This document shows, piece after piece, positions 1 to 64,000 of a stretch of DNA of 64,000 nucleotides; within the stretch, counting starts at the first letter, position 1, and every line of letters starts with the position of its first letter. The position numbers and the translations under genes are program-made. Below the pieces are notes generated by a model. That model was given only the letters and a program-made list of their open reading frames with translations, was not told the DNA's origin and did not search any database. Source of the stretch: Octopus sinensis (lineage: Eukaryota); the NCBI RefSeq assembly GCF_006345805.1, contig NC_043005.1, positions 1,612,001 through 1,676,000 on the forward strand. The letters run 5' to 3'.

Positions 1-115
1 TACACATATATATATATACATACATACACACACACATATATTGATAAAAATGGTAAGACACCAAAAGAATGAAAGAGACCTCAATATTATGTAAATAGAG
101 GAATATATCTGTAAA

Positions 116-297
116 TGTAATATGTGACAATTATTCGGTAGCCATGTTAAAACTCTGAGTTTCAGATGCTGAGGTGGAAATCCACCTCATTTTCATAGCA
201 TTTTTTCTAATGGCCAGATAACTGAAAAGATGGCGGCGTGGATTTCCACCTTGGTGTCTGAAACTCAGAGGCTACCGAATAATTGTCACATATTACA
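116..297. repeat. Inverted repeat / hairpin, probably head-to-head Penelope-type LTR remnants
   Basis: 116-143 and 153-185 (tgtaatatgtgacaattattcggtagcc...ctctgagtttcagatgctgaggtggaaatccac) are reverse-complementary to 238-297 (gtggatttccaccttggtgtctgaaactcagaggctaccgaataattgtcacatattaca). Confidence 0.8.
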
Positions 298-334
298 CAC
301 ATATAGTTACATTATTAGTGTAAATACACAGAGA

Positions 335-485
335 AAGGCATTAATGATTCAGACAAAATGCTGGGCAGCATTTCTTTTGGTACTTTACATTCTGAGTTCA
401 AATCCCACAAATGCCCCTGATGTCAACTTTGTCTTTTATCTTTACGGGGTCAATAAAATAAAGTACTGGCCTGATGCCAAAATTT
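335..485 (+). mobile_element. tRNA-derived SINE fragment
   Basis: B-box-like gagttcaaatccc followed by gtcaactttgtcttttatctttacggggtcaataaaataaagtac; the same motif recurs near 36420-36490 and, reversed, near 57780-57865. Confidence 0.6.
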
Positions 486-840
486 GAAACCATCGTAATT
501 ATCATTATCATCATTATTATTATCATTGTAAAAACATACAAACACACACAAACACACGTAGTGTAAGTTATTCTTTTGAAGTGTTAATTAAAAAAAAAAC
601 ATTATGGACAGACAAAATTTGCTAAACATCATTTGGTCTGATTGTCAAAACTCTGCTATGGATAATAGACATCAAAGTCATTGTATCCAATAATAATAGA
701 GGGATATGTAGGTAATTAAACAGATTTAATCAGCTGATTTAAACAGTTGAATTGAAGTTGAATCTTAATGAATGAAATATTGTAAATTGCAGTTTAAATT
801 ACTAACTTCAATTTGATGGAGGCATATTAATGAATGTATA

Positions 841-980
841 TGAGGCTGAGTAAAAAGTAAGCAACGTTTTGAAACATAGAATTCATCAAAATATATTTGA
901 ACAATGTGGAAATTTTATTCCACAAAGTAAGTACAATTAGAATCAACACATTCTTGCCAACGAGTTACAAGTTTACATTA
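841..980 (-). mobile_element. Mariner 3' end remnant
   Basis: TA followed by TIR-like tgaggctgagtaaaaagtaagcaacg; minus strand encodes KLVTRWQECVD, matching the mariner C-terminal KL..RW..C motif. Confidence 0.6.
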
Positions 981-1030
981 TTTACAGTATTTACATTCAA
1001 CGGATATTTGTCCTCATCTTGTTTGTTGTT

Positions 1031-1076
1031 AACACAACGTTTCGGCTGATATACCCTCCAGCCTTCGTCAGGTGTC
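1031..1076 (-). ncRNA. Minimal type I hammerhead ribozyme within a ~165-bp Penelope-LTR-like repeat (about 970-1135)
   Basis: Minus strand reads gacac-CTGACGA-a-ggctg(gagggtatat)cagcc-GAAACGT-T-gtgtt: stem I gacac/gtgtt, intact CUGANGA and GAAA core, 5-bp stem II, palindromic ACGU stem III, GUU cleavage triplet. Confidence 0.75.
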
Positions 1077-1214
1077 TTGGGGAAATTTCGAACCTGGGTT
1101 CTCATTCCGAAGGTATTTTTCGATGTTATTATTATTGTTATGTTGCCAGAGCCGCTAACTGGCTTCCATGCCGGTGGCACGTAAAAAGCACCATTCGAGC
1201 GTGATCGTTATGTG

Positions 1215-1893
1215 GATGAAGCCTTTTTTTAGCTGGGGTGCCGGTATTTTTCCTTTCCTTACCCACTGTCTTTGGCACTTGACATTTTTATTTTTATAGA
1301 GAACCCATTTCTCATCACCAGTCCAAAAAAGGTTAATTCGTGAGATGTGATGGCAAAGAAGAGCACACATTCACTCTCTATGCACGATTAGGCTCAGAAA
1401 GTTTGTGAGGAACCCATTGACCCAATTTGCTGACTTTTCCGGTGGTATGCAGGTGTCAAAGAATGGTTGAATGACCAAATCCAAGCTTCTCTGATAATTT
1501 CTCAACAGTTACAATGGGATTTTGTTCCACCAGGATTTGCAGGATGTCCTTGTTGAGCTGTACAGATCTTCCAGGACAAGCCTTGTCTTCTAGGCTGTAG
1601 TTTCCGGCTCAGAATTTCTGGAACCACCATTGACACTGGCTTACACTTATTGCCTGATCCCCATATACTGTATTAACATTCCTTGCACTTTCTGTTTTGT
1701 TGTTACCTTTATTGAACTCATAAAGCAAAATATGCCAAATGTGCTCCATTATAGCCTTGGAAAGATAACTGTTAAAGTCAAACTGCACTCTTCAAAACTT
1801 GCACTAAGAATAAGGCCAAAGTGAAATTACTACCTGCTTTTATAGCAAGTTGACTTTTAGTTCATGCAATTAAAATTATTTATGGGCTGATCC
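1215..1893 (-). mobile_element. Mariner transposase 5' fragment, decayed
   Basis: EHIWHILLYEFNKG near 1705-1750 and TGDEKWVLYKN...RQWVRKGKIPAPQLKKG (ORF 1155-1370). Confidence 0.75.
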
Positions 1894-2059
1894 AGTATAT
1901 ATATACATACACACATATAAAATACATCAGTGGTAGCACCATTTGTGTCCAGGTGTGGCTCATCTGGAGCCTCCATGATGCTTATACCTGACATGGTTCA
2001 GGAGGCCAAGTCAGGAATGGAACAGCCACAAGCATTAGTCACATGACAGAATGGGTGGT

Positions 2060-2560
2060 CATCTTGGCTGGAGTTTCCAGGCCTTGTGTTGCTTTCATTT
2101 TACTTCTTCAGTGTTTCTCCTGGAACCATCAAAATGAATTGCAGTTCACCAGGATGGAATGTTGGTAACTTGTGATTCCAGCTTGAAGCCCTGCAGTTCA
2201 GTAGCCTTTGCTTGTCACCAAACGTTCTGATTTCTTCTCAGGCATCTTTGGCTCAGCTGCATTTCTTGCATGAGGAATTCTTTGTTGCTTCTCGTTAGGT
2301 GGTTTTCACAAGCAAGCTGTTCTTTTCTTATTGATCAGATATTCGATCTCTTTGTTGTTTCCAGTGAACCAGTCTTGGTTCTGGTACTCTGAGTAGCAGA
2401 CGACCTCATTTGCAGCAGATGTCATTGTGTCACACAGAATATCACAGTCATTTGGTGTAGGATTCCCATTCCGCCTTTCCCTCAAATGTTGGTTCCCTGC
2501 TCCTTGGAAGAACTGGGATGTTTCTGGGTGCTTTTGTAACAATCATATCTTGGTTTGTGC
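2060..2560 (-). mobile_element. RTE-clade LINE fragment (endonuclease-RT linker)
   Basis: QDWFTGNNKEIEYLINKKRTA resembles the RTE/BovB linker motif WF.EN..EI..L...K. Confidence 0.5.
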
Positions 2561-3224
2561 TTTTGAGTATTTTGGGATACCAAGGTGATGGACAGATGAA
2601 GTTGAGACGTGGGAGCACAAATTGGTGATTGGTCTAGCAATCACCGGTGCCTGGTAAGGATCTGGTGATCCTCACATCCTTCTTGTTTCGGGTCCTTGTT
2701 AATACTGGCCTAATAGGCTACCTAATGTATAAAGAATATATGCATTATTATACTGTTTCAGTCATTGGATTGAGACCATGCTGCAGCATGGCATTAAAGA
2801 TCAACCAAAATATTTATTTCAGTTTGGTGCATTATTTTTATATCAAAATTACTTGCTTTTGAGGAGAAGCTGTCATCAAAAGTAATAAAATTTGGATGGA
2901 CGCTTGTAAATAAACACACACACACACACACGTGCACACATCGTCCTATCCAGTCATCTAAAAAAATAAAATGAAACAAAAGAAGAAAGACAAAGCAGGG
3001 AAGAGAGAGGATTGTTTAGTGTTGTTAGAGACAAGAGAAACTCTTTGGGGGTCAAGAAACAGAGGGAAATGACGTAAGAGCAAAGAAGAACCCATAACCT
3101 TTTGCATGGTTTGTGTCAGCGAAATTTCATTGGGAAGGTGTTGGTCAAATTAAGGGTGGTGCGCTGTGGGATTGAACCAGACTTTGTGGAGAGGAAACAA
3201 ACTTTTTAATTATGCATTTATGCC

Positions 3225-3570
3225 TATGTATGTATGTATGTATGTATGTATGTATGTATGTATGTATGTATGTGTGTATGTATGTATGTATGTATGTATG
3301 TATGTGTGTATGTATGTATGTATGTGTGTGTATGTATGTATGTGTGTATGTATGTGTGTATGTATGTATGTATGTGTGTATGTATGTATGTATGTGTGTA
3401 TGTATGTGTGTATGTATGTATGTATGTATGTGTGTATGTATGTATGTATGTATGTGTGTATGTATGTATGTGTGTATGTATGTATGTATGTATGTGTGTA
3501 TGTATGTATGTATGTATGTGTGTATGTATGTATGTATGTATGTATGTGTATTCATGCATACATGCATGTA
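3225..3570. repeat. (TATG)n/(TG)n compound microsatellite
   Basis: Direct reading. Similar arrays at 9600-9900, 12810-13055, 25500-25615, 28048-28435 and 34690-35390. Confidence 0.98.
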
Positions 3571-4180
3571 TCATCATCCTCATCATCGTTTAATGTCCGT
3601 TTTCCATGCTGGCATGGGTTGGACGCTTTGACTGAGGGCTGGCAAACCAAATGGCTGCACCAGACTCCAGTCTGATCTGGCAGAGTTTCTACAGCTGGAT
3701 GCCCTTCCTAATGCCAACCACTCCAAGAGTGTAGTGGGTGCTTTTATGTGCCACTGGCACAAGGGCCAATCCAGTGGCACTAGCAACGACCTCACTAATA
3801 TTTTTTCACATGCCACCAGTACAAGTGCTATTAAGGTGACGCAGGTAATGATCACGCTCAAATGGTGTTTTTAATGTGCCACCGGCATGGAGGCCAGCTT
3901 GTTGCTCTGGCAATGATCTCACTTGTATGGTACTCTTAGCGCTCCACTAGCACGGATGCCAGTCATTGAATTTGATTTTGATTTCACTTGCCTCAACAGG
4001 TCTTCGCAAGCAGAGTTTAGTGTCCAATGAAGGAAATGCATGCATAAGTGGACTGGTTACCCTCCTGGAATAGGCCACAAGGTTATGATCTCGTGCTTGC
4101 CAAGTCTTCTCAAGCACAGCATATTTCTAGAGGTCCCAGTCACTAGTCATTGCCTCGGTGAGGCCCAAATACTGAAGACT
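3571..4180 (-). mobile_element. 5'-truncated RTE LINE (3' UTR and C-terminus) ending in a (TGA)n tail
   Basis: Same 3' UTR (gctgtagaaactctgccagatcag...ccaacccatgccagcatggaaaacggac...(tga)n) as the RT-bearing copies at 11390-12805 and 16316-19770. Confidence 0.85.
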
Positions 4181-4544
4181 GTTGTATAATGGTCAGTAGA
4201 GTTGGGTGTAGTGGTATGGCATGACAGTGAATATTTGTTGCATTTTTGTGTTGCAGGTGGCTAGGACTATGATATAGAGCTCTTTCAGGAGACTATAGTA
4301 GAAGCAGACATGGTGTACTCAGCCAATGCATATCAGTCTCAACTGTACAAATATTTCTGAGTGGTTGACAAGCTGGACTAATAAAACATACTACTTAGGT
4401 AAATTGGCTGTGCATGTGGAATTTGAGTTAATCCAACTCAGAAGGGACAACTTAAGATGAGACATGACTTTCGAATAGCAGAATATATTTTGCCGTGTTG
4501 GCTTGAATTAGTGTCTATTTCATCTTTATCATTGGTTTATCATT

Positions 4545-4830
4545 CACTTTTTCATGCTTGCATGGGTTAGACAGCTTATAGAGATAGATTTTCTACAGCC
4601 GGATAGCTTTCCTGTTATCAATCCTTACCAGTTTCCAAGCAAGGTAATATTTCTCTTGGCCAGTCATGTTTTTTTGCAGAACATTGGAAATGACTGACAA
4701 ACAATATCAAGACAAGTGGACAGACACACACACAATGATGGGCATCTTTCAGTTTCCATCTACCAAATCCACTCACAAGCCTTGAACTACAGCAGAAGAC
4801 AGTTGCCCAAGGTGACACACAGCACCCCCT
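4545..4830 (-). mobile_element. SINE-like repeat with an RTE-related 3' tail
   Basis: catgcttgcatgggttagacag...tttctacagccggat matches the RTE 3' end but is attached to an unrelated body ending at ttgcccaaggtgac. Confidence 0.5.
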
Positions 4831-5383
4831 GTGCTTCAGGTTTGAAACAAGTTTGCAACCTTATACAAACAATATGCAAGCAGTTAGAAAACATCTTGTC
4901 TGACTAAAGTGTATGGTTTTTACATTCAAATGTCATGCATAATTGCATAATAAATTGCTGAGATCATAAATGAACATTTAAATTTTAGCTCAGGTGTGCA
5001 ATTAAGACAAGGGGGAAATGATTCTACAAATAAATACCACTGCTATGGTTGGGGAAGAGAAACTAAAATTTACACCCTGCCCCCACATCACAATCATATA
5101 GGCAAATGCCAACATCCATTATCTACATCACAATCATATAGGCAAATGCCAACATCCATTATCTACATAAAAAAACTAAACTCCAAAGAGAGATCCCTAC
5201 ACTGACACAATTAAAACTAACAAAATCTATCTCAAATCACAGCCTACTGATTTAAAGGGAAGAGGACATCAGATAGAAGTAAAAAAAAAAGTGGCATCTT
5301 TGATCATAGTGTTGTTCAATAAGAGGAATTCTTGGGGGCTAAACAATAAACAAATTAATAAATAAAACAATATCTAAACTTAC

Positions 5384-5562
5384 TTTTACTCCATCAGTTG
5401 AATGTAAATGATCTTTCAGCTGTTTGGCAGCATTGAGATGCCGGTCTCTATCACTCTCCTTGAGCAGACGTCGCATCACCTGGGAGAGTCGAGAGTCACC
5501 TGTAAAACTTTTCATAGAGTCTTCTTGCAGTTTCCTCTCATTTCTTGTCAATAGAGAAAGAG
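5384..5562 (-). CDS. SMG1: Exon of serine/threonine-protein kinase SMG1 (PIKK family, NMD), N-terminal region
   Basis: Encodes ...TRNERKLQEDSMKSFTGDSRLSQVMRRLLKESDRDRHLNAAKQLKDHLHSTDGVK, which aligns to human SMG1 as I recall it (TKDMRKSQERSMSYSDESRLSNLLRRITREDDRDRRLATVKQLKEFIQQPENK). Canonical GTAAGT donor after 5384 (phase 0). Two phase-1 acceptors: ttttacAG (exon starts 5499) or aaaaccAG (exon starts 5562). In-frame TAA at 5572-5570. Confidence 0.85.
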
Positions 5563-5574
5563 CTGGTTTTTAAC

Positions 5575-8361
5575 CTACATCCAAGACTCCTTAAATGGAT
5601 ATTATCAGCCTCGTGTATACAAACTCGGTCAAGAGATGCACTTCAACACTTGATGGTTAAAAGATGTTGCTGAAAGGATATGATATGACATTCAAAGGCA
5701 TTTTGAATCGATGCTAAGCCTCTGCCACTTTGCTTTCGTTTTAGGTAGAGGCGGTCTACGTCACTGTTTATGTGGAAATTATGCGTGCTTGTTAGTATTT
5801 TCCGGGTTTTCACATCAACGGCTCGGATTTCATCAGGTGTCCAATCAAGTAGACCAAATGTACTGGCACAGTATGCACACTGTGGGCTACTGTTTTATTG
5901 AATGCAGAGAGTTCTGAGGTCGAAATTTTCTTTATTCGGTTGTAATACTCATCAGTGACACGTATTTTGTTACAGGTGCCATTGTAAGATATGTTTTCAT
6001 CCACCCCCAGATACCTGTAACATTCCTCGTCAGATACCGAGAAAACAGTCAAATCGTTGATGGAGATGTTATTAGTCTGGTTTACCGTTTTCTCCATTTT
6101 CACAACCATATAACATCATTTATCCCGACCAAACTCCAACCCTACATCCTTTGAAAATGTTGTAACTAGGTCAAGGCTCTTTTTCATCTCATGCATATTC
6201 TTTGCATAAAGTTTTAAGTCAACCAAAAAGAAGCAGTGCGTCCTTTTGGTATATTTGTTTCCTTGTGAATCAGTGAGATATCCTTCAGACTTCCTTAACA
6301 TGAATGACAAGGGGTTTACAGAAAGTATAAACAACATTACAGAGAGGCTGTCTCCTTGGAATATGCCTTTGCTATATTGTATACTATTGGTGATAATACA
6401 GTCACTCCTTGTGCTTCAAGATAGTGGTCCACGATGAAGTCAGGTCAGCTATGGCTTTGACTATGATCACTGGAACTTTAGCAAGACGAAGGGCTTCTAG
6501 CATCCATGAGTGGGGAACAGAGTCAAAGGCTTTCTTGCAGTCTTGCCACATTGAAACTTGGTTCCTTCTGTGCTCTCGTACCTCTGACATCACAGTTTTG
6601 TTGATTAACAATTGCTCGGCACATCCCCAAGCTCCCTTCTTCCCAGCAGCTTGTTCTGCTGTGATAATGTTATTGGTTTCACAATTGTACTGGAGGAAGA
6701 GCTTTAAACATGCTGTATGTATCTTATATATTAAGTTCTGGCATGCAGTTGGCCGGTAGATTTTTGCCATGTGGGTAGTTTTGCATTTGAGGATCAATTT
6801 CGTCTCTGCCAGAGCTAACCAGTGTGGTATGCTACAGTTCCCATTGAGAGCTTGCTGGTACAGATCGATAAGATAGGGTCGGTAGAATGTTAGTTTCTCG
6901 AACCAATATCCAATAATCAAGTCTCTTCCAGGTGGTTTTCCATCTTGAAGGTTTTGAATCACAGTTGCAAGGGTATCACCATCGATGCTTGGGTGTAACA
7001 CAGGAGTAATAACTTCTTTGGATTTCTTCCAGACGCAGAGCATCTTGGTTAAACTCCTTCTCTTCACTCTAGATTTTCCTCCAGAAGAAGTCTATGTCTT
7101 CTTGTGAAGGAGCTTCTGTGATGTTCACTGCCCCCCCCCCTCATATACTGCTTCCAGGTTATGGTTGAATTTTTTGCTCATTGTTCTTCTCTCGGTTATT
7201 CTCTGCTGATGTCGGGGTTTCTCACCGACAGCTTTTAGCTCCTGCTTGAGAGTAATCAGTTTGCAAGTGAGTGTCCTCTTTTTGCTGTCTCCAGACACCA
7301 TTTCCATCTCCTTCTTTACTCTCTGTCGGTCGGACGTTTAGTGATTTGCTTGTTTGCATGCAATAAGCATCATTTCTGATGGTCTTCCATAAACCATTTA
7401 TCTTTTTCTCCGTCTTCAGAACCCATGATGGTGTTTTCTTTGTTGTTTTGTTCTCGTTTACCTTTTTAATGCAAAGCTCTACATGAATATAAACAGTATA
7501 GAGCAGATAGACAGGAGTTAATCTGCCAGAATGTGGGTTCACCACTCTGTTGTGAATACTCATCACCAATTCCGTTAACAGCTTTTTATACCGTATCTGG
7601 TGGGTTTGTTTTTTACTTACTTTGGTAGAGAATACTCTCTCCTCGAAGGAGTCCTTCAAAGCCAAAGTTATTTTTTCTCGGAAAATTTCAGTAAGGACAT
7701 ATTTCACCGGCATATAATCTTGACTACTACTACTACTACTACTACTACAATAATCGTTGTGGTTGTGCCTGCTATTTACCCTAATCTTAGTTGGGGGGAC
7801 AGTGGTCAGTTACTTGAGCCAGTAATGTAGTTTGGCTGGCTGGCATTATGGAATCTACTGGAATGTCGATAACTGCGAAACCACGTGGTGATCTTATGTC
7901 AGCCACGTTTACGTTTTTGTTTATAGAGTTGGGAACGAGATTAATTTTCGATTTTTTAATAAAGTTACAGTTAGTTACAAACCTTCTTTCAATGTTCTAC
8001 AAATGCTGCTTCTTGGCGTAGTTGCTTCGCAGTAAAATGGTTTAATTCTGGATGAAGATCGTCCCAATATGATTTCTATCTTTCATACAGCCAACAGAGG
8101 GGTTTTGTTTCGCCTTTTCGCAGCAGTTAAATAGATCGTTATTCAATTCATAATTCCAAAAGAAACGAGTTTTGTAGTTACGGTTTCGGCGATCTTAGGT
8201 TTGTAGTAGCACGTTTTCATCGATGATTTCTGTAAAAAACTATTATTTTTTTACATATGGGCTTGCGGGAACATTTCAAGTAATGAGAGCGAAAGAGACT
8301 AAGAGGAAGCGATTTTATGACAAGGGAATTTCTTTAGAAGTTACCGAAGCATTGATGTACA

Positions 8362-8392
<31 letters not shown>

Positions 8393-9283
8393 GTGTGTTT
8401 GATGGAGTGTGGGAGACAGACAGTATGTTGTGTAAGTGAAGTGCTTCTGTTAGTGTGTGTGAAGAGACAGAGAGAGTAATGTGTGAAAGAGAGAGATAAC
8501 TGAAATTTTTTACTCGGTATGTGTATATGTATGTATGCATGTATGTGTGTGTGTGTGTAAGTATGTGTGTGTGTATGTATGTATGTATGTGTGTATGTCT
8601 GAATGTATGTGTGTGTGTAAGTATGTATGTGTGTATGTATGTATGTATGGCCGATTCAGTGTAATTATTTACTCGGTGTATGTGTATATGTATGTCTGAA
8701 TGTATGTGTGTGTGTGTATGTGTGTATGTATGTATGTATGGCCGATTCAGTGTAATTATTTACACGGTGTATGTGTATATGTATGTCTGAATGTATGTGT
8801 GTGTGTGTGTATGTGTGTATGTATGTATGTATGGCCGATTCAGTGTACACTGAATCGGCCATACATACATACATACATACATACATACATACATACATAC
8901 ATACATACACACATACACACATACACACACACATACTTACACACACACACATACATAGATACATACACACACACATACATGCAGACATACATATACACAT
9001 ACACCGAGTAAATAATTACACTGAATCGACCATACATACATACATACACACACACATACATAGATACATACACACATACATAGATACATACACACATACA
9101 TACACACACACATACTTACACACACACACACACACATACATGCATACATATACACACACCGAGTAAAAAATTTCAGTTATCTCTCTCTTTCACACATTAC
9201 TCTCTCTGTCTCTTCACACACACTAACAGAAGCACTTCACTTACACAACATACTGTCTGTCTCCCACACTCCATCAAACACAC

Positions 9284-9314
<31 letters not shown>

Positions 9315-9600
9315 TGTACATCAATGCTTCTGTAACTTCAAAAGAAATTCCCTCGTCATAAAATCGCTTCCTCTTAGTCTCTTTCGCTCTCATTACTTCA
9401 AATGTTCCCGCAAGCCCATATGTAAAAAAATAAAAGATTTTACGGAAATCATCGACGGAAACGTGCTACTACAAACGAAAGATCGCCACGGTTTCTTCTA
9501 TAACTACAGCTAGAAAGAATTTGTTTACCTGTTCAGCTGTTTTTGTTCCGTTCTTCGATTGTGTTGTTGATGTGTCCAGCCCTGTTGTTTGTAGTAACTT
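5575..9600 (-). mobile_element. Decayed R4/Dong-clade LINE, 5' region through RT, 3' RLE missing, interrupted by the 8188-9487 element
   Basis: N-terminal RRNRNYKTRFFWNYELNNDLFNC / YWDDLHPELNHFTAKQLRQ; RT motifs KPPGRDLIIGYW, YRPTACQN, EQAAGKKGAWGCAEQLLINK, WQDCKKAFDSVPH, YRYLG, DVDRLYLKR..GRGL. Many stops and frameshifts. Confidence 0.85.
8188..9487. mobile_element. Non-autonomous foldback DNA transposon, Merlin-like; 1.3-kb spacerless palindrome
   Basis: Termini GGCGATCTT...AAGATCGCC; perfect 8-bp TSD ACGGTTTC at 8180-8187 and 9488-9495; arms reverse-complementary to the centre ccgattcagtgTAcactgaatcgg (about 8835-8858). Removing the element and one TSD restores the LINE frame CSYRRNRNYKTRFFW. 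Confidence 0.9.
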
Positions 9601-9904
9601 TTATGTGTGTATGTATGTATGTATGTATGTGTGTATATGTATGTATGTGTGTATGTGTGTGTATGTATGTGTGTATGTGTGTATGTATGTATGTATGTAT
9701 GTATGTATGTATGTATGTATGTATGTATGTATGTATGTATGTATGTGTGTATGTATGTATGTATGTGTATATGTATGTATGTGTGTATGCATGTATGTGT
9801 GTATGTGTGTGTATATGTATGCATGTATGTATGTATGTATGTATGTATGTATGTATGTATGTATGTATGTATGTGTGTGTATGTATGTATGTATGTATGT
9901 ACAG

Positions 9905-10085
9905 ATTTATATGTTTTGTTTTGTGTATTCTGATGCATATAGCTGCATATCTAGACTTAAATGATAAACGTCTGAAAAGTTTTGCGCATTTTTACAGTTC
10001 CAGTGATGGATTGGATCTGTAGTCTTCGAATCAGCTTTCTCCTTTCTGGTTTAGAGAAGCCTAATTTCTCAAGATTGGTATTTAA
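9905..10085 (-). mobile_element. Very short 3' end of an R4/Dong-clade LINE
   Basis: NTNLEKLGFSKPERRKLIRRLQIQSITGTVKMRKTFQTFII*, then a short UTR running into (CATA)n on the sense strand. Confidence 0.7.
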
Positions 10086-10100
10086 TGTATGTATATGTGT

Positions 10101-10133
<33 letters not shown>

Positions 10134-10139
10134 ATCAAA

Positions 10140-11365
10140 CATCGTTTTCTGTTTATTCTAACTTGTAAAGGTTTATATTTCTTATTAATTGGCATTTTTA
10201 TTTTTCAGATTCTATATGTGACTGTTTAATGATGCCATAAACAAAAGAAACCTCAGAACTGTCTGAATTTCAAAGAGGCCATATTGTGGGTCATTCTCAA
10301 GGTTGATATCGTCAGCGTAAAATCTTAGCAGAAAACCTTAGGATCCTGCTTTCTACAGTTAATAGAGTGATTGTGCAATTCACCAGAGAGGGGAAAGAAT
10401 CCACATCACCTTGTCCAGATTAACCAGGGCCCTATGACAAGACCTTTCTCTTTGCTAAGGGAAGTGTGGAGGATAATCCTTGTTGCAAGACCTCTGACAT
10501 AACAGAGCAAATTGATGTCAGTCCCAGAACAGCTGTCAGGTATCTCCACAAACTTGGTTACTACGGCAGAGCAAGAAGAAGGAAGCCACATCTTTGACCA
10601 GCCAATATGAAGCAGAGAAAAGATATGGCCAGTGAGATGGTGGAGAGGCCATTAGCATTTTGGGACACTGTCATGTTCTCTGATGAGTCCATGATTTGCT
10701 GTATTTCCTAGCAGTGGTTGTGTGTGGGTCTGGAGACTCTGTGATCAAGAATTTGATGTGAAAAGATTGCAACCAGCAATGGAACACGGCAGCTATTCTG
10801 TGATGGAATGGGGAACAATTTGGAGAAATGGTTGATCAGAGCTGGTGGAGTGTGAGGGAAAGATAAACTCAAATAAATATGTGTCCATATTGCAGAAAGG
10901 ACTCCTTCCAAACTTCTCCAGTGGTGAAATGATTAAAGAAGACTCTTTATTTGTGGAAGATGGGATTCCTTGTCACACGGTAAAAATGACCCAAGATTTG
11001 TCAGAAAAGAATGGCATTAGAAAGCTTCCAAAGCTAAGCCAGTCACCAGATATGAACCCTATAGAACAACACCTCTTGGGTATAATGGACAGGACATTTC
11101 ATAAACAGAACAAGAAAGCATCTTCAAAGCCAGATCTTTTGAGATTTTTGCATGAAACTTGGCAAGAAATTCCACAAGAGAATATTCATCATCTGATCAG
11201 TAACATGCCTAATAGGGAGGGTCCTTGGATTGAAAGGCAAAGAGCATGTCTACTAAATATTAAATGTTCACATTATAACAACAAATAATTTGAATGTATA
11301 ATTTCAGATTTAAATAAATTTTAATAAATATAAGGGTGTTTATTTACTTTTTACATGTCTGTGTA
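10140..11365 (+). mobile_element. Tc1-family DNA transposon with pseudogenised transposase
   Basis: SELSEFQRGHIVG (paired-like HTH), WDTVMFSDES, EDGIPCH, SQSPDMNPIEQH. The 3' TIR at about 11336-11365 matches the 5' TIR of the 27563 copy. Confidence 0.85.
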
Positions 11366-11389
11366 TATATAAGATGAGGGTCTGCAATG

Positions 11390-12805
11390 AATATACTATT
11401 CAGGGTACAAGTAGGGGTTCACCAAGGATCAGTCCTCAGCCCCTCTTGTTCATCATAATCCTCCAGACAATAACAGAGGAATTTAAGTCAGGCTTCCCCC
11501 TGGGAGTGACCTTGTTTTTATAGTTGATTTACTAGCAGAACTAGAGAAAGAATTCTAGGTGTGTAGACAAGGTCTAGAATCAAAGGGCCTTAGAGTTGAT
11601 TCAGTGAAAAACTAAAGTTTTAATGAGTAGGAAGGTGGACAAGTCACAAATCCCTTCTCAATATGTAGAAAAGGCATAGGCAGAAATTGCATAAGGTGTG
11701 CCTGGTGCAAGCTTTGGATGCATAAGAGGTGCAGCAATATCAGAGGAAGGTTAACGGGGATAACAGTCTTTGTGTGTGGCAGATGTCCAGGTACAATAAA
11801 CACTAGGAATGTACAGAAAACAGACTCCATCAAATGCCAGTGGAGATACCTAGAAGTAGTTGATAGCTTCCATTATCTAGGTGACCAAGTTAGCAGTGGA
11901 GGTGGGTGCTCTGAGAGAGTAGCTGCAAGAATAAGAATAAGCTGGGCAAAGTTCAAAGAGCTTCTACTTCTGTTGGTAACAAAAGGCCTCTCCATCAAAA
12001 TGAAAGGCAGACTGTATGTTACCTGTGTGTGAACAGCCATGCTTCTTGGCAAGGCTTGAAAGAAATGAAGCTTGTAAGCTTTATTAGATGTGCAATATCA
12101 GTGTGCATGTAAAAACATAGTGTAAATGTCTTGAGATGTGGTGTTCAAGAAAGATGAATGCACTGGCATGGTCAGGTGATGCATATGGACGAGGACAGCT
12201 GTGTGAAGACTTGCCAATCTCTAACTGTGGAGGGAAACTGTGGAAGAGGTAGACCCAGGAAGATATGGGATGAGGTGGTGCAGCATGACCTCCAAATGTT
12301 AGACCCCACAGAGGTGACCAAGACCTTTGGCAATCTGCTGAGCTTGAGAAAACTTGTCAAACCAAGTGAAACCGTAATCAGTGTCATGTAAATGGCACTC
12401 ACGAAATTCTAATCATGGCCATTGCTGGTAGCATGTTCTTTGAATGTTTCATGGAGGGGGAAAAAGAAGTGGTAAGGCAAGAATCTCAAACGTTGGGTCT
12501 CATGGAAGTGACAGCAAGTTGCCAAACCCTTTGGCAATATGCTGAGCTTGAGAAGACTCATCAAACCAAGTGAATCCTTCATTGTGGCCATTGCTAGTGT
12601 CATGGAAGTGGCAAACATTCTGGTGGCACATAAGCAGCACCCCATTACACTCACGGAGTGGTTGGTGTTAGGAAGGGCATCCAGCTGTAGAGACCCTGCC
12701 AAATTCAGATCGGAGTCAGGTGCGACTCCCTGGTTTAACAGTTTTCAGTCAAACTAACCCATGCCAGCATGGAAAGTGGATATTAAATAATGATGATAAT
12801 GATGT
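11390..12805 (+). mobile_element. 5'-truncated RTE LINE (RT C-half, PHD-like insert, 3' UTR)
   Basis: GVHQGSVLSP, LEVVDSFHYLGD, GRGRPRKIW, (TGA)n tail. Confidence 0.9.
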
Positions 12806-13299
12806 ATGACTGTGTGTATGTATGTGTATGTATGTATGTATGTATGTATTCATGCATGTATGTATGTATGTATGTATGTATGTATGTATGTATGTATGTA
12901 TGTATGTGTGTGTATGTATGTGTATGTATGTATGTGTGTATGTATGTATGTGTGTATGTATGTGTGTATGCATGTGTATGTATGTATATGTGTATGCATG
13001 TGTATGTATGTATGTGAATATGTATGTGTGTTTGTATGTATGTATGTATGTATATATAATGTTTTTGGATTAGTACCCGATGCAACACAAAATCCTACCC
13101 ATAACGAACAGTTGCAGGATGAGTCAAAATGATTATTGTATTAAACAAAAACTAATGCCAAATCTATTTTCTGTTTCCTTCATCAATTATCATCATCATC
13201 ATCATCATCATCATCATTATCATTAATACAGAAAGGATTGAGGTAAATCCTCCTGAAGATATACAGTCAAATTTAAAAGAAGAGTGCCATTATCATCTT

Positions 13300-14480
13300 G
13301 TGTGTCTTTAACTGGTTCAAAAAATAAATTTGTCAATCTACTTCATTTTGGTTAATATAGAAACCTGTGACCATATGTTTGACCAGAATCTTTTGTATTT
13401 TTCAGTATCTGGAATGGCTTTTTCACTTTTTTCTTTCCCATCCAGTTTCTGATAGACTTGTTTCTGATTTTGTTTGAAAAGTCTGTTTAACCTGTGCTGC
13501 TCAATTCTCTGTTCATATCTCTTTAGTTTATGTGCTTCAGCTTTCAACCTCTGTTTTGATTCCTCAATCACAACATTGATTCCCCTTCTCCTCACCCTAT
13601 ACTTCCTCTCAACATGTTTCTCTCACAGAACTTTATTTCTCTTTTTCCTTTCCAGAATATTAATATGCTTTCTTGCCTCGTTAATAGACTTTGTTATTCT
13701 GGGCTACAAAGATTGAGATTGCATTTATGACATTGTGGGTGTCTGTGATGTTGTCTGCCCTGATATCACCAGTGATATCATTTATCTTCCTGACCCATTC
13801 AATGAGTTTCTTTCTGTCTATTTTTTAAACCCCATATAAAAGTTCTGCTCACCAGAGGTCCAACTATCAATAATTTCATTTAAAATGGATATCTGTTCCT
13901 CGGTTCTCTCATCGCTTTCCTGATCAATAATCTCAGCCTCCTGCTCGCTTTCTTCCTTCAACTCCACTGCCATACTTTCCCCATCTGCATTCCCTTCCAA
14001 ACCCTTCCGTTCACCACTGCTATTACTATCCCTAAGCATCCGTCACGTAATGCTTTCTAGTTCAACTAGAGATAACCATTCATACTTTCTGATGGCTCCA
14101 GCTTGGCCACACAGGCCCCTGTCGCTCTGCACCCTGTGCATTCTTTCCCTATATCCCCTAGCAGGTACTTCATTATCATTTCTTGGATTAACCAGAAAGT
14201 AGCCCTCCATTACAGCCACATTCATTTCTTCCGTCCACTTTCTTTTAGCAGTTGTTTAATGATGATTGGGCCCATGATGCTCAGCCATGGGGCACCCACC
14301 AGGAAGGGACCTTCACAAGGTGCTCCAGCCTCATACATGCCATTCTCATTTCTATTTTCAATTGACATTTCAGCTCCCATGATGAGGGTTAGGGAAATTT
14401 TAGGATGCACAACCACCAGTATATTTTTTTCCCATGACACCATCACTGACATGATCTCCACTCTAGGTTATAAGATTCCT
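13300..14480 (-). mobile_element. R4/Dong-clade LINE 5' fragment (Myb-like N-terminus and linker)
   Basis: MNVAVMEGYFLVNP...RGYRERMHR and EESKQRLKAEAHKLKRYEQRIEQHRLNRLFKQNQKQVY; (TAAA)n/(TAA)n on its sense strand upstream. Confidence 0.75.
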
Positions 14481-14586
14481 GTATTCCTGGTTTCATTTTT
14501 GGAATTTCTGTCTTTGTTATCTATTTATCTATTTATTTATTTATTTATTTATTTATCTATTTATTTATTTATTATTATTATTATTA

Positions 14587-14638
<52 letters not shown>

Positions 14639-15192
14639 GAGTGAGAGAGCAGTGCATGCCAACAAAGTGACACTGGGGTAAGATATACGAAGCCCAGTAT
14701 ACCCATCATGACTACCTGTCTGATAAGGGTACACTAGGCACATATATCACAACCATATGTGTGTGACATGGTGATCTCATATCAAGATAAACAGCGCATG
14801 ACCTTGCAGGTTGGGCCCAGTCAGAATATTCTTCTGGTCGAGTAACCCATCCCACTCAAAAAGGTCCCTGAATAAGGATTGTTTAAGGATGTTGAACGAA
14901 CCACCCATATTTCCAAAGGTGAATTATCCAAACCTCCAAGAATTCCTTTCAACACATGGCTATGATGCTCCCCCACTAGTTCTGCTCATGATCAGAGATG
15001 CACATATCGTCAGCGACTAAGGGAGATGGTCAACTGGTTAAGGTCAAACAACTGACAAGCAAATCGGTGGTATTGAGCAGAATATTTGCTGTAGCCCATC
15101 TTTTATACCAAGACAAAACAACGTACATGATAACACTTCCAATCAGTTAAGATCAGAACCACGAGAGCCACTGCCTGGTACTGCATCAGGGC

Positions 15193-15194
<2 letters not shown>
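14639..15194 (-). mobile_element. Unclassified ~556-bp non-coding interspersed element flanked by TAA tracts
   Basis: Sharp junctions to (TTA)n on both sides; diverged homolog in the opposite orientation at 25616-26150; no coding motif. Strand is assigned by assumption. Confidence 0.7.
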
Positions 15195-15233
<39 letters not shown>

Positions 15234-15249
15234 TATTATTATTATTATT

Positions 15250-15354
<105 letters not shown>

Positions 15355-15409
15355 TTTATTATTATTATTATTATTATTATATGTATATATACATACATAT
15401 ATATATATA

Positions 15410-16230
15410 TATATACCAATTTAGGGACGATACAACGAATAAGTAAAGAAAATCTCTTTATTACAAAATACAGGCCACTTCTTAACGGGTCTATGACAAA
15501 CAATTAATATACCTCAACTTTAGAATAAAAGAAATATATACACACACAAATATTACACTCCATAGAATCCATTACTAATCAGCCCCATCACAGCTATACT
15601 TTCACCCATTCATATTCTCCCTTCTCTGTTTTTTTCTTCTTCTTCCTCTTCTTCTTCATCATCATCATTATCATCATCATCGTCGTCATCATCATCACCA
15701 CCATCATCACCATCATCTTCTCCTTCTCCTTCTTCTTCTTCTTCTTCTTCTTCTTCTTCTTCTTCTTCATCATCATCATCATCAACATCGTCATCTTCTT
15801 CTTCTTCTTCTACTTCTCCACCTTCTACCCCTTAACCTTGTCACTAATGTCTTTCAGTATAACGCCTACGCAAATTCCATAAACAATTCCTGAATTGAAC
15901 TGCGACTGCTGTCAGCCACTGACCATTCAAAATACGACCATCAAGGCATTCCCAGATTTCCCCACCCCCTCTCCACATCAGCCTCCTTATTCTTCACCTA
16001 CCCTACCAAGAACTCACAATGACCTCGAACACACAAGTGCAAACAAGGGAGTCAGAGAAAGGCAGAATGCTACTTATATCTGAACACTACTACAGAAATA
16101 TTCTTTTAAAAAAACTTTTCTTCTAATTTTTCTAAATTGAATTATTTAATCGTTACAGTTGAAAAGGTCTCAAAATGACCGAAACCGGTACTGAAAGATT
16201 CACTATAAAATTATCTTAGCATTTTCTATT
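15410..16230 (+). mobile_element. Penelope-like element 3' end (GIY-YIG C-terminus and LTR remnant) with an inserted (CAT/CTT)n tract
   Basis: RISKENLFITKYRPLLN at about 15435-15490 resembles the GIY-YIG C-terminal R...E..FI....P.LN motif; degenerate hammerhead at 16156-16193. Confidence 0.55.
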
Positions 16231-16315
16231 TTTGACTTGTTTTTTCATATATATATTTATATATATATATATATATAATATATATATATATATTATATAT
16301 ATATATATATATATA

Positions 16316-19300
16316 TCATCATCATCATCAACATTGTTTAACGTCCGTTTTCCCTGCTGGTATGGGTTGGATGGTTTGACTGAAGACTGGCAAGCCAGTA
16401 GACTGCACCGGGCTCCAATCTGATCTGGCAGAGTTTCTACAGCTGGATGCCCTTCCTAACACCAACCACTCCTAGAGTGTAGTGCAGCATTGGCATCGGC
16501 CACATTCGGATGGTGCTTTTTACCTGCCACCTGCACAGGTGTCAATCAGGCAGCACTGACCATGACTACAGTTTCAATTTCACTTGATTTAAGAGGTCTT
16601 CTCAAGCACATCATATCGCGTAATGATTCAAGGGTACTTTTAAATGTGCTGATTATGTGATACTGAGATTAGCCATGGCTGCGATCTCACTTTACTTGCT
16701 GGGTCTTCTCAAACTCAGCATATCTCCAAAGGTCATGGTCTCTTGTCATTGCCTCTGTGAGGCCCAATGTTTGAAGGTCATGCTTCACCACCTCATCCCA
16801 TGTCTTCCTGGGTCTACCTCTTCTACAGGTTCCCTCCACAGTTAGGCTGTGGCACTTCCTCACACAGCTGTCCTCACCCATACATAGCACATGACCATAC
16901 CAGCTCAGTCATCTCTCTTGCACACCACATCTGATGCTTCTTATGTCCAACATTTTTTCTCAGGATGCTTACACTCTGTTGTGTATGCACACTGACATTA
17001 TACATCCAGTGAAGCATACTAGCTTCATTTCTTTCAAGCCTATGCATATCCTCAACTGTCACAGCCCATGTTTCACTGCCATGTAGCATGGCTCTTTATA
17101 CACATGCATCATACAGTCTACCTTTCATTCTGAGTGAGAAGACCTTTGTTACCAGCAGAGGTAGGAGCTTTCTGAACTTTTCCCAGGCCATTCTTATTCT
17201 AGCAGCTATGCTCTCAGAGCATCCACTCCAGCTACAGACTTGGTCACCTAGGTAGTGGAAGCTATCAACTACTTCTAGTTTTTTCCCCTGACATGTGATG
17301 GAATCTGTTTTCTGTACATCTTCAGTGTTTATTGCCCCTGTGCATCTGCCACACACAAAAACTATCTTCCTGGTTAACCTTCCTTTCATATTGCTGCACC
17401 TCTTATGTGTCCATAGCTTGCACCAGGTACATCTTATGGAGTTTCTACTTACACCATTTCTACAGATCAAGCAGGGCCATCTACCTGAAAGCATTTGTGA
17501 TTTGTCTACCTTCCTACTTATTAAGAATTTGGTATTTGCTAGATTGACTCTTAGGCCCTTTGATTCTAGACCTTGCTTCCATACCTGAAACTTCATCTCT
17601 AGTTCTGGTAGTGACTCAGCTATTAGAGCAAAGTCATCAGCATGAGGAGCTCTCAGGGGCAGCCTGTCTTTAATCTCTGTTATTACCTGCAGGACTATGA
17701 TGAACAATGGGGGCTGAGGACTGATCCTTGGTGGACCCCTATGTCTACCTGAAATTCTTCATCATACTCATTGCCAACCCTCGCCTTACTGACAGCATCC
17801 CTGTACAGGGTTTATACAGCTCTTACCAACCACTCATCTATCCCTAGTTTCTGCATTGACCACCAGATAAGGGATCTGGAGACCCTGTCAAAGGCTTTCT
17901 CAAAGTCAACAAAAGCCAAGTACAGAGGTTTATCTTTGACTATGTATTTCTCCCGCAGTTGCCTCACTAGAAATATAGCATCAGTGGTGCTTCTACCTGG
18001 CACAAAACCAAACTGCATCTCATCTAGACTGACTCTTTCCCTAATTAGTTGGGCTATGACCCTCTCCGTGACCTTCATTACCTGATCCAGCAATTTGATA
18101 CCTCTGTAGTTATTTCTATCTAAAGCATCACCCTTACCCTTGTAGCAGTTGACTATGGTGCTGCTACACCAGTCATTGGGTATGACTCCTTCATGAACTC
18201 CCTGATTTACGATGTTGGTGACAAGACCATAACCCACACTGTCCGATATTTTAAGCATCCTAGCAGTGATTCCTGATAGGCCAGGTGCTTTCCCTGTCTT
18301 CATATTCTTAATTGCTTTATCTACCAGGGTACTGTCAATTTGGATCTCTGGTCTCTCAATTGGGTCAACATTTGACAGACTCTCCTCCTCTCATTCATTC
18401 TCCACATTCAGTAGTCTTTCATAATAGCATCTTTAAGCCTCTTTCTTTTCATCCATGCAGACACATTTTTCTCTTATGGCATCAAAATTTTCTCTCATAC
18501 ACTATTTTGCAATCCTTCAATTCTGTGGTTCTCATGTTGCTGAACATTGGCAAACTTCTTTTCTGCTTCTCCCTTGGCTATATATACCTGTCTTCTAGCT
18601 TCCCTTCTGGCTAACTGATACATTTCCCTGCTGCCTCCACTCTTCCAGGCCTTCCAAAGCTTGTTTCTTAGCTCTAATGGCCCTGTCTACAGTATTGTTC
18701 CACCACCACGTTACTCTAGGTCTGGAAGGGATTTGCATCAACCACAGATTTGGTCTGTGGTGCTCAGCAAGCTGTCTCACAGGAATTCTCAGTTGCCCTC
18801 TCTGTCACAAGTGTGTAGCTCCTCCTCCCTCTCATCAAATTTCTCAGTGAGAATGTCCCTAAATCTCTGACCATGTGAAGGTATCTTAAGCTTCCAAATC
18901 CTTCTTTTCCAGATCGGTCTGCTTCTTGGCATTCTTCTGGCCTGGAGTCTAAAGTCACTAATGACTAGTCTATGCTGGGGGGTACATTCTTCATCAGGGA
19001 AGGTCATTGTTTTTAAGAGCAACCCTGCATCCTGCTGTCTGATGAGGATGAAATCCATCTGGCTTGCAGAGTCACCTGATTGATAGGTTATCAGGTGGCT
19101 GGCTGGCTTCCTGAAGTTGGCATTGCAGATCAATTGTTGCTTGCATGACAGAACTCCAGTAGCCTAGTTCCCCTTCGTTTCGGAAACAAATTCCAAGCCC
19201 CACCCCCATGAACACCATAGAAGATACCAGGTTGCCGTCTGACATACCCATTCAAGTCTCCAGCCACAAAGATGAAGTCATTGTCGCTAATCTTTGAGGT

Positions 19301-19770
19301 AACCTATAGTAGAATATCATAAAAGTGGTCCTTCTGTTCATTTGGTAGGCCCACTTGTGGGGCATAGGCAGAGATAATTGTAGCTATACCATTCTGCAGG
19401 ACTAGCCTGAATTTAATTATATCCATCGCACACCATGATTACCTCTACGACCTTATCCACCCATTTCTCTGTAAGATGTATGCCTACACCACATACTCTG
19501 TCACAGTTACCTTCCCAGAAGAGTTTATACCTATGTGCCTAGCCTGTGAGGACCCTGGCTGAAGCTCTTCTCCACCTTACCTCTTGTATGCAGCATACAT
19601 CAACATGTCTCCATTCAAACATCTCTACAATCTCACTAGAACTACATTTCAATGGGCCTACATTGATAGTGCCAACTCTGAAAACTGGGAAAAGGATGTG
19701 GGAGGAAGTATGGGAAGGGGAGATGTTATTCAGCACCTGAAAAGGTTTCCGTGATCGTTTGATAGACATG
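16316..19770 (-). mobile_element. Near full-length RTE LINE (APE endonuclease, RT with PHD-finger insert), decayed
   Basis: VGTINVG, VCCIQEVRW, SQMDFILI, PQHRLVISDF (APE); GKAPG, NYRGIKLL, QFGFVPGRSTTDAIF, FVDFEKAFDRV, HADD (RT); 3' UTR with (TGA)n tail. Confidence 0.93.
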
Positions 19771-19913
19771 TCACATCAGTTGTTCTAGCTTTTAACCTAC
19801 CATCATTCCAACATGTTAAAATTGTTGCCCCTACTGGGGTCGAGTTAAGGAAGTATTGTAAATGAAAGTGTTTTGGGTATTGTAAAGATAAGCGTTACTG
19901 GTGCTGCAGATAT

Positions 19914-19917
<4 letters not shown>

Positions 19918-19944
<27 letters not shown>

Positions 19945-20915
19945 TTAGCGTCCGCTTTCCATGCTAGCATGGGTTGGACGGTTCAACTGGGGTCTGTGAA
20001 GCCAGAAGGCTGCATCAGGCCCAGTCTGATCTGACAGTGTTTCTACGGCTTGATGCCCTTCCAAACACCAACCACTCCGTGAGTGTAGTGGGTGCTTTTT
20101 ACATGCCACCTGCACAGGTGCCAGACGGAGCTGGCAAACGGCCACAGACGGATGATGCTTTTTACATGCCACCGGCACGGGTGCCAGGCGATGCTGGCAA
20201 TGGCCACGATCGGATGGTGCTTTTTACATGCCACCGGCACGGGGGCAAGGCGAGGCTGGCAACGGCCACGAACAGATGGTGCTTTTACGTGCCACCGGCA
20301 CAGGGGCCAGGCGAGGCTGGCAACGGCCACGAACAGATGGTTCTATGTGCCACTGGCACGAGGGCCAGGCGAGGCTGGCAACGACCATGAACGGATGGTG
20401 CTTTTACATGCCACTGGCACAGGGGCCAGGCGAGGCTGGCAACGGCCACGAACGGATGGTGCTTTTTATGTGCCACCGGCACGGAAGCCAGTTGGGGTGG
20501 CGCTGGCAACGGCCACGATCGGATGGTTCACTTACTTGTCACCGGCACTGGTATCACAGCTGCAATTTCCATTGATGTTGATCGACTTCGATTTTGGTTC
20601 TGCTTTCTGATATCTGATTTGATTTGGTTTGATTTTGATTTTGATTTTCACTTGCCTCAACGGGTCTTTACAAGTGGAGTTCTGTGTCCCAAGAAAGAAA
20701 GGCATGTATAAGTCGACTGGTTACATACCAGGTAGAGGCCACGGGTTATGGTCTCACTAGTCTTGCCGGGTCTTCTCACGCACAGCATACTTCCATAGGT
20801 CTTGGTCTCTAGTCATTTCCTTGGTGAGACCTAAAGTTTGAAGGTCGTGCTTCACCACCTCGTCCCAGGTTTTTCTGGGTCTACCTCTTCCACAGGTTCC
20901 CTCAACTGCTAGGGT
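19918..20915 (-). mobile_element. 5'-truncated RTE LINE with an expanded 3' UTR minisatellite
   Basis: RTE 3' UTR and tail; seven ~61-63-bp units at 20091-20525. Confidence 0.88.
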
Positions 20916-21726
20916 ATGGCTAAAAATAAAAATAAATATAAATATGCCAATGTTAAATTAAGTAAGCAAATAGGCTGCTATCAGGCTGGGCTAGAGAAAG
21001 GAAAAGGGGAGAGATTACTGGTAGAAGAGTGGAGACTACCAGTAGGAGAGAACTGATTTCTGGTTAGAGGAATGGGATTTATATATATAACACTCTCTCT
21101 TGCCTTCATTCTTACCTTTTTTGTTTCTCTCACCCTCTCACTTCTATTCTAGTCTTTCGACTTTCTCCTTTTCTCTCTCTCCCTCTCTCTTACTATCTCT
21201 CTCTTCTGCCTACTGCTGTCACATGGCCTGTGGCCAGCTCTCTCCCTTTCTCACACTGGTCCCATAGCTGACCAGTCACAAACTCTCTGCCTCTCCATTC
21301 TCCTTCCTTTAGGATATCTTCTAAGTCTTATCCCCTATTCTTGTCCTCTTGGCCCTAAGGCCATATTTTGTTTGTCTGTTCGTCCCTGTCCACTGTCCGA
21401 AATCACACACTCTGTTGTTTTACTTTGTCTTGTTTGCTCTCGGCCCTGAATTCTCCACAAGAACAAAATGTTGTGGGAAGCGCCAATATGGGAAGCCTTA
21501 GTCTTATCATTAATTGTATGAAACAGAGTTGATAACTTGTTGATAACTGATGAAGAATTAGGGATTTTCTCTGTTTGTCTCCCGTCTGATTGGACCCTCA
21601 GTATGTGTTATGTCATTTGTTTATTTACCATACATTTTTTTTCTTTTATTATGTATATATACATGTATGTGGATATATATGTAAATATACAAATGTATAT
21701 GTGTGTATATACATATGTATATATAT

Positions 21727-21773
<47 letters not shown>

Positions 21774-21890
21774 TATGTTTTTACATACAATGCATATATA
21801 TATATATATACACACACACTTACATATGATGCACATATATGTATATATGCATATATATATATATATGTATGTATATATATATATATATAT

Positions 21891-22330
21891 GACAATTGTG
21901 GTAAATAATTCCCTAATGCAGATAGCTTAATTAGATATAAATAAATTGAAGCCGGAGAGAAACCATGTGATTGTGGTTTCTGTGGTGAATCAATCTCCCT
22001 TGCAAATACCTTAATCATACATGCAGAAGAAACCCCATATCAGTGTGATATCTGTGAGAAACTGTTTTCACAAAATTCTGTATTAATTAAACACAACCAT
22101 ATTAATACAAGAAAGAAACCATACCATTGCGTTTATCAGTGATAAACTATTCTTTGACTCAAACAAGAAACAAGTTGTTTCTAACCAGAAGAGCAACATA
22201 ACTGGTAGCCAGAGTGAATTATTCTCTCAAATATCTCACCTGATTATGTAAACTGTAAGTATTCCAGTTTGTAGAATATGTTGACCATTTCAATTCTAAG
22301 AGATGGTCGAAAGGCTTTCAGCAAAACCCC
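21891..22330 (+). pseudogene. Degenerate tandem C2H2 zinc-finger relic
   Basis: One frame from 21891 reads [78 protein letters not shown]; further remnants (LFSQISHLIM, CRIC) to about 22330. In-frame stops and lost His/Cys ligands. Confidence 0.85.
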
Positions 22331-22398
22331 TCTTAATGCATGCCAGCATGTAAAAGCAGATGTAAAAACAATAAGGACAAGGAAAAATATTTACATCT

Positions 22399-22399
<1 letters not shown>

Positions 22400-22484
<85 letters not shown>

Positions 22485-22545
22485 GTCTGTCTGTCTCTCT
22501 TTCTGTCTGTCTGTCTGTCTGTCTGTCTGTATGTATGTATGTATG
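22400..22545. repeat. (TCTA)n-(TCTG)n-(TATG)n compound microsatellite
   Basis: Direct reading. Confidence 0.95.
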
Positions 22546-22590
22546 TATCATGTTATAATAAAACCACAAATATCGTTAAAGACAACTACC

Positions 22591-23015
22591 CAGGACTTCC
22601 TGGTTGAAATAATAATTTATTTCACCATTTTTCAAGCTGAGAAGAAGACTGTTTCTCAGTTTATCTTTTGAGCAGATGATTTTTAAATAAGAGATGCTGA
22701 TGAAGAACTTGAGAACCTCCAATGAATGCATAAATTCCCAGAATGAGATTATTTTCTGTATGTCCGTATTTCAACAGATACATCTTATCGGAATTTAAAA
22801 ATAGACCAGCAGACACTTTGTAAACTACCAGCATCTTGTTTCCATCTGACACAGAATTATTGGGAACATTGATTATCGCCCTTGTATTTTTCTTTTGTCT
22901 TCTTCATTATCGGCATCTCTTGTTTAAAACGTTATCTGCCCAAAAGACAACTAACGAACGATATTCTCAGCTTGATAAATAGTGAAGGAATAATTATTTC
23001 AACCAGGAAACCCTG
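22591..23015. mobile_element. MITE with ~50-bp imperfect TIRs starting CAGG (hAT-like)
   Basis: caggacttcctggttgaaataat...tcaagctgagaa versus ttctcagcttga...attatttcaaccaggaaaccctg; no intact TSD seen. Confidence 0.7.
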
Positions 23016-23120
23016 CACCCTGGGTGACTGTATTTAACAAGATTTGTGGTTTTATTTTAACATTATCTTTACTCTCTTAGCTGATCAAATGTTCTGCTTA
23101 TTGAAGCCTTACCACATAAG

Positions 23121-23163
<43 letters not shown>

Positions 23164-23199
23164 CATGTGTGTGTGTGTGTATATATATATATCTATATG

Positions 23200-23232
<33 letters not shown>

Positions 23233-23244
23233 GTATATGCATAT

Positions 23245-23287
<43 letters not shown>

Positions 23288-23786
23288 ATATGTATGTATA
23301 TATATGTATCCAGGTATGCATATATGGCTACAGGACAACATAAAATGTAAATAACATGAAATACGAAAATAAAGTTGGGTATGCAAAGAACGAGAGAAAC
23401 AAATGGAAAACATGACAAGTAACATAAAAAACAGCCCTTCATCAGTTGTCGGTTGTCCTTCTACTCCATATTTCCAGCAATGAATGATAATATAAGACTT
23501 TGAAGGCAGTTGCTTCTGCGAACCAAAATAAAATTTGGGATTTGCGAAGAGTCAAAGTTGGTAACAAAAACAAGACATACAACAAACCAAATGAAACAAA
23601 GACAAAGAGGGAGGACCGTTCGGCCAGGACGTGGTAAGGCAGCGAAAACTGGAAGAAGATTCTTTGATAAGAGAAAAGATAGGAGAGGAGGCAGATAAGA
23701 ATGCATCTGGAGTGCGAGAGAGACTGAAGAAAAAGAAAGATGACTACATGAGGGAAAGAAGGATAGATGAATGCCACATTGTGAGC

Positions 23787-23837
<51 letters not shown>

Positions 23838-23898
23838 TAGAAAATGGTGAAAGGGAGAAAAAAGAATTAGAGAAAGGATGAGAGAGAAAATGAAAGGG

Positions 23899-23933
<35 letters not shown>

Positions 23934-24959
23934 TAGTAAAGAACAGAGTCGTATCAAATATATTAAGATAAACTTACTTGGAAATGGATGCATGGCATTC
24001 AATCAAATAATGATATAAATAATATATATATATGCATATATACATACATATATGTATGTACATACATATATATATATGTATGTACATTTTATATGTTTCC
24101 AATTTGGAAATAGATAATAAATACATTTTACTACATTATTTTATTTATGCACATTTAGCATTTATAGTACAATTGGGAAGAAAAGTAATTTTGTCATAGA
24201 GAATTACGACTTATAATTCACACTAGGTAATCCTTCATACTAACTGCTAGAGTTTACAACAATTCGAATAAGTCTTGTTGGATTTAAGCCATAGACATGG
24301 CATAAAAAAATAGCCAATATCTCAAGGAATGAGTGTCGTGGAGTTTAATAACATCCTACGAACACTGAGTAATTTCCCCAAAATCAAGGATTTTATAACT
24401 GCTCATACCCAAATTCTAAGAACCATATTTTGTGAAAGATTTCTTTGACGAAAGTTTAGAATTCGTATATGGGAAGTAATTTTAACCAATGGGATACCAA
24501 CAATTAGGCTTGTTTGGGCAAACGAACATTACGTCATATTGCTGCCTTTTATAACTTGCTACACATGTATGATGGTGACACTTGTTTAAACAAACATATA
24601 TTGTCAAATACACACACACATGTGTATATTTATACATATATATATTATTTTATTCTTTTATTCTTTTACATGTTTCAGTCATTTGACTGCAGCCATGCTG
24701 GAGCACTGCCTTTAGTCAAGCAAATCAATCCCAGTTTTAGAGTCAGAGCTAGTCATACTCAAAGCCAGAAAATGATATGAAGAAGGAAGACATAGAAGAA
24801 ACGGTAACTGACTGGGTGGGAGGTGGAGCAGGGAGGCCGAGGGAGAAAATGTAATTGACCTGTGTTATTGACAGCTGGGAGTTGGTACATGAAAACCTGC
24901 TGAGGGCAACACAGTATGGAACCTTATATTTGTATACATACATATGGAAAATGACTGTC

Positions 24960-25495
24960 CTAGAATAAATATAGAGAATCCCATCTCTTATTGAAGATGT
25001 ACACAAATTTCTGTACAAGGAATACTGTTAGAATACTGTCCCTTCAAAATATCTGTCAAGTGTAAGCATAATGGTTGAGATATTGTTGTTTGGGACAGAC
25101 AAGAAAAAGTCTGTGTTGTCACAGCGGTCCGCTTGTTCCGCTGATGTGGATATCCCTTTGAAAATCAAAGTGAAAGGGAATAGCTGTGGACAACTGTTTT
25201 GAAACCTTCAGCTTCAATATCAAGAATTCAAATTCACATTTATACCAACAACGATTGCAGCACTTGGTTTTGTCAGTAAATGCCTAAGTGACAATCTGGA
25301 TAAGCCAGGGTTTCAACATTATAATTACAATCTATAAATGGAACAGTAAAAATATTCAAGACTTTTCTCAAGTTTAAAATGTGACATTGCTTTTATTATC
25401 TCCATTCCAATGATGAAGCTTTGCATCTTCCTTAGAAACCAGCTCCTGCCTCAAATGAAGAATCTAAATGATAAAAAAAAAACAGAAGAGAACAT
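24960..25495 (+). mobile_element. Decayed R4/Dong-clade LINE 3' end (RLE domain)
   Basis: IVVWDRQEKVC, SADVDIPLKIK, FKFTFIPTTIAALGFVSKCLSDNLDK, QSINGTVKIFKTFLKF; the UTR runs into (CATA)n on the sense strand. Confidence 0.7.
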
Positions 25496-25554
25496 ACATC
25501 CATTCTTACATACGTACATACATACATATGTACATACATACATGCATGCATACA

Positions 25555-25588
<34 letters not shown>

Positions 25589-25615
25589 CATACATACATA
25601 CATACATACATACAT

Positions 25616-26150
25616 GCCTTGATGCAATACCAGGCAAAGGCACTCAAGGTTTTGCCAGAAGTGATAATATGTCCGTGTTTAGTCAAGGTGTAAAAGATGA
25701 GCTACAACAAATATTCTGCTCAACACCACGGATTTGCTTGTTAGTTGTTTGACCTCGACCAGTTGAGTACGTCCCTTTGTGGTTGATGATATGAGCATCT
25801 CTGCTTACGAGCAGGAGTAGTGGGGGAGCATCATAGCCACGTGGTGAGAAGGATTCTTCGTGGCTTGAATAATTCCCCACTGAAAACATGGGTGTTTCAC
25901 GTTCCATATTCAAGAAATTTTCTTCACGTCAAGTAGCCCCTCTCTTATTCAGAGAGGGGCTACTTTGACTTGAAGAAAATTCTAATTCTGTCCCACCTGC
26001 AAGGGCATGTAGTGTTTATCTTGATATAAGATCACTATGTTGTCCATATATAGTTGTGATGCATGTGCCTGGTGTATGCTTATCAGGCAGGTAGTCATGA
26101 CGAGTATATTGGGTTTCATGTATTTCTACCTCAGTGTCACTTCAAGTCTG
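25616..26150 (+). mobile_element. Diverged second copy of the 14639-15194 element, with an internal hairpin
   Basis: atgccttgatgcaataccaggc...ctcagtgtcac is collinear with the reverse complement of 14639-15194. Confidence 0.75.
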
Positions 26151-26864
26151 CTGGTCTCTCACACATATGTATGTATATATGAACATACTTTGAGCCTTAG
26201 TATTCTCTCCCAGTGTTGTGCTGCTTGTTATTATGTCTATAGAACACATTGGTATTGTTGTTTCTGCATTTTATTCCAAAAACTTCATTGTGGAGAGACA
26301 ACCCTCAAAAGACGACCCCACAACATTCGTTTGGTCAATGTTGCATCAGATAATAATTGTTAAATAAACTGTCAGAGTTAAATAGAGCAACCACTGTTAA
26401 TGTAAGCAAGGCGTGATCCAACGAATTTTTCAGATATTTAAAAATTGCTGCTGCAGTTTCTGACATTAAATGATAACTGTTCAACATTTGAAATGTCACA
26501 CACCCCATCACAGGAGGGTGGGGCGGTGGGGGATGGGGGGTGGGGTGGCAACTATGCTTTTAAGTTCTGGGAGTAAAATTCTTTGAATGTCTGAACAAGA
26601 TGTTTTTCCTGTTCATATGACATATCATGCCCAAAGTACTTCTACTCTGTCAACAGCTGGCCTCAACCTTTGACTGGCCTTATCCAAATTATACAGCTAC
26701 ATATTTGAAGACATACTGTCATTTCCTCTAATTACCAAATGATGTTGTTGTTGTGGTTGTTATAAGCAAGTTGTTGTTGTCAAAGTGACATCATCACTCT
26801 CACTGACAAATCCTTTTCTTCTTTTTTTTTCATGCCAGTTGTAAAAATCATTTATTTTTTTATT

Positions 26865-27090
26865 CTTTACTTGTTTCAGTTATTTGACTGTGGCCATGCT
26901 GGAGCACTGCCTTTTGTCAAAGAAGTTCACTGCAGGACTTATTCTATGTAAGCCTTGTACTTATTCTATCAGCCTCTTTTGCCGAATCACTAGGTTATGA
27001 GGACATCAACACACCAACATTGGTTGTCAAGTGATGGTGGGGGAACAAACACAGGCACACATATACACACAAACATATTCATATATATGT
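26865..27090 (-). mobile_element. SINE 3' portion
   Basis: tttcagttatttgactgtggccatgctggagcactgcc also occurs at about 24665-24715 and 58320-58365. Confidence 0.6.
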
Positions 27091-27099
27091 AGATATATA

Positions 27100-27420
27100 T
27101 CCACTAAATCGAAGTTGACTCTTGGTTACTCGATGGATCAGTGTCCTCCAGTCAGTTCTATCTGGGCCGCTTCTTTCAGATTGTCCATTCCGGTATCACT
27201 CTTGATGGTGTCAAGCCAGCGGGTTCTTGGTTGGCCTCTTCCTCTCTAGCCACTGATCATTCCGAGCATGATGTCCTTCTCAAGGGATTTTCTACGCATA
27301 GTATGACCGAAATATGCCAATCTATGCTTGGTGATCCTAGCCTCCAGTGACAGTTTCGGCTTGATCTGCTTAAGAACCTCTCCATTGGTGAGCCTTGCTG
27401 TCCATGGAATCTTTAAAAGT
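27100..27420 (-). mobile_element. BovB-like RTE 3' fragment
   Basis: LLKIPWTARLTNGEVLKQIKPKLSLEARITKHRLAYFGHTMRRKSLEKDIMLGMISG resembles the BovB C-terminal region. Confidence 0.75.
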
Positions 27421-27422
27421 CT

Positions 27423-28047
<625 letters not shown>

Positions 28048-28779
28048 ATGTATGTATGTATGTATGTTTGTGTGTATGTATGTATGTTTGTGTGTATGTA
28101 TGTATGTTTGTGTGTATGTATGTATGTATGTATGTATGTATGTATGTGTGTGTGTATGCTTGCATGTATGCATGTATGCATGTATGTATGTATGCATCTA
28201 TGTGTATGTATGTATGTATATATGTACGTATGTGTGTGTGTATGTATGTATGTATGTATGTGTGTATGTATGTATGTATGTATGTATGTATGTATGTATG
28301 TGTGTATGTATGTATGTGTATGTATGTATGTATGTATGTATGTATGTATGTATGTGTGTATGTATGTATGTATGTGTGTGTGTATGTATGTATGTGTGTA
28401 TGTGTGTGTGTATTTATGCATGCATATATGTATGCATTTCAGAAGCAGCATTCCAATTTCTCTCAGAACCAAACTGAAATCTTGTCTGACACAGAATGAT
28501 TGAATATTGAACGTAAAATGCAAAGGGTCAACATCTCACTGTATTCACACGGCAGGTTCTGATGAAATATCAGGCTGCTCTTTTCATTTAAATGTGATTT
28601 AATGCACAATGCATGCACCCTGTAAGAACACTTATATTTTACAGATGAGAATTTGAGCAAAGGTGAGGATTTAATCAATGGACAACAACACCTGTGTAAC
28701 AAATGAAGTTTGGTGACAGAGATGCAAGGCTGACCAGACTCACCTCAACTTGTTGCTAATCTCCAGATTTGCTGAAGAC

Positions 28780-29430
28780 TGTTATAACTCACTTTCACCA
28801 AATTGCTGAAGGAATAATAATTGATCCCTCTGAGACCAACTGGCTGTCACCATTACACAGTCTTCCCAGCACCACCACCACCACCACCACACAAAGATAC
28901 CAGGTGACAGTTGTCTTTGTGATGACTATTTTTCATTCAACAACCTCTTCCATCCTTGATCATAACCTGGTTCCCCATTTACAGGATTTTCCTTCCTTCC
29001 TTCCTTCCTTCCTTCATGATGTATGAGTTTTCTTGAACATGCATATTGTCAGGGGACATAACCAGATTCCTACAGGACTGGCTTGTAGCCACAAGATGGT
29101 CAGTTGGCCTTTACTAATTTGAGCAGATACTTATTTCACCTTCTCAATGCTGCATGGTTATTCTAGAGACTGACTGACTGGGAGTTTACCCTTCACTGAA
29201 GGCACACCTTGATGATCTACTTGTTAGAACAAGCTCAACAAAAGATGACTAACGGATGCCTAAACTTCCTCCTCCAGCCACGGAACTTTTATTGTAAAGT
29301 GTCATAAATAGCCGTAAGCTCCTGTTTGGTGTGTCCTTGCTTGACCATGCAGAGCTTGTCTAGTGGTCATCCAATATTTTGCTGCACCTATATTACTGCC
29401 TAAGTTAAAAGAATTTCTTGGTTGGCCTGA
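28780..29430 (+). mobile_element. Ty3/Gypsy reverse transcriptase relic
   Basis: GIIIDPSETNWLSPLH (cf. GII.PS.S.WASPLH), DHNLVPHLQDF (cf. PDRYP.P.I.D), RGHNQIP, KLKEFLG. Confidence 0.65.
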
Positions 29431-29568
29431 AGGAGAGTCAACACTTGGACCTTGATCCCTGTAAGGGCCCTAAATATTGATCAATCACTCGGATATTTGA
29501 TACACAAGCTTCTCTTGAGTTGTAAGGAAACACAGATCTCAAATCTATATTTTTTTAAATTGACATGC

Positions 29569-29611
<43 letters not shown>

Positions 29612-29616
<5 letters not shown>

Positions 29617-32600
29617 TTGAGGAATAATTCAAGAGTGTTTTTTCAAATTCGTTTTAAATAACAAAACTACAACAAATTAATCGATAATATATTTTCCATT
29701 GTTATTTATGACTTCCTATCATCGTTCAATAAGTTTCTTGATGCCTCGGTGATAGAAACCTCCTGTTCTTGATTTAAAGAATTCGTCCAACCAAGCCCTC
29801 AGTTCCATGTCCTTATTGAACAATACACTGCACAAAGCATTTGAATGCAGTTGAAAGAGAAGAAAATCTGATGACACCAAGTCTGAATGGAGTATGGAAG
29901 ATGAGGCAGCATTTCCCATTTGAGTTCTTGAATCATGGGCTTGGTCATATTGGTGATTTGAGGATGGACGTTGTTGTGTTGCAGAAGAATGCCATTTTGC
30001 CTATTTAGTCTTTTTTGCTGAATTACTTCATTGAATTGGTGCAGCTGTTCATAATGAATGATGCCTTCCCAGTGCCACCATTCTCACAACATGGTCTTTC
30101 AAGGATGAAGCTCTCTTTTGCTCATGGATTTGCTTGTTTTCTTCGTATTGACATAACAGCACCATTTTTCATTACCAGAAAACACTGTTTGTGACCACGA
30201 ATTGAGCATTGTCGAGCAAGCAAACTGATAGAGATTGTGGAGCATTGATTTTTGTTGCTTTCGCTCAAAGTGAGTGGCACCCAAGTGCCAAGTTTCTTAA
30301 CCTTGCCCATTGAGTGAAGGTCATTCAGCAAAGTTTATTATAACAATCCATCTGCCCCCACCAATTCTCTGGTCGTTTGACATGGATTTTCGTGAAGAAG
30401 TTGATTCAATCACTCTTCATCAAACTCATTTGGTCAACTGGTGTGTGATCCATCCCTGAGATTAAAATCCCCATTTTTGAAGTGCTTGGGCTGAATTCAA
30501 AAATCTAGATTCCACTGCAGCTTTTGAGGTGTACAAAACTCAACAAGACCGAGCCATGAAAATTGAAAAGGAAGAACGCTTCAGATATGAATACAAAATC
30601 GCGGCAAACGCCAGTCGCAATCCAAAAACCTTCTTTGCCCATGTCCAACGGAATTCCCACTTGAATAACCAAATTGCAACATTGGTAGACTCAACAGGCG
30701 TATCGATTGAGGACCCTTATCAACAGAGTCAATTATTTGCCGAGGCTTTTTCAACTATTTTCAAACAAGATGATGGTCGTGAACCCCTTCCATGTGATAG
30801 ATTGGTACCTCCAATGCTTCGATTGGTCATCACATGGGACAAAGTCGAATGCGTTATTCAAGGCCTCGATGTCAACAAGGGTCACGGCCCTGATGGCATA
30901 CACCCATGGGTTATCAAAGCATTGGCTCCGGTCATCTGTGAGCCCTTAACATCGTCTATTCAATATGTCATTGGCGACAGGTGTTATACTTGCGGACTGG
31001 AGAACAGCAATAATCTGCCCAATTTTCAAGAAAGGGAGCCGCGAAGACCCACTTAACTACCGACCGGTTTCCCTTACATCAATAATCAGCAAGATGTTCG
31101 AAACCATCCTTAAGAAAAGTATGATGCTCCACCTCCAAAACACAGCCTCTATCTCTGATTCCCAACATGGCTTCGTGCCGAAGAGATCATGCTTGACCAA
31201 CTTACTGGTAATGGAAGAATTGGGGACATGCATCCTCGATGATAGTGATGCTGTTGACATCGTTTTATTAGACTTTGCCAAAGCTTTTGACTCGGTAAAC
31301 CACCGCCTATTACTTGTCAAGCTTCAAGCATATAGTTTCCATCTGGATATTGTATGATGGGTTGGTGCCTTCTTCTCAGATCGCTCCTTCCAAGTCCAAG
31401 TTAATGGTTTGCGGTCCAACGTCTCCAGTGCGAGCAGTGGCATGCCTCAAGGTTCAGTGCTTGGGCCCTTATTGTTCTTAGTCTTCATAAATGACTTGCT
31501 CGACGACCTCACGCAACACACCCTTCTATTTGCCGATGATGTCAAACTGGTCGCTCCTCGCAGTGATATAGATGATCTTCGATGATGCCTCCACCCAGTT
31601 TGGAGATGGTCTAACGAATGGGACCTGTGCCTGAATGTGTTAAAGTGCTGTCATCTCCCTGTTGGCCCTCCTCCTGCAACTCAACTTGATTTCGAGCTGG
31701 GTCGTCTGCTGCTGGAGAGGACCGATCAGGTAAAGGACCTGGGTATCTTGGTGGATTCCTCCTTTTCGCCTTCGGCCCAGTGCGTCCATGCTGCCAACAA
31801 AGCACACGGAGTTCTGTTCTTGATTCGACGGTCATTCGGAATGTTCACAGCAGCCATATTCCTACCGCTCTATGTCACGCTGGTGAGACCCATATTGGAG
31901 TACGGGATTCAAGCCTCTTCTCCTTATCTCCTCAAAGACATACAGCATCTCGAAAGAGTCCAGAAGTTGGCTACCCGCATGGTTCATGGTCTCAATCACA
32001 TGTCTTATGAGGAAAGGCTGAAGACGCTCAACCTTTATTCTCTAGAAAAACGACGACGCCGTGGTGATCTCATTCTTGCTCACAACATCATAAGCAGAAA
32101 GTGTAACCTCTCGAAAGAGCTGTTCTTCACTCCTGCTCCAGAGCGTCGACTGCAGGGGTCATTCCGAAAAGCTCTATCTGCGACGATTTCATCTCAATTG
32201 AAGGAGAGGGGCTTTCTCCATCCGGGTTGCGGATCTGTGGAATAAGGTGCCGGACGAGATGGTGAAGATGCCGACGACCGCTCGGTTCAAAGTCTTCCTT
32301 GACCACAAGTGGCCTGAACTCTTTACATGAACACCACCCTGTACATAACTCCATGTCCCCCTACATGGCCTTGCTCTTTGCTTTTTGAGCCAAAAAATTA
32401 ACTGACTAACTAACTACTTTGAGGCATTGATCCTTCTCCATACACAACACAAATCTTACGAGCATCCACAACACTTCGATTAAATGCAAAAAGTAAATGG
32501 TGTTGAAAATGTTCAGGTTTGTCTTCTTGACATTCCATTTTAATGATCTAAAAATATGCAAAAATCACTAAAATTTAATAATCAAAACACACTTCCTTGT

Positions 32601-32710
32601 AGAGCAAAAAATTCTCTTTTAAATATCATAAAACATTTTGCCAACACATTTTATTTCTGCGTGCATTTCCAAATTTGAGAAAATCACTCATGAATTATTC
32701 CTCAACTCAA
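29612..32710 (-). mobile_element. Mariner element (decayed) split by a nested CR1
   Basis: Matching 16-bp TIR core gttgaggaataattca at 29616-29631 and, inverted, at 32691-32706; MECQEDKPEHFQHHLLFAFN...MPQ on one side of the insert and KHFKNGDFNL, KLGTWVP, SGNEKW, HSDLVSSDFLLF on the other. Confidence 0.88.
30530..32417 (+). mobile_element. 5'-truncated CR1-clade LINE (RT and C-terminus), relatively young
   Basis: GPDGIHP, NYRPVSLTSI, SQHGFVPKRSCLTNLL, LDFAKAFDSVNH, PQGSVLGPLLF, LFADDVKL, KDLGI, RGDLI; tail taactgactaactaact; apparent 7-bp TSD tttgagg (30523-30529 and 32418-32424). Confidence 0.93.
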
Positions 32711-33116
32711 AACATATTTGTAAATGATGTTATGGTTTTGTAAACAGCAATTTAGTGCAACAAACTGATAAGAATTGAATGCTGACTCTCTTGTTTATGA
32801 AGCAAACATGTCCGTATATTCCTGCCAAGAGACTTGCAGCTTTCTTCTACCAAATTCAGAAAGACGTCGAGCATGTTTAGAAAAGAAGCAATGTAAGGAC
32901 CTCTCTGAGGGAGATTTTGTTGATTTTAAGGTCTCTAACTGATGTCAGCTAATGTGTTGTGTTAAGATATTGTTTTAATTTAGAATATATGTATGTATGG
33001 TTATATATATATATATTTATGTCATCATCATCATCATCACCATCATCATTGAACATTCACTTTCCATACTGGAATAGGATAGTCAGTGCCAGCATGGAAA
33101 GTGGATACTAAATGAT

Positions 33117-33149
<33 letters not shown>

Positions 33150-33150
<1 letters not shown>

Positions 33151-34568
33151 ATATCATCATCATCATCATTTAACGTCTGTTGTCCATGCTGGAATTGACC
33201 ATGGCTGGCATGCTGGAAGGCTGTACCAGACTCCAGTCTGATTTGGCATGGTTTCTATGGCTGGACACCCTTCCTTACACTCATTCCACTCCAAGAGTGT
33301 AATGAGTGCTTTATGTGCCACCAGCACATGCGTCATTTGCGTGACACCAGTAATTAGTCATGACTGTGATTTCACTTGGCTTGATGGGTCTTCCTCTCAA
33401 GCACGACATAAGGCCAAAGGTTTTGGTCATTTGTCATTGCCTCCATGAGGCCCAACACTCGTTTCTGTGAGGCCCAATGTCAAAAAGGTGCTCTTTACGT
33501 GCCACTGGCACATGTGCCAGTTACCTGACACTGGCATTGGCCACGACTACGATTTCACTTGTCTTGATGGGTCTTCTCAAGCACGGTACATTGCCAAAGA
33601 CCTTGGTCACCAGTCATTGCCTCTGTGAGGCTCAAAGTTCGAAGATCATGCTTGACTACCTCATCCCATGTCTTCCTGGGTCTATCTCTACCACAGGTTC
33701 CCTCCACAGTTAGAGATTGGCACTTCTTTACACAGCTGTCCTCGTCCATATGCATCACCTGATTATACTAGTGCAGTTGTCTCTCTTGCACACCACACCT
33801 GATTCTGCTTATGCCAATCTTTTCTCTCAAGATGCTTACACTGACATTGCACATCCAGTGAAGCATGCTAGCTTCACTTCTATCAAGCCTACACAAGTCT
33901 TTAGCAGTCACAGCCCATGTTTCACTGCTGTTTAGCATAGCTGTTTACACACAGGCATCATACAGTCTGCCTTTCACTCTGAGGGAGAAGCCTTTTGTTA
34001 CCAACAAAGGTAAGATCTCTCTGAACTTTGCTCAGCTTATTCTTATTCTTACAGTTATGCTCTCAGAGCATCCACCTCTGCTACTAACTTGGTCACCTAG
34101 GTAATGGAAGCTATCACCTACCTCTAGCTTACCCACCTGGCAGTTGATGGGGTTTATTTTCTGTACATCTTCAGTGTTTATTGCCTCTGTGCATCTGCCA
34201 CACACAAAAACTATTTTCCCAGTTAACCTTCCTCTAATATTGCTGCACCTCTTGTGTGTGCATAGCTTGCATCAGGTATATCTTATGGAGTTTCTACCAA
34301 TGCCTGTCCTACAAATTGAGAAGGGCAATCTACCTTAAGGTATTTGTGATTTTTCTGCTCTCCTACTTACTAAGACTTTGGTTTTTGCTAGATTAGCTCT
34401 AAAGTCCTTTGATTCAAGACTTTGCCTCCATGCCTGAAATTTCTTCTCTATTTCAGGTAGTGATTTGGCCATGAGGACAAGGCCATCAGCATAGAGGAGC
34501 TCCCAGGGACAACCTGTCTTGAATTTGTCTATTATTGCCTGGAGGACAATGATGGACAAGAGGGGGGT
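33150..34568 (-). mobile_element. 5'-truncated RTE LINE
   Basis: CPWELLYADGLVL, PHD-like Cys cluster, GRDRPRKTW, 3' UTR and tail. Confidence 0.88.
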
Positions 34569-36699
34569 GCTACAGGACACTGTTACTTGTCTCAGGGTTA
34601 AACACATTACTTAGCTGGACAATTTCTTGTGTTGGAGTGACAGAAATGTCTTTCATTTGTTTAACAACCTAATGTCTGTCTGTCTGTCTGTATGTATGTA
34701 TGTATGTATGTATGTATGTATGTATGTATGTATGTATGTATGTATGTATGTATGTATGTATGTATGTATGTATGCATGTATGCATGTATGTATGTATGTC
34801 TCTATGTATGTATGTATGTATGTATGTATGTATGTATGTATGCATGTATGCATGTATGTATGTATGTATGTATGTATGTATGTGTGTATGTATGTATGTA
34901 GTATGTATGTATGTATGTATGTAGTATGTATGTATGCATGTATGCATGTATGATGTATGTATGTATGTATGTTGTATGTATGTATGTATGTATGTATGTA
35001 TGCATGTATGTATGTGTGTATGTATGTATGTATGTGTGTATGTATGTATGTATGTATGTATGTATGTATGCATGTATGCATGTATGTATGTATGTATGTA
35101 TGTATGTATGTATGTATGTATGTATGCATGTATGCATGTATGTATGTATGTCTCTATGTATGTATGTATGTATGTATGTATGTATGTATGTATGCATGTA
35201 TGTATGTCTCTATGTATGTATGTATGTATGTATGTATGTATGTATGTATGCATGTATGTATGCATGTATGTATGTTTGTATGTATATATGTATGTATGTA
35301 TGCATGTATGTATGTGTGTATGTATGTATGTATGTATGCATGTATGTATGTATGTATGTATGTGTGTATGTATGTGTGTATGTGTGTGTGTTTTTGAGTA
35401 AGTGTTTATATTAATGCTAATAACTGGTGTTGGCTGGCAACTTTCAGTGAAAGGAATTATTCAATCCTGGAATTGTTTGGTCCTCTCTTTTATAGACCTC
35501 AGAGGGGTGAAATCTGGAGTTGGCTCTGGTTGGAACTGAACTCAGAATGTAAAGAGGCAGAATGATAATGCTAATGAATGCTAATGAATGCTAATAATAA
35601 AGGCTAATTATAAAAGATTGCCATTAGTGAATAATGAATAGTTTAAGACATTCTAGAAATATAATTTAAAGAAAGAAGAGAAAATATTCTTTAAAAGAAT
35701 TAGAAAGAAATTTAGAAAAGAGAAAAAAAAATTAGAATTTTGGAGGTGAAAATGTTCTGAGTTCAAAAGGAAGGTCACACATTTCTTTGAAGGAAAAAAT
35801 ATAACAACAGAAGTTTAATTTGTAAGTAATTACTGATCAAACTATATTTAATTAGTAATTAGCTATGGGAAGCACTTAACTTAATTGGAAGGGATGTAAT
35901 CTTCATTATTAAGAGTTTATTTTATTTTATTTTAGCATTTATTTGTTTCTGTTTAGTGATTTGTTAAAGAGCCCAGAGTAATGAATAATGAATTACATTT
36001 GTTGCTGTCTAAGCCAGAGGCTCGAGTCCTGCTACAGGACACTGTTACTTGTCTCAGGGTTAAACACATTACTTAGCTGGACAACTTATTGTGTTGGAGT
36101 GACACACAAATGCCTTTCATTTGTTTAACGACTTTAATTACTGACAATAGGAAGTAATTGCATCTAATCTGTGGTTCCTGCAAATTATTGACAAAGTTGA
36201 CTTTGCCTTTCATTTTTCTGGGATTGTTAGTGAAAGTACCAGTAATATATTTGGGTAATTCAATTTGTTTCACATTTGCCCCACAAATTTATAATTCTGT
36301 ACAATATAAGAAGTAATTGTCATTAATATTGTAATTGTTATCTAAATGTAATGATTACAAAATCTGGTATAGCACCGGTCAAGACAGACAAGAATTGTAA
36401 TACTCAGTTTCACATCTCTAGGTTATGAGTTCAAATCTCACTAAGGTCAACTTTGCTTTTTATCCTTCGTGAATTGGTCAAATAAATAATAAATAACAAG
36501 AACTAACGATGATCCAATCAATTATGTTCTCTTGCAAAATGCCTGGCCTTTCATCTGTGCCCCCCCCCACTTCTTTTTATATAAATATTATTGAAAATGT
36601 TGCTACTGTTGTTAATATCCTGCTAGAAATCGTTGTTGTTGTTGTTAATTGTCAAAACCTGGCATCAAGAATGTCTCACTTGTTCACAGAAGTAATGTG

Positions 36700-37210
36700 G
36701 CTGGCGGACAAGAATGGTGGGCATGAGTGATGCTGTTCCCAAGAAGAGTCTGGGCCGTGACAAAGATAAACCAAATAACCTATTCTGGAGGACTTTTGCA
36801 TCAACGATTGTTGATAATTTCCAGAAATTCTTAGCCAACCATGCTACCAGGGATCAGCATGGGATAAAGGTGGTGGGCATGGAATGGCTGTCAGCCAGGT
36901 CTATTTAAGATGTGTGCAGAAGGCTGAAAGTGTTCTGAATTTATAACACATGGGACAATTGTTGTCACATGTAGGATGGCTTCAACTATCATGAGGAAGA
37001 TGATGGAGGCAATCCTCATGTGGCACTCGAGTTGAGAATCAAATCTATCATCTCATAACAACAGCTGTTCCACCGTTGAGCAAAAGATTAATGGAGAGCA
37101 GACTGAAGAATGTCTGTGTTTTGCATACATTCTTGAACCAGCCTGGTTGATAGTCTTTCCATGTCAAGAGGAAATACCTTTAGACCCAGGATGACAAATA
37201 GATGAGCAAT
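36700..37210 (+). mobile_element. Possible ancient L1/Tx1-type RT remnant
   Basis: Weak motifs only: KSLGRDK..FWRTF and KRLMESRLKNV. Confidence 0.25.
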
Positions 37211-38084
37211 GCTCTATCCTCTAACAGTGCCACACTTTCATCAAACAATGACAGAAAAATGTTAACTGATGAAATGAAGGGAAAAAAAGAAAAAAATCAC
37301 AAAAAAAGGACACAAAACAAAAGAAATCAGGTGAAGAGGAACAATTTCTTCTGAATAACAATGAAATCCTTCTCCAGGAAAATAATGAAGGACATAAAAA
37401 GAACAAAGATGAACTATGATTCACCTTTTTTGCAAATAGCTAATAGAGAAACTTATGCATCTTTAGTGCTCCAGACTCTCTCAAAATATCAGATTGACAC
37501 AAAAACTATTAGGTTCAGAAAATAAACAGCATGCAAAAGATAGATTACAAGAAAAATTAAAATTAAGACATTATACAGAAGTTAAAAGAGAATGCTCTTA
37601 AGAAGTTGGTGTTTTTCAACACCAGGTGTTTCAATAAATGCTTAATGGTGCATTTGGTTACACTTAAATACAATATGAAGAACGGTTAAGTAAACAGGGT
37701 TGTGGAATATATAACCAGAATACCTTTCCAGAATATCTTTCATGCTTCATTTCTTTTAATTATATCTTGTTTTAATTATTGAGTTTTATCATACGTTTTG
37801 TGTTTATTTCCATGTAAATATGTGTGTATGCATAAGTATATGCATATGTGTAAATGTGTGTGTGTGCATATAGGAATATGAACGCACATATCTTTATATC
37901 GTTGCTATTAAGCAAAAGTGTCATAAGTACAAAACATTGCTTTTTCAGAAAACGAAAAAATAGTTTCGCCATTCCATTTCCTTTTACGTTATCAACAGTT
38001 TCAGCTTAACGATAATACTTTGTTGGGTGCATAAAATCGTAACTCCATGAATGTATGATATTTTCAGGCAAAAATATCTTTGCA

Positions 38085-39425
38085 AAACTGTTCAAAGGAA
38101 TGCTAACTGGGAAGATAGTTTTTGTATGCGGCAGATGCTCAGGAGCAATAAACACTGAAAATGCGCAGAGAACAACTTCCGCCACATTCCAGGGAGGAAA
38201 ACTAGAAGTAGTTGATAGCTTCCATTACCAAGGTGACCAAGTCAGTAGCGGGGAAGGGTGCGCTGAAAGTGTAGCTGCTAGAATAAGAATAGCTTGGGCA
38301 AAAATCAAAGAGCTCTTACCTCTGCTGGCGACAAAGGGCCTCTCGCTCAGAGTAAAAGGTAGACTGTATGACGCTTGTGTACAAACAGCCATGCTACATG
38401 GCAGTGACATATGGGCTGTGACTGCTGAGGACATGCATAAGCTCACAAGGAATGAAGCCAGTATGCTCCGATGGATATGTAATGTCAATGTGCATACTCG
38501 ACAGCGTGTAGGTACCTTGAGAGAAATGTTGGACCGAAGAAGCATCAGATGTGGTGTGCAAAAGAGATGACTGTGCTGGTATGGTCATGTGGTGAGAATG
38601 GATGAGGATAACTGTGTGAAAAAGCATCACACCCTAGCGGTTGAGGGAAACTGTAGAAGAGGTAGACTCAGGAAGGCCTGGGATGAGGTAGTGATGCACG
38701 ACCTTCGAACTTTAGGCCTCACCAAGGAAATGACTAGTAACCAAGACTTTTGGAAATATGCCGTGCGTGAGAAGACCCAGTAAGCCAAGTGAGACCATAA
38801 TCTCGTGGCCTATGCCAAGGGTGTAACAAGCCCACTTATGTGTACCTTTTCCTTCTTTGGACACTAAACTCTGCTTGCGAAGACCTGTTTAGGCAAGTGA
38901 AATTAAAATCAAATTTGATGACTGATATCCATGCTAGCTGGGTGCAAAGAGCACCATACGAGCGTGATCGTTGACAGAGCGGCTAACCAGCTTCCATGCC
39001 GGTGGCACATAAAAGGCACCATTCGAGCATGATCATTACCAGCGTTGCCTTACTGGCACTCGAGCCCCGTGCTAGTAGGATATTAAGAGCACCATCCGAG
39101 CGTGATCGTTGCCAGAGTGGCTATCTGGCTTCTGTGCCAGTGGCATGTAAAAGACACCATTCGAGCGTGATTGTTATCAGTATCGCCTTATTGGCACCTC
39201 TGCTGGTGGCATGTGTAAAAGATTCGAGCGTGGTCATTACCAGTACCGCCTGACTGGCACGTAAAAGCACCCACTACACTCACGGAGTGGTTGGCGTTAG
39301 GAAGGGCATCCAGCTGTAGAAACTCTGCCAGATCAGGATTGAAGCCTGGTGCAGCCATCTGGTTTGCCAGTCCTCAGTCATTGGTCCATCCCATGCTAGC
39401 ATGGAAAGCGGACGATGATGATGTT
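38085..39425 (+). mobile_element. 5'-truncated RTE LINE with repeated 3' UTR units
   Basis: VFVCGRC, LEVVDSFHYQGD, RGRLRKAW, 3' UTR and (TGA)n tail. Confidence 0.88.
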
Positions 39426-40139
39426 GCACGTGGATCTTATTACACTCTTCAAAAATGCTAAACCAGTGTACTACACTTTGACAATTTTCATCTGAAACAG
39501 CTGGAGATACGATAGTTTGGCCAAAAGAACCAGCTATTGCAAGAAAAATTAAATATTGAAAAAAAAATGCATTTGGCCAAATTTGGACATACAATAGTTT
39601 AACATAATAGCAATATATGTATATGTGTGTGTGTGTTGGTGTGTATATCAATATAATTCTTAATATATGTTCCATGTTGATCCATTAAGAGCCAATCTGG
39701 TTATGCGTAGCTGATTTTTGTTTGGCAAAAGGGAAATAGGATTTAGAAATAAATTCTATATTTTACACTGCTTGTTGTTTTCTTAACGAAGTTTATTTTT
39801 TATGAAATAGTTTTAGGTCCTACTTGATGTTCTTTTTTTCTTTTCTCAATTTGCTGAGAGAGTTTTTGTTTTTTAGTTGTTGTTTTTTTTGGGGGGGGGG
39901 GTCTGTTACACATTGGTATCCGTCTATCTCACAGAATCAAGTGCTTGTGGGAATAGGTGTGTTTATATGGGGCATGCTTTCAACAGATCCTAATCAACTT
40001 TTCACACAGTAACTTCATTCCCTCATTAACATTGAGATTGCCAATTTGCTTCAAGGATTTCAGTTTCAATTTCATTCCACTTGGCCTTCCTGAAATTCAA
40101 GTTCATGTAGAGGGAGTCACATTTGATGCTATTTGTGAC

Positions 40140-40880
40140 TGTTGCCCTCTTTGAACCCTTTGAACCAGGTAATTGTATAATGTTGTGGTTGGAAATAGCT
40201 GTGGGAATGATCTGAACATTGTGAGTGAAGTCTGTATTGTGAGTGAAGTCTGTATTGTGAGTGAAGTCTGTAAAGACTCGGTTGAGTATGTTTTACCCCT
40301 CTAGTTTGACGGATAATGATTTGTTGTATGAAGAAGTCTTTTAGAGTATCAAAAAAGACATTCATATCTCTCCCGTTCAGTTGTATAATTTCAGGTTGGA
40401 CATAAACCCTCAGGCCAGCTGAGATTAGGAAAACTAAAATCCTCTCCTAAAACTTCATTGGTCAGTTGGCTGGCCTCATTTGTGGCTTGGCTTATGAACA
40501 ACAAAGCATCTTTGATCTCCATGGCTGCATCAGGAAGACAGTGGGTAATACTGAGGATAAAATTGAGGTTGATCGTGTGCATTATTAGTGTTGGAGTCAG
40601 AGAGGGTGAAAATTTGTTGCCGGGTCTTCTTGGATGAAAATTGCTATTTCTCCTTGTTTCCATATTCTTTGGTCAGTTCTGAGTGGTACATAACCTCCCA
40701 TATGTACTTCCACATCCAATATGTCTGGGGTCAGGCGCGTTTCGCTTAGTGCTACACATATTGTCTTTTCTCGCTGTGCAAGGTCTCTCTTGCTGTGCGA
40801 GATCTCTAAGATATGATACTTATGTTCAATTTGAAATATTTTGTACATTTGGCATTATTATAAAGTTGAGTTTGTGAGTT
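40140..40880 (-). mobile_element. CR1/L2-type APE endonuclease fragment
   Basis: VALSETRLTPDILDVEVHMGGY..LRTD, GEIAIFI, DFSFPNLSW, LKDFFIQQII; an 18-bp unit x3 at about 40220-40272. Confidence 0.65.
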
Positions 40881-41099
40881 AATGAGAGAAATGGTGTGTG
40901 GTTGGGCATTGGGGTAATAGCTGTAGTTGATAGCCACAGGTTTTTTTAATCCTTTCTTTTGTTAGATTCATCTTGGTTTTGTGGCTCTTGATTTTACAAT
41001 AAATATCTGGTTGACTTCTGAGTTTCGATGAAAGTCTGGACCAACACTGCAACTGCAAGGGATATTTCTTCTGTGGATTTCGTGGTTGCTTGAAGTCAT

Positions 41100-41676
41100 G
41101 CTTTTACTTGTGAATTGAGTCCCTAAAAGATTTGCATTCCTTTAACCTTCTGGCAACCTTTTTGCACTTCTGGCAGTGAATTCTGGCTGTCAAGATGCTT
41201 GTAAATGCTTTCTGAAAGCAATCTTGCTAACAGCTTCCACCCTAATGGTAAGAAAGTGATTGGGCTATAATTACTGGCTGTATTACCCTTGCTTTTGTCT
41301 TTCATAATGAGTATTGCCCTCCCTCAAGTCATCAAATCTGGTATTATTCCTCCATTAAGACAATCCTGAAGTCGATCCCTCAGCCTCCCATGTGAACTAA
41401 TAAATTTCTTTAGCTAGTACCCTTGAACTAAATCTACTTCTGGGCCCTCCCAATTCAGCATTTTCCATAACACTTTACTCATTAAAGTACTAGTTAATCT
41501 TAAATCTGGTCGCTTCTCATTCACCATCTCCAGTACTTTCTCCTCTGGTCTCTCTCAAATAATCTATTCTGTTGATACTGATCTATTCTTTTCTGTTATC
41601 TGGAAAGCTAACCTGCAACGGCTATGATACGCTGTTTCAACTCTCCCATGACTGTCCTAAATTTTATCTCTTTGAC
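41100..41676 (-). mobile_element. R4/Dong RT fragment
   Basis: KDKSKGNTASNYSPITFLPLGWKLL...LPEVQKGC; 5' end abuts a TAA tract. Confidence 0.75.
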
Positions 41677-41718
<42 letters not shown>

Positions 41719-42114
41719 ATGACATAAACTCTCAGCCTATTTTGCTGGGTATGATGGAGAGTGTCAGCTGTCCACAGCCAGCAGACTAAGGTGACATTTG
41801 TTTACTGGTCAGGCTTCAAGAATCCTGCAAAGAATTCTTGCAGTTCCAAGCAATGCTGATTCTTGTAGGTGTTCTACCTTCACGCTTGCGCCAATCTTTT
41901 TTATCCATGTTGGTCCACTGGGCTGCTCCAATAGTAACAATCCATAACCATCATGTTTACCTGTTTACTCCACTTATGTCTTGTAGCATGGTTAACAGTT
42001 GCTGGATTATGACCAGGCCCACCCTGCTGCACAGAGGGGCAACTGCCACATGTGACACCTTCACCATTGGTTCCAGTCCTGTTCACACCATTATCATCAT
42101 CTATTTTGCTTGGC
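41719..42114 (-). mobile_element. Internally deleted R4/Dong derivative (N-terminus fused to C-terminus and 3' UTR)
   Basis: MPSKIDDDNG...RHKWSKQVNMMVMDCYYWSSPVD joined within about 10 nt to WIKKIGASVKVEHLQESALLGTARILCRILEA*. Confidence 0.7.
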
Positions 42115-42126
42115 ATAATAATAATA

Positions 42127-42220
<94 letters not shown>

Positions 42221-42222
<2 letters not shown>

Positions 42223-43340
42223 TATGTTTGACTTTTGCTTTATATTTGTACAAGTTGGCTCCAAGTCTCACCCAGAGACCTCAAGAGACAACAGGTTGGA
42301 AGTTCACGTTGTTGTTATGCCTAGTGTGCCATATATTTGGTTGTTTTTTTTCTTTTGGTGTTGTACTAGTGGATATCTAAAAAAAAAAAATTATGTTTGT
42401 TTTAAACCTTGAGATTACATAGAAAGTATTTTGCGTAGGATATGAGCAGTTCCCATGAGCACTATCTTTTGAATTTCTGCCATTTTGGGGTTTGGGTATC
42501 TGAGTTAGGTAGCAATCAGCCCCTTTCGCTATCATTCCCAGGGCACCTATGACAACAGGTATTGTTTTAGTTTTCAGGTTCCACATTTTGCTGATTTCTA
42601 TTTCAAGATCTTTATATTTGCTCAGTTCATGGTAGGTCTTGACAGTTACGTTTATATCGATTGGGATTGTCATATCAATGAGGAGGCATGTTCTTTGTCT
42701 GAAGTCTTTCAATATGATGCCTGGCCTATTTGCATCTATCTTTCCGTCAGTTTGAATGGTGAAGTTCCAGAGGAGTGAGATGTGGTCATTTTGAAGCACT
42801 GGAGGTGGTTTGTGTTCCCATCAGTTTTTTTCATGGGGCAAATCCAGGTTTTTGCAGATTACCCAGTGAATATATTGTGCAGCTCCATCATGCCTGTTGA
42901 GATACTCTGTAGGCGCTAGAAGACTGCACTTGGAGACAACATGATCAATGGTTTCATTTTGTTGTTGACATACACGACATGTTGGGCTACTGCCGTTCTT
43001 TAATATGTTGGCCCGGTAGTTTCTTGTTGGTAGGGATTGATCTTGAGCTGCTATGATAAACCCTTCTGTTTCAGATTTTAAGCCAGAGGCCATTAGCCAT
43101 TGATGGGTCAGGGCTTTGTCAACATCTGCATTATTCGCTCTCTTTGGGTATTTGCCATAGAGAGGTTTTTCTTGCCATTTATCATTCAGAATATCTAAGG
43201 CCGCAGTTTTGGCACGTGTTTTCATGTGCTTAGCTTTTTCTGTGCTTGTTTCTTGTATGTCAATCTCTAATTCCGAAATTGGTTGTATTCGGAATTCACT
43301 TAGATATTCCTTTGCCTGTTTTGTTACTGAGTATGATGTT
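42221..43340 (-). mobile_element. 5'-truncated R4/Dong LINE, family B (zinc knuckle and RLE)
   Basis: KPLYGKY, SETEGFIIAAQDQSL, CRVCQQQNETIDHVVSKC, RPGIILKD..CLLIDMTIP, PVVIGALG; ends in (TAA)n. Confidence 0.9.
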
Positions 43341-43360
43341 TTCTTCTTCTTCTTCTTCTT

Positions 43361-43457
<97 letters not shown>

Positions 43458-43458
<1 letters not shown>

Positions 43459-46400
43459 TTTTTTTTTTCTTCTTTCAAATTTTCTTCCATTTCTTGCCGA
43501 GTGTCTTCCCGACTCCTAGGGCAAAGAAACTCATAGTGTATATTGGTAGGCCATTAAACCAAACTCAGTAGTTCGTTCATTTTTTTTTTTTTTTAAGTTA
43601 AATTAAAATACATGAGCAGCAACAGTTCTCACATCGACAATGCTCTTCTCAATACGTGTGATGTACCAGTTAAGACAATCTTTTGCACTTCTTGCAGGGA
43701 TGGTAAGCCAGGGATCATTCTCATATAATTTTCGGTTCCCTTCTTGATCATTCCTAGTGCTCCTACGATCACTGGTATTGTAACCGCCTTGAGATGTCAC
43801 ATTTTCTCAATTTCAATGAGTAGGTCTTTATATTTTCTGAGCTTGTCAAACTCTTTCGCTGAGATATTATGATCACAGGGGATGCTCATGTCGATCAATA
43901 AGCAAACTTTATTGTTTTGGTCTTTCACAACAATATCTGGTTTATTGGCCTTGATGGTTCGGTCTGTATGTACTGGAAAGTCCCACAGAATGGTTACATT
44001 TTCTCCTTCAGTTACAGCCTCAGGGTGGTGATTATACCACTTGTCGGCAGTTTTGATATTGTAATGCCGACTTATTAGCCAGTGGAGATATTGGCCAACT
44101 CTGTCATGTCTTAATTTATACTCCACTGGTGCTAAAACTTTACATCCAGAGATTAGGTGGTCCACTGTTTCAATCATGTCGTTGCAGAATCGGCATTTTG
44201 GGTCTGCTCCATTTTTCATCACATTGGCCTGGTAGTTCCGGGTTAATAGGCTTTGGTCTTGAGCAGCCAGGATGAAACCTTCGCTCTCTGCTTTTAGCCT
44301 GCGCTCCGCAGCCACTGATGGGTTTGCTTCTGGTCAACATCAGCTTGTTTGCTGCGGGTCACATATTTGCCGTGCAGAGGTTCTCCTCCCACCTATCAGC
44401 CAATTGCTCGTGCGCTTTTTTCATTGCCATCATTTTCACCTTCTTTGCAACAATAGTTGCCGTACTTCCCTCGGGTTGTTCAGTTTGGGTATCCTGCACG
44501 AGATCAATAGCAAATTTTTTGCTTTCCTTGATGATAGAATGAAGCTTCTTTCATCTCTCGTGATTTTCCACGAGCTTTAGCATCCAGTCATTCGATATTT
44601 CGAGATATTTGGCCAGTCCAATTGTGGTTGTTTTGTAAGCTAGTTCAAATTGGATCAGGCCTCGACCTCCTTGGGCTCTGGGAAGGTAAAGGCGATCTAC
44701 GTCTGCCTTTGGGTGGTGCATCCTATTACAACTCAGCAGCTTGCGTATTTTTCTATCTATATTCTTTACTTCACTCATATTCCAGTTCAACACATTGTAG
44801 CTATAAGTAACAACTGGAACTGCTAAGGAATTTATAGCTAACACCTTGTTACGTGCATTTAGTTCAGATTTCAGGACTGCACGAACTCTCCTATAACATT
44901 CCTTCCTGATTTTCTCTTTCATGCTTGCATGCTGAATACCAGAGCCTTCATTTATCCCTAAATATTTGTATGTCTGTTCTTGCTCAAGCTCTCTTATGAC
45001 TGTGTCAACATCTAACACGACTGAATTTGTGGTCTTCACTTTCCCTTTCTGGAAAGTGGCCTTGGCACACTTCTCAAGTCCAAACTCCATCCCGATGTCA
45101 TCGCTGAATGCTTTCATGGTGCGCAATAGGCCTTCAAGTTCATTATTGTCTTTACCATAAAGTTTTAAGTCATCCATATAAAATAGATGGCTTATTTTTT
45201 TATTGGCAATTTTATACCCATACCCTGTTCTGTTTAATTCACTTGTAAGGGGTATTAGGGCTATGCAGAATATTAAAGGTGAAAGTGAGTCACCTTGAAA
45301 AATTCCACAGTTGATGTTTATATTTTCTGAGGCAAGTACTCCATTAGAGTGGTATAATTGGAGATTCGTATTCCACAACGACATATTGTGCTTCAGGAAG
45401 TTTGAAATCACAGGGGAAATTTTAAAGATGTCCAGCGATCTCAAGATCCATGGATGCGGTATACTGTCGAAGGCCTTTTTATAGTCAATCCATGCGGTGC
45501 TGAGATTTCTGCGCTTGTTGTGACAGTTCTCAAGGATCATACGATTGATTAGCAGTTGATCTTTGCATCCGTAAGAGCCTCGGCGGCACCCTTTTTGTTC
45601 AATGGGGAAAATATCGTTCTTCTCCATGAATGCATATGTTTCTCTCCGCCAGGATAGATGTTAGGATTTTATACGTGGTGGATAGACAGGTTATAGGCCG
45701 ATAGTTTTTTGGAAGGTTGGTTTCGTTATTCTTTGGGAGTAGGTAAGTAATGCCACTTGCTAACCATTCAGGTGTTTTATTTGGGTCTCTCAAAATTCCA
45801 TTGAGCAGCTGAACTAGCTTACCGTGTGCGCACGGGAGCGATGCGAGCCAGAAATTCGGCACCCTATCTTTACCGGGGGATTTCAATTATGGGCCTTCGT
45901 GAGTGCCTTTCTTAGGTCTGCTATTGTGATGTCTTCCCATGCTTGTTGTTGTAAATTTTGGTAGGATCCTTCAGTTTGTATAATCCAGTCTGCATTTATG
46001 TTGTACGTCTTCTTGTCACTCCAAATCCTTTTCCAAAAGTTTTGAACTTCTTCCATGGGAGGGGGGTCTTTAACGGTTACTTTATCCTTCCCTATTTCTC
46101 TGTAGAATTTTTTGGCATTGGATGTGAACAGCTTATTTTGCTTGTAAAACTTGTTTCTCTTCTCAAATCTTCGTATTCTTTGGGCTTTTGCTTGGACTTT
46201 TTGTTTCAGCGTTTCTTTTATGATATCAGTTCTTCTCTTGGTGAGGATCCAAATTTTCTCTTCATCTTTCTTCCTGTTCTGGATCTTACATCATTTCCAC
46301 ATATTAGTTCATTTAATATTGATATTTCCCCTCTCATAAATTCAATCTCTTTTTCAATTTTACTTCTCCAGGTTTGATTTCTTCCCAGGTTTTGTTTTCT

Positions 46401-47561
46401 TTGTTTTTTCGGGGGCATACAGCTGTTTCAATTGCCCTAGCAGAAGCGTAAATAATTTCATTTAACTCAGTAAAATCAGGTTTTAATTCTCGTATTATTT
46501 CATTTGTTACATAGTTGCCAATTTGGATTTGTTTTTTATTTTGGTTTGTATTTGAGAGTTTATGAAGCGGTTCTCTATCATTCATACTTGTATATCTTAC
46601 AACTTCAAGCGTATTCAGGATTTTCTGCCTCATTTCTGCCATAGACTCTCTGTGTTCTTCAGCAAATGCGAGATCTCTTCAGTTACTGTGTTTTTTCGTT
46701 TTCCTGGCTATCTTTAACAGGTACAATAGAATTTCTTGTATCTTCAGGCCTTTGCGTACTTTGGTCAGATGGCAGTCTTTCAATTAAGCCTCGTGGCGGG
46801 CTATACTGTTCATCTGATTCTTCATTTCCTTTGTGTCTTATATTTGTCATTTTCCGTTGCGTGCTTGATCGCACTTATTTCACTGTCTGTGAGTCTGTTA
46901 TTTCTAAAGATATCCCTCCTCACATTTGCTAATTTGTTCTCGTCCAAATAGGGCCTACTGTCTTGATTCCGTGTTCTCCATATACTGTAAGAGTTTGCGG
47001 TGTGTCTCTCTTGAGATGGCCTACCTAATGCATAGTAATAAGCGTATATTACTTCTTTATACTCTTCTCGGGTCCATTTGTTCCGCTTACATTTTTCTTT
47101 CTGTGGTGGTTGTGGTGGTGAACTTGGAGGGCTCGAGTTGGGGGATTTCCCGTTCAAGTGACCATCCATGTCCGTATTCGGAGAAGAGTTTGTGCCAGTT
47201 GATGACTTTTCGATCCCAGGCTGGCTCTTCCCTGGGGGACGCGCTTCCAGATTAACCATAGGACAAGCGATTTGGTATACTGATTTAGTTTTCCTTTTAG
47301 TTTCCAAAAACATTTTGGTGCTACGATAATGTTATCATTTTTTAGCTTTGATTGGCTCGTGGGGAGACGGCCATCATTGCCGTTACAATTATAATCGTAC
47401 CATTATAGCAGCCGTAGTCGGCTTATTATTGTTATTATCTTCACCATTACCATCACTATCATCATTATCACCACCATTACCATCATCATCATCATCATCA
47501 CCATCACCATCACCACCATCATCATCAATGATATTGTCTTATGTGTAGTCACAGCAGTATC
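43458..47561 (-). mobile_element. Full-length (~4.1 kb) R4/Dong-clade LINE, family C copy 1, recently disabled
   Basis: Myb-like KRNKWTREEYKEVIYAYY; RT motifs SPGKDRVPNFWL, NYRPITCL, EQKGCRRGSYGCKDQLLIN, WIDYKKAFDSIPH, GIFQGDSLSP, HLFYMDDLKLY; CRFC...H...C knuckle; KPDIVV..CLLIDMSIP..KEFDKLRKY RLE; TAA tracts both sides; several frameshifts and stops. Confidence 0.95.
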
Positions 47562-47567
47562 TTATTA

Positions 47568-47613
<46 letters not shown>

Positions 47614-47615
47614 CA

Positions 47616-47697
<82 letters not shown>

Positions 47698-47701
<4 letters not shown>

Positions 47702-47916
47702 TAGTTTTATTTTTATAGCGTGCTTTCACTTCACTACCGAGCGCAGCTCTGTATGCCTTGGGTATGTGCTGTGATTTGTTGTGATGCTCTGATGGTTATT
47801 GTATGGAAAGTGTTCTGCGTAGGATTTGTGCAATGCCTAGTAGTGCAATTTTCTGTATGTTAAATGTGTTTGTAAATCCTGGTGTTTTTGTTACGTATTT
47901 TTTACGTATTTGTTAC

Positions 47917-47918
<2 letters not shown>
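47698..47918 (-). mobile_element. ~220-bp 3' end of another R4/Dong family (D)
   Basis: KYVTKTPGFTNTFNIQKIALLGIAQILRRTLSIQ*, then UTR and (TAA)n. Confidence 0.8.
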
Positions 47919-47949
<31 letters not shown>

Positions 47950-47950
<1 letters not shown>

Positions 47951-49074
47951 TTTTTTTTTCTTCTTTCAGATTTCCTTCCATTTCTTGCCGAGTGTCTTCC
48001 CGACTCCTAGGGCAAAGAAACTCATAGTGTATATTGGTAGGCCATTAAACCAAACTCAGTAGTTCGTTCATTTTTTTTTTTTTTTTTTAAGTTAAATTAA
48101 AATACATGAGCAGCAACAGTTCTCACATCGACAATGCTCTTCTCAATACGTGTGATGTACCAGTTAAGACAATCTTTTGCACTTCTTGCAGGGATGGTAA
48201 GCCAGGGATCATTCTCATATAATTTTCGGTTCCCTTCTTGATCATTCCTAGTGCTCCTACGATCACTGGTATTGTAACCGCCTTGAGATGCTACATTTTC
48301 TCAATTTCAATGAGTAGGTCTTTATATTTTCTGAGCTTGTCAAACTCTTTCGCTGAGATATTATGATCACAGGGGATGCTCATGTCGATCAATAAGCAAA
48401 CTTTATTGTTTTGGTCTTTCACAACAATATCTGGTTTATTGGCCTTGATGGTTCAGTCTGTATGTACTGGAAAGTCCCACAGAATGGTTACATTTTCTCC
48501 TTCAGTTACGGCCTCAGGGTGGTGATTATACCACTTGTCGGCAGTTTTGATATTGTAATGCCGACTTATTAGCCAGTGGAGATATTGGCCAACTCTGTCA
48601 TGTCTTAATTTATACTCCACTGGTGCTAAGACTTTACATCCAGAGATTAGGTGGTCCACTGTTTCAATCATGTCGTTGCAGAATCGGCATTTTGGGTCTG
48701 CTCCATTTTTGATCACATTGGCCTGGTAGTTCCGGGTTAATAGGCTTTGGTCTTGAGCAGCCAGGATGAAACCTTCGCTCTCTGCTTTTAGCCCTGAGCT
48801 CCATAGCCACTGATGGGTTTGCTTCTGGTCAACATCAGCTTGTTTGCTGCGGGTCACATATTTGCCGTGCAGAGGTTTCTCCTCCCACCTATCAGCCAAT
48901 TGCTCGTGCCCTTTTTTCATTGCCATCATTTTCACCTTCTTTGCAACAATAGTTGCTGTACTTCCCTCGGGTTGTTCAGTTTGGGTATCCTGCACGAGAT
49001 CAATAGCAAATTTTTTGCTTTCCTTGATGATAGAATGAAGCTTCTTTCGTCTCTCGTGATTTTCCACGAGCTTT
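47950..49074 (-). mobile_element. 5'-truncated family C copy 2
   Basis: About a dozen differences from 43458-44578 by eye; truncated at taaagctcg, abutting (TAA)n. Confidence 0.95.
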
Positions 49075-49112
49075 ATTATTATTATTATTTATTATTATTA
49101 TTATTATTATTA

Positions 49113-49197
<85 letters not shown>

Positions 49198-49223
49198 CAT
49201 CATTATTATTATTATTATTATTA

Positions 49224-49675
49224 CTTTTTTTTTTCTTCTTTCAAATTTGCTTCCATTTCTTGCCGAGTGTCTTCCCGACTCCTAGGGCAAAGAAACTCAT
49301 AGTATACATTGGTAGGCCATTAAACCAAACTCAATAGTTCGTTCATTTTTAAAAAAAAATTTTTTTTTAAGTTATATTAAAATACATGAGCAGCAACAGT
49401 TCTCACATCGACAATGCTCTTCTCAATACGTGTGATGTACCAGTTAAGACAATCTTTTGCACTTCTTGCAGGGATGGTAAGCCAGGGATCATTCTCATAT
49501 AATTTTTGGTTCCCTTCTTGATCATTCCTAGTGCTCCTACGATCACTGGTATTGTAACCGCCTTGAGATGCCACATTTTCTCAATTTCAATGAGTAGGTC
49601 TTTATATTTTCTGAGCTTGTCAAACTCTTTCGCTGAGATATTATGATCACAGGGGATGCTCATGTCGATCAATAA
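49224..49675 (-). mobile_element. 5'-truncated family C copy 3
   Basis: Same 3' end as copies 1 and 2; IDMSIPCDH...EKMWHLKAVTIPVIVGALG...RRALSM*. Confidence 0.95.
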
Positions 49676-49683
49676 TTATTATA

Positions 49684-49804
<121 letters not shown>

Positions 49805-50169
49805 GCATTATTATTGTTATTGATGCTGTTTCCCTTGGGCTTTGCAATATTTGGCAACATTTTTGTGGATAAAACATAGCTCAAAACACTTCAGTCTGAT
49901 AGATAAAAGAAGCAATTTTTTTTCCTGCCAGTTTAAGAAGACTTTGTGAATGATAAGTGCCAAACGTTTTGCCGAACAATTATATTAAGAATGAATAGAA
50001 ATAAGGTCTCAGGGGAACACATTAAATATCTGTTTATTTAGAGATTAATAAAGTAATTGGTAGAGAGGTTTAGTGCAAAATAGGGAAGTGTGTGGCCCAG
50101 AGAGCACAACGCTTCTCTACATTTTCTTTCATTAGCCACAAAGACCCATACATACCATACAAATCAAGT

Positions 50170-50400
50170 GTGGATTTATATCATCATCATCATTTACTGT
50201 CCATTGTCCATACTGGTATGGGTTGGACAGTTTGACCAGGGCTGACAAGCTGGAACGCTGCATCAGGTTCCAATCTGATTTGGCATGGTTTCTATGGCTG
50301 GATGCCCTTCCTAATCCTAACCACTCCAAGAGTGTAATGGGTGCTTTGATGTGCCACCAGCATTTATGTGCCATTTGTATGACACCAGTATCTGCCAGGA
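50170..50400 (-). mobile_element. RTE 3' UTR fragment
   Basis: Family 3' UTR with (TGA)n tail. Confidence 0.8.
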
Positions 50401-50844
50401 TTTGTAAATAATAAATGGATTTAGAGGTAAAAACAAAACAATGTAAAAGAAAATATAAAGAAAAGTTAAAATATTTACTACAGGAGTTGGATCTGGCCAT
50501 CCATGACCCTCACTACTGTCTGTTTTGACCACTTTTAGCAAATTTATGATATTACCCATGAGAATCTTCAATTTTCACAGAAAGGAAAAGACTCCTAGTT
50601 TTTTTTTAGTGAGTCTTTGTTATTTATTGATAACACCTGTTGGTCTGGTTTCTCATTAACAGTCAATCATTTTAATAAGCAATACATTCATCTCTGATCT
50701 CTTCTTCCTCCACAATCAAAACAATATTCTTTTTGCCCTTCATCAGGTTCCTCTTACTGGTTCACAAAACCATAAAACTTAAGTAATCTCAAAGGCAAGC
50801 ACCTCTTCATCACAGACTTCTCAGCTCTAACTTACTTTTAATAT

Positions 50845-51905
50845 CATCACCATTGTCATTGTTTAATGTTCACCTTCCATGCTGGTGAGGGTGGGATGGT
50901 TTGGCAACAGCCAGCCAGGCAGAAGCCTGCACCAGACTTCTGCGACTGTTTGGCAGGGTTTTTACAGCTGGATGCCCTTCCTAACACCAACCACTCAGCA
51001 GAGTGGGCTTAGTGCTTTTTATGTGACAAAAGCACAGGCGTGGTCAGTTTTGGCAAGATTTTTACGGCTGGATGCCTTTATTCTATAAACAGTACTTTCA
51101 GAGCATACTCCACCATTGCTAATTTGGTCACCTAGGTAACAGAAACTATCTACAACATCAAGAGAGACTCCTGGGCATTTGAGAGAATCTAAGTCCTGTG
51201 TACTCTTAGTGCTTATTGTTCCTGCTCCCCTGCCACATACAAAGACAACTTTATCCGTTAATCTACCTGTGATTCCACTGCACTTCTTATGCATCCAGTG
51301 TAAACTAGGTGCAGTGAATTGGATTTCTTCTAACTCCTTTCCTACATATTGAGCAGGGCCATTTACCTGACAGAAAGAAAGGGTTATCTTCTTTCTTACT
51401 AACAACAACTTTGGCCTTTGCTAAGTCAACTTTAAGGCCCTTTGATTCCAGGTTGTTTCCATACCTGAAATTTCTTACCCAATTCTGCTAAAGATTCTGC
51501 AGTAAGAGCCAGGTCATCAGCATATAGCAGTTCCCACCCAGTTTTTAATTCCTCTATTATGGTCTGGAGGTCTATAATGAATAAGAGTGGGCTGAGAACT
51601 GAGCCCTGGTGAACTCCTACTCGTACACTAAATTCATCACTGTATTCGTGGCTGACTCTCACCCTACTTACAGCACCACTGTACATGGCTTGTACAACTC
51701 TAACAAGCAACTCCTCTACTCCTAACCTCCTTAGAGGCCACCATATAACAGAGCGGGGAACTTTGTCGAAAGCTTTCACCAGGTTGATGAAGGCTAAGTA
51801 CAATGGCCAAGTACTTTTCTTGCAGTTGTCTTACTCAGAAGATGGCATCTGTGATACTCTTCTGATGTACAAAACCAAACTGCATCTCATCTAGTTTAAT
51901 TCTAA
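50845..51905 (-). mobile_element. Internally deleted RTE LINE fragment
   Basis: AFINLVKAFDKVP, GVHQGSVLSP, ELLYADDLAL, WMHKKCS..VFVCGRG, 3' UTR. Confidence 0.85.
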
Positions 51906-52631
51906 ATATAATTTTATTTATCTATTTTACTTTTTTCCTTCCTCCAACTGTTTTTTTTTCCTGCCTTCACAATCTCTCCCCTCATTATCATAGCAAGATA
52001 ACAGAGTGGAGTAGATTCTTGTAACTTCTGGTTAAAAGGTGACCACAGTCCACCTTGGTACCTTACCCTGTCAGCCATGATGCTGCAGAAGATGAGTGAA
52101 TTGGATTTGCATCTATTTCCATGTTAACTGTTCTTAGAGCTAGGAGTGCTACCAGCATTCATCTTGGTAGCCAAGATCTTCATCTCATGGATCTGTTGTC
52201 ATTGTTTTCGTCTCTCGTGAATATTGTCATCATCTCTTTTTGTTTTTCCTCTTCTGAACAGAATGTCCTCGAGTGACTTTAACTGCTGCACACGTTACAA
52301 GCAGGCCTTCCGCTTTTGACCATCAGTTTGACTGACAACACCTCAATAGGATGTAAATCCAGAGTAGCTTTGTAGTCTTCGGAGTCATCAGGACTTCGAT
52401 GTTGATATAAACCTTATTCAATCATTTACTAATCTGGATCTTCTCTGCCTGTTTTGTGCAGCAAAACATGTGTAAAGTGCTGTCTGTCTGAGGTCCTTGT
52501 TGTGACTTGACAAACAGTACAAAGCCCCGGAAGACACAATATTTTCAATCAACAACTTCATGATATTGTATACTGTGCAACGTCTATAATAATAATTACA
52601 ATAACACGAACAATAATAATAACAATAACAA

Positions 52632-52950
52632 GAACGGCCCCTGTGCCGGTGACACGTAAAAGCACCGTCCGTTCGTGGCCAGTTGCCAGCTCTGTCTGGC
52701 CCCGTGTCGGTGGCACGTAAAAGCACCATCCGTTCGTGGCCATTCGCCAGCTCTGTCTGGCACCTGTGCAGGTGGCACGTAAAAAACACCCACTACACTC
52801 GCGGAGTGGTTGGCGTTAGGAAGGGCATCCAGCCGTAGAAACACTGCCAGATCTGACTGGGCCTGACGAAGCCTTCCAGCTTCACAGACCCCAGTTGACC
52901 CGTCCAACCCATGCTAGCATGGAAAACGGACGCTAAACGATGATAATGAT
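52632..52950 (+). mobile_element. RTE 3' UTR with about three tandem ~62-bp units
   Basis: Same units as 20091-20525 in the opposite orientation; the tail grades into (TAA)n. Confidence 0.85.
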
Positions 52951-52953
52951 GAT

Positions 52954-54305
<1,352 letters not shown>

Positions 54306-55030
54306 AAAGGTGATCAAGACTGGAAAAGGTGAAAAGTACAAAAATGAAAAAGAACATGTTCAACAGATTGAAGAGTAAGTTTTGCTTGGTTAGTTTAGGA
54401 AAGTGAGTGGGGATGTATGTGGAAGCAAATCCTGGGTTTGGTTGCAAAAAGAAAGAGAGAGCAGCTGAAGAGGAAGCAATGCAAACAAACAACTTGAAAA
54501 ATATGCGTCTGGGGAGAAAGTGTCAGCAAAATGTCGAGTGTGGAATTTGGGATGAAACAAGGATACACATTGTTGAAGAATGTGGCAAGTTGGCTCAGGG
54601 AGAATATAAGAAATGGAGGCAAGACTGGAAGCTTTGTCAGAAATGGAATTTTGGAGCTGGAAGTACTTGGTAAAATCACTGGGATGAATGAGTGCTAGGG
54701 TCAGAGAAATGCAAGATTTTATAGGATTTTCCAATTCCAACAGATTATGATAAAGAAAATAATAAAGCATAGAGAAAGAAGAGCAAATTTGCTTACTGGT
54801 TGATCTATGATGACCCTTTGTTACTAAGATTGTGAAGGAAACATAAGTTGTAAAAAATGCAAGCCCTTAAAATGTGAGATTGCTTCAATTTAGAACATGA
54901 AATCTATAAAGATTCTGTCATTGATAATTGGTGCATAAAGGATGGAATAGAGAAATGGATAAAGGAGAATGGAATGAGGTGTCAAGTAGCACTTCTAGGG
55001 AAGGTTTGCTGTTTTAGGAACAGGAAAGAT
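54306..55030 (+). mobile_element. Old 5'-truncated R4/Dong LINE C-terminal region
   Basis: EEEAMQTNNLK, CGIWDETRIHIVEECGKLAQGEYKK, WKLCQKW, KIL*DFPIPTD, LIIGA; begins directly after the (TAA)n array. Confidence 0.7.
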
Positions 55031-55149
55031 CCCCAGAAGGGCTTTCAGCTCTTGATGGATCATTGAAATCATGTAGATGTCTATGGTTACAGGATGCAAC
55101 CCTCTCCCCACACAAATTCTACCAGCACCAGCACCAATTCCGAGTCAAG

Positions 55150-56044
55150 ACAATAACAGTAACAACAACACCTAAGTTGTTTTTTTTCATAAGTTTCTGC
55201 ATCATTTGGTCCAGTTGGCTGCAGTATACCTCAGCCGTGATTGATGAGCCAGGTTTAATGAAATCATAATGGATCACACCTGTGCCGGACCACCAAACAC
55301 ACACCATCAGCTTCTTTTGATGAATTTTACCTTTTGGACTGTGTTTTGGTGGCTCGTCTTTGTCCAACCATTCTGCTGAACGTTTACGGTTGTTGTATTG
55401 GATCCATTTCTCATCACATGTTACAATTCGATTAAAAAATGATTCATTTTTGTGACGAGAAAGTAGCATAATGCCAGCTTCCAAACGTTGCTGTTTCTGA
55501 TTTTCATTGGGTTCATGTGGAACCCACTTATCCAACTTTTTCACTTTACTAATTTGAATCAGGTGAGTCAATATTGTTTGCTTACTAACACCAAACAACA
55601 ACGATAATTCACGGACACTTTGAGATGGATCTGACTCAACGGTGGCTTTCAGTTCGTCATTATCCACCTTTGTTTCTGGTCGACCGCGTTGCCCATTTGT
55701 GTGGTCAAAGTTACCAGAACGAAATTTTGCAAACCAATTTGATACTGTCTACTGTGTAATAACATTAGAACGAAATACTCCATTAATATTCAGAGCTGTT
55801 TGTGATGCTGTATTTCCAAGAAAGAACTCATATTTCAAAACCGTACGAATTTCCGACTTATCCATCTCTAAACAAAAATAGCAAAAACGATTTATAAATA
55901 CTTCGAGTTAGAATAAAGAAATAGATGTGTCAGCTTTCTAGCAAAAAATAAAGATTGTCAAAATATAATAATGGTGCAAAATGAGCAGCTGTCAAAGTTT
56001 ACCATGGACCTTACTACAAATTTCATTCTTGACGACCTAATAAT
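55150..56044 (-). mobile_element. Mariner 5' two-thirds (3' truncated)
   Basis: TIR tattaggtcgtcaagaatgaaatt; KKLDKWVPHE, IVTCDEKW, KKLMVCVWW, ITAEVYCSQL. Confidence 0.88.
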
Positions 56045-56441
56045 AGAATGGGAGCTGAAGGAGATTTAACTGCTATCTCAAGAAAGTCAAGCCATCATGT
56101 AGATCTGCTTTGTTGACTTAAAGACAATAACGGTGATGGTGATCAGTGGTGATGGTCACCAATGGATCATAAGATAAGCTGAATAACCAGGTTGAAATGT
56201 TTGTCAACAATCAAAAGATTGAAAGAGAAACCAACAATTCAATGTTTCTCAATCATTTTTCAATTACAGACCACCATCGCCTCCACCACCACCACCACCA
56301 CCACCACCACCACCACCACGCCACCACCACCACCACCTCATATCTCTGTGCAATCCCTCTTGTAGAATTTCTTAACAACTTTTTCTCTCTGTTCTTAATT
56401 TTCTAAACATTTTACGAAAGCCACAGAAACCTACAAAAATA

Positions 56442-57732
56442 CGAGGGGTGTTCAATAAGTAATGCCCCTGACCACTTCCCATAGCAGTAGAGCAACGAAA
56501 CTTGGCACAGTTATTAGTCTTTTTCTACATAGGAACCACCCAGAGTTACGCATTTCTCCCATCGTTTGATGCAGCTCTGGAGACCGTTTTTGTAGAAGAC
56601 CCCAGCTTGGTCCTCCAACCACGACGTGACTTCAGAAATCAAGGCTGCATCATCTGGGAAACGCTTTCCTTTCAAGAACAACTTCATGGTTGGGAAGAGA
56701 TGAAAATCAGAGGGTGCAAGGTCAGGAGAGTAGGGGGATGGGGGAGGAGTTCATAGCCGCACGCCTGTGCTTCTGATCTGGCAACACACGAGTTGTGGAC
56801 CGGAGCGTTGTCCTGGAGGAGGAGGATGCCTTTGCTGATCTTACCCCACCTCTTGATTTTGATAGCTTCTCTTAATTTCCTCAAAAGTGAAGCATAATAG
56901 GCTCCTGTAATTGTGGTACCCTTTGCCAGGAAATCTGTCATCACTACTCCGTCCTGGTCCCAGAAGACTGTGAGCATGACCTTGCCAGCAGAGGGCTGCA
57001 CCCTTGCCTTCTTTGGAGGAGGTGAGTCACAGTGCTTCCACTGCATTGACTGGGCTTTGGTCTCTGGATCATAGTGATGGACCCAGGTTTCATTCTGTGT
57101 AATCAGTCTTTTGAAAAATTTTAACTCATCTTCTTGGCACATCTCCAAATTCATCCTCGAGCACATGACGCGTTCTTGCTTCTGGAAAGGTGTGAGCAAC
57201 CTGGGAATCCATCTGGCAGACACCTTTTGCATATGCAAATGGTCATGAATGATAGTTTCCACAGACCCGGTAATAATCTTGACCTTATGGGCTATTTGGC
57301 AAATAGTTATGCGTCGATCTTCCAAAATGGCTGCCTCAACTTAACGGACAGATGCCTCATCAATGGCAGAAGGGAGGCGACCAGATCTGGGAGCTGTTTC
57401 CACAGAGTTCCGACCATGTTTGCATTCACGATGCCAGCGTTTTACAAGGTCATATGATGGGGCATCATCACCATAAGTTACTTTCATTTCATTAAAAGTC
57501 TCCCGTGGTGTGCGTCCTTTCAAATACAAAAACCAGATCACTGCTTGACACTCAACAGGCTCCATTTCACACTTGACTCAGTTCAAACACCTTTCAAACA
57601 CCTGTAAATCAGAAACCACAATTAGTTCAGAGCTGTAATTTGCCACTTAATCTATAGAGATATAAATAATAATTTCAGCTAGATCAAACAACTGCAAGTG
57701 GGTCAGGGGCATTACTTATTGAACGTCCCTCG
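56442..57732 (-). mobile_element. Complete 1291-bp mariner (irritans-like) with disabled transposase
   Basis: TA TSDs at 56440-56441 and 57733-57734; 32-bp TIRs with 2 mismatches; ORF from 57565 with one stop at 57343-57341, first catalytic D changed to N (TQNETW), LLQDNAPVH, frameshift at HPP(Y)SPDLAP. Confidence 0.95.
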
Positions 57733-58116
57733 TATTCTTTCCTACTCTAGACACAAGGCCTGAAATTTTGGAGGAGGAGGGTCGATGGACCCTAGTATGC
57801 AACTGGTACTTAATTTATAGACCCCAAAAGAATGAAAAGAAAAGTTGACCTCGGCAGAATCAATCTACAAAAATATTGTACAACCTGAAGAAGTGTCCCA
57901 GAAGCCACATTAAAACTGTTGATCTTGTTTAGCCCTGAGTTGATCAAAGCCATTCTACTTGTGACCACCACATTTCTTTACCATCTTTTCTTTTTAAACA
58001 TAGGATATGTTGGATTACATCATCTAATGTATCCTTCCTCGTTTTTTAAAGATTTCAAGATGTAATTTGAGATCTGTTGACTGATTCAGCCACACAGAAA
58101 GTCCATTGTTGAAAGA

Positions 58117-58147
<31 letters not shown>

Positions 58148-58498
58148 CTGCTACAAGTCAGCTGCACTTGAATGTAGCAGTTTATTTCAAATGTTCAAAA
58201 CAGGGTAATTTTGACACCCATTCAATATAAAGATGGATGGGAGCCAAAGTTAAATTGACTGGAGACAACATTACAATGCTACAACAGTATATAACGTCTC
58301 GCTTTTATCTTTTAATTGTGTTTCAGTCATTAGACTGTGGCCATGTTGGGGCAGCACTGCCTTCAAGAATTTTTTAGCCAAATGAATCGACTCCACGACT
58401 ACATATACACATGCCCTTTCCCCTTTACAATGTTTCCACCATAGCTGTCACCTTTACTTGTTCAATAAGACCATCAATTGTATTGATTTCATCAGTGT

Positions 58499-58703
58499 AG
58501 GAGGGTCAGAAAAGGCCATGGGCCCAACCTCTCCTCTTCTCCTTTCCCTGCCCCCTAAGAAATCCTGGGAGGGTCAGAAAAAGCCATTGGCCCAGCCTCT
58601 CCTCTTCTCCTTTCTCTGCCCCCTAAGAAATCCTGGGAGGGTCAGAAAAAGCCATGGCCCCAGCCTCTCCTCTCCTCTTTTCCCTGCTCCCTAAAAAATC
58701 CTG
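58499..58703. repeat. ~68-bp tandem repeat x3
   Basis: gggagggtcagaaaaagccattggcccagcctctcctcttctcctttctctgccccctaagaaatcct, with minor variants. Confidence 0.9.
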
Positions 58704-58979
58704 GTTGTGTGGAGATCCTTTGGCTGATTCTTTTGTATGGAATTCGGTTCCTGCTGAACCAATTCTGTGATTTAGTTCCACTTCTCAGATAAATTGGATT
58801 CATTTATGTCATTATTTTCTTAAGAAAAGGCATGAACATCACCACTTCCTATTTTTCCTTCTGTATCACTCACTCCTAGAGCAATCACTTCAAATGTATG
58901 ATTTGGCAACAACACAAACATTTTATTTTAATCACATGAATAGAAGAGAAGCACCATTTTAGGTCTTTTTTATTTTCTA

Positions 58980-59160
58980 TTTTGTTGTGTGGCAGTGACA
59001 TGATGATGATGAGGATGATGATGGTGGTGATGGTGATGGTGGTGATGATGGTGGTGGTGGTGGTGGTGGTGGTGGTGGGGCAGTAGCAGTGATGATAACA
59101 TTGATGACAGTTGTTATGGTGATGATGATGATGATGATGATGGGGGCATTGGTGATTAGT
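58980..59160. repeat. (GAT)n/(GGT)n low-complexity tract
   Basis: Direct reading. Confidence 0.9.
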
Positions 59161-61879
59161 GAATGGTGGTAGCGATGACTGTTGGGTTGTTATGGAGGAT
59201 GGGTGTTTGTATTTTGAAGGGTGATTTCGTAGTCAGTACAATAACAATAGCAACAACAAGAATCAAAGGCAGCAGCAGCAGCTACAACAACAAGACAAAC
59301 ATCAAAATATTTAACAAAAAAAAACTGAGCTTTAACTACAAAAGTACCCAGCTTGTCTCTCCTCTCCAACCTTCATCTCACCAAATCCACCCCAACCCCT
59401 ATACACAAACCTATCCACTCCTCCATCTAACAGCAGATCAATAAATCAATAATTGATCTTTCCTGCTGTAATCTGTTTTTGGAGAACTATGACCTGGGTT
59501 GGTGAAGCAATCACGTCACAGGCTTTGTGTATGTGTCTACATATATATGTATGTGTGCATGTATATGTGTGTGTGTGTGTGTGTTTCATTATTTTAAATC
59601 TACTTCACTCAGCTGCCATCAGTCGGATGAGCCTGTGGTAGAACCAGCCCAGCCGTCAACCACCAGTTCTCTTAGACTTTCATCCTCTCCTCTATGAGAC
59701 CAACTTCCTTCAGATCAAATCTTACTCCTTGCCTTCCCACATCTTCCACTTCTTTGAGGACCCTTCACTCCACACACATCGCACATCTATATACAAACAC
59801 TTACCTCTCCTCTAGACTTTATCTGATCCCTTTAATGCTTTCTCACTTCACCTATTTAGCTCCCTAAATCCACTCCTTTATGTATCCAAACAAAATTACA
59901 AATCCAAAACATTCAAATTTCTTTTGTACAGTGGACTTTCTCCATTTCCTGAATTAACACTGCAATCTCATTCTTGGGTCTTTTTAGCAGTGGAGTCCCC
60001 TCTGCTGCAGGGATTCAAGCCTGGTCCCTAGTTTGAGTACACCTTTCTCTTTTTCTTTTCTCTCCAACAGGTCTTGGAGGCCTTGAAAGCACTTTCAAAC
60101 CCTAACTTTTTTGCTGTCTAAGAGTTAACCCCTCCATCAAAAAAAAAAAGAAAAAAAAGAAGAAAAAAAAAGACATCTTTATTTAATGTCCTTGTCTCAA
60201 TACTGTGCAGTCTGTGACAAATTCAGTCCATCTTTTGCACATTGAAATCTTGCTTCTCTGTCTGCATCTCAGAGATTCCACTGCAATTTTTATATAACTA
60301 ATGCTTACCCAACAAATGACTCAGTGTTACGTTCCTACACACCAAGAAAGGTCACCTCCATATGGCATTGCAGTGTAGCTAACACATTAGTCTTTGCCAT
60401 GGTGATATTTAGGCCTTACAACTCGAGACAATGCTTCCATGTTTGGCACATTTTCTGCAGCCTTTTAACATATTCTGTTATGAGAATTGGGTCAAAAGTG
60501 TTTTGGAACTCTAAAGGACAACCAGTTGTAAATGTTATAGACTTAACAACTACAAGAATTCAGGATAAATTCATTACAAATATCTAGACATATAGTAAAT
60601 GTCTACATATAAATTAAGGTTCTTTTTAAACTCTTTGCCAAAACTAGAATTGTGACCGGCACTTTAGCATCACATTACATAACTCTTGGAAACTAATCAC
60701 CAAGATCAAGTTTATTGGACACACAGACACAAACACTTCCTCATCATTTAACATCCATTTTTCATGATGGCATGGGTCGGACCATTTGGCAGGAGCTACT
60801 GGTAAGGCAGACTCCATTTTCTCTTTTGGCACGGTTTCTACAGCTGGATGCTCTTCCAAATACCAAATATATGGGCACATATAACGTAAATACAACAGAT
60901 ATAAGAATATTTTGTGTATGCATGTGTGTAAATAGTGATGTACACACACACACACCACACACACACACAACACACACACACACACACACTAAAAGCTGAA
61001 AGTTAAAGTTGAAAATAATCACTGAGACATATGACTAACTGTTTACAAAACAATTAATTATTATGATAAATTATTATTAATTATGATAAATTATTATATA
61101 ATTAAATATAATTATCAATCCCATTTCTAATGCACTTCACTGTTTCTTGTCTCTCAAAAAAGTCTCCTTCCTGATTTAGACATTTCTCACAGAATCTTTT
61201 CTCGGGGTTGAACCCATCAAGAAAGTTGCAGATATTTGGATGACTGACACTGATTGGCTGATTCATGGTGCCAAGAAAGCATTAAGAGTTTGAGTGAGGA
61301 GAAGGGGGAGTCCTTGTCAGTCATTAGTCAGAAGCACATTGCAAGTAATTAATGGGAATAGGGTTTGCAGGGCATCACAGCCTTTGGCTGCTCTCTTTAC
61401 AGGGTCTGAGAGGAATTGCTCTTAAAATAGAACACAATAGATTTGGCAACAAAGCAGCCACCTGCTGCCACAACTTGGTATGAGAATGACAACAGCAATA
61501 ACAACTACAATAGCAGCAACAAGCTAAGTCTACCTACAACCCCATTAACAGGTCACAATACAAAAGCAAAGAAGCTGCTCACTCTTAGACTGAAGCTGTT
61601 GTCATTTCAAACCTTTTCCTACAAGTTTTTCACACATTTGACCCAAGCAGCATAAAAAATTTGACCTTGGAAATGATTAGAACCCATTATGAACTGCTTT
61701 TTGAAACTGGAATGAAATCCTTTTCAAGTATTGAGTTTATATTTGTTTATCATTTGTGTGTCGTGTATTGTCTGCAAGTAAGGTGAACAAGTTTGGCACA
61801 TTAAAACTGTTTGACTATGTAGAACTTATAACCAGGGAAAATATATTCAAATAGCAGCCTGTTTGTATGTTCCATGTTG

Positions 61880-62480
61880 TGACCTGTTCTTGTACTGTTT
61901 CATCTGTCAAAGAGATTCATCATTTGTCTGCCAATATTCCTGTTCTCTTCCATTCTTCCATCCCATTGTCATACTGTAAGAAGCTTTATATCACTGACAA
62001 TATAAGGGAATTCACCTGGAATAGAAAACCCAATATTTGCAAAGGAAAGAAGATGAGGGGCTGGATGGAATCACCTTGGCTTCAGTATTTAAATATTCCT
62101 ATTAAAAGGCCAATTAAAAATACTCATACCTTTGGACATACTCTCACACTTACGCATATATGCATATCTACATGCATACACACACATTAATTTCATAGCT
62201 GAATACGACCCTGTTGTCCATAAGCTCCAACAATGTAAATGCTGTCCATATTTTTGCAATCTGACAAGTTACAAAGAGAATCATTTCTTATTCTTCTTTT
62301 TTGTCCATTAACCAAATTTCTGTCTTAGGATTATTTAGGTATTATGGATATCTTTCAATGTCCAGTTAATCTCTTCAGCATCTTCAGACAACATTCAACT
62401 AATCAATTCCTTCATATTGTATCAACCTAACCAACAGGCTGAGGTCTTTATTATCAACAGGTGCTATGACTGATGGTTAT
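61880..62480 (-). mobile_element. Ancient R4-type RT remnant
   Basis: QGDSIQPLIF (cf. QGDSLSPL.F) near 62040-62085; the rest is weak. Confidence 0.4.
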
Positions 62481-63914
62481 CTTAATGTTAACATAATTAA
62501 TGTTGTGAGTATCAAAACTCTAATTGGAAATAACAATGAAATAAGGACAAAACAATAATTAACTCAGTGACTATTTTTATAATTGTGGCAAGAGAAACAA
62601 CTTGGGGCATGTTTCAGTGTTACTAAACCTCTTTAGCAAAGCACACACTCCATTGTCTTCTTAGAAATAGGGATTTATCTTTTAAAGAATACGTTAGATA
62701 TTTATGTCTAAACACAAACAATATTATATAATGAGTTAATAGAGTCTCACATCATTATTTTGGTAAATATAAAGAAATTTGTGTTAATTCAGCAGTAACC
62801 ATATCTAGAGTTATTTCTCATATTATTTGAAATGATTCAAGCAATATGAAAGATTGAGTTAATATTGTCTTTTTCTCACAAAATAATCATTTCTAATTGT
62901 ATTTTTAATGTTGACTCAATTAATTATTTTAACACTAGCTTCACTCTTGTTTTTCATTCAAACAGTATCTCTGGTTAATTAATCTTAGAGATGTCATTAA
63001 CGAAATATGATTGTAAACATCGTAGACATTTGTGTTATCAACGTCTGCAGACAAACTGCAACTAATAAGCCAACAACACTCTCTCTCTCTCTCTCTCTCT
63101 CTCATTAATATTCACTGTTTGCGTTGATTCACTCCACATCTACTAAGTATACGTCTCTAGTTAAGATCTACAGATTGGTTTATTTGGTCAAACTCCAGTC
63201 CATTGATAGACAGTGATCAATGGAGTCAATAACTTCAGATTTTGATCTTTCGACCGACCAATAACCGAAGACTTTGTCTCTTCAGCCAATATTTATTGAT
63301 ATTATGCATTGTATTTATGGAAGTACCATTTACAAACAGCCTGAATCTGACAGAGACAAAGAAATAAAATGTTTTTTAGGGCATGAAAACCCAGAGTGAA
63401 ATATTATTTGATGTCAATAGAAATATGTTTATTAAGAAGTAACCCAATATTTGAGAGTCATCCAACCAAGTTTTTAGCTCAAGGTTACAACTGGGAAGTT
63501 TTTAAGCAGGTTTTACTTTCTCAGAGCTGGGATTACATGCAAACACAAACAATGCGAAAAATGTTCACACACACACACACATACACAGCACCCTATTTAT
63601 GTTTTATTTAATCACTTGGTCAAAGGATGAAGGGCAATGTCCTTGACCCTTTTTCAGGGCCTCAAACACAGCTGGCTGGGAGGGAGGAGGTCATTCTCAA
63701 ACCAGAAATCTGGTTCAAATACTTTCCACATAACAGACTCCAGTAAATGCAGCCATATTCCAGGTGGGGGTTTTAAAGGGGGGGGGGGCGAGTGGGGGTG
63801 AATTAAGTTTAACACACACAAACACACACACTACTGTCAGTGCAACCATGTACATACATTGACTCTAACATGTCGTCAGCACTAACTGGTATTCACACAC
63901 ACACACACACACAC

Positions 63915-63948
<34 letters not shown>

Positions 63949-64000
63949 CTGTATATATAATACTTCACACAAATAAGATAATAGTATTTCTATGTTAGTG

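What the first reader, a model, noticed from the sequence alone, without database searches (positions are those of the whole stretch)
8180..9495. 1.3-kb spacerless palindrome with 8-bp TSD: modular Merlin-like foldback element
Seen: arms 8188-8846 and 8847-9487 are reverse complements with no spacer. Termini are GGCGATCTT, the ACGGTTTC duplication is perfect, and excision restores the host LINE reading frame. The interior is built from ~90-bp modules (microsatellite plus atggccgattcagtgtaattatttactcgg), unequal in number between arms. Arm mismatches cluster in the outer ~70 bp while inner unique sequence is nearly identical, which may reflect arm-to-arm conversion. Established: GG termini with 8-9-bp TSDs typify Merlin/IS1016; modular arms typify foldback elements; coleoids have very high ADAR editing of dsRNA. 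Inference: a cruciform-prone element 2.6 kb upstream of the SMG1 exon that would give a ~650-bp dsRNA if it lies in SMG1 pre-mRNA.
Basis: partly seen in the sequence, partly recalled or inferred. Interest (0 to 1): 0.75.

Follow-up and report, generated by a model that had tools for sequence, protein, structure and literature searches.

The report
Palindromic foldback transposon, octopus SMG1 locus
This is a real but probably dead copy of a non-coding "foldback" DNA transposon, a 1.3-kb near-palindrome with an 8-bp target duplication, and shorter relatives are scattered through the Octopus vulgaris genome; it is an ordinary kind of mobile element, and the "Merlin" label is plausible but unproven.

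Summary
Window 8188-9487 is a spacerless inverted repeat with arms of 659 and 641 nt. The arms match at 90% overall and 96% over the outer 333 bp. The core is a perfect 62-bp palindrome centred on TGTACA. The termini are GGCGATCTT and the flanking duplication ACGGTTTC is perfect.

It is a mobile-element insertion, not an assembly artefact. The arms differ by substitutions, indels and module number. Five related copies of 300-417 bp with the same termini lie in 55.6 kb of O. vulgaris chromosome OX597841.1. Two have perfect 8-bp duplications, one confirmed by a paralogous empty site, and one has a 7/8 match.

All O. vulgaris copies share one internal deletion, so they form an amplified deletion-derivative subfamily. 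The element encodes nothing.

The superfamily is unresolved. A GG terminus plus an 8-bp duplication fits Merlin.

The outer clustering of arm mismatches is family-wide and partly CpG decay, so arm-to-arm conversion is not needed. Three subterminal TTTC(C)GT motifs are all mutated in the left arm, so this copy is probably immobile. The "restores the LINE frame" claim could not be verified. SMG1 lies on the minus strand, and an intronic position is likely but unproven.

The parts
8180..8187 (.). Left copy of the 8-bp target-site duplication, ACGGTTTC
   Evidence: Read directly from the sequence. Identical to 9488-9495.
8188..8846 (+). Left arm, 659 nt, terminus GGCGATCTTAGG. This is the more decayed arm.
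   Evidence: Arm alignment. Polarised against O. vulgaris copies, 9 of 14 arm differences are derived in this arm.
8195..8233 (+). Left-arm positions of the three subterminal motifs, all mutated here (TTAGGT, TTTTCAT, TTTCTGT)
   Evidence: The motif TTTC(C)GT has no match in the first 100 nt of the left arm.
8188..8520 (+). Unique outer part of the left arm, containing a (GT)n(GC)4(GT)n run at about 8361-8399
   Evidence: blastn against the right arm 9487-9158 gives 96.4% over 331 nt.
8584..8847 (+). Array of 91-bp modules, each a TG/TGTA microsatellite plus ATGGCCGATTCAGTGTAATTATTTACWCGG. There are 2.9 copies, and the last is cut at the symmetry axis.
   Evidence: Tandem Repeats Finder: period 91, 93% matches, score 436. 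Motif positions 8653, 8744 and 8837.
8816..8877 (.). Perfect 62-bp palindromic core (31+31), axis TGTACA at 8844-8849. This is the most cruciform-prone part.
8847..9487 (-). Right arm, 641 nt, terminus GGCGATCTTTCG when read from 9487 on the minus strand. It is closer to the family consensus. It holds one full module at 9003-9032 and a (CATA)n-rich interior at 8860-9150.
9442..9480 (-). Three direct subterminal TTTC(C)GT motifs at arm positions 8-13, 27-33 and 40-46, proposed as transposase-binding sites
   Evidence: three in 46 nt against a background of 0.009 per 50 nt per strand in the window. They are conserved in all O. vulgaris copies. The binding role is inferred.
9488..9495 (.). Right copy of the target-site duplication, ACGGTTTC
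5810..7091 (-). Context: reverse-transcriptase domain of a decayed LINE, the presumed host of the insertion
   Evidence: Pfam RVT_1, E = 1.5e-17. The stretch between it and the insertion site has no detectable homology.
5339..5569 (-). Context: open frame holding an SMG1 exon, with GTAAGT donor at 5383-5378 and a likely acceptor near 5535
   Evidence: phmmer against PDB 6l53_A SMG1 residues 127-180, E = 6.2e-7. Sequence read.

Best explanation
Window 8188-9487 is one insertion of a non-autonomous class II 'foldback' transposon. It consists only of two long inverted arms. Each arm has a unique part of about 333 bp followed by microsatellite and 91-bp modules.

Proposed mechanism (inferred):
- A transposase supplied in trans recognised the GGCGATC termini and, probably, three subterminal TTTC(C)GT motifs.
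- It cut the target with an 8-bp stagger and inserted the element, leaving the ACGGTTTC duplication.
- The site is a decayed stretch next to a LINE remnant, on the 5' side (SMG1 sense) of an early SMG1 exon.

Family: it is shared with Octopus vulgaris. There a derivative with one internal deletion (short arm 1-97, long arm about 355 to 1) has been amplified.

Origin of the long arms (inferred): tandem duplication of the 91-bp module, microsatellite growth, and an inverted duplication whose axis (TGTACA) cuts a module.

State of this copy (inferred): probably no longer mobile, because all three motifs and the TCG of the left terminus are mutated.

Enzyme: the most likely superfamily is Merlin (GG terminus, 8-bp TSD). 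I give that about 0.35-0.4. It is not shown.
For: Shown:
- Palindrome, termini and perfect TSD.
- No coding capacity: Pfam finds nothing in the four longest frames or in P0001.
- The only protein-database hit of an arm frame is P0001, an annotated 'hypothetical predicted protein' of O. vulgaris, found by all three searches. Its locus carries related copies.
- Walking that chromosome gave 55.6 kb with five copies, all with termini GGCRATCTTTCG.
- TSDs of those copies: A has GTATTATT (8/8). D has GATGTATT (8/8), and a paralogous hAT remnant shows the empty site with a single GATGTATT. E has TCATATTC/TCAAATTC (7/8).
- All five share the same junction after arm position 97, and copies A-D share the short-arm GGCG versus long-arm GGCA terminal difference (copy E has GGCG at both ends). 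They therefore descend from one master and spread by transposition.
- TTTC(C)GT occurs three times in 46 nt of the right arm (background 0.009 per 50 nt) and in every O. vulgaris copy. It does not occur in the left arm.
- Literature: Merlin has a conserved terminal 5'-GG, 8-9 bp TSDs and TIRs of 24-462 bp (PMC8101967). Merlin transposase genes exist in octopus: a frameshifted DDE_Tnp_IS1595 copy at L001:19350-20244, E = 1.8e-14, and an O. bimaculoides ISXO2-like protein, P0093.
Against: - No partner encoding a transposase between these termini was found. The nearby Merlin pseudogene shares no terminal sequence and has no recognisable TIRs. Intact Merlin homologues on Logan contigs share nothing with the arms. 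The window has no Merlin remnant.
- Copy B has no TSD. A paralogue shows 15 bp missing at its site. Copy C carries an extra 47-bp copy of its flank.
- An 8-bp TSD also fits hAT, P and the lower range of Mutator, and most described foldbacks are assigned to Mutator (PMC4079207).
- The binding role of the motifs and the immobility of this copy are inferences.
Confidence: 0.85

Rival explanations
1. The family is mobilised by a Mutator/Phantom-type (MULE) transposase, like most described foldback elements such as Drosophila FB, Tm1 and probably Tetris.
For: Structural class: long composite arms with internal tandem repeats. Published foldbacks with 8-10 bp TSDs are assigned to Mutator (PMC4079207, PMC3169594). 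The O. vulgaris repeat annotation lists 21 Mutator families (PMC13282606).
Against: All four scorable insertions have exactly 8 bp, whereas MULE/Phantom families centre on 9 bp. No MULE gene was seen in the 64-kb window or in 55.6 kb of O. vulgaris sequence, though these were not searched for one systematically.
Confidence: 0.2
2. The family is a hAT-derived non-autonomous element.
For: A strict 8-bp TSD is the hAT hallmark. Two O. vulgaris copies (B and D) lie inside remnants of a hAT element: Dimer_Tnp_hAT, E = 2e-4.
Against: In both cases the hAT remnant is the target, not the body. The element's termini point away from the hAT sequence, and paralogous copies show the uninterrupted hAT sequence. 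The GGCGA terminus does not fit the hAT YARNG consensus (my own knowledge of the family).
Confidence: 0.1
3. The perfect fold-back is secondary. A short-arm/long-arm element like the O. vulgaris copies inserted, and the short arm was later rebuilt in place by fold-back or hairpin-templated synthesis from the long arm. The inner arm sequence would then be younger than the termini.
For: All five O. vulgaris copies are asymmetric. The symmetry axis TGTACA cuts a 91-bp module that elsewhere continues TGTAATTA. Inner unique sequence shows 1 difference in 163 nt against 11 in the outer 170 nt.
Against: The same outer-greater-than-inner gradient is seen between this element and O. vulgaris copy B. 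Scaling by that ratio predicts about 3 inner differences against 1 observed, which is not significant. One deletion derives the O. vulgaris form from a symmetric ancestor more simply. The step in divergence lies near position 160, not at the O. vulgaris junction at 97.
Confidence: 0.2
4. Assembly artefact: a chimeric fold-back read produced a false palindrome.
For: Spacerless palindromes are a known artefact of long-read libraries (my own knowledge). The microsatellite interior is hard to assemble.
Against: The arms differ by 12 substitutions and by indels in the unique part, and by one whole module. Both flanks continue as one sequence with a perfect 8-bp duplication. The same termini bound elements in an independent O. 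vulgaris assembly. No other spacerless palindrome exists in the window.
Confidence: 0.03
5. The element has been taken over by the host. Transcribed within SMG1 pre-mRNA, its hairpin of about 640 bp acts as an ADAR substrate or small-RNA source that affects SMG1 expression.
For: Predicted RNA hairpin of -1034.5 kcal/mol. The SMG1 exon lies 2.6 kb downstream in the SMG1 sense, and its conserved coding sequence begins before any ATG, so an upstream exon and an intronic position are likely. Coleoids edit dsRNA heavily (established knowledge).
Against: There is no expression, editing or conservation evidence. The copy shows neutral decay, including CpG loss and an asymmetric arm. Rfam gives only sub-threshold microsatellite hairpin matches.
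Confidence: 0.05

Closest known systems
Foldback elements of animals: Drosophila FB, Tetris of D. virilis (PMC4079207), Tm1 of root-knot nematodes (PMC3169594)
   Same: The element consists almost entirely of two long inverted arms. The arms combine a unique terminal domain with internal tandem repeats whose number differs between arms and copies. It is non-coding, has short MITE-like derivatives, and has a TSD in the 8-10 bp range.
   Different: The TSD here is exactly 8 bp in 4 of 4 scorable insertions, against mostly 9 bp in FB and Tm1. There is no spacer or middle domain at all. The tandem units are microsatellite plus a 30-nt unique motif. No MULE/Phantom partner is known for it.
Merlin superfamily (IS1595/IS1016-related) and its non-autonomous derivatives
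   Same: Terminal 5'-GG, 8-bp TSD and long TIRs (published range 24-462 bp). Merlin transposase genes are present in octopus genomes.
   Different: No transposase partner sharing the termini was found. Arms of 641-659 nt with modular interiors exceed the published TIR range, and I found no foldback family assigned to Merlin in the papers read.
Galileo (P superfamily foldback of Drosophila buzzatii)
   Same: It shows that the foldback shape arises independently in different superfamilies by TIR elongation. Tandem repeats inside its arms carry extra transposase-binding sites (cited in PMC4079207), which parallels the repeated TTTC(C)GT motif here.
   Different: Galileo has 7-bp TSDs, CA-type termini and autonomous copies encoding a P-like transposase (my own knowledge).
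MITEs (miniature inverted-repeat elements)
   Same: The O. vulgaris relatives are 300-417 bp, non-coding, TIR-bounded and TSD-flanked. They are dense (5 in 55.6 kb) and derive from one internally deleted master.
   Different: The window copy is 1.3 kb and fully palindromic, which is outside the usual MITE size and shape.

Membership tests
Foldback-type non-autonomous DNA transposon (structural class) | Two long inverted arms make up most or all of the element | tested here: met
   Arms of 659 and 641 nt with no spacer, 90% complementary.
Foldback-type non-autonomous DNA transposon (structural class) | Arms are composite, with internal tandem subrepeats variable in number | tested here: met
   91-bp modules, 2.9 copies in the left arm against 1.5 in the right, plus microsatellites.
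Foldback-type non-autonomous DNA transposon (structural class) | Target-site duplication and multiple copies at independent sites (mobility) | tested here: met
   8-bp TSD here. Copies A, D and E in O. vulgaris have 8-bp TSDs, and D has a paralogous empty site. Copy number in the window's own genome was not testable.
Merlin superfamily | Encodes, or shares termini with an element that encodes, a DDE_Tnp_IS1595 transposase | tested here: inconclusive
   No ORF in the element. The Merlin pseudogene at L001:19350-20244 shares no termini. Logan Merlin contigs share no arm sequence. No Merlin in the window. A genome-wide search was impossible.
Merlin superfamily | Conserved terminal 5'-GG | tested here: met
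   GGCGATC or GGCAATC at all 12 termini examined. Definition from PMC8101967.
Merlin superfamily | 8- or 9-bp TSD | tested here: met
   8 bp in 4 of 5 independent insertions (window, A, D, E/C). Copy B has none.
hAT superfamily | 8-bp TSD | tested here: met
   As above.
hAT superfamily | Short TIRs with a YARNG terminus, and a partner with hAT transposase | tested here: not met
   The terminus is GGCGA. The hAT remnants beside copies B and D are insertion targets, shown by paralogous uninterrupted copies. The YARNG consensus is from my own knowledge.
Mutator/Phantom foldbacks | TSD typically 9 bp (range 8-10), and a MULE transposase partner | tested here: inconclusive
   TSDs are all 8 bp, the lower edge of the range (PMC3169594). 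No partner search was possible.
MITE | Small size (under about 800 bp), non-coding, TIR plus TSD, many copies | tested here: not met
   The window copy is 1300 bp. The O. vulgaris relatives (300-417 bp, 5 in 55.6 kb) do meet it.

The most novel reading that the evidence does not exclude
The family is a Merlin-mobilised foldback, a shape so far tied to the Mutator/Phantom and P superfamilies. Its arms would be built and remodelled by fold-back template switching at a TGTACA micro-palindrome and by in-place flipping between the arms. The SMG1-intron copy would supply a dsRNA of about 640 bp to the coleoid ADAR machinery.
Probability: 0.15. Interest if true: 0.5.

Novelty: new member of a known kind. 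Interest (0 to 1): 0.3.

Why it matters
- It adds a characterised foldback/MITE family to octopus genomes, with defined termini, TSD length, candidate binding motifs and a deletion-derivative subfamily. About two thirds of the octopus genome is repeats, and many TIR families are unclassified (PMC13282606).
- If the partner proves to be Merlin, that would broaden the set of superfamilies known to produce foldbacks.
- A 62-bp perfect palindrome inside a 1.3-kb inverted repeat is a potential fragile site. If it is transcribed with SMG1, it is a long dsRNA substrate.
- At least one annotated O. vulgaris 'hypothetical protein' (P0001) is a spurious frame across such an element.

Tried and rejected
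The tools were then declared shut.

**Searches that found nothing**
- Exact-pattern scans found nothing in metagenome contigs (two scans) or genome contigs.
- blastn and pattern search found no second copy in the window.
- Two further protein-route searches for more copies returned only P0001: a chimeric 172-aa query and a full HMMER scan of 1.84 billion representatives.
- Three diagnostic sequence strings appear in no paper.

**The Merlin partner test**
- The Merlin pseudogene next to the O. vulgaris copies was used to fetch homologues and their contigs.
- Neither those contigs nor the pseudogene's flanks share the element's termini. The result is inconclusive rather than negative.

**The LINE-frame claim**
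- Pfam and PDB searches of the empty-site translation found nothing.
- No paralogous empty site exists in the window or in the O. vulgaris loci.

**Readings rejected**
- The Rfam hits (mir-297, mir-466, mir-5014 and similar) are all far below their gathering scores and are microsatellite hairpins.
- I first read the inverted flanks of copy B as a sign of hairpin-mediated insertion. A paralogue shows that the inverted repeat pre-exists in the target.
- I first read the 55-bp flank repeat of copy C as a long TSD. The paralogous copy E shows an ordinary 8-bp TSD at that site.
Full report
**1. Observation**

The sequence at 8180-9495 is as described.
- Arms 8188-8846 and 8847-9487 are reverse complements without a spacer. 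A gapped global alignment of the left arm with the reverse complement of the right arm gives 598 identical columns out of 662.
- The outer 333 nt, which are not repetitive, are 96.4% identical.
- The centre is a perfect 31+31 bp palindrome at 8816-8877 with axis TGTACA.
- The termini read GGCGATCTT on both arms.
- ACGGTTTC flanks the element at 8180-8187 and 9488-9495.
- A 26-nt terminal pattern occurs only at the two ends in 64 kb, with 0.00 expected in shuffles.
- No other spacerless palindrome exists in the window.

The interior is modular.
- Tandem Repeats Finder reports a 91-bp unit, 2.9 copies, at 8584-8847.
- The unique motif GGCCGATTCAGTGTAATTATTTAC occurs twice in full plus a central half in the left arm. 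It occurs once in full plus a central half in the right arm.

**2. It is a mobile element, not an artefact**

The arms differ by 12 substitutions and a few indels in the unique part, and by a whole module. That is not what a chimeric fold-back read would give.

- A frame that reads outward through the right arm was searched against the protein collection. It hit one protein, P0001, a 100-aa 'Hypothetical predicted protein' of Octopus vulgaris.
- The locus of P0001 on chromosome OX597841.1 holds related elements.
- I walked along the chromosome with the neighbouring called genes. This gave 55.6 kb carrying five copies of 300-417 bp, all bounded by GGCRATCTTTCG...CGAAAGATYGCC.

| Copy | TSD or flank state |
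|---|---|
| A | GTATTATT, 8/8 |
| D | GATGTATT, 8/8; a paralogous copy of the same hAT remnant shows the unoccupied site with a single GATGTATT |
| E | TCATATTC / TCAAATTC, 7/8 |
| C | Segmental-duplication paralogue of E at the same site, plus an extra 47-bp copy of its flank |
| B | No TSD; the paralogue shows 15 bp missing at its site |

Counting the window copy, four of five independent insertions have an 8-bp duplication.

**3. Family structure**

- All five O. vulgaris copies have the same architecture. A short arm (positions 1-97) joins directly to a remnant of the central microsatellite and then to a long arm (about 355 to 1).
- Copies A-D also share a terminal difference, GGCG on the short arm and GGCA on the long arm; copy E has GGCG at both ends.
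- They therefore descend from one master that had suffered a single internal deletion. They form an amplified deletion-derivative, MITE-like subfamily.
- One deletion converts a symmetric palindrome like the window copy into this form, so the symmetric form is the simpler ancestor (inference).
- The symmetry axis of the window copy cuts a 91-bp module at TGTA|CA, where complete modules continue TGTAATTA. This is the signature expected if the palindrome arose by an inverted duplication at a micro-palindrome (inference).

**4. The mismatch gradient**

- The same gradient separates the window element from O. vulgaris copy B. Identity is 89.6% at positions 1-100, 92.9% at 101-170 and 97.4% at 215-333.
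- About five of the differences hit CpG sites, which are twice as frequent in the outer part.
- Scaling by the family-wide ratio predicts about three inner differences against one observed, which is not significant.
- Arm-to-arm conversion is therefore not required.
- Polarised with the O. vulgaris copies, 9 changes are derived in the left arm and 3-4 in the right. Either the left arm has decayed faster, or the arms already differed in the source copy.

**5. Candidate recognition sites**

- The first 46 nt of the right arm carry TTTC(C)GT three times in direct orientation. The background in the window is 0.009 per 50 nt per strand.
- All O. vulgaris copies keep the three motifs.
- In the left arm of the window copy all three are mutated, to TTAGGT, TTTTCAT and TTTCTGT.
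- If these are transposase-binding sites, as subterminal repeats are in other families, this copy can no longer be mobilised (inference).

**6. Which transposase?**

- The element has no coding capacity.
- Published Merlin features are a conserved terminal 5'-GG, 8-9 bp TSDs and TIRs of 24-462 bp (PMC8101967). The first two are met here.
- Merlin is present in octopus. A frameshifted DDE_Tnp_IS1595 pseudogene lies 7.5 kb from copy B (E = 1.8e-14). An O. bimaculoides ISXO2-like protein appeared among the homologues.
- That pseudogene shares no terminal sequence with the family and has no recognisable TIRs.
- Intact homologues on Logan contigs share nothing with the arms.
- None of 120 Merlin proteins hits the window.
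- Foldback elements described so far are mostly assigned to Mutator/Phantom (TSD 8-10 bp, mostly 9) or, for Galileo, to P (PMC4079207, PMC3169594).
- hAT also makes 8-bp TSDs. The hAT remnants next to copies B and D are targets, not partners, and the terminus does not fit the hAT consensus.
- My estimates are about 0.35-0.4 for Merlin, 0.2 for Mutator/Phantom and 0.1 for hAT, with the rest for other or unknown superfamilies.

**7. Context**

- The SMG1 exon is at 5339-5569 on the minus strand. It aligns to human SMG1 residues 127-180 at E = 6e-7 and has a GTAAGT donor.
- The element therefore lies 2.6 kb on the 5' side of this exon in the SMG1 sense.
- The conserved coding sequence starts before any in-frame ATG, and a good acceptor precedes it. 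An upstream exon is expected, so an intronic position is likely, but I could not locate that exon.
- As RNA the element folds into a single hairpin of about 640 bp, -1034.5 kcal/mol.
- Rfam gives only sub-threshold microsatellite hairpin matches.
- The LINE claim is only partly borne out. An RVT_1 domain lies at 5810-7091 on the minus strand, and an open frame of about 60 codons crosses the reconstructed empty site. That frame has no detectable homology, and no paralogous empty site was found.

**8. Verdict**

This is a real, well-bounded, probably dead copy of a non-autonomous foldback DNA transposon. Its family is shared with O. vulgaris. It is a new member of a known kind.

The Merlin assignment is a reasonable lead that remains untested. 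The functional ideas (cruciform fragility, an ADAR substrate in SMG1 pre-mRNA) are untested and conditional on transcription.

Noticed in passing
L010:7127-7541 (copy E) versus L001:1723-2022 (copy C): The two copies sit at the same position in paralogous flanks that are 94-95% identical (a segmental duplication in a zinc-finger gene cluster). Their interiors are in opposite orientation, and C also has an extra 47-bp copy of its left flank and an internal deletion. The simplest reading is an in-place flip by recombination between the element's own inverted arms.
   Followed up: partly
L001:11411-11814 (copy B) and L007:14084-14500 (copy D): B and D inserted independently, in opposite orientations and about 57 bp apart in homologous coordinates, into two paralogous copies of a hAT remnant of roughly 770 bp. 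This may be a local insertion hotspot. B has no TSD, and 15 bp (TTCATTTAAATGCTT) present in the paralogue are missing at its site.
   Followed up: partly
L001:10001-10303 (P0001): The annotated O. vulgaris 'Hypothetical predicted protein' of 100 aa is an open frame running through the long arm of copy A into its flank. It has no Pfam domain and no homologue in 1.84 billion representatives, so it is almost certainly a spurious gene call.
   Followed up: yes
L001:19350-20244: A frameshifted Merlin (DDE_Tnp_IS1595, E = 1.8e-14) transposase pseudogene with an N-terminal CxxC zinc-ribbon-like stretch. No recognisable TIRs. Its closest intact relatives (65-66% aa identity) are on Logan contigs from runs SRR11869381-94, of unknown organism.
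   Followed up: partly
L001:18960-19075: A short run of telomere-like repeats (TTAGGG and variants) flanked by a small imperfect inverted repeat, just upstream of the Merlin pseudogene.
   Followed up: no
window 10836-11288 (+): A Tc1/mariner-type transposase remnant (Pfam DDE_3, E = 7e-4, below the curated cutoff), 1.3 kb from the foldback.
   Followed up: partly
window 11652-12314 and 16752-17476; 33545-34233 and 38096-38802: Pairs of inverted repeats 76-83% complementary and 4-5 kb apart. The first pair looks like RTE-type LINE 3' ends in opposite orientation (frames with RGRPRK...W..V..DL motifs).
   Followed up: no
window 9602-9901 and many other sites (for example 3240-3530, 12790-13070, 28050-28390, 34690-35370): Long (TGTA)n/(TG)n arrays of the same type as the element's interior are frequent in the window. 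One starts only 105 bp from the element's right end. These arrays cause the many low-level inverted-repeat matches and the miRNA-like Rfam hits.
   Followed up: partly
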